A stretch of DNA of 61,863 nucleotides, taken from assembly GCA_013115125.1 (NCBI GenBank), contig JABANN010000146.1, forward strand, positions 1-61,863. Reading direction: 5' to 3'. Shown here one piece after another: positions 1 to 61,863 of this stretch. The DNA is from Perkinsus olseni (Eukaryota). Position 1 is the first letter of the stretch. Each line of letters opens with the position of its first letter. A model generated the notes under the pieces. It was not told where the DNA came from. It ran no database searches and worked only from the letters and a program-made list of their open reading frames with translations. Position numbers and translations under genes: made by a program.

Positions 1-331
1 AAGTATCGTCAGACCCTTGACAGACGCCCCCACCAGGCCCGAACTGCCAGGCAGCCTTGCAGTAAGAAGCTGGATCACCGGTAACCTGCTGACAGTAAGC
101 ATCACCCTCGGAGCAGGGCCCACCGGTAGGTGTGGGCGCCGAAGTAGGTGGCGGTGTGGTACAGGAGCATGCCTTATTACTGCCTTGACAAACGTGGGCA
201 CCTTGATAGTACTTGCAGTATGACGATGGGTCGTCAACCTGGCACTGAGCATCTCCTGTAGGACATTCAGACAGCCCTTGGACGAGCCCCGCTATAGCAG
301 CCAGGCAGAGAGGTAGAGTAGCGTAACGCAT
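1..331 (-). CDS. Secreted Cys-rich repeat protein (SYCK-type), 5' part; runs off the left edge of the window
   Basis: Manual translation from the ATG at 331: MRYATLPLCLAAIAGLVQGLSECPTGDAQCQVDDPSSYCKYYQGAHVCQGSNKACSC...CSEGDAYCQQVTGDPASYCKAAWQFGPGGGVCQGSDD. Signal peptide plus two 4-Cys modules; close paralog of 9316-9907. Absent from the ORF track. Confidence 0.85.
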   Translation of the reverse strand, partial: MRYATLPLCLAAIAGLVQGLSECPTGDAQCQVDDPSSYCKYYQGAHVCQGSNKACSCTTPPPTSAPTPTGGPCSEGDAYCQQVTGDPASYCKAAWQFGPGGGVCQGSDDT

Positions 332-800
332 GAGAATCCTTGGACTTGCAGGTGAGCCTGTCTCGACTGAAGTCTCTTATGCTTTTTAATCTCAGCGAAC
401 TGTGCGTTCACGGCGTATACGCGTACACTGCGCGCGTGCAATGCGACCATTGGAAGGCTCCAGCCGCAATTTGGATATTTCTTCATATCAACTACTTGAG
501 ATGGCGCAAACGATGCTTCGAGTTCGGCAGTGCAAGTGTATCCGCTGTGGTTAGGCAACTGTGACATTTCCAAAAGAGAGAATATTATCGAACATGACAC
601 TTTGTGAGGCCGGAGACGATCTGGGTGGGCTGCACGTTCACGTCGAGGGCGCGCACAAACGGCGAATGAACAAGCTGTATCAGAAAAGAGATCACGAGAG
701 TCAATGCCTGGTCCTTGTCGGCGACTGTTAGCCCGATTAATAATCATCTTATCATGTAAGGCGTGCTCCCCTGAAGCAGCATACCCGTGGACTATGAGAA

Positions 801-1323
801 TCCCCCTTCCCCAGGGACCTATTTCAAGAGTCTCGCTAAAGAAGCACTTCTTGAGCCTCAAGACCTCAAGACTTGAGGTATAAGAACCTCTTATAAGAAA
901 TTGTTCAAGAAGCACAGCCTGTTTCGAAAGATTTCCCTTCTTTAAGGCTGACTTCTTATACCTTAAGAAGCCTTATTGAGCTTCTAAAGCCATAAAATTC
1001 ATCAGAAAATGGGTGTCCTGAGGCCTATTTCAAAAGTCTCTTCAAAGAGGGTTTCTTGAAGTTCTTAAGCGTGAAACGGCGGGGTTTTTGTTAATCCGAG
1101 TTCAAAAGGCCGCCTTAGTAATCTAAAGAAGGCTTCCTTCATCCATCTGCTTCCTATGAGCTAAGAAGCACTCCTTTAAGAACGCTTCATGAGGCAAAAA
1201 TCGGCCAATGAATCTCTCAAGAAGCTCAAGAAGCTTCAACTTGTTTCAAAAGGCGGTCTTTCTCGAGCCTAGCAACTTAAGAAGCTTAACCTCCTCGAGA
1301 GGAGGTTATACCAGCCGACCTAG
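801..1323. repeat. AAG/CTT-rich degenerate repeat, probable non-autonomous transposon remnant
   Basis: Internal duplication of CCTATTTCAARAGTCTC (~818, ~1024), many CTTAAG/GAAGC/TTCAAG words, and a terminal 10-bp hairpin at 1287-1308 followed by CTAG at 1320-1323. Confidence 0.35.
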
Positions 1324-3496
1324 TCGCCTCCCAGACTGGGAGTACCAGTGATTCCAGGCCTGGATAGGGTCGCAGACCGGCGTTAGTACCCGCTTGACGT
1401 TACTGATATACTCAACCGATGAGGCAAGGGCTAAGACAGCACGTTTGAGTTGATATGTAACCCAAGAAGGCTGTTCACCCTTGCGCCACTTACAGACACG
1501 CGTCACTACGAGACAGCGTGTTATATCATCGGCGACTCTGGATGACTGCCGTGTGATGACTCTTCACGCCACGAAGGATTGCTAAACTTGTCGAGATCTC
1601 TCCAACTGGCAGGCAAAACTTGGAATGAACCTTAACGGTTACATCGCTGGCATTGCATCCATCTTTCCTGAGAATTTGATCTGTCCTGGTGTGTGCTAGG
1701 AGTGCCCTGGATTTCGCTCACCACTGAGCAGCTTTACAACCGACTGTCTCTCAAGATTCTTGAGTCAAGAACACTCGAGCACCCGTAATGATGTGGCTCC
1801 ACTCATTTCATTCGCACAGTATGCGATATCAACTGAGGGAACCTATTCTGCAAGTAGTACACGGCTGCGTCACCGCCATACTGTCTGCTCACTGCCACGC
1901 CCACTCATGGCTCATTCCATCATGCCACACATTTATAATCGACATTCATAGCCTCGGAATACATAGCCCATCCGCGGGCTCCTACGACATTGTTTACGGC
2001 CATTTGCCCTTCTCCTGTGGGAATTTCCGTATGTCACATTGATGAAGCTGATGGCAATCGATAGACACGCGTTTGTCTTCCGGATTCCGGACGACTTCTG
2101 CGAACATGGGCGTCGGCTCAGAATTCTAGAATTGAGCGACAATGCCTGATGCGTGAGTGAGAAAGAGGTTAGACTCAGCACGTAGCATATGAAAATGCTT
2201 TGGGTTGCTGTGGCTTCTTACTCTGGTTGCCGAACCGTGTGCACGACGTACACTACGTCACCACGAAGTCAGCAAGTCAGCGTTTTTGCGGGGCGGTTGT
2301 AGAGAAGGTAAAGGAACTGGGCGTCCCTAAGGGCGATGGATTCTGTCAGACGGAAGTGAGTAAGAACATCACTCACTTCCACTGTAGGCGCACTGCTGTG
2401 ACGTTTTCCGACGCTATTGGCGAGGAGTGACGGATATCCACTTTAGGACGGCGTTAATTAGACAGCGGCCGTCTACTTTCGTCCGTTCCTGCTAGGAACA
2501 GAGCACATGCGTGTGGAGTTTTCCCAGAGTTTCACCGATTAGATTGATGCTCAATCATAATTATTTGGTATGATGGAACATCAATCTAATCGGTATTACC
2601 GATCCGAGCTGAGACTTGTGGCTTGGAGGGCTTGAGATTTTCTCCTTACGAGTAATGTGTTACCTCCACACTATGCATACCGTCGTAGCCAGCATCCTGT
2701 ACTTACTCTATCTAAGTGGTGTCGCCGTGGGACTCAAGATGAAAGGATCTGCCAAGCGTCACTAGTAAGTGTAAGCTATTCTATTGAGGGACCCGTCAAT
2801 TCCTCTATTCAGCAACCAGGCCTCTCACCCTATGGTTCCTTTGGGAAATGCCAGCCTGCACACCGGAGACTCCTCCGAGAGATTCCTCTCTGAGGAGATG
2901 CGTAGGAATCTCCACCGAAATGGCTCCCAGTAGACAGCCTCTCCTGGCCCAGGCGGGTACGACTACGAGAAGCCGCTAATAAACAACGCCGGTGGGTACG
3001 CTTGCAAGGTTAACGATATAATCCTTCTTTATGTAAGCAGAGACTGCTCCTAGAGAAGTTGACAGCTTCAAGCAAGCGACCTCACAATTGTTAATGTGTT
3101 CTCAGAACAAAGTGGGTGCACCCATATACGGCGTATGTGCTGAGAAATGTGCAACGACCGACACTTGCCCTCCGACTGGCCCTTGGTACTCAGTAGAGTG
3201 TATGCCCTCCGGCCGTTGTTATATTAAGTGCAGATCGAATAAGGTGAATAGTCCATCTGCTGCTCCACTGTGGAAGCATCTTAGTCTTCTCAGGATTGCC
3301 AAATGGGAGCATCCTGTATGTATGTCCCAGGGGTGGGGCAATACGCCTGCTTGTATCTGGCTCAGCTTTGCCCCTGCTTCGAGATAGCCTAGCGATGCCC
3401 CATCGGCGGTCGCTCTCTCTTTTTCAATTTTCAGCTTTATTTTTCTAGTTTAGTACCAGTCGTCCGGACTACCAGAAATAACTCCGTTCACAAATA

Positions 3497-3855
3497 CAGG
3501 GTGCCGACTTAAAAAGGGCAAACCCCTCTTGAATTTTTCGTGCGAACGAGTTGAGAGTTGTAACGGAGGGCACGACGCCGAGTCACAGAAGATGTTCAAA
3601 ATGCCCTCCATCGACGGCGCTGAGTCCGATCATTCTTCACAGCGTCAGCATGGCCTCGGTGATTCTGCCAACGATTTTTCGCGATTTTTTGGCGTTTGGT
3701 TTGACATTTCGAGGGTGAAACTTTCGAGTGAGATGACGCTGAGAACGGGGTTGTGTAGAGCTCGACGAGAGCTTTCGATTGGTGTGCGTTACAACTCTCA
3801 ACTCGTTCGCACGAAAAATTCATGAGGGGTTTGCCCTTTTTAAGTCGGCACCCTG
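3497..3855. mobile_element. Tc1/mariner-type MITE, 359 bp, 69-bp TIRs, TA target-site duplication
   Basis: TA|CAGGGTGCCGACTTAAAAAGGG...(3497-3565) and its reverse complement (3787-3855)|TA, with a single mismatch. No transposase ORF. Confidence 0.92.
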
Positions 3856-5882
3856 TAGTTAATATGCAGCTGTTGAAGGACCAGCAGCCAAGCGGGCATG
3901 CTAGCTTGTATACATGATGAGATGATAAAGTCTTCGCGAATCGTCAATGTAATTGCGATTCTTCGTCCTTGGCTCCGTCCTTCTCGAAGCCGCATTCAAA
4001 CTCGTCACTTTCTCCGCTTCTCTGTTCACAATTGTGTTGGAATCAGTCAGGGCGGGTAGAACACAGCTGTAGACTAGCCTCGGAAGGCCTGTTAATCTCA
4101 ATCAAGTCGATTTGGTCGAGTACACTGATAGAGTTACCTTGCAAAGCATATAAAGGCACTGCCTTGCACAAGCATGCACTTCGCCCATCGTCGCTTCTCC
4201 TGATGCAGTTAGATTAGCAGCAAGGCCCGTTGTGATTGAATCGGACGGCAACCCAAACTTCTCGCTCATTTGCCGAATTTCTGCTATTCCTTCGGCTCAC
4301 GTTTTTCTCCTGTGTGACTGCTGCTTCTCATTCTACACAGCGGCAACCCTTCTACGTTCCAACCAAATCCTGAAAGACCTCCAAGCAGCGGGTTCCTTGT
4401 TTCGGAGTCTGTCGCCGAAGCGACTAGGTTCTCGCTCTATTCTACCGCGTTTGCATGTTCCGTGCTCTATGCACAGCTCTGGGCGCATTTTTTCAATGGT
4501 TCAACGCGTGCACTGTCCCATCGCACAATTCCTAAGAGTAGCTCTGAAGCTTCTGTCTGTATTCCTTAGCTATTGTACTCCCTACGCCCTTCCTGCTTAT
4601 CGTAGATCTCCTATCCTATCCACTCTACTCTAGTTGTTGAGTAGAATAGTGCACGCGTCACCACCCAAACGCGGACTGCGCGTTACGGCGTTGGAAAACA
4701 CGTTGGGAGTCACAGCCTGTGACGGGTTGCGCATAATCTTGCACCTCTGAGCCCGTCATTCACCGCTTGACAGCTCAAGTACAAGTAGCAGCTGAGAAGA
4801 AGCATACACAGCAGTATACGGGCAGTCGGTGAGTCCGGCAGATAAATAAGCATCCGGGCGGAAAGGTGCTGGATGAAACAAAAGTGGTTGATGAACCAGA
4901 AATGATAATTTGCGTTTGATGGAAAGGCTGTGAGCGAGATGAGAGTGGAGAAGGACAGTGGAAGATGGAATTACGCGAGGCCTGGCACAAACCTGCAGGC
5001 GCGGTTACACAACTCTTTGAGCTCCGTCTCGAATAGCCGCACTGTAGTGACTTGAAGTGCAGCTCTACTCCTGGGTCGAACTAGCCAGAGAGAATTGGAA
5101 ACCTATCCTTTTCAACAGCGCGCTGTCATGCCCTCCGTCGCCATCCTGTGCTTCGTGTGTCCGAGTACCGCCACCTTGGATCGAGGCTCCAGAGCCCTCG
5201 AGGGCTACCCGTGAGTGGAGCTTGTGATCTTCCTACTGATGCATTCGATGCCCGTCCCCTTCAGCGAACTGTCCGTTCAGCTGGGTGTTGCACATGACCC
5301 ATTCCGAGGTAGACAGTGTTAGTTTTCGAGGTCAGCCGCTAACTACCAAAGCCTCCTGAACTGTGACGATAGTTGCAAGTGCAACAATACTTAACAGATT
5401 GTTGTCCTCGTGAGAAAAGAGTCGATCTACGTGAGGTCTAGGAGTAAACGATGTGCCTTCTCCAGAACCAAGATGGAACTGTCGCTTAGGTGGCTGTGTG
5501 CGAGACTGCTGTGATACCCATATCGCTTGCCGTCATGCGGCGGTCGATCCTCCTCTCGTTACACTGAAGGCCGTCAGTGGCATCGATAGAGTGAGGGATT
5601 GCCGATTCTGATTCATGCCAACCTCAGAGGGCTCCTTTCTGTTTGTACATCTCGGTTCATAGCTCATTCCGGAGAGTAAAGTATCCGAATCAGCTACGAT
5701 GATCACGGGTGTCTTTCAGGACTTCATTGCTCCACCCTTTTGAGACCATCAGTGTGGCATCGGGTTGGCCTACAGTAGAGGCGCAGCATACTTCATGTAA
5801 ATAAGTCAGATCCAGCGTGACGGTTATTGCGGATATATCACAAAACCCGACCCTTGCCGCCTGGAATTCAATCTCCCATCTA

Positions 5883-6100
5883 CAGGGTGTCGGCTCAGGA
5901 AGAGCTCAGCCCTCATAAATTTTTGCAACAAACGAGTTGAGAGTTATTACGCACACCAAACGAAAGCTCTCGTCGAGCTCTTCATGACCCAGTTTCAAGC
6001 CGCACCTCACTCGCAAGTTTTGTCTTTGAAATGTCCAACCGAACGCTGACAAATCGCGAAGACCTGTTGACAGAACTGCCAGAGGTCATGCCGGCGCTGT
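5883..6100 (-). mobile_element. Diverged, truncated copy of the 3497-3855 MITE in opposite orientation
   Basis: TA|CAGGGTGTCGGCTCAGG...AACGAGTTGAGAGTTATTACGCACACCAAACGAAAGCTCTCGTCGAGCTCT...GAAATGTC...AAATCGCGAA aligns to the reverse complement of ~3640-3855. No second TIR seen. Confidence 0.85.
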
Positions 6101-6233
6101 GGGGTGCCGACGTAAGCGAACTTACTGACATCAGCGACTTCGAAGCAAGATCGGATCAGAGAAACAATCTTCGTCGGTGCGGGAGAGTTTCGGCCACTCT
6201 ACGGGTTGTTCTCCTCTCCACCGTAGTTGGCCG

Positions 6234-9115
6234 ATGAGCCTTCCATCATTTTTGTCGGTACTCATCGCTTCATGGCAAGCAGTAACATCCCGTCATTACC
6301 CAGGGAAAAACGACCCGCCATCGACAGCGCAGCTCTACCATGACCACCTTTGGATACCCCCTCGCTTTCACGAATGGCATTCAGGCAGGGCCACACGACG
6401 ATCAATTCTTTTGGCCTGGGACGCAGCAAGCCATCCATTCGACCAAGTAGGTGGGGCCCGCTATCCGAGAAGAAAGCTGGAGTCAAGGTACGTGGCTACG
6501 AGGTCCAGGTCCGGCATCCTATCCCCAGTAGTTTGAGCAAGGCTGAGGACTTGACCAACAGGTTGCGAGAGGCGTCCCTCTGGCACAGGAGACAGGTCCG
6601 GTGGGTTCGCCGTCATCCGGCAAGTCATTTGTGTAGGGTACGGATGGCCCGCAGACGGCGACTGAGATCTACCAGGATGTCTTCGAAAGGAGGGCGCACA
6701 CCGGCAATTTGTCGTCTTGGGACGGCACATCCTCTCTGAGCTCAACGGCCACTTACACTGTGGACGAGCGAGTAGAATGGAGTCGATGGCAGCCCATCTT
6801 TATCGGACCAGGACGCGTCTTCAACTGGGAAGTAAGTTGGCCACCTCTTCGCGACTAGCCTGGCGATGCTCGCTCGTTAGATCACCGAAGAGGTCTGTGA
6901 AGGGTGCTCGTACGAGTTTCGAGTCCGAGCAGTCGGGCTAAGGCAAGGGGACAGTCCATGGTCCATGAAGACCTTGTTGGCCCACACCATTCGCCCAGGG
7001 GCAGTCGACCGAGCTCCCTTTGAAATAATGTGCAAAGCAGCATCTTGTGCTTCGATTGACAAGCCCCTTCAGAGGGACCGGTCGAAACAACGCCGGTTGG
7101 GGAAGCCTCAGCGTGAATGGCGAAGTTATTTTTCGGAGGAGTACTGAGCGAGGACTCCTTCTGGTCGTATTGGACCGCCGTAACCTCCACCTTCTCCACA
7201 TGCGAATGTAGCAGCCCGCGTCATTATGGCCGATCGCCCGTCGACAGGTACGACACGTTCGCCGACGCGGACGCTTCCAGTAGGATGGCAGCAGATCTAA
7301 AGCGCTTCGGAAGTGACGTCTTTGTGATAGTTCTCAGCGTGGATGCATGGGAATGGCATGCAACGCCCATCCTCGCTAAGGTGGCCATGCAGTAGAAGTC
7401 TGTCCGCCCTAGTCAGTATCCCAGGCGATGGAGTTTTGCGGCGCTTACCACTTCGGTATGTGGTCACACGTCTTTGCTGACCACCTCCATCAGCCATCAC
7501 CAGTGGCCGACTTTGAAGAGACAGCCAGTCAACTCAGCTTCGGTCACCCCTACGCTTTCATCGGAGTACCCGGCATTGGTACGGGCATGGGATGGGAATC
7601 ACTCCAGTAAGGGGGACGAGCCCCTTCTTCGCCGTGTCATCGTCTAGTTTCAGGTATAATACCGGTCACTACTTGGCGGAAGGAGGCCGTTCTCCTTGTG
7701 CGATCATTCGCGGTCTATTCTACCTTGACTACATACCAATGCGTTACCGAATAGCGGATGTCGTCACTAACACAGCCGACTACTATTTGAAAGGCCAGCC
7801 TCCGCGTCCGGAAACCCTTCACAACCCCCTGCCAGCCGACAAGCAAGTCAGCCTGTTCGCTTTAACACTTCAAGATTGAAGGACCGTGTCTTGCAGGTTC
7901 AACCCGATTATGTGGATCGGCCAGATCCGTACACGCCCTACATTGGGAATTTGTGGAACGCTGTTGAGCTCCTGCTCACGGCCAATGAGACAGTTGATTT
8001 ACCGCAGTACAACCTCACCAACTACGGCTTCCAAATCGTCTTGGACCTCTTCCTCGGGGATCCCCTAAACTACGTCGACGCTCGCCTGTCACGCAGTGTT
8101 CAAGATAGCTACTTCCAGATGACTGAGCTTGAACGAGTTTGGGGCGGCCCGAGTGACAGAATCGATGTCGTTCGAACTGCTCTGAGCGGTCAAGTGACAC
8201 CTCTGTGGACGGGCCATAATACCACCACTAACCGTTCAGAACTGGTGATGGGCCTGGGTAATCGAGTGTGCGGTGATCCAGTGGTTGACTATGTCATAAA
8301 TTGGAGGTGAGTCCCCAGGCCTCTGGCAACAGGGGGACATCATCAAGGCTCATCCCTGATAGATACAACAGCAGCAACCAGTTGTGCCGGGGGAGCCCGT
8401 CGGACCTCGCCCCAGCCATAGCGGACCTCCTCGATGACTATCCACTCCTCCCCGGAGCGAATCGGACCTCACAGGACCTCAGCCGCGTATCTCAATCCAA
8501 CTCAACCATGCTCGTCGGTGGAACGTGCTGCCCGGACTACGATACCGACCGGAGGGGCTCTCCTCTCATGGCCTTCGGGGTTGGTATCTGGCCCAGCATT
8601 TGTCGATCATCGTCATGCGGGAACTTTCATAAGAGACCGCAGCAGCGCGATATTAACGGAACGTGGGCGGAGCGGCATTATTGGGACTTCATGATGTTTG
8701 AGCAGATCACAGATGATGCGATGAATGGGAGTGTACATCACCACCTCGAGAGAGGCTATATGGAATGACTTTCCTTCTCTGTCGGGTATCGTGTTCTCGA
8801 CAACAAGCAAGCAAAACATTCTATGGTGGGCCATCGGTGAGTTCTCAACTTTCTGGCAGCTATTGAACGCTTGAGAATCTCCGCTATGATATGGTGCGCA
8901 TGATATCCGGTAACTTTGCAGCAATTAATGCCATCGAACCGGAGCGTCACATCGTTATCCGGCGAACGCGAGTTCGAAGTCGCCCCGCAGCGACAGGCGA
9001 TTCGGCCAGTGCCTTGCCTACCATTCGCCACTACCGTAGAAGAACGCAACATGAGGTGTATAGCCAGAAGATAAAGGCTCCTACTTTCGACGACACGAAG
9101 TCGTTAAACTGTTGA
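6234..9115 (+). CDS. Multi-exon secreted protein with fibronectin type-III and ILEI/PANDER-like domains (approximate model)
   Basis: Hydrophobic N-terminus MSLPSFLSVLIASWQAV. FN3 motifs GYEVQ and YEFRVRAVGLRQGDSPWS (~6490-6965). ILEI-like YDTFADADASSRMAADLKRFGSDVFVIVLSVDAWE...LSFGHPYAFIGVPG (7250-7600). Short GT-AG introns. Confidence 0.6.
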
Positions 9116-9315
9116 TAGCTACGATGACGATAACTGTGTGATAATAAGAGTCCAAAAGTTTGAGCATCATTGACCTTCCTCGATGTGACGTTGCGGAACC
9201 TAGCAAGTCACTATGACCAGCTTGAGCTTAACATAGCTGGTCGTCTATGAAAATGAGTGAACGAGCACATCAGTAATGGCAGTTCTAGATCTCCATTGTT
9301 GATATGGTATAGTTA

Positions 9316-9907
9316 CTAGCGTGAAGTTGTCGAAGGCATTGTGGGAGTGGGGCCGGCGGANNNNNNNNNNNNNNNNNNNNNNNNNNNNNNNNNNNNNNNN
9401 NNNNNNNNNNNNNNNNNNNNNNNNNNNNNNNNNNNNNNNNNNNNNNNNNNNNNNNNGGGAAGTCGGCCCGGCGGAAGTCGGCCCGGCGGAAGTCGGCCCG
9501 GCGGAAGTCGGCCCGGCGGAAGTCGGCCCGGCGGAAGTCGGCCCGGGGGGAGTAGGTCCACCACCACAAGTACAAGGTTCGTCAGACCCTTGGCAGACGC
9601 CCCCACCAGGTCCAAACTGGTAGGCAGCCTTGCAGTAAGAAGTGGGATCACCGGTCTGCTGTTGGCAATAAGCATCACCATCAGGGCATGGTCCAGCGGA
9701 GGGTGTGGGTGAAGGAGGAGGCGGCGGAGTAGTGGTACAGTAGCAAGGAGTGTCAGTGCCATGGCAAACACGGTTGCCCTGATAGAACTTGCAGTAGGAG
9801 CCAGGCTTTTGAGCGTCGCACTGAGCATCTCCTGTAGGGCAGGAATCCTGTCCTAAAGCGATCTGGGCAATAGCAACCACGGCAAGGGGCAGAATTGCGA
9901 AGCGCAT
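9316..9907 (-). CDS. Secreted Cys-rich repeat protein with mucin-like (GPTSA)n tail
   Basis: Signal peptide MRFAILPLAVVAIAQIALG, two SYCK 4-Cys modules, then GPTSA repeats interrupted by an N-gap. The repeat frame resumes as SAGPTPTMPSTTSR* ending at 9316. Confidence 0.85.
9457..9546. repeat. 15-bp coding tandem repeat GGAAGTCGGCCCGGC (GPTSA), continuing into the gap
   Basis: About 6 near-perfect units next to the N-run. Confidence 0.9.
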
Positions 9908-10299
9908 TTGTATCCTTGAAGTTAACGCGGTGGGGGCAAAAGAATTTGTTCAGTGGTGATCGGGTTCCCTCAGCGTAGCTAACGGTGTGCATGCGTGCAC
10001 CGCGCCATCACCAAAAGACTCAGCGGCTGGTGGTCATCGCCTGTAGCTCCGACAGCGCAGCTCATCGCCAAATTCCGATGCCTTGCTGCTCAGAGGTGGA
10101 AGCCAGGGCCTCTGAAGTCTCTATTGTTGAGATTGTTACGGTGTCGTTACGCATAAATATGCAACACATAGGGAGACAGCGGCGTGACCTTGGACCCGTC
10201 CCTACGACCAGCCGAGTGTTCAGATGCGCTCAAGGACAGGAGGATGAAGGGTGACGCTGTCACGATTGTGAGACGACAGTTCGGTTCTCCTCATGCCTA

Positions 10300-13200
10300 C
10301 GAAGATAGACTATCCTTCCCTAGACGGCCGTGTGAACCATACCAATATCCCTCCACATGGAGGAGGCTGCACGTGTTTCTGGGACAGTTGCACGCCCCGC
10401 ACGGCGGGGGTTTGGCCGAGAACGGGTTCTGGCTTGGAAGAGAACAACACCAGAGTTCAAGACTACTCTTCAACTGGCTTAGGCTGCCTTTGCTCGGAAG
10501 AACTACCCCACCCAGCAGAGCTCATGTAACTCCTCAGCACATTGCTAGCTAGCTGCCCCCTCGCCGCTTCGACTGCTGTCTCCTGGTTTTCGGTTGTGAG
10601 TGAGCGCTCAACCCCCTCACTTTTGTATTCACCAGCACCTCTACACCACTCACACGTACCACGTCTACTGGAACCTCCCGGATCGCCTCTAGCCACTGCT
10701 CCCGGTAAGAGTCCCTACCAGAAGGTGCCACCAGAAGGTGCCACCAGAAGTAACGTGTTGATCCTCGCGCTAGTGGATGCTGCTATAGGATCTCTTCATT
10801 GTGGCGTTTTGATGAAGCTCCCCTTGCCTCTCCGGCCTTGACAGCTCTGCATTGCTTTGCACACTTCGAGGTCACTTGCTGAAGTCTCTTTGTTTTGCAC
10901 CACACCCCCTTCGATATTCTACGAGGGTGACTAAGATGAATAACACAAAACCCGTTGGTCAACAGACTAAAAGTCACCGAACATGCAAATGTCAGAGAGA
11001 GGAACATAATAGTAATCATGCATGCTCAACTACACCCTCCTCACTCGAGCCCACCACTTGGTGTCTTCAAGTTCATCATCTCACCGTGTTGAAAAGAAAC
11101 TCAGCGATTCTGCCAGACCATTCATCGAGGAGGGTCGTATGTTCTCGCATCAGGCTTGCTGCTGCTCTCTTCACGGCAGTTCTGCGCTGACGGTGTCCAT
11201 GAAAGTGAGCTCGCCTCAGCTTCTTACGCTTCATCTCGCTCGTGTTTCCGACGGAGTAATTCTGCATTTTCCGCCCTCAAACGAGCCAATGATTGCCTGC
11301 GGCAGAGAACTCGAATCCGAAAAGACTCGCCATGCTCACTCGAGGCGCCGTAGTTCTGCTTCCTTTGATTCGATCAAAGACACCATCCCCTCAGCCGCGG
11401 AGGTGCTCGTTGCGCTCATGCCCCTGAAGATGAACATAGAATAGATAATGATGGTGTCACTCGAAACATTCGAAAAATAGTTTCGGATCCCCAGACGAAG
11501 GACGGGTGGGCCCTCCCTTGGAGTAGTCGAATCATCGAGGCCTTCCTGGGCAAAATCGAACTGGTTGGGGCCATATTTTTTTCAAATTTTCAGACAAAAT
11601 ATTTCATAGTCCGAGATCTGACGGCGCACCCTGCGTGTTGATGATGAGGGGTTGAAGGGCCGTATCCTTGACTGCTTGGGCGGATCCTGAATAAAAAGAC
11701 TTCCTCATGAAACTACAGCGCAAAAGCACGGCAACCTGCGCACATTTTAATGGCGGGTAGAGAGAGATCAGTCCTCTCCCCGTGGCCCACACCTAGCGCG
11801 TTCGCAGTGGCCGGTCGTACGGCTATGCTGGGAGGGGTTGGGCGGCCAAATGGCGATTGTCCACGCAAGAGTCTTCGACCGGAGGCCTACTGTGAGAGTT
11901 AAGGACTGCGAGAAGGCTGAGCATAGTTCTCACATGAGGACGATGAAGGTGACCCTGGGAGCTGAGGCGATGGGCTCTGACACGAAAGAAGCTGGCGAGA
12001 CTCCAGGCGAGTTTGGTGGTACGCCAGCTGCCGGGTAAGTCGATCGTTGATGTCCCTCAATAGAGCCACGCGGTGGGGCACCTCCTCCGGGCACCTACGG
12101 ACGCGGGATGAATCGGCTCGGTACCTTCCCTTCTACACTCACCGGTTTCGAGCAACGGCGGGGGCAAAGTTGTTGAACTCCGATGGGAACTCCATGGGCG
12201 TTGACGGGAAGGTCGAACTTGCACTGGTAGAGAGTTCAGTAATATTGAAGACAACAATACAGCATCCTCGGTGACCGGAAATTTTCTACAGCTCATCAGC
12301 ATGACGCGAGGAAGCCTTCGACTGATCGGAATTGAGTGCTCGGACGAAGTCCGCGATCACTCGAACCCAATCCTGGCGGGTCTCTGAAAGTCAGCTCGGT
12401 TGCATCCGAAGAGCCGCAGCGATTCGCAGTTCACTTTTCCCCGTGAAAGTGTCGTCCTCGAACCCTGTCATCCTCATGAACTCCTTCAGTGTTATCTCGT
12501 CGTCTTCATGTCGACTCGGAACGACCGCTGATTGATCAGTAGCAGCGCAATAGGAATTGCACAGCCAGACGGCGGGGGTGTCTTCTCCCTCCGTCGCCCA
12601 CCTCTGCACCAACTCGTATTCACCGACCTCCTCTGACGGTAAGATGATTAATTCCACAGCGGAGCGAAGGTCTCACCGACTAATTGTTGGCACATTGCAG
12701 AGAGGCGTCTGGACCACTGCTGACCGCCCATCTGTATCGACCCTCCACCGCCGCCTGCCCGACCGTCGAGCGTCAGAGTCTCCGGAGGATTCACTCCCAC
12801 ACCGGACAAGACGTTCTCACCATCCACCTGAGAGGCATCGCGGGATGACCAGTCCTGTAAACCCGTCGAGATGCGGTGATGACTGGTGGTCGAAGCTCAC
12901 CCCTCGTCTGATGCCGTAGCCGTCGAATGACTTCTCCTTACAGAGCGCGTCGAACTTGTCGATGATCTCATATTCAGGAAGCTGCCTGGCCTGAAGGAGA
13001 TGCCTGATAACCGTTTGATAGAAGCGCTCTTCTCAGGCGGGTCCAGATCGCCGCGCAGCTGCACGTCGTGAAGGGCCCGAGCCTTCAGGCACCCGTATCT
13101 TCGTAGCATCTTTCCGAAGCGATTCATGAATGTGATAACTGATGGCTCGACATGCGTCGCATCGGTACCGCTGGGGCAATGTAGGTGAGTACATGTCCTG

Positions 13201-13373
13201 AGGCATATGGAGTGGTACCACGCGTATCGCTTATCGGTCACCTCCTGGCTGAGGTTAGGGGCTTCTAGCTTTATCTGTTGCATCACTCGACGACCATCCG
13301 CCTTGTAAGCTGCTGGTACCGCAAGAAAGATCAAGGCGGCGGTACAATAGGACAACCGAGTTGATGAAACCAT
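10300..13373 (-). CDS. Multi-exon hypothetical protein(s), coiled-coil and possibly PH-like segment; boundaries uncertain
   Basis: Chain of spliced minus-strand frames (12897-13373, 12391-12657, 11076-11440, 10549-10731 with YREQWLEAIRE). No family recognised. Confidence 0.35.
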
Positions 13374-13485
13374 TGGACACCAACTCACGACGACGCACGC
13401 CCAAAGAGGCACTACGAGGTCCTCCTCAGTATTCTGAAGAGCCGTGGATGGCCACGCAACTCGACGAGTTGCAGAAACGTTGGTA

Positions 13486-14270
13486 TTATTTTTCGATGTA
13501 ATTGCCGCAAGCATCGACCTGCCTCGTCTCCTCCTCTTCATAATCTTCCTCGTCACTGGAAGAGTCGCTGGAAGGCATCATCCGCGCCTGCCGATGCGCC
13601 GCTTCCTCCTCCAAGTCCCGCAAGAACTTTCGCTCGGCTTCCTCGACCTCCTCGGAGTTGTTACAACCCGCGTACAACTCGAGCACGTCCCGGTTGAGTT
13701 CGAAGAACTCCTCCCCCCAACCAAAACTGGCGTTCAGGGTGTCCTCGGCGAACTCCCGATAACCTGTGATGTAGGCCGCCGCACAGAGGGCCTCGGCCGT
13801 ACACAACTTTCCCCTCTTGCCAAAGTTAATGGGATTGGCAGCGACCAAGGTCATCGGCAGCAATCGATAGTGATGAGGAGGGACCTTCATGCGCCTGAGA
13901 CACGCATCAAGCGACCAATACCGATGGCGCTGGCGTACTTGGGTATCTCATCGAGTCTGTTCCAGGAGCAGTTGATCGCTCCAATGCCGCTCTTGGCGAC
14001 AATTTCTCGGTCGCCGCCCGAAAGGTAGGCCTTCCCCTCAGCCGACAGCAAGATGCCCTGACGGTTGAGAACGTTTTAGCGAAGGAGATCTGGTCGGTGT
14101 ACTACTTGAAAGGGAACGTGTGGCTTCAAAGCCTTGGCTGAGCCTCTCTTCACCAGCCGCATTCCTGTGTCCTTTTTCGGATCATTCTGGTGGAACTCGA
14201 ACATGACCAGTCGGGGGTTCTTCTCGGCAAGTCGAGGAGCTTCGGTTGTTTCGGAAGGTTCGAGAGGCAT
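13486..14270 (-). CDS. TSR3: 18S rRNA aminocarboxypropyltransferase Tsr3 (2 introns)
   Basis: MFEFHQNDPKKDTGMRL, GIGAINCSW, RLLPMTLVAANPINFGKRGKLCTAEALCAA, FGWGEEFFELN, and an acidic tail. Confidence 0.93.
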
Positions 14271-14590
14271 ACTATACAGCAGAAGAATAACACTCGCCGG
14301 GGATCGAACCTGGGTCATTCAACTCGACACGATCCGACAATAGGAGTCAATCTCATTATTAACGACTATAAGCTGCAGTTGACTGATGGTTCTGGATTGA
14401 ATAAAAAACAGCGCGACTTGGCTCACCTCACCACGCCTACCACCACCACGACAGCACAGTGATGCTCCGAGGAGGGCCTCTGCCCGGTCATGATGGTGAC
14501 GCAATGAGCAGCAACAACAGCAGCAGTTGGCTAGTAGAAAAAATGGTACTTGAATCTTTCCTCCCCACTCGACATAGTACCCTCAGGGGC

Positions 14591-16889
<2,299 letters not shown>

Positions 16890-17360
16890 TACAAAGGACA
16901 CAAAGATCGCCTGAAGCCCACCATCCACATGTAGACACAGGACGAGGAGAAGCCTTCTGCTCCTGGCCGCGACAACCGCGCACGCCATTATGATCGATTT
17001 CAATGAGCACATGAATCTCGTAGTGGCGTTACCTGATAGGCCGGCAATAAAAATGCAGAGTCGAACGCCAATCGTAACCATGGCGTCGGTGAGCACCGGG
17101 CTTATCTGTTTGGAAGGTCAGAATCGTTTTTATGTTTGCTTACAATTTAGTTTCGTGGAAGGCGACGAGGACGGACGTGAAGTGTCTGACTTCGGGTTCC
17201 TCGGATAAGTCTGTTACAGACTGATTAATCATGCACTTTTCGAGAGATCAACTCCCCAGCTCGAAGTCTCGTGTTACGAGTTGTTAATGGAGTGGTATGG
17301 GGTTCGGCGTATCTTAGGTTGAAGCAAGGCGAGTATCTTTCCTGTGGATAGTCAACCTCA

Positions 17361-20300
17361 ATGGTCAAGAGTCCAAGTCGAGGTCTGAAGACACCCAGGC
17401 CATCAGAAGCCTACAAGCCCACCCCTCCTAACTATCACTCCTTCGCTGGGCCGCCCGTCACGCAAGTAGGAATTCTATTGACGCTGGGGAAGTAGCATAA
17501 AATCACTCCACTCAGAATACCAAAGGCAACCGAAATGTCAAAGTGCTGGCGAATCCGGAAGGCCAACCCTTGAACGCTTCGGAGAGAGTGCGGCTTTGCG
17601 GGGTGAGAGGAATCTTTTAACTTCGTCTTGTGCATGCTCGTCGCAAAGATACGCTGCCCTGATGAGGTTTGCTTCGCGGCTGGGAGCTGGGACGTCGGAC
17701 AGGAAGTGATTGTCAATTTTTCTATCAGAAACGAATGGCTGATGCCCGTCACAATCAAGTAATATGGTATTCCTCTGTGGGTGGTATCTTTCACTCAGGT
17801 ACACTCTGCCGAGGTCGAGGTCGGTATCTCTTCCGTATCCAAAACCGATAAAGATATCTCCAGGATTGACCGAGGAGATCCCCGTCACATTTCGGTAGGA
17901 GTTGGGGGATTTACGGTATGAGACTATCTTCTCAGGCCAACCGCGTATGAGCCTCTGCTGGACGAGATTGTCGTTCATGTAAAGACACCCGCAGTGGCCG
18001 ATGTCCCGCCGGCGTTCGTCATGTGCGTGATGTGCCAGGGTCAACCTAAGATACCTCCTCTCACCCAGATGCATCCGAGCAGAGGTCAACACCCTTTCGG
18101 TCAGCCACAGAGTCCCCAACTCGACTGTCGACTTCGGGCTGGTCCCGGCCGGGGAGACCAGCGCCAAAATTATACAGCTTTTCAATACTGGTGAGGCGTG
18201 CTTTTGCCATACCACTCCTCTCGCAACTCTTGCCTCAGGTTCCCGTGTAGCTCAGATTGCGTGGAAGACCTCTGAGCCTTTCTCGGTAGATCCTGACTGC
18301 TGTCCGGCGACGATCCCCGTCGGAGGCGCCGCCAAGTACAGTTTGAGAATCTCGCCGGAGAGAGGGCAGACTATAGAAGGTTTGGTGGTGGCAACAGCGA
18401 CGGCTGGGGTGATAAAATACCCTTGCCGGGGATCGAACCTGGATGCATTCCATTGTCAGCCGTCCGTCGAGGATTACTCGAAGCTCGGAGCTGACAGTGG
18501 AAATAATTATCATATGATGCACGAAGCTCAGGAGGTTCCTTTGAGGGTAAGCCCGGAGACCGCGTACGCCGGTGGGGTATCGTGTTTCTGCTACCAACAC
18601 GTGTACAATAGAATTCTTATGAATTTATGCTACCAACACGTGTACGATAGAATTNNNNNNNNNNNNNNNNNNNNNNNNNNNNNNNNNNNNNNNNNNNNNN
18701 NNNNNNNNNNNNNNNNNNNNNNNNNNNNNNNNNNNNNNNNNNNNNNNNNNNNNTCTTATGAATTTATGCTACCAACACGTGTACAATAGAATTCTTATGA
18801 ATTTATGCTACCAACACGTGTACAATAGAATTCTTATGAATTTATGCTACCAACACGTGTACAATTTGCGTAACGGAAATTGCCTGAATCATTCTTCTCC
18901 CCGCGAGCCGCCCCCAAGGTACGTGGCGTCGCCAAAGTACCCCATCTCCTCTTCACCCACAGTGCATCAGCTGACCAAAAGATTTTCACCACTGAGGAAG
19001 GCCATGCCCGCATTGATTTGGGTAAATACCCCCGCGTCCCGCCCGGCTAGAGTCGCGTCAGGCTCCTGTGCACCGGAAGTATCGCACACAGCCAGCTTTA
19101 CCGTAACCAACGCTACTGCTGTGAGAACCGCATTCGCCGTCCGACCTGTTATGAGAGCATCCTTGGTAGAGAGCCCTCCAGGGGTTGAACTGCTTCAGGG
19201 CGGACCCCCCTCAGGTCGCGGGCAGCCCGTTCGACGTCCGCCTTCCGGACGGCACATCAGTCGGTCCATCGAACCCCTGTTCGATAGGCCCGCTGGAATC
19301 GGTACCTCTGATAGTCTCGTACAAGTCTTCGACCGTCCTTGAGAGAGTGTCCGCGGAATTCGAGATCTCCACGGTCGGAGTGTTGAAGAACACCCTCAAG
19401 CTTGCTGCAGCTGCAAAATGCGAACCCATCCCAGTCAAAGTCAACGCCAAGAGCCTGTCGTTTGAGGAATTGCAAGTGGGCAAGGTTGCCACTAAGGTCT
19501 TCTATATTACGAACGAGAGCCCGAACGTGAGCACTCAGTATCAAGTGGTCCATGCTCGCTGCAGCGATGTCGGAGAAGGAGTGGGGTACTCGGTGCTGGA
19601 GATTGATAACTCATGCGGTGCCATCGCCCCTAAATCCACTGCCACTATCACCGTGACCGCGCGCCCCGAAATTCCCGTGAACTACTATCGTCGACTTTGG
19701 ATACTCGTCAGACATGCCTCGGAGCCCCTCTATGTTGATTGCATCGTCAACAGCTTCGACGGTGACCAGCATCCGATGAAGCTGACCTACGCTCACGTCA
19801 AGTTGTGGCGAGCCATCACTGGCGCTGGACAAGACAGTTTTCCTCCGTCCAGCTCGGCGCATCGGCTGCCTCCAACTGCTGCCCTCGAGGATTCGGAAGG
19901 CCCCGCGGAACCTTGGGGAGAATTAACGAAGCCGCCGGGGATACTACCCGACAGTACGATCACTCTTGGGAAGTGCTTGCCAACTAGCGGGCCTCACACG
20001 AGGAGGGTTGTTGTGAGCAACCCTAGTCCGGGGAAGGTGGCCGTGTACTGGCCCAACCATCACAGCGCTTCCAAGCCTGCTTTCGATATCCGGCCAGAAG
20101 AGTTGGAAATACCCGGCTGTAGTAGTCGGGAGTTCACCCTCGAGTACCATCCAGCAGGAGAGGGCGACTACCGATATACGGTCGCGTCAATGGACTGCGT
20201 GATGGTACCGAAGGAAAACAGGTCGGTCGGGCCTCGAGACGCCGTTGGAGCCTGCCTTGTAGGAGCTATCGGATCGGCGATGCAGCTATGCTAGTCCCCC

Positions 20301-23300
20301 CGCACACCTCCACAGTGGTGGCGTCGGCCCACTCGTGGCCCTCTAGCTGTCGGGCACAACCAAAAGTGACAGTAAACTCGTCCACAGCAGGGAAAGCGAC
20401 CGTGAGGTTCCGAAGCCTGACCCCGGGGCAGACCGACGCGCAGGTCAGTCCAGCTGCACTCGATAGAACCGCTGTAGCCCCACTGCCGCAGGTCGTAGTC
20501 CTGTACAACCACAGTGACGTTGTCGTCGGCTATCGGGTCGAATGGCTCCTTGAAAAAGAGTCGGGCGATTCGTCCTCGGAGGCCTTCCGCTGCTTCCCTC
20601 CCATCGGGTGAGAGATGACGATGTTCAGCTGTCAGACTGCTGCCCTTCAGAGCGATCGAACCTCGAGCGTTTGCACTGGTGGCGGTGCTCTACCGCCCTC
20701 CAGTCGACAGCCCCGCGCAGGGAGGGGCTGTCGAGCACTCCGGAGCCTTCACCCTTCTTTTGAACGATCTCCCCGAGGCAAGGGTCAGGGGCATCGGGGT
20801 CCAGGGGAAGTGCTGGTTGGACTACCCTCTCAAGGTTGGATCAGACGAGAATCAGGTGATCAGTCTGGGAGAGGGCTAATTTCGTGGCGCAGTGACGCTT
20901 TGGACGGCCCTAAGGCTTTCGGGCTCTTCTCGCATGCTTCGTCGTCTGCATGAAAATTTCGTGGCGAAGTGACGATTTGGAAGGCTCTATTTCCTTCGAG
21001 CTCTCATCGAATGCTTTTGCGGAAATTCCGCATGAGAATTTCGTGGCGCAGTGACGGTGTGCGGCCTACCTGATACCAGCTATCGCTCTCGACTCCAATG
21101 GGCGTATCTAAGGTTGATCATAGGTCATCACATTTCCGCCCTGCATCACCGGAACAGTCGCCTCAGTGAGCGCGCCTCTTGTCAACCCTACCGGTGTACC
21201 TCTGAAATGGACGATCGACATACCAAGAGAGTACAGGAATCTTTTCTCCATCCCCGTCACGAACGGGGAGCTCCCTGCGTATGGGAGCACCAGCGTGTTG
21301 GTGACCTATCACCCGACTACGACTCGAGGCCGTGAGACTGATATTGGATGGTTGCAAGCAATGAGCGCTCCGCTGTAAGAGGCATTGGTATCTTTCTACT
21401 CTGTCTGATGCACGCTTCGATCCCACTCTCAGAGTCGGAGGTGGAAGGGAGTGTACAGTCCGCGTGAAGCTGCTCGGCTTCAGTCAAGATCCTCAAGTCC
21501 GCTGCGAGCCGCCGGCCATCGACCTCGGCCCGATACTAACACTTCACCGAATCACCGCGGCCGTCCGAGTAATCATCTGTCCGCATCTTAGGTTGATGCT
21601 AGGAAGATACGCATTTTCTAGGTGCGCAATCTCTCTAACGTAGAGGTCTGCTACGTCACTCGAGTGACCCTCCTGTCACACCAGTCCCCGCAGGGCGATC
21701 CACCTGTCCCCGAGGATACCGACCTTTCTGCATCTTGCAAGGTTCGACCTGAAGATACTAAAGGAAGGGTCGCACCGGGTGCCGCGCAGTCGGTGGTCTT
21801 CTCCGTCAAGACAGCAGTCAGGGGAAGTTACCGATTCCGGTACGGAGAACGTTCGGTATCCGCAACCATGGCGCTGCCCCTCCCTAGCCTCGACGTCTTG
21901 CCCATCCGTGACCTGCCGGAGGCCCTGGAGGTCCCCCAACCCTCCCACTCCGGGGAGTTGTGCGGGGGAGCGCCTATCGCCAGCGTCATCGTCACTGCGG
22001 ACTGTCAGTCGCCGGTGGTAAGGTTCCTTGGTCGGAACGAAAATTAGTAAGATTTTTCCGAAGGTACAAATCGGGGACCTGCGGATAGTCAGCGACAATC
22101 TTTGCGATAGCAGTATGTCCAATGCCGACCAGAGTGATGACGGTGAAATCCGTGGACGCATCTTTGGTTACCATGGGCAATCACAGAATGCAACCTCAGG
22201 GCCGGCCAACTGCCGTCCCGTGTCGGCCCTGTGGCAGCACATGATGGTCGATGATATGAATGCGGCGTTGAGAGGCCCTCTGAAGGACACCGAGAGGGAC
22301 TTCGCCGAGAGGGAGTCCGGCCTGGGTGAGTTCACGGGTAGGGCGGGACTGAGACCGCAAGTGTTGGATTATCGGCAGGCCCAGAAAAGAAGGTGGAGTT
22401 GTTCGACAACCTGGACGATGCATTCACTCTTAATCTCGGCTGTGCTTCTGTTGGAGCTTCAACTGTCACCATGTAGAGCATCCAAGGTTGATCCTAGTTC
22501 TTGACGGGATAGAAAGATACGCTGCCGTCACTAACACTTCGGACGTCCCTGCCAAGCTGAGGATCATCACGCCCGATGACATCAACCTCAAGAGCCCCGG
22601 CATCCCGCTCTGGGCTCACGGCCATCTGGATGGTCAGGACATGGAGGAGGCCAGGCACCATCGCTGGGTAAAGAGCAATATCTTGCTCACTTGCGATTCC
22701 TCAACGTCGAAGAGCAGGTGATGGATGAGCATCTTCTCGACATCCGACCTCGCCAGAGCCTCGTCGAGCCCGGCAAGACCGTCCATATTAAATTCACTTA
22801 TCGCTTCGCTTACGTCGGCATGCACGTCCTACCAATGGTCCTGCAAGTTGAGCATGGGAAGCATCTACGACTGTATCTAACGGGAACGACCCTTCCCAGG
22901 GCTGTCCCGAGGCTCAGCGTCAGGCAGGAGAACATAGTGTAGGTTTGAGGAGGGGCTCGTCCGCTGTATCGCGGACTGGTCATGCGTACGTATGCTAGTG
23001 AGTGACGGCTACGAAAAAGTGGCCAAAATAATTTCTCCTTCCAGCGACTCGTCCATTTTCCAGAAATTCCGACGCGCGCATTTTGCGCAAGATGTGCTTA
23101 GTTTTGTCTGACTCTTTCTACAGAGGAACGGCGCGACCGATTTGTCCCCTCTGAAATTGAGCCCTCCTCTTTTCCCCGTCTACAGGCTTGCCCAATCAGG
23201 CTCGGCGCCCTCGGCCGGGTTGATCAAGTGCTCGAAACCTGTTGAAGGTTTCTGCCTGTTCTTCGCGCCTTCAGTTTCGACCCAGTACCGATCGGGAGGG

Positions 23301-26300
23301 GAGCGTGCGTGCATGCGATTGAGTTATCAAATATCGGAGGTTATGTCCTGGAATCTGGTCTAGCTGTTTTTCAAAGGAATCCTTAGGTTGCCCGTGCACT
23401 TGGCGGATTCGGTCGGATTCCATTGACAAGCTCAACAAAGACAACTACAATTTCAAAGTGCTCGGCATCCGTCCATCGTCCGGATTCCTCAAGGCTAATG
23501 TGAGACCCACATTACCTTGAGGCGTCAACCTAAAATACTCCTATGCTCNNNNNNNNNNNNNNNNNNNNNNNNNNNNNNNNNNNNNNNNNNNNNNNNNNNN
23601 NNNNNNNNNNNNNNNNNNNNNNNNNNNNNNNNNNNNNNNNNNNTCTTCCTCTTCCTCTTCCTCTTCCTCTTCCTCTTCCTCTTCCTCTTCCTCTTCCTCT
23701 TCCTCTTCCTCTTCCTCTTCCTCTTCAGTCCAGTACATTCCTACGCGTTATCTTCTACTACCCCTTGGTGGAAGCCACGGACTACCGTGCGCAGGTACGC
23801 CTCTAGGGATCGCTCGAGGGCGCTTTGTGAACGCAGGGAAACCGACCAATGCGCTCAACTTGGTCGTTGTAAAGATCTATTCGCCTCTAGTGGGCCTCAT
23901 CGTGTGAAAAAATGCGTATCCCGCAATTTCTGTTCTGGACTCACGAAATAGAATCCGTTGCAGATGCGGTTGTGGAGGTGGGGTTTTGAAATCGTTCTTC
24001 AACCCACGGCACGGTGCTTTGGGCTCGACCCGGGAGTGACCAGGATAATAGTGGAGCATCTAGGAATCGTCATACCTGCCCAGACCATCATCTTCCGATT
24101 TTTATGATATACCCCAGGTGCACGTAGAAGTGGTGGCGGAGAGCTCTGGAAGCGCCGATGAGATCGTCCTGGAAGAGCTGGACTTTGGTATTATTCTGCC
24201 GGCATTTGACCCGCGAAAGGTAAGTTCCCTCGCTGCTTGGTGGTGCTTCTATGGAATAGTAGTGATTGTCTTACATGAGAGGACAATTAGACTGCAGAAT
24301 AATGAAGTCCGCTGAAAATACTATTTTGTCTTGCTGTTTTCTTGCCTGGGAAGAGTGTCTAGCGGCTCGCTCCTACGTTACGGATGCAGCCTTGGTGACG
24401 CTCCGTCCTCTAGGACGCTCGCCTCCGTCTCCCTTGGCTTTCTCGCTGCCTACTGTCTAAAGCACGAGTTAGTGAGATCGCTATCGGAGTGTTATAATGA
24501 TAGTATTATGTATTAACGAAGCCAATACCAGTTCCAAGTTGATTGGTGAGATCTATGATAATAAGCTTTCAAATCGGAATCTCTCTCGCTCGGCCCTGCT
24601 GACGGACCGCGATGAACCACCTCTTGCGGACGGCTTTGACGAGAAAAATGATCTCATGTGACATGAGAAGCAACCGCTTGAAAAATTCTTGAAACTCTTG
24701 CAATCTTGCAATTCCTCAACGTTCTTCAGACCACCCCGCGGCCCTCGTCGAGCAGTATCTTCTCGGCTCATCTGCCTCTGCAGCCCCTCAGCCCAGTCCA
24801 TACCTACGGGGCGGCCCTCTCGCTGGAGCATCTTGATTTCGGCCGAACACCAGCTGGTATGTCCGCTGGGGGAAATTGAGGAATTGCAAGATTGCAAGAT
24901 ATCACTAGTGTCTATTGGAAGGTTCAATCAGACATCGCATCACTGTCCTTGTCAACTACACAGAGGAGATGGTGATGCATTACAAGTAGTATATCTTATG
25001 CGCATGCGTGCAGCGGGGGCTCTCGAGGATGGCCATCGCCAGGTGGGACCTACGCGGTCTTCTGAGCGATGGTGATGGTGGTGGTAGAATTACCATCAGT
25101 CCTCAGGTGAGGGATTAGGTCGAGCGTGGGTTTCATGGAATTTAAGATACTTTCAGGAGGGTTACATCTTACCTGGAGAGGAACAGGTTGTGGCCTTCAC
25201 GCTGTTGGCTCCCTCAGTAGGGCGAGCGGAGGATTATGAGATCACCATGCTGGCGATTGACGCCGAGGTCCAATGCTCGGTAAGGGGATGGTGGGAATCC
25301 CACCGTGGGATGGGTCGCTGGCGAATTGAGGTGTGCGGGGATCGAACCCGGGACCTTCGCTGTGGAACTGATTGTGGTTGACTGCCTGCTGGAGATTGCT
25401 ATCCTGACTGAGCGTCGACTTTGGATACTCTGCTTCTTCATCCTGGTCATACCAAAATTCCCCCACTGCAAAATCGTCCTCATTGTAGCCTCAATGCAGA
25501 TAGTCTCCTGGGTGCATCTGGAGGACTTCAAGCAGGGCAATTCTAGTCAGAGTGAAGGCCCCTCACCGATCGCGGAGTAAGGAGAGGGGGCTGTGCTCCT
25601 TACTGTCGTGGATGGTCAGGCAGGAGGAGGTCCTGGCGGAGCATAGGGACCATCGTCATCTGCCGGCCTATTCTACCAGAGATCCCTTCAAACCGAAGCA
25701 TGTTTCCGTCGTTAATCGCCTCACGGTATCGAGGTCAGTATCTCTCGGGAAAAGTCCCAGGTTCGATCCCTGGTCCGGACATCTCAGGTATAGGAATCTC
25801 GCATCGACCGTTGGAGGGCAGAAGTATTTGAATGATAATCTCGGCAGATCGGTGATGCTGTCGATTGATCTGCCCTCCGAGGCTCAAGTGGATGACCTCC
25901 ACCAAAACCTGGTAAGATGTCCAGAAATGCGAAACATGAATCGCTTCGCTCCGCCGTAGGTCCGGTCGATGTTGCTGAAGTCCCATGCGAGAGATCAGGA
26001 GTCTATTGCAAGGAACGCTAGTCGGAGAGATGATCCTGGCATGAGGTCAGAAACAGGGGGTCGATGGCACGTGTCGGAGGAACGATGCCGTTTTCACAGT
26101 TAGAGTGTTTCATGAAGAGGATAGAACCGAGGGGGTGGCCGCTCGAGAAAGTTCAGTAGATTCGTATCGGGCTCCTCCCAGAGTTATTTACCGCGAGAAT
26201 ATCTAGATCTTTCTTGTTTTATCAGAGCCCGATTAGTTCAGCTGGATAGAATGTCTGCCTACGGAGCAGATGGTCGTAGGTTCGAATCCTGCATCGGGTA

Positions 26301-38100: not shown

Positions 38101-41100
38101 CCCAGTCCCTCTGCAAGCATGTTAGAAGAGCAACCAAAGCTTCCTTTCCTGAGGACAGCCACTGGTCGAAATGTATCGAGTCAGCGCTACCGGAGAGAAC
38201 TTTGCAGTAGCCGCTGCCGACCCTCCGCGATTCGGGATCCCTGAATGGTCCCCCGTCGTGAACCTGAACTGGCTTCCTCCCCGCTAGCCAATACAGTTGT
38301 GAGAGGGCGAATCGAATTCTAGCTTCGAAAACCCTGGTTGTGTTCTTTTGAAGGAAAGCGTTAGGCATCCTAGTTGCTCCTCCCATACTCTGCCACCTCA
38401 ACTCGCCATGGTGAATTCCTCAACAGACCAAGGGCAGATTCTTATAATCAACGACTCTGTTATAGCCCCAGCTGCTGTGACGTGGATGACGAGGCAGCTC
38501 GGCCTCGGCCGCTCAGATGAGGCCCCACATCTCGCCAAGCTGTCCTGTATCGATCCTCTCGACGGGTGCTCAGGAGGCAACGGCCACTGGCGCTACAGTC
38601 AGAATCCCTACTGCACGGCGGGCCAACTCGCATGTGGACTCTACGGTTGTATCTGCGTGGTAGTGTATTAGGGAACGACGGCCTTGTCAGGCGCGAATTG
38701 ATGACGACCATACTGGCGTTTCCGATTATTCATGTCTTGCTCGTCTCAACTTCGATCGTCGAACTAGCAAACTTCGTTCGATATCAATCATCATCATTAT
38801 CATTATCATTATCAGAGTTGCTCTACTTCTATCAAAGCCCGCATCTCAATCTTCGTATACACAGACCATTAGGAGGTCTGACTCTTCATCTAGTTTCCGT
38901 AGCAGCGAAACCCGCCAGAAGGACCGCATTCCGTTCAAGTAAAACCTTCTTGTTGACTGTATGTACAATAATTCATGGAAACCCGGGGAGAGTCTACGTG
39001 ATGAGAGTTTCCCCCCCTACGCTCCATAAACAACTTCCATGCATCCCTCGATCGAGTTGGGCACCCTAGAATCGAGTGCTAGGAGGCTTCGATGAACCTT
39101 CATAAAAGGGACAGGTAACCCTCCAGTTACAGGGTTACACAAAAAAAGCCTACCGTCGCGTCACAATCATCACCCACTCCCGAGAACAGCTGTCGATGGA
39201 CCACTGCGCTGCCGCTGTGCAGCACTCTCCGAACGTAGCTAACAGAGCCCGAATCGTCCTTCAGACAGCTAGATGCGGCCAGGGTGATGTTGTCCTGCCA
39301 GTGATCAGACGCCACCGAAGATTTCCCATTTGCTTGCCTTCCAGGGCCTAGCTGCCGTTGCCGGAGCCCGGTGAGGGATGCAAGGGTCCTCACTAAGGAC
39401 AGCGGCGTTGCAGCACGGATCAGCATAGTAACTGCGGGGGTGCTTCTCAGTATGCGCCGGTCGTCTTGTGCATGCATGCATAGCTAATACACAATCCTCC
39501 CCCCGAACTAGAAGGCTGAACTTTATACCTCTCCCGTTCTGCTTCGAATATGCGCAATAACGGAATAGCAACAGGAGGCTATGCTGCTCGGCCCTTCTTC
39601 GTAACCGACTGACCTCGAGGGGTCTGTGAAGGGGTCCTTCCGACAGAAACGTATCTTTGGGTTGACTTCGACCAATTTAGGAATGATGAGATCCTCGGCA
39701 AGCTGCCAACATTTTCCAAAGACGTCGGTAGCGGTATATGACAATGCACGGTCTGCCAGGTTGCGCATTCGACGGCCCTTCCAAAGCCTGTGCCTGAGAG
39801 GTTGCAGCCCTCGGAAGGCTCTAGGGACACTGGAGCTACATCGTGCATACAGGCCTTCCACTGGAGGAATGTGATGCACTTCTTGCGTTGTGGGAGGACA
39901 AATGCTTGAGGAAGCCTGAGAGGAGGAGGCAATCAACTTTTTGTAGGAGCCCGAACACTTGGGTGGCACCCAATGGGTGGACGAGGGAGGGAGAGAGAAT
40001 CATCGAGTTCAGGCCTACCCACACTACACTGGCGAAACTCTGTGGCGTTCATTCTTTCATTGTTGATTGAATTCCGTCGCGGATGATCACCCTAACTCAC
40101 CCAGAGCTTACCAAATTTTAGACTTCTCGCTTCGGGGCTGACCTCATCGGCTGTGCTGTGAGGCTCCGGGCGAGGATACTCCGTACTGTGATCGACGCAA
40201 CTCTGCTCTAGTCGACCGGCGTCTCGCATTCTCATCTCAATCTGGAGAGAGAAGTTCCAAGGCCTCTGGCGTCGATCACTTGGGAACATCGGTCGCCTTC
40301 CATAACCGTGATAAAACCCTCACAATACTCCACGAGATAAACAGCCAAGTTTGACTGTAATATAGCATGCGCTGCTACTGTGAAGTCGCATCCCTCTCCC
40401 TTTTAGCGAGCTTAGTGGCTGAGCTCATTAGGAGAGGCAATAAGGTGTGTCGAACCTCATACTCCTTTTCCTTGTGAGCTCCTACTTGAGTGCCCCCTAG
40501 TGCAACAGAGAGCAATGGCTAACTCACCGCATCGATTTGGTCAATCACTCGACCCACAGCATCGATGTCGCAGCTGCCAGACTGACTAGGCGTATCTAAT
40601 GTTGACCATAGGCTGCGACGGAGCAAGTTCGCTCACGGTCCTCGAGTTCCTTTAGGACGGCTTTTTCCAGTGATAGCGCTCCCTGGCGGCCAGTGATGAG
40701 CCCATCAGGAAAGGCGATCGAACAGCGTCTGAGTCGGGGGGCGAAAGTCTCATCCTGTGGCCCTTCGCCAGCGACCAAGAAAACCAACCCGATGAGCTCT
40801 TTGGTGTCCATGAAACCGGGGGTGACGATGCTTCTATGGTGTATGATCCCTGATACCGGGCGAAGCGTTTTTGATGGCCTCGTACGACTAGAAGACTTAC
40901 TCGTCGGTATGAGCATGGCCAGCAGGCCCCGATGTTGGACCATCGCCATTTGAGTGAGTATAGAGTCAACGCTGTCATCAACTCCAAAGGTGGTGTATGG
41001 ACGAAGGGCCCACCAGAGAGTATCCGAGGGTATCTTGAGAACTCATGACAACCTGGGGTGACCCTGCCTCAACTCCTCACCGGAGGCGCCAGGAAGCCGA

Positions 41101-41983
41101 ACCGTCGTATCAAGGCCTGTGCAGTGGCGACCTTGTTTGCTGTAGTGTTCGAACAGGTCAAGTGGATGGGGAGGCCCACTACGTTCCTGCAAGAGAATCT
41201 TGAGGTGATCCGAGCTTCATCGCCACAGCTCAGGGTCGACCTTGGATATTCCTACCAGATTCCGCGACTGTAGTGTACAATAGTGGCGTTGACCCGATCG
41301 ATAGAGTGCAAGGTACGCTCACGTACATCGGTAAACACCGTATCTAGTGATAAGAGAATGGGACCTTTCAGTCCGGAGAAGATGGCCCGACCCAGTCGAT
41401 GCGGACTCCGGGCGTTGGTTAGCTTCTCGGCAAAGTCGTCCATTGTGAAGTTCCACAGGGAGGGGTCGTTTCTATCGCATACGCATTTGAGTTCGTGCGC
41501 CCGAGGATCGAGGTGTCGAGAATGGTAACAACTGAATGACTAGGATGTTACTGACTATCATGAGGGTTCTCTACCGTGGAGGGCATTCGGCGCATGCTTC
41601 GACCTCGGCAGCGTACACTTGCTCAGGACCGCACACGCGCATGTACAGATCCTCCTCGTACCGGAGTAAAACCCTAGCGTATCTGCATTAGCACAGCAAT
41701 GTGGCGTCCAGGAGCAGTGAGAGACAGGAGCCTCTCTGCTGTGTTGCATCGTCCCTGTTAGTCCTTGGAGACAGCCATTGCGTTATCTATTTATTCCTCT
41801 TTAAATGATGGGAAGACCGAGGTGAGTGTAGGGTCGTTGGGCTCACTCTTCCACTCGGCCTCCTCGTGCCAACACCCTGACCTTGTCAATCGTTGATCGC
41901 CCTCCGTAGAGGGGTGATAGCCCAGTCGACGCCACAGTGGGTATTATCAGCAACAGAGGACGACAGACATCGAAGAGCAGCAT
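29195..41983 (-). CDS. Probable giant multi-exon Cys-rich, GPI-anchored surface protein (5' end uncertain, ~42.0-42.2 kb)
   Basis: Continuous run of short minus-strand exons with Cys motifs: YYADPCCN (~39410), CSRDSDCSASGRC (~38590), ACNWN (~37420), CSYCKSD, DCRSEQGGVW, RCHEAGGEW, AVGQVIGDCVTL...DLCLSI...DFG. Last exon ends ...SITSLSVTLLHYMISLFMV* (hydrophobic tail). Several splice junctions in 31.9-33.1 kb were phase-consistent. Confidence 0.55.
32244..32317 (+). tRNA. tRNA-Arg(ACG), antisense within a 128-nt intron
   Basis: Identical to 26227-26300. Confidence 0.95.
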
Positions 41984-42270
41984 AAAAGCAACACTGCCGA
42001 ATGGTCGGCTGCTAGAGAACCATCGCAAGGGGTGAAGTTTCATCTCAGTGCCACGGAACAACTGTCCCAACCTCTGCCGAGGACGGCTCCGGATACCGGA
42101 CTCACGCCCACTGGCAACCTACTGGCCTACCAAACAATGGCGAATTACGTCGTCGTTTCGCCAACACTATCCACTGAGTTAGTGGCACTAAGCCCATCGA
42201 ATGTCGGATGGGAAGTACTCAAACTCAATTCGACGTTTTCGAGTTCGACATGAAGTGCATGTGGCCTCCT

Positions 42271-43244
42271 TCAAGGCTTCTGATATATCCTAACAGGGGC
42301 ACCGTGGCTGAGCTGGCAAGGCAGCCCCCTTACGTGTCGATCATGGCCTTGTAGTCGAGGACAAGTCCATCGGTCGAAAAGTCGCGTATGAAAATATCAA
42401 CTTCTTCCCGGGTGAAGGGCTCCCCCGCGTTCTCCATCACAGCTCTGACGAAGTACAGCGAGTTTTGACGAGTCGGACACGTCCCAACGGTGACCCAATC
42501 GATCAGATGATCATCAGAGGGTCTCGAAATCAATAACAAACTTTGCAAAGTCGAAGATTTCAGTCGCCATAGTGAAGTCTTCAGCACAAGCTGCTACTAA
42601 TTGCTGCAAATATGCAATACTAAAAGAGTACCACACCTTCGCGAGTTTGACAAACGCGCTAATTCTGACAGGATTTCAATGACCGGGCCTAGCTGACGAT
42701 CCTCTCGTCTGTGAAATCCTCGCCGTTGGATGCTGCGATGATCTTGACGTACCGGAATGCTTTGATACTGACTAGCCCGGTGTCGCCTGGGTCCATAGGG
42801 TTGAAGAAGGCTGACAGGTCGAGTTGGGTGTGCTGCATCAAGTGCTCAGAGCATCGTCCACAGAAATCGAGAAATTGTTGTGGTGACACCCGAGGGTCCT
42901 CCACCTTAGCGGCTTTCACCTCTGCCTAAAGATTGACAGAGACGTTGTCTGGCGGCGTGAACGACGAGCTCCGAGCTTTGTCGACTGACCTCGAAAGCCC
43001 GGACCATCGCGTTGGTCGGACTGAAGCCACAGAGACGCAGCAGATGGCCGAGGTCCGAAGGTGAGCAGCCCTGACCGTCCTGAGGACCCAAGACTGTGGC
43101 CGAGTTTACGGTGGGAATTGTACCCACCTGATTGAAGCTTTGGTATTGCTCCAGATAATAATCTGACTTAGCCTTGGAAGCACCGTTAGTCGCTGAGTCT
43201 GCTTGTGCGCGGATCGTCGGATTCCCATTGACCGGTCTACTCAT
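42271..43244 (-). CDS. Calmodulin/myosin light chain-like EF-hand protein (multi-exon)
   Basis: DLGHLLRLCGFSPTNAMV, FNPMDPGDTGLVSIKAFR|AVMENAGEPFTREEVDIFIRDFSTDGLVLDYKAMI. Confidence 0.8.
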
Positions 43245-44287
43245 GTCGACGCGTTTAAAGTAGCTGAACAGTCAGAGGAGCTCAGTAGTCGATTCGTGCC
43301 AAATCACTCGACCTCGGTGACAAGCTCCACTGGAGAGGCATGTGGGCTTCGAAAACTTCCCTGGGGGAAGTCACGGTGTTGAAGATGACTCCTTGGGAAC
43401 ACAATCGGAAATGTTTGAGTGGAAGAAATAATCCAACTGAGAGGATAGTAATAATCATCTCTACAGTGTCAATCATCGACCAATACTTATCAATATCATA
43501 GTGCTACCAAAATGGGAGGGTATCTTGCCGTTACGATTCTGTGTGATATCGGGCGAGCGATGTCACACGTCAACAACGGTGAAACTAGCGTTGGCCAGCA
43601 AGCTAGACTGCGTCGCACCAGTGGCCGCCTCGAGACTGTCATGCTGATAGTCCCAACAGTCATTGGTAGTGAACTCGTCAGTAAACCCTTCAAGTTCATT
43701 CATCAATCGACATCCAAGTTGTGGCGGGAATCTTGGATTCTCAGACCGTGGCGACGTGGCGTCCTTGATTGTGTGATGCACCTTGTGTCGCTATAGCGCA
43801 CCTTTTAATAAAAAAACTCAGAGATTTGCTCCACCAAAAAGGCCTGATGCCCTCGGCTCCCAGGAGCCTGTGTCGTGAGAGACCGCGGGCGGGACACCAC
43901 GTGCTTCATGAGGACCCCTACGCTTTGTCACATTGAGCTGACTTCGGACCCTGAACTTGAATACGCCGAACTTTGGCAGCGGCAAAGAGGCACTGGTCCA
44001 GTACAGGACTAGTTCTCAGAATCAAATCTCAGAATGCATTCCGAAATCTGTTCTGGATGCAGTTTAATGAACACGATTTCGCCAAAACTAATTCTGGAAT
44101 GTATTCTAAATTTCGGAATAAGTTTACTGAACACCCCGGTAAGCTTTGAATCGAAAATTGTACGCGCGGGATAGATTCGCCCGTTTCAAATTCGTGCATC
44201 CGACTTCGCTCGCCTCCGCGAATTTGGCGCAGAGTGGCTTGATTTCGGAGGAGAATTGTACGTCATTGCCGTTACATTCGGGTTTAT

Positions 44288-45689
44288 CAGGTCCGGCGGT
44301 GACCCTAGCAGACCTGCAAGAGATGCCCGGACTATGAGCTTTCCATCACCTGCGATCATAATGAGGTATCCGAGTTTGCCAGATGCCGACCGGATCAAGG
44401 TCAGTCCGTAAGATGAGTATAAGGATATGAAAAGGGAACTTCCGAAGATTTGGCACGGACATTGTCGACTCATTGTGACTTCCCTCACCCCGCCTTCTGA
44501 GGCACTGCCAAGATCCAGGCTCGTATTGGCTCTCCAGAAGGTGTTTTAGTTCCCGGAGACTGCAGTGTTCCATTGCCAGTGGAGGGGAGAAGGACTGTGA
44601 TGGGAACAACGAATAGTCGGGAGTATCTTTTCTCCGCGTCGTGGATGCATGGCAGATGCCTCAGCGGACTGCCAGGGTCGTCGGAATTCACGCAAGGCTG
44701 TACAGGGGGGGCCTCGGGAACTGCGAGGATCCGTTCGTCCGACGGACGATCGCTACCGGTATGGGAGGATCGGAGCAAAGTCCGGGCACCCACTCGTAGG
44801 TTGGAGAACTCCTGAACCCGGTGGGAAGTGGGAGCATAATACCCGATGCAGGATTCGAACCTACGACCATCTGCTCCGTAGGCAGACATTCTATCCAGCT
44901 GAACTAATCGGGCTATATTAGTGAAGCCGAGATCCGAGTCTCATTTCAGCGGCATGTAACGCTGGGGATATCCTCATGCGAAACATTCAAACTTCATCGC
45001 CGGCCGAATGTTCGTTTCCGTATGACGTCGGATTGACTGCATCCTCCTAGTGCTTCACGCGCATGTGGGAGTCGAAGAAGCTTGAGAACTGCTGTAGGCC
45101 GATGATTGGCTATGGGCTTGCAAATGCGGTCGAGCTTCCCACCAAAACTCGTCAACTCGACTCGTCCCGTCCTGCCGATCAATTCTGAGATCATCGGACT
45201 GCTACTAAACAGCTGCAACAGATCGTACGACAATCGTTCGGTATTGTGAACAGGTGTACTGTTGCGGTCTGCCAAGGTGCAGACAGCAAAACAATCCGGG
45301 TAGCAGAGGGTGAGCCACCACGGCGGCCAAACCAGCAGATACACAAGCACAATAGCCGACGCTCATCACTATAACGGTCTGGCGATGACTGATTAAAACT
45401 ATTATAGTACTGAGCTAGAGCTGAAGCACAGCAAGCTACGTGGGAAAGTGGGTCACGTGCCCATGCATGCACCACTCCACACTACGCAGGCTTCGCGCAG
45501 GGATCACACCACCGCGACCACCGGCAAATCTAGGCCATGAATTACTTCTCTTTTTGAAGAGTCTCCAGCACCAGTTCGCCGCTCAGCGGCAGACCTGGGA
45601 TGAAGGCCGCCCAGAGAGAATCCAACTCCATGACATGCCTCGGTTCAACCTTACTTCTCCCCACGATCTACTTACCTTTCGTGTTGTGA
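44288..45689 (+). pseudogene. Decayed, internally deleted inverted duplicate of the 3' part of the giant Cys-rich gene
   Basis: RCPDYELSITCDHNEVSEFARCR (~44320) matches RCSDYEPFTTCDHDEIAKLIKCR (~32990) with the same splice sites. Frameshifts and a W-to-stop change near 44812. Last-exon homolog SNSMTCLGSTLLLPTIYLPFVL* ends at 45689. Confidence 0.8.
44840..44913 (-). tRNA. tRNA-Arg(ACG)
   Basis: Exact reverse complement of the other two copies. Confidence 0.93.
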
Positions 45690-45767
45690 GGTTTTACTCG
45701 TGTTGGAACATGGAGAGGGCGTGGCACAACCGAAATATGTCCATAAGCAGCAAATACATGTTGTAGA

Positions 45768-45839
45768 GGCCCTGTGGCGCAACGGTAGCGCATCTGACTC
45801 CAGATCAGAAGGTTGTCCGTTCGAATCGGGCCGGGGTCA
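45768..45839 (+). tRNA. tRNA-Trp(CCA)
   Basis: Identical to 29034-29105; followed by AGTTTT. Confidence 0.95.
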
Positions 45840-46019
45840 AGTTTTCAATTCCCACATCAAGCCGAGGGAACGTTCGGATAGTCATTGAATCCGCCAACCG
45901 CCGCTAAGAAAAGATCCCCAAATCACTCGGGAAATTCGTCAATGGTAACGCTCACGAACGACTCGGAACAAATACCACTGCCCGATCATGTCCAACCCGA
46001 ACTTTGTATAAACGCAAGT

Positions 46020-46710
46020 CTACCCAGAATACTCAAAATGATTGAATCGCTCTTCTGATCTCCAATATACTTCCCCGTAGGAAGCGAGCACTTCGCTGCC
46101 GGCCTAATGCAGTAAAGGTCGTCCAAGTCGCTCTTGAGATGAGATACTCACAGGAATATCGCGTGTGGCCACAACCTTTGCCACGCGTCGCTTCTTGTCT
46201 TTGATGAACTTTGCATTCAACCTGTTTGAATCTTTACAATCATTGATATATCTCCCCCAGACGTTAAATGAATACTTCGCATCGATATGGCAGTTGATGC
46301 CGAAGCCTCCTGAAAGGGGAAGGCACCTCACACAACCAACCGACATTCCATCAACTCACCCATAATGTAAGACCGGTCTCGAGCTTTGAGCGTCTGAGTT
46401 AAACTGAGGAGGCGTCCTGAATACTCGCAGATGAGTGACCCCTCGGGAAAGCATTTGGTAGTGAATAGACCGAGCTGTTTCTGTACCACATCCGATGCTC
46501 GAACTTGCAAACCTGAAATGTACTTTTTCCCATCGCTAGCTGCGTGAAATTCTTTTGCCAGGCGACCGCGAGATGGAATAAGATTCGGGACGTACCAGGA
46601 AATGTCGAATAATCGAACTTCACGCGACTAAGCGGCAAGCCCGGGAAGACCTCAAAATCGTCATCGCCGTTGGTAGACAGATTGACAAGGTGAAGAATCG
46701 TGAACTGCCT
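46020..46710 (-). CDS. Small SET-domain protein (start not resolved)
   Basis: LGLFTTKCFPEGSLICEYSG, HIDAK...WGRYIND, NAKF, VVATRDIPAGSEVLASYGEVYW. Confidence 0.85.
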
Positions 46711-47355
46711 ACACAGACTGACCGCGAAATCGATTCAGTCCCAGTGGGTTACAACACAACAAGTCGCAATAGCCAGCCACTACACATTGCAACCGTAGAG
46801 AAGCTGCTACGACCACCACCGCCAAACCGTAGTAAAACATCAACGCTACACGATTGCCGCCTCACCACTATTGGGAAAACGTTGTCTCCACTATTGGCAC
46901 TTTGGCACTGAGAACCATACGTCCAGCAGGAGACGGGTACTGAGGGCCCTAAAATCATCGGTAGGCCCTCATGAGAGGAACTACTACTACACGACGCAGC
47001 TAGGGAGGAGCAGAAGTACACAGATTGAACAGAATACACTCCTCGAACGGATCAACCCATCGAGAAGAGGCCCACTCAAAGGGCAAACAATTAGTAAGCC
47101 ATCACAGCGTCTGTGAACGCATCTTGGCTTAGCGAAGGGAGTCGACGAATGCTTCAGACTCCAAATCAAAATAAGGTACCCCGTACAGGAGACCAGTAAC
47201 AGTAACAACAACAGCTCTTCAACGACGACCGAGTGTCTTTGCACGTTGTAGCAATAATATTCACATAGGAACAGGAGGATCCGAAAAGAATAGTAAAGGA
47301 GGGCTCCAGCTGAGCCTCTGATGATGAGGAAAAATAACGGTGGCGATATAGGACA

Positions 47356-48321
47356 TCAGAAACCATCATAAGTCTCCACTTTAATGACCGCGTTGTTGTT
47401 GTTGACCATTTGATCGGACCCAATCGACCTAGCCAGCATAGCATCAGCTGCCTCTCGGAAAACCACAAATCCCGTCTTGGGAGGCACCGGACGGCCGCAC
47501 TTGGAGGGGCAGCGAGACTTCAATGGAAGCATCAGCACATGCTCGACTGCGTCCTTCTTGCCGAGAAGAGCGTCAAAGTAGGCCTTGATCCTGGTGCTGC
47601 ATCTGTTACCGAGTCTGTGGCAACGCTTTACCATCAAAACACGGGCGCGACACTCAGCTTCGGTCGGGGGCAGCAAGTTCTTCACGTCATTGAGAGTGAG
47701 AACAGCACAGACGCCGGTGGAGCCCGTAGTGGTGGTATAAATATCGTCGATTGAGAGAAGGTCATCCATCGGGGCTTCATGGTGGTCATGGTGCTGAGGG
47801 GTCTCCTTCGCCTGAGCCACAGAGAGGTCGTTGAAGTCATAAGGCGATAGAGGAGAGTCGAAGCTCGTGACTGTCACGAGTGGACCGAGGACCCCGGGAG
47901 AGCAAACCTTGGCGACATCCGCGACCTCAGGCAGGACCAAAACGGCGACTGCAACGCGCAGGGCATCATCGAAGCCAGCGGCAGCGGCAGGAGACGGAGC
48001 CAGCACGAAGAGGGACTCGACCGCGGGAGGAATACGAGAAGTGACGAAGTTGAGGGTCGGCGGGGCGGAGCTCTGCTGGGGATGAATCGCGACCATCAGA
48101 CGCCTTTTCTCTGGGAGCATGTCGAGAACCTCCCCAACCAGAGCCGCTTCGTCAACGAAAAAGCGCACGGAGGACTCAGTCCCGAGCATGCTGAGCCCGA
48201 GGGGGTTCGAGGGAAGCTGGTCGACCGAGGGCGTGTAGAGGTCGCCACAAAGGCTACCAGAGGCTGTGGAGATCGGCGAGAGAGGCGCTACTGTCGGGTA
48301 CTTGCTGGCGAAGTCCATCAT
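47356..48321 (-). CDS. Intronless protein with divergent C-terminal RRM
   Basis: Single long ORF; likely start MMDFASK at 48321. RVLMVKRCHRLG...VEHVLML...PKTGFVVFREAADAMLA is an RRM-like pattern resembling a family recalled from dinozoans. Confidence 0.75.
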   Translation of the reverse strand: MMDFASKYPTVAPLSPISTASGSLCGDLYTPSVDQLPSNPLGLSMLGTESSVRFFVDEAALVGEVLDMLPEKRRLMVAIHPQQSSAPPTLNFVTSRIPPAVESLFVLAPSPAAAAGFDDALRVAVAVLVLPEVADVAKVCSPGVLGPLVTVTSFDSPLSPYDFNDLSVAQAKETPQHHDHHEAPMDDLLSIDDIYTTTTGSTGVCAVLTLNDVKNLLPPTEAECRARVLMVKRCHRLGNRCSTRIKAYFDALLGKKDAVEHVLMLPLKSRCPSKCGRPVPPKTGFVVFREAADAMLARSIGSDQMVNNNNAVIKVETYDGF

Positions 48322-48971
48322 AACGAGAGGAAGATGAGTAGAATAATAATGAGTATTAAAATTGCTGAACGAACGCAGAACATTCACGAAAGATCATCCT
48401 AGTGAGAAGAGAGGCTAGACTGAGTCCTTAGTTTCTTCCGGTCGGCATGATCGCTACAAACCTCGGTTTCGGCGTCGTTGAACATTCGGTTGGAGTGGGA
48501 GACAGATGCGTGGGGTTCTTGTGTAGGCCATCGGTGAGGTCACGCTAGCAGGGAGAAGAATGCAGCACCATCGCTGGTCACGCTATCTTTGTGTGCTTTT
48601 CGCCGTGCGCCACCTATAAGCTTTCGTGTGGTACCATTACCGCTCTATAACGATTACTTACTATAACGCATCACTCTATAACGATCAAGCTTCAACCTAA
48701 GATACGAGCACCTTCGTCAACCGACGCTATACTCCGAGAAATTCCTTCAAGATGAACAGCCACGAGAACCTCGTCGAGTGGTACTTTTCGACCTCAAAGA
48801 TACTTGTGCATGCGTGCAGCATAGCTCGCCGTCCGACCATCCGGCCAGCGGTCGACTTTCTACTCTCTCGATGACGACTACCTGGACGGCAGATTGTGAA
48901 GGGACAGCGTGAACACAACAAAAGCAGCAGAATGGGTATGCTACACAATAGGGACAGGGCAGTCATGGTAG

Positions 48972-49373
48972 TCATCGCCAATTCTCGCGGACATACTCAG
49001 TAGCATGGCGGTAGGCCTGCCGCTGTCTGGCGATATCAGAAGGGGATCTTCCTCTCAACGACGCGGATCGACCTCGGATCTCGTCATCAAAGCCCCCTTG
49101 TGTCCTGGGGACAGGAGAGTTGCTTCGAAGACGTCTTAGGATGGCATTTTCCTCTCTGAGAACGCGAAGCTCCTTGAGAGCATCGGACGCCCCTTCCCGA
49201 AGCTCAGCGTTGTCACAACGTAGTTGGCGGTTCTCGGCACGAAGGCGGACGATCTCCTCGGCCATCTCCTGGTTCGCTTGCAGTTGGAGTGGTATGGACT
49301 GTGAGATACGGGCCTCGAGGAGGGCTAATCGGGAGGAGGCAGTAGACGACATCTCATGGGAATAGGACGCCAC
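48972..49373 (-). CDS. Small coiled-coil hypothetical protein
   Basis: Heptad-rich ORF: EEIVRLRAENRQLRCDNAELRE...ELRVLREENAILRRL. Confidence 0.6.
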   Translation of the reverse strand: MASYSHEMSSTASSRLALLEARISQSIPLQLQANQEMAEEIVRLRAENRQLRCDNAELREGASDALKELRVLREENAILRRLRSNSPVPRTQGGFDDEIRGRSASLRGRSPSDIARQRQAYRHATEYVRENWR

Positions 49374-49499
49374 AACGGACCCCTAGCAAGCAGGAGGGCA
49401 ACGACAAACGCCTTGGCGTCGCCGTAGCGCCGCAGAGGCCTTGTCAACTCCGCGACGACAACAACAATGTTTTCCAATTTCGTCTTAAGGCAGCGCCCT

Positions 49500-50643
49500 G
49501 ATTCAAGATTCCTTTCATCAGGTGAGTTCATCATCCGCCAACTGTAATGGCAAAGACTGCAAGAAAGACTGTGGGCAGACTGTTGCTCTCTCTTCCTTAC
49601 GTGCTGCACCACCGGAAATTGCTCCATCAGCCCCACCCCTGAGTAACCCACCAAGAAAACTAAAGATATCTGATCGATCTTCTCCATTCAACTTCTCGTC
49701 GATTTCCCCTCACTCAAACACCTTCGATCCCCTCCGTCACGCGCCACGAAATCATCAACTCAACAGCACCATCAAGAAGCATCACGTACGAGTAGCTCTC
49801 CGTGCCATGTGTCCATGAGTCTCCAACCACTTGGTGAGCTCTAACGTCCGGTCGCGCATGGTCTTGGCCTTCTGTCTGCTCCGAGACGACGAGGCGTACG
49901 TGCTACCCCTATGCCTGACCTCCTTCGAGGACCCCTTCTCACTCTGCTGCAGTCGTTCCAATATCTTACAACCCCTTCCCATCCTCGTCTCCCTCTTCAC
50001 AGCTGGTCTGGGCACCGTCGCCGGCTGAGCCTCCTCCGGCGAGAACGTCCGCAGGAGGTCTTGGACCACCCTCTGTTGCTCATCATCAGCCACTCCAAAA
50101 TCATCAGCCAGTCGGGCATCCCTCAGTTGAGCGACCTCAAGCGCGAGGTCAAGGGTGTCCCGGATGATATTGTTGAACTTGCACGACCGCCGACCACCCG
50201 CGGGCTCAAGCGCCTCTCGTTGCCTAAGGAGCTCTCGACGAAGCGGTAGGAGTTGGGCAAGTTGTGGTATCCGCGGCTCGGCAGGCTCCGAGCAAGGCGA
50301 GGACAGGTTGACCTGAGTAGAATAACGGTGCCATATTGATACCGCTCCATCCGCACCTAGCTCCGGTGACACAACCTTCAAAAAGCTAAACCAATTCCGT
50401 ATGTGAGAGCTTCGATATAGATACTTCCTCGAGCAACAAAGGGGATCCGTCATAAAAAAACCTCTGTCCGAAATTTCAGCTCGCATCTGGGAATATCGGA
50501 TGTCTGAGCTCGGCCGCCAAAGCGTCCTTACACGACAGGAACAGCATTGGACCTAGGGCGCTACCTGGACAGCCGCTGTTGTCTGTCTTCGAGTGGCGAT
50601 AAGATCCTTCAGTCTAGCCGTGCGCACAGCAAAGGATTTCTTC

Positions 50644-50705
<62 letters not shown>

Positions 50706-52600
50706 GACCGGCACCTCCTCCACCACCTCCTCCTTGGCTGTTGGTGAATCCTCGAGCTCGGCGAACGCTCGCGTATCTTTCCCGTGATCTCGATAAGTAA
50801 CTTCGACCTCAGGAGAATCACCAAACTCAATCCAAGGCTGCGCAGTCCTGGAATCCTGCGCACAGCCAAGATTTTCCGTATCTTCCACAATACTCAGCTG
50901 GCTCGCTGATTCCGAATCTTCCTCTGCATCAAGCAACTCGTCTAGCATATCAAAACCTTCCCCGTGCGCCGCGAAAGATTCCTCGCCACTCCCCACTCCC
51001 CCAACTTCCAGGGCACCCAAAAAGTCCAAGGCGCTCCCCAACGCCGATGCCCTCCTCTCGTTAAAAGCTGAGATGATACTCGCGGCCTGCGCAACCATGC
51101 ATAATCGATCAAAATGGCGAGCGCTATTGCACCTGAGGATCCTCCAATGGTATTAAAGATCCTATAGAAGACTCTTCCGGCGTGGGCAGGTCGGCATTCC
51201 GAGTGAAGGCTGCCGAGTGGACCTCCAATGTGGCAACCACGCCAGCCTGACCAACATTCTCTATTGTCCGCCAGAAGGATCTGACGGTATCTAGTTCTCG
51301 GATGACAACTGTGGTGGTCGTGCGAATATTGTACGGTTTTTATTACTTATTCCATATCAATATAATAGAAGCCTCCATAACCACAGAATAATGATGCTTT
51401 CAAAGGTCATTCATGATTCAGATTCACTATTGAACAATACCCCAAGTTTCTCGAAGCTTGATGAAACTTTCCTCACCCCTAGGGATCCCGAAGGCCCCTT
51501 TGCCGGTGTCTCAATGATCTCATAAATTTATGCTACTTCCACGACCACAACCGATGGCGCGAACGAAGCACACTACGCCCACTTCCGCATAGCTGAAGTT
51601 CGGGAGCGACGAGCTTCTCCTCGGCGATGAGGATCCCGGTACCTCATTTCGCAGCTCAATTTCCGCTGGCCGAAAGACTTCAGAAGATACGTTGAACTGG
51701 TCCAGGTCCATGAAGGCAACACCAATATGCCTAGAGCCTGTATAAATAAAGTTAGAAACCCACACCGAAGTCGTCACCATCAGCGTCGGTGATCTCAAGC
51801 GACAGGGCGTATCTTAGGTTGAAGCTCGCACAACATACAGCTTCGGATTCAAACTAGGAAGTCAATCGCCTAACACTTCCATAGAACCCTCAGAAAATAC
51901 GCAAAAAAGTTTTTTGGCAAATACCCCACGGTCTTGGTTAGTACTGCCAGTGTATCTGGGAAGGCCTATCACAGTAGCCTAAAGTCGATGAGCCTACTAT
52001 ATCTTATCAATATCAGTTCAGATCGAATAAAGCACCTAATGCCTACTATACCAATGCTACGGGGTTGCTACGAAAAGCGCTCTCAGCGCAAAAGTACTAC
52101 GTTGCTCCATCACGACCAAATATGGTTCTAATAAGATCCATCACGAAATTGCACACTATCATTAGTTATTTCCGAATAAACCTACTACCGATAATTCTAT
52201 CAGAAAGCTCATCCGCCAGTGGTCCGCTAGTACCCGTCGACAACGTGAGGGTCACCCGCAGATTCGCTCGTCCAGTTTCTGCCAGCATAACCCAGTGATG
52301 CAGTTCCACCCCACCAGCGTCCACAGCGAAGACACGAGACGACGAATGCAAGGTGGGCCCTGTAGGGTCTTCTGGTCTGCTCAAGTACCTGCACTGGCAA
52401 TCCGAAACGGTGGTGGAGTATCCATCAGAGTTATTTGCAGAGCCCTCAGAGTTCGCGTCGCACACATAAAGCTGACCGATCTTGACGCATTAGTTATTCT
52501 CGTCCTTGACGGTGGCAGAAAACGCTATAGATGGCCTTCTTCACAAGTCCGCCTACGCTACTCGTTGACCCCGTCGCATCCGTGTTGTACTTCGCGTTAC
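49500..52600 (-). CDS. Multi-exon hypothetical protein with acidic poly-Asp tract; possible C2-like segment
   Basis: Spliced frames at 52166-52465, 51520-51798 (RHIGVAFMDL), 50553-51098 and 49782-50180. Boundaries approximate. Confidence 0.45.
50644..50706. repeat. (CAT)n microsatellite encoding poly-Asp on the minus strand
   Basis: Direct observation. Confidence 0.95.
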
Positions 52601-53330
52601 AGTTAACGCCTGTTGAATTTGTTTTTCGATTCCTTCAGGTTCGGCGGGACAATATCAATGTGTCACATAATTTATGTGATACAAAGTCGATCGATTTCTA
52701 CGAGTTAGCTATTCTCGTAGTTGCCCCTTTTCGAATATCGGCTCTTCCCAGCCTAGCGTGACCGTCAATCGTGGACTGGTCCTACGCCCCTCCCTAACAG
52801 TATCTTAGTAACCTCAGGTACATAGTCATGTAAATTGCCAGAGTCAACCTAGGATATTTCCCACACTGATAGGTACATTATAATAACCATATTCCGCATT
52901 TTCCCCTGGTACTACCATCGACAGCAACAACTTTCCGCTCTGCTGCTTCGCTCCGCCGACAGGGAGAGTCGTCGTAAATAAAAGGCGCAGAGGCGGGGGA
53001 CGTCGGTGGCCATTGGACTTCAAAAACTCGAGGAATGAAGAGCCGCAAAGTTAGGGGGCGAAGGGAGTGGTAGAAGTAACGTCACCTCTCTGATGGTGAT
53101 GACGCCATGATGCTCAACAGACAAACCCGGGTTCGAACCCCACACATGACATTTTCACTGCAAACACAAATCCCTAGGCCCGAATCCTATTAAAGAAACT
53201 CATCCACCCTGTTTTCATTAGCCTCGCGCACCACTAAGGACCGCTCGAGGCGGCTGCCTGCCGCACCTCATTTGAATGGTGACACACAGCTGTCACCACT
53301 ACTGTTGTCACGACAGGCATGGCTCTTCTC

Positions 53331-54154
53331 TTACGCCTTGCCGAAGAACATCTGCACGCGCTGCATGATGGAGTCCTAAAAAACACAATAACCGTCCCAG
53401 CCAACAGACTGCAGACATGCACAGGCTACATACCTGAGCAGGGTTGTAGGGTGCTTCCTTGCTGGGGACCTCAAGGACCGTAGGGATGGCCGAACCACTG
53501 CTGGCGTACCTAGAGCGAACCGGGTGGTGACTAGCATCACGAGATAGTCAAGCTTCGTAATACATAAAAATAGATTAAGATATAGTCTAGAGGTAAAACA
53601 CCCGAAATAACAATAATAATAATACCCCGAAATCTCTTCCCAGAGTGCTTGAAAATTCCCTTATTGTGGGTGTGACATCAAAACATGTCAGCCTGTGAGT
53701 ACTACGCCTATCGTTAGACGTGTTTTAGGTTGCCCTTTGGATATGACGATCTCATTGTTCGAGTATTTGGGATTCCTTCCAAAGGACTTCCATACCCCTC
53801 GTCCGACACACTGGGTGTTAAGAGTAGGAGTTGACCCGCGGTGCCTCACTTCCGAACGACATGACGGATCTTCTCCGCGATGGGCTGATTGATGATGACA
53901 ATGGCGATGTCAGGTCGCTCAACGAAGGTCTTGAAGGCATCCTCGATGTCATCCCGTCGGGTCTCTGATTAGAAAAAAAAGGTACCAAAATGACGCAGGT
54001 GATGTTGCTTACTGGCGTCAACGACAAGGAAGTTGGTCACGCCGTTGCCATCACGCATACCCGCACCGGCGAGACAGAAACCGGAGACGGTCTCCTCATC
54101 ACCAATAATGGCGACACGAAGGTCGCTCTTCTTGGTGATCCTGTTGGCAACCAT
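53331..54154 (-). CDS. ATP6V1F: V-type proton ATPase subunit F (3 introns)
   Basis: VAIIGDEETVSGFCLAG, NFLVVD, IEDAFKTFVERPDIAIVIINQPIAEKIRH, IPTVLEVPSKEAPYNPAQDSIMQR. Confidence 0.95.
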
Positions 54155-55060
54155 AGTGTAGGGGAAGATGTGGTATTAAACAAAGGACTAGGGTCAATTT
54201 CACAACATTCCCCAACCCGTTGAAATTTACGTCTTCCGAAATAGGACCCTCACCTAAGGACGTCCTTAGAAGTTCCAATTTGGAGTAGTCAAGCTGTCTC
54301 ACAAGAAAAATCCTTGAAGGGCAGATAGGATCCTAATAATAAAGAAGTCTTGACCTACTACTTCGGGAAAAAAATTGGGGAAAATGCGAGCTCCTAATTT
54401 CGAACCGACGACCTCACAGGTGGCAGTCGCGTCACTTAACCTGTCGAGCTCCGACCGGGTTGTAACAACCCTTGCGCCGCGGGCCTTGACGATAAGAACG
54501 TCCTGACTACCTCGGGACCTAAACCTACAAATGAAGCACTGCATTGAATTCGATCCCAGGCTGACATGCACAGCCGAACGGCTCTGAAATTTACTTTTTC
54601 GGTAACCACACACAACAACGAAAACTGCCAACGGAGACTTCACGGGTTCTCATCTCGCATCAATTTTACACTTCTCTTGGGCATTTGACATGCGTCTTAA
54701 GAGAAGCAGAAAGGTTCGAGCGAGACTGTTACGACTGCCATTTTTGTGCTTAGAATGCCAATCGAGGACCCCTCAAGGTACTCTACGATGTTGGCCCGAA
54801 GTTAGGAAATGACACTTACGGCCTAACCGCCTGTCCTAATGTCATAACCCAGTCTTAATTCCCAAATCCTAAATGTTAAAATCCCGATGTCCTTGGCTTA
54901 GGTATCGACCCACGTGAAGGACATTCGACCTAAAAATCCGTCCTTACCCCTGAGGATCCTAAGGGAAATCGTCCTTTGAAATAGGCCCCTGATCACCATC
55001 ACCAGCTCAGCAGCTTCACGCGCCACAAAATTCAACAACCCAAAAAATGGCGAGAAAATT

Positions 55061-57612
55061 CTACACTAGATTGGCATGCGGGCCATGCACCACGCTCGGG
55101 GTCACCACCATTTCACTCAAGAGAAAACCGAGAGAAGCAACGACGCCGATCGACACTACGGAGACCGGCAGACCAGGGCGAAGGAAATCCGAGGACTTCA
55201 GCCAGGGGTGATTATCGTCGCCTTGCCGCCTGATCGCCGTGGCGTTGATGTTAGGCGTTGAACTTATCGGCAACGCACAGCCTACCGAGAGCGCTAAAGC
55301 CGCAGGAATGCCGAGGACTGCCACGCCGCCCTTCACTTGAGGAGGGACAACCACCTCTGCCAGAGAACAGATAAAGGGCATGAGAACATTCGCTGCGGCC
55401 GTGTGAGACACTAGAGTAGACACGAGAGTCACAAGAGCTACAGTGGCCAAGATGCAAACCCATAGGGGCGCTTCTTCGATGACAGACGAGGCGAAGCCGC
55501 TGGCGACTACTAGCAGCTCGGAGTCTCGCACGGCCAGGGCAAGCGCGGAGCCACCGGCGAGAAGGAAACATACGTCCCAAGGAAGGGAGAGAAAGTCAGC
55601 TTTTGTGAGGAGGTCGGGGACTGCGAATAGTGCGACGAGTGGCAGGAGAGCCGACAGGGAGATGTCGCCAAAGACCAGTACTGTGAAAGACGAGCACAGC
55701 CACAGCGTGACCGTGAGGAGGACGACGGCGATGACGTAGAGGCGTCTCCAGTCGTCACAAAAATGACCGCTTCCACCAAGCCGCGGAGGGAGCACCAAAT
55801 GGTCAGAATCAGCAGCTAGACCGCCGCCCGCAGCACTGAGGAGAGCCTGTCGGGCATCGTCAGCAGGGGCGAGGTAGTCGGGTTTGAGCAACCAGAAGGT
55901 GAGTAAGAGCAGCACGAAGCTGGTCGGAATGGCGACCGCACACCATTCGCTGAACGACAGACCGTAGTTGCTGTGTAGCAAGGCAAAGGCGACAACGCTT
56001 TGTGGCGAGGCCACCGGGCTGGTCATGCCACCCACATTACACGCGAAGGCGATGGCGACCAGCAGTGACCGACCGTAGTTCAGCGTGGTGACGCGGTTTT
56101 GAGGAAGCTCATCGAGGATCGGCGAGGCGATACTCATGCAGAGGACGCTCGCCGCTACGTTACCGACAGCGGCGCTCGTGCTGTAGCCGAGAAACATCAG
56201 CACCATCAGGGTACGTACGCGACTGCCACCAGAAGCAACTCGTAGCAGCACGCAGGCTAGCTCCTTATCGATACGCAGCTTCGAGAGGGCCGCTGCTAGA
56301 GAGAAACTAGCGAGGACCATGAGCTGAGCGCCGCTCCACATGGCTGCCATCGCCATCCTCGCCGCAGCAGCCCGATCACCATGACTGGACGGGAGGGTGT
56401 CCAGCAGGACGACCAATAGAGGGACTGCTAGGCCGGTGACGTACAGGGGTACTGTGCCCAGGGACCATAAGGCACTGGCGAGCCAGAGAAGCGCTAGGCA
56501 CCTCGCGGCTGGACTGGGCAGACCGGGGATCTTGACCAACAAAATTGATAGAAAAACCGCAAAAACAATGGTGTAGACCACCACTGTCACCCAATAGTCT
56601 CTAACGTACTGCCAACAACCTCGCTCGGGTATCTTCAGCTCAACCGAAGCATACAAAGGCGACACCAAAGAGCTTCTCTTGCCGTCCTCGGGACTCAGTG
56701 AACTCGATCGCTGCAGCGACGTCCGCCGCGGACCACCAACAGCCGGGGCGATGCCCAACCGACAGCGCTGCCTGAAGGACCAACATAGACGAGGAGGTCA
56801 GAGACGGCGGTACCTTTCCAGCTTGATGAGGTCGTGCCACACCGTGCCTCGGTCCCACACCAGCATCTCGGACAAGGCTTGTGAGAGCTCCTCAGCAGCC
56901 GCAGTCTCGTCACCACCACAGAAACTCGAGGCGTAACTGCTCATAGCGATGCCCAGGGGAAGGAGAGCAGCAGCACCTTCTTTGAATGGAGGTGATCATC
57001 GGCCTGACCTCAACCTCGATGATGCGGTTCATCTCGGACAGGGCGTCGCAGTCGGCGATGAAATATTGGCAGTGCGAAGATCCGTGGAACTTGTCAAATT
57101 TTTTGACAAGTTTCCGAGCGCCCTACACGACGATTACTCTAAAGGTTTCTTCACAGGAGCAGCAGTCACCTCAGAATTGAGCCACACGAAGTTGCAGAGC
57201 TCATTGAGTTCCAAGTAGACCTCCGCGCAGGATTTGCGGTACTTCGGGTGCACCATCGGTTCCCCAGCCTCGCCGAGGAGATCCTCCATCCACGACGACA
57301 ATCTCGCGAGAATCTCGAACCCCGGACGATCGACTTGCGGTATCATCGTCACAAATTTACATCGGAAAAGTAAGCTTGCACTCTGGTCAGCTCCGACAGG
57401 ACCTCTTCGCTGAACTCCTGAACAGAATAATGGTGATGACAAGACCACATGGGAGATGAGTCCACCTGCCAGGCAACCGGTGCTGGCCGGATTCCCGCTC
57501 CTTCGAGGTCGTGGCGCTGGTCCTTGATGAGCTTCTTCAGGCGCTTGTAGTTGATGTAGCCGTCGTGCCACGGCCCGAAGGCGTTGAACTCCAATTCGTA
57601 GCTGAACTTCAT
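55061..57612 (-). CDS. SPX-domain SLC13/CitMHS-family phosphate transporter (Pho87/Pho90/Pho91-like)
   Basis: N-terminal MKFSYELEFNAFGPWHDGYINYKRLKKLIK (SPX), VYLELNELCNFVWLN, and a multi-TM region with AFACNVGGMTSPVASPQS, LPWDVCFLLAGGSAL, ALPISSTPN. Confidence 0.92.
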
Positions 57613-58598
57613 GCTAGGAAAATATAAAACAGGCGGAGCGATGCAGCAGCGAGGGATAACGCAACACCGCTTGCTGTTCACAAACTTACCGGCGTGAGAA
57701 TAGAAGCACGGCGCAGCGTGAGAAGAATCGAATCATAGTGCACATGTCCGCCGTCACTCGCCACGAAATTATGCGCGCGCCAGATTAGCCGAAAGGGTTT
57801 TTTGGAGAACTTTTGAGGAGTCCGATGATGTTTCTGCTGAAGAAGGGCTGACCCCACTCGTCAGCGTGTGGTGGCATGATAATATTGAATACAACCTGAT
57901 GGTCTCTGTCCACCTTTTTATGGAAATTGTGTCTTCTCTTTACATCAACCTAAGATTCGACGGCCTGATGCTCACAATGGCGAAGCTACTGCCGATGTAC
58001 CACTGAGGATGTGCGTTGAGCAGATTCTGAAGCTAAGAACCGATCCTGAGTTAGTAAAATCCCAGTAAATTATTGTAAAATTTCAGTAAATTTTTAACCT
58101 ACGTAGTGAAACCATTTTACACTACGTCAAAACGGGCGAAGGATCGATTCTGAGAATGGGGGGTGGGTTTACTAAAAAGCCGTCCTGAAGAAACGAAACT
58201 CCAGCACTTGTTGCAAGACCTTCTACGAGCTGCCACGCAATGAGGATTTTATCCTCGCTATGGCCGTCCTCGCGTGATCTCGAATCATCATCGACAGAAC
58301 ACTGCCCCTATGTGAATCCTGTCGAACAACATCTTCCACAAGTAGCTTCACTCGGAGCCATGGCAAGGGTCAACGTGTAACCTGAGAATCATCGTAGCTG
58401 GGGAACCAGGGACAGCCTGTCCCGGACAGGAAGAAGCTCCTTGTGCAGGTGATGCCGTTCACAGCCAGAGGTGTCGGAAAGTCTATTGCTTTCGCAGAGC
58501 CCTCCGCAGTGCGGACGATGAAAAGAACACTTTCGATCTCAGCACGGCTACGAAATTGACTATCCCGAAAAACTCTCGATGCCGCCATGCACAATACA

Positions 58599-58670
58599 AG
58601 CCGGTTAGCGGGATCGAACCACCGACCTTCAGTTTTCAAGATTGACGCTCTACCACTAAGCTAAACCGGC
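58599..58670 (-). tRNA. tRNA-Thr-type body with UGA anticodon (variant tRNA or pseudogene)
   Basis: Reverse complement GCCGGTT TA GCTT AGTGGT AGAGC G TCAAT CT TGA AA ACTGA AGGTC GGTGG TTCGATC CCGCT AACCGGC T. Short variable loop, one A-C mismatch in the anticodon stem. Confidence 0.75.
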
Positions 58671-59828
58671 TTATAGACATTGCTAAGGAAAACTATGTGT
58701 CAGATTTCTGTGCACAGAAATCTCCGATCTCGAATCAGCTGAGCCGGCTTGAGAAGCTTCCGAAGAGCACATTGTGCTCAGCACAAGTTGTGCTGCACAA
58801 CTGCATGGGGCATGCTGTCGATTATGTCAGTCAACTTTACCTAAATTGTGAGGTATTGTTCTTGCGGTCGTAAGGGATGTTCTCCGGTTCGCTGGCGTCG
58901 AGGTGGAAGCGCCTGACGAAGTCCCTCCAATTCCTCATAGCAGTGATGAAATTAATCTCAGTTTCGTCAGAGTAGGATTACACGACAACAGGACGGCTCA
59001 CGAACTGCAACATTGACTGACCCCGCGCTGGAATTCTCTTCAGTAACAAGAGCGTCATCGTTAATGGCATTAACCCGATATTAACTTAATGTCGAAACAA
59101 GGTTACCGTGTAGGAAGGCAACTATGAGCGGGGTGGAAGGGTGAGATATGAGAACATGATGCAGCTTGGACGTATACGGCAAATACTATTTGCCAAATAG
59201 CAAACGATGAATTCCTGCTGAAGCATATCGGGACAGGCCCAGCGCTGCACGCTGAGCGTGCGTGTTTCCTTGCGCTAGCACGATTATATGGGTGACGCAT
59301 ATCAATGATATGATATCATATCATTGTACATGCCAGTCGCATGGAAGCGCCTCCCTAGTGCGCAAGCGGGCATGCTCGATACGCACTATATCGGTTCAGA
59401 TACTCCGGTATGGAAAGCGCCCAGCCAATGTTTTGGGCGATTTCAGTCCATTCAATTCCCGTGACAGGAAAGGGCCGGGACACTGGGAATTTCTCAGTGG
59501 GAAATCTTGCAGACATTGACGGCCGGGGCGTCACGGCCCGAGACCGCCAGGCTGAATCAACTTCCCATCGAGAGCCCAGGATAGATAAAGCTTCTCGACG
59601 CTCCGGCCTACTCGGCCATTACCTAAGCAAATCCAAACCTCCGAGGTCCAACTCTGCATATGCCTCCCTCAACCTGACGCTGCGCCCTCTCGAGACTTAG
59701 CACGCGCGAAATCGGGACATCCGGCGAGATTATCGAGACACCATCCTAGCGGAGAGAAAGACTTGCGATCCGCCTGGGCCGATACATGAGGGCAAGATCT
59801 CATAAGCTTACGTAGCACAAGTTGCTCT

Positions 59829-60239
59829 ATGGCGTATTCATTCAAGTTGTATCATCTCCTCATGTCCCATCCCACGCTGTTTATGCTCGTCTTTCTACTT
59901 ATGGTGGCCAGTTTCGCCTTCCCTCCCAGTCAGCAGTACTATACTTTGAATAATGTCTTCACGAGTGCTTGGCAATTCAAACCGTATAATGCGGTGAATA
60001 TTTCAGTTTTCATTCCCCCCACCCACTTCGAAAGGATATGGTCTTCGGGTGATATGTATTACGCTCCCAACCCTGATGAGTCTGAGCTGCAATTCAACAC
60101 AGACCTGGACAATTGGGTAGCCTTGGTCTGGCACTTTCGTCTCAATGAAAGTGAATGGAAAAGCATCCCCTACGACCACAAGTCCAATACCTTCACTATA
60201 CAATTCCATGGTTATACTTTCGCCGTGTTGCCCGCGTGA
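59829..60239 (+). CDS. Small secreted hypothetical protein
   Basis: 136-aa ORF with hydrophobic LFMLVFLLMVASFA segment and an aromatic-rich mature region. Confidence 0.55.
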   Translation: MAYSFKLYHLLMSHPTLFMLVFLLMVASFAFPPSQQYYTLNNVFTSAWQFKPYNAVNISVFIPPTHFERIWSSGDMYYAPNPDESELQFNTDLDNWVALVWHFRLNESEWKSIPYDHKSNTFTIQFHGYTFAVLPA

Positions 60240-61863
60240 AGGCGGGCCATCCTGATTCGCCCAGAATCGTCGGCGACTGTTATATTAAGCGCCGAGTTAT
60301 TATCAATTATCATTCTTCACGAGTCACTCAAGAGATCATTCGCTTTTTTTATGATGAAGATTTCATCGCAAGTCAGGCCGGCAAAGCTCTTGAAGTTGAT
60401 TATTATCGGGTTGAGTTGTGAATCCAGGAGCAGCAAGGAGTATTCCGGAGACCCCATGGATGTGATGTTTGCTTAGGCATGGTTTCACTCTCCGTGAATT
60501 CCGGTGGATACAAATATTGGTCTCTAGTGTCTATCTCCGTAGCACTAAGAGTGGTTTCAGCCCAAACCAAAATTCCCCTACCGCAGGCGAAGCGATCTCT
60601 ACGAGCAACGAGCGTGTAACCGTCTATTGCTTAAGAGTTATCGACCAAAGCTGCATGCTGCAACCTGCAACAATCTAAGTCCAACAGGGGTGGTATGTGG
60701 ACAATGATGTAAGGGGTGATTCAGATTCTTTACTCAGAAATAAAAATACACGATTATTAATAGGCGTTGGTTCATCGAGCTTTTCTACTCCGAATTGAAA
60801 AATCAAAGTCATTGGGGCTTGATTTGAATTTCGAGTCGAGATTCTCGACAGTGATTCGAAAATCAGAATACAAGACCATTTTTTGAATGGCGAAATGTGG
60901 TATAGCCCCCTCTCACGGGAGAGGGCCAGCTCAGATTAAAGACCAACCGGATTTGACCGCGCTTTCCGCTAATAGCGCCTCGCCAAACTTTGAACAGTAA
61001 CTGTTCCAATTTCGTTCCAGTTCAAATTTTGAACTGCGCTAGCCCGCTCATCTGCACGCCTAAATCTGTCTTCTGACTCATAATTTGGCAAATTGGGGTT
61101 GGTGTTGCCTGCGATTGGTATGAAAAACAACAAATGCTTCGGACTCGTTCGGCGAGATTCGACTGTTTCGCGTCAAACTGACTGGAATGAACTGCCCTTC
61201 TGGAGAATTTTTCGGCGACAGGAATTCACCAATACGAGTGTGTCCGCTCTTCTGAAGAGCGGAGCTTCGCCGTTGTCGTATAGAGCGTCTTTACGCGTGT
61301 TAGGCCAGAAAAACTTTTTCTGGTAGAGTTCCTAAGCTTGTTTGGCCGAGACTGCCGTCCATTTCGTGCTGGCGGTACTCGTTCTAAGACAGCATTCGCG
61401 AAAACAGGCGTCGCCTTCTCTGTTGAAGGAGTCGTCCATCTTCGACACATGATAACAGTGTCATCCCACTCATTCGAACCGGGTTTTCATTGCTAGTTTT
61501 GGTGACTCGCTGTTACCGTATCCGGTGATCTCAAAGTTCACGCCGTGAGGCTCACGGCGTGAGCTTTCGCGAGAGGAGCCTTTGGGGGTTTTCATTTTCT
61601 TTCTCCGCTGTATCGCTATGAGGAGCCTGCTTGATATATCGTGATACCTCGTTTCTTAGGTCCCGTGCGCTTTGCCATACTCATTGAGCAGAAGGCAGTA
61701 AGTGGGGCACCAAAATAATGGTCTTGGTGCTACTTCGGAGTCCATGTTCGGACGTCCTATCAGTTAAGAGATAAATTCAAAGCCAACAAACAACTTCAGA
61801 TTGAAACGTTCCTTAATAACGAGCAATACATGAATTAGTCATCACGTCTTCCTGCTCTAAGGC

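Follow-up and report, generated by a model that had tools for sequence, protein, structure and literature searches.

The growth of tRNA gene families by local and segmental duplication, in which tRNA genes multiply together with their flanks, is well documented in animals, where paralogous tRNAs remain almost the same in sequence and it is their flanks that drift apart (Rogers et al. 2010, PMC2997554; Velandia-Huerto et al. 2016, PMC4981973). It is likewise established for animals that flanks can be used to map tRNA duplications and that tRNA genes are often clustered or intronic. The locus that we analyse here shares with these systems, as described there, the joint multiplication of tRNA genes and flanks, but here a broken copy of one specific host gene can be recognised in the flanks, one exon after another, tRNAs of two specificities moved as a single unit, and the host is an intron-rich flagellate eukaryote rather than an animal. 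It also resembles duplicated (unprocessed) pseudogenes, given the collinear exons and introns, splice motifs, frameshifts, stops and truncated extent of the copy. Unlike ordinary duplicated pseudogenes, however, the relic embeds two intact and presumably functional Pol III genes, and for this reason part of a "dead" duplicate would be under strong constraint. Finally, a tRNA-Arg gene lying antisense within an intron of our host-gene model recalls nested intronic tRNA genes, although that intron is only 128 nt long, so that the 75-nt tRNA fills most of it, and the accompanying tRNA-Trp gene lies outside the modelled coding region. We consider it likely that a partial segmental duplication carried the tRNA genes to a new site, after which purifying selection acted on the tRNAs while the exons copied along with them decayed neutrally.

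The stretch of DNA analysed (the window, 61,863 nt) is eukaryotic and approximately 52% G+C. Short open frames are numerous in it, the assembly is interrupted by three gaps, and it also encodes a piece of a CFAP65-type flagellar gene and a CitMHS transporter. ARAGORN and Rfam/Infernal agree on six tRNA genes in the window, and Rfam recognised no other RNA family there. Five are copies of tRNA-Arg or tRNA-Trp, which all fall within 20 kb of one another and score 61.8-63.4 bits with Rfam RF00005, against a gathering score of 29. We refer to the places where they lie as loci A, B and C:

32244..32318, plus strand: tRNA-Arg(ACG) of locus A, antisense in the modelled 128-nt intron between exons E3 and E4 (ARAGORN, Rfam)
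29034..29105, minus strand: tRNA-Trp(CCA) of locus A, on the host-gene strand, 89 nt past the predicted stop codon; TTTT at +4
44840..44913, minus strand: tRNA-Arg(ACG) of locus B, body the same as in the other two copies; first T4 run at +407
45768..45839, plus strand: tRNA-Trp(CCA) of locus B, same sequence as the 29034 copy; TTTT at +3
26227..26301, plus strand: tRNA-Arg(ACG) of locus C, the third copy; TTTT at +3
58598, minus strand: tRNA-Ser(TGA) (ARAGORN, Rfam)

An earlier, sequence-only reading of this DNA had described the Arg(-)/Trp(+) pair at 44840/45768 as the mirror image of the Trp(-)/Arg(+) pair at 29034/32244, an arrangement which both ARAGORN and Rfam confirm. The third copy, in which exon E3 accompanies the tRNA-Arg gene near 26227, is an addition to the two loci of that reading.

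Locus B (44283-45942) repeats locus A (33032-28900) collinearly, in inverted orientation. A tblastx comparison of the two, the check that had been proposed for a collinear alignment outside the tRNAs, returned eight inverted, collinear blocks running from 44283/33032 through 45942/28900. At the nucleotide level, blastn aligned 44321-44405 with 32994-32909 (74% identity, E 4e-9), 44478-44566 with 32891-32803 (75%, E 8e-12) and 44616-44646 with 32777-32747 (87%), to which tblastx adds 44972-45010 against 32203-32165, 45570-45656 against 29311-29225 and 45853-45942 against 28989-28900. A repeat search recovers the same A-B arms. When four exon blocks were pooled, 260/371 positions were identical, placing the flanks at approximately 70% identity, with a Jukes-Cantor distance of 0.38. 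The previous estimate of about two-thirds identity holds for the stretch on which it was made (45592-45669 against 29288-29212, 50/77), as does the continuation of homology past tRNA-Trp, where the 21-mer at 45864 matches 28978-28958 at 18/21 positions.

The conserved blocks coincide with modelled exons of a gene on the minus strand of locus A: 243/367 exon positions are identical between A and B, versus 160/433 intron positions (Fisher p ~1e-16), a contrast carried mostly by one long intron (333 nt). Between the two arms lies a core that cannot be aligned, of 2831 nt in A (32150-29320) versus 537 nt in B (45025-45561). The net difference of 2294 nt agrees with the loss of about 2.3 kb from the middle that had been suggested, but that middle was replaced by 537 unalignable bases and not simply deleted.

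The host gene was modelled by manual chaining and by a strict search for paths of the dynamic-programming type, the only criteria for joining exons being open frame, phase and GT-AG borders. Eight GT-AG exons on the minus strand of A chain in phase into 432 codons with no stop and 25 Cys, and further putative exons follow downstream:

34163-34031, minus strand: exon P1, 5' limit open; matched by a relative's protein, P0001
33986-33546, minus strand: exon P2; matched by P0001
33395-33289, minus strand: exon Ea, model only
33236-33100, minus strand: exon Eb, model only
33025-32915, minus strand: exon E1, model only
32867-32775, minus strand: exon E2, model only
32441-32336, minus strand: exon E3, model only
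32207-32040, minus strand: exon E4, model only
29381..31993, minus strand: host-gene middle, an in-phase path of eight putative exons by which the strict search joins E4 to E5; absent from B
29195..29312, minus strand: exon E5, acceptor TTTTCTTCAG/G, a hydrophobic tail and then TGA; probable last coding exon

Exons Ea to E4 encode 240 aa with 20 Cys and are separated from each other by introns of 52, 74, 47, 333 and 128 nt. The host gene is modelled to at least approximately 950 codons. It had previously been called a giant Cys-rich gene, a description of which Cys-rich applies to Ea-E4 only, while a giant size was not confirmed.

Outside support for this gene is limited to its P1-P2 end. The ORF at 33535-34026(-) matches P0001 (171 aa) with 59% identity (E 3.4e-37, full-library HMMER), P0001 being the single match among 1.84 billion representative proteins and originating from one 2844-nt contig. 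By eye, residues 14-38 of P0001 match the short upstream exon P1 at 17/25 positions, and the 12 residues between the P1 and P2 matches look like read-through of an intron of the relative. The best spliced chain scored 328 on the real minus strand and 128 on the plus strand, and none of 40 mononucleotide shuffles reached the real score (mean 200, sd 53, max 308; z ~2.4), which gives the chain moderate support. Searches with the ORF pieces 29735-30286 (against longer proteins), 32803-33045 and 33211-33519 found no homologues, Pfam assigned no family to any of the 14 distinct ORF pieces of the host region, the ESM Atlas gave no match reaching 0.9, and a metagenome scan with the A2 alignment matched 533 pattern stretches, 0 of which were confirmed. 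Codon usage separates coding from non-coding sequence poorly in this window; scoring by codon usage and an unconstrained splice search ran across the tRNA and missed conserved exons, and were discarded. We take the host gene to be real at its P1-P2 end and, beyond P2, a reasonable model.

According to this model, tRNA-Arg-32244 would be nested antisense in a host intron, 17 nt from the donor of E3 and 36 nt from the acceptor of E4. The proposal that the tRNAs lie inside the host gene would then hold for tRNA-Arg but not for tRNA-Trp, which, lying past the predicted stop codon, would not be intronic. It would also follow that both flanks of tRNA-Arg are conserved among the copies because they are exons.

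Locus B holds recognisable copies of five host exons (E1-E5), in various states of decay, and ends in a block of homology 3' of tRNA-Trp:

44291..44399, plus strand: psi-E1, 1 nt deleted at each of two places; TGA (from 44300) and TAG (from 44306) in frame
44502..44618, plus strand: psi-E2, 14, 8 and 2 nt inserted; ends in TAG; GGGAGT in place of the donor GTGAGT
44744..44826, plus strand: psi-E3, indels of +4, +2 and -5 nt; 50/88 columns identical
44968..45024, plus strand: psi-E4, first 57 nt only, 39/57 identical; acceptor AG lost; homology stops here
45025..45561, no strand assigned: unalignable core of B, 537 nt for which no homology was detected in the core of A or the rest of the window
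45569..45689, plus strand: psi-E5, one +3 insertion; open frame; TGA at the same place
45853..45942, plus strand: homology 3' of tRNA-Trp, to 28989-28900 of A; the duplicated segment ends here

The lesions in psi-E1 to psi-E3 bear out the description of the flanks as frameshifted, stop-containing homologues of exons. Splice sites had been reported as retained, and this is true of psi-E1, which keeps its acceptor and an AG/GTCAGT donor, whereas the donor of psi-E2 and the acceptor of psi-E4 are lost. CAG/GAG acceptors are among the motifs kept in B. Since splice motifs survive, alongside remnants of introns, the copy was made from DNA and not from mRNA, as had been proposed. No counterpart of P1, P2, Ea or Eb, the host exons upstream of 33032, was found by blastn or tblastx in B or elsewhere in the window, and therefore B was probably a gene fragment from the start and not a dead whole gene. 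The idea of a dead duplicate of the host gene thus stands with regard to decayed exon copies, but these represent only its 3' part. Taken together, B shows collinear exon homology with intron remnants, and disabling lesions with respect to the frame of the parent, as expected of a pseudogene or gene fragment. The ORFs on either side of B are unrelated to the host gene, their sole match being to SET (46328-46627(-), E 0.012), below the Pfam cut-off. An "EF-hand-like" reading of the ORFs at 42330-43271 was also considered and found no support from Pfam at E <= 0.1.

Locus C consists of exon E3 and tRNA-Arg-26227 only and is a smaller relic, which is also broken:

26304..26427, minus strand: psi-E3 of locus C, matches A in 90/132 columns; six indels that add 7 nt net; CAC where A has the acceptor CAG

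The tRNA genes embedded in these relics show none of this decay. The Trp bodies (72 nt) of A and B are identical, and the three Arg bodies agree throughout, over 75 consecutive invariant alignment columns (string comparison also finds the 26227 and 32244 bodies equal), in agreement with the complete identity between loci that had been noted before. At the 29.9% divergence of the flanks, 73 neutral positions would all remain unchanged with P ~5e-12. Being identical, the copies would be indistinguishable at the level of mature tRNA.

These observations suggest the following history. A segment of approximately 4.1 kb would have been copied at the DNA level. It would have comprised the 3' portion of the protein gene on the minus strand, which is partly Cys-rich, together with tRNA-Arg(ACG), antisense in an intron, and tRNA-Trp(CCA), past the stop codon. 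Locus B would have arisen when this copy was inserted, inverted, at a distance of 11 kb, between ORFs that show no detectable relationship to the host gene, while a second duplication, of approximately 0.3 kb, would have carried E3 and tRNA-Arg to locus C, 6 kb away and in direct orientation. The copied exons, having neither upstream exons nor a promoter of their own, would have drifted neutrally, accumulating approximately 30% substitutions, frameshifting indels and stops, losing splice sites and, in B, having the core replaced. The tRNA genes, with their internal promoters, would have stayed useful after copying, and purifying selection, perhaps with occasional gene conversion, would have left no base of the mature tRNA changed. 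We infer that A was the parent, that the tRNA copies are active and that selection was the main force.

It is also conceivable, though we think it unlikely, that the tRNAs owe their identity mainly to gene conversion among nearby copies and that some of these, such as the tRNA-Arg of B, are possibly dead passengers. The proximity of all copies within 20 kb would favour conversion, and concerted evolution of tRNA families has been described (PMC4981973). The terminators point the same way: TTTT is found at +3/+4 downstream of both Trp copies and of Arg-26227, but Arg-32244 is followed by TTT only, its TTTT lying at +76 inside antisense E3, and Arg-44840 has no T4 run until +407. Such terminators would sit oddly with full activity of these two genes, which are nonetheless perfect. 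Between A and C, moreover, identity spans 4 more bases upstream and 5 more downstream of tRNA-Arg (85 nt at 99%). Conversion tracts, however, should spill into the flanks at least sometimes, and in the A-B comparison the identity reaches no further than the tRNA itself on either side. No conversion tract is therefore visible there, short tracts being still compatible with the alignment, and purifying selection is enough by itself to account for identical tRNAs.

The polarity of the duplication could in principle be reversed, with B, or a third locus since lost, being the older, and A having gained its 3' exons and tRNAs by duplication. A comparison between A and B that includes no outgroup leaves polarity free, B is compact (1.66 kb), and exon E2 of A could splice straight to E5 in phase. 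We regard this as very unlikely, given that the frames and splice sites of A are intact, in our model, through all shared exons, while all lesions are found in B, which has no start or upstream exon. In addition, a strong intron (GTGAGT...TTTTCTTCAG) directly precedes E5 in A and is missing from B.

There is a slightly smaller chance still that B is alive, its exon-like blocks belonging, in another exon organisation, to a divergent paralogue or to a non-coding transcript. Several ORFs of more than 100 aa overlap B, and psi-E1 and psi-E2 would be back in phase if splicing used an alternative acceptor 11 nt inside psi-E2. A slight remnant of constraint on B may exist, given that psi-E5 is open as far as the TGA that it shares with A, that the 57 nt of psi-E4 are free of indels and that those of psi-E2 add up to 24 nt. 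Differences between A and B by codon position (23/98, 32/98 and 39/97; chi-square ~6.3, 2 df, p ~0.04, calculated by hand) are weakly coding-like. A living gene is nevertheless difficult to reconcile with the two stops and two 1-nt deletions of psi-E1, the TAG and lost donor of psi-E2 and the lost acceptor of psi-E4, or with the lack of upstream exons and of a start in B. Pfam found no family on any of the five ORFs of B (5/5), and the spliced-chain score (177/274, for a block from 44605 that covers most of B) falls within the range of the shuffles.

That conservation of the flanks instead reflects cis-elements serving the tRNA genes (upstream control, 3' trailer, terminator), or a tRNA-carrying mobile element of which they are parts, is barely credible. 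Although similarity among the three Arg copies extends over about -100 to +125 nt, with a GATCT motif approximately 20 nt upstream of each, and the first T4 run of the A copy lies within antisense E3, homology to B reaches 700 nt beyond tRNA-Arg and follows the exon/intron pattern with its splice motifs, the flanks contain many indels and are only 60-75% identical, the T4 run is lost from the B copy, the repeats between 25500 and 47000 are tRNA and exon blocks only and none is terminal, there are only 2-3 copies in the window and Rfam recognises the tRNAs alone. An origin from a tRNA-derived SINE or a transposon-borne tRNA was likewise rejected, as the tRNAs are perfect and not degenerate, the window holds 2-3 copies and no terminal repeats were found there.

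A broader reading of the duplication and decay favoured here is that tRNAs lying in or against very short introns spread mainly with pieces of their host genes, and that their flanks constitute a genome-wide archive of dead fragments. We consider this generalisation improbable. Within it, hitch-hiking exon pieces may have been partly co-opted for Pol III use, an idea which arises because the first T4 run of the A copy of tRNA-Arg falls in antisense E3 and GATCT precedes all three copies. In the literature searched, no paper was found that treats tRNA flanks as an archive of host-gene copies that have died. The idea follows directly from published work on tRNA flanks. Since the general principle is already established (PMC2997554; PMC4981973), this case adds an example and not a concept.

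As an instance of tRNA gene family growth the locus is ordinary, but it is clean, datable and well resolved. Its decayed exons provide an internal neutral yardstick (approximately 0.38 substitutions per site) right beside fully constrained tRNA sequence. For annotation it carries a warning, as exon-like fragments beside tRNA genes can be relics, and a tRNA may almost fill an intron of 128 nt.

The tRNA-Arg copy at 44840 (minus strand), which lies in the inverted, decayed partial copy of the host gene, has a perfectly conserved body and no run of four T residues over the 407 nt on its 3' side (44433-44839, minus strand). Judging from the sequence, a canonical Pol III terminator looks to be missing from this copy, although it otherwise appears selected. 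At tRNA-Arg-32244, inside the modelled host gene, only TTT is found close by and TTTT first occurs at +76; TTTT stands at +3/+4 in the third Arg copy, tRNA-Arg-26227, and in both tRNA-Trp copies. All three Arg copies share a GATCT motif approximately 20 nt upstream of the tRNA. The 75-nt tRNA-Arg-32244 occupies most of a modelled host intron:

32208-32335, modelled host intron of 128 nt, with the tRNA-Arg antisense to the host gene

At the 3' end of the host gene, the predicted last exon closes with a Ser-rich stretch, then a hydrophobic tail, followed by TGA (29195-29260, minus strand), and the same layout is seen at the end of the dead copy of this exon (45630-45689, plus strand). By eye, this layout resembles a possible C-terminal membrane-anchor or GPI signal.

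Two further Cys-rich ORFs are paralogues of each other, with 74% identity over 341 nt, and both carry the approximate pattern CPTGDAQC...YCK.YQG..VC.G; the second enters an assembly gap inside a TSAGP repeat:

6-342 (ORF 2-376), minus strand, small Cys-rich, Pro/Thr-rich ORF
9579-9918 (ORF 9245-9949), minus strand, small Cys-rich, Pro/Thr-rich ORF

Elsewhere, the following repeats were found, which may represent a foldback element or the remnant of a mobile element:

3492-3565 / 3787-3860, inverted repeat, 74 nt, 97%
3638-3858 / 5880-6101, inverted repeat, 222 nt, 77%
5881-5951, direct 71-nt match

A tandem repeat within or adjoining a CFAP65-like gene flanks a 99-N gap (18655-18753):

18585-18865, tandem repeat, period ~39 nt; its translated units resemble LMNLCYQHVYNRI
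19170-22044, plus strand, CFAP65-type Ig/ASH-domain exon (PF24507, E 1.3e-20)
55061-56797, minus strand, CitMHS transporter ORF, 578 aa (PF03600, E 5e-23)

The CFAP65-type exon and the CitMHS ORF show the organism to be a flagellated eukaryote.

P0001, a 171-aa protein of a relative that matches two host exons, was the sole homologue among 1.84 billion representatives (the relative's ORF against 33986-34163), and is an unspliced ORF call, apparently reading through the relative's short intron. The host gene family seems to be confined to this lineage and is unannotated.
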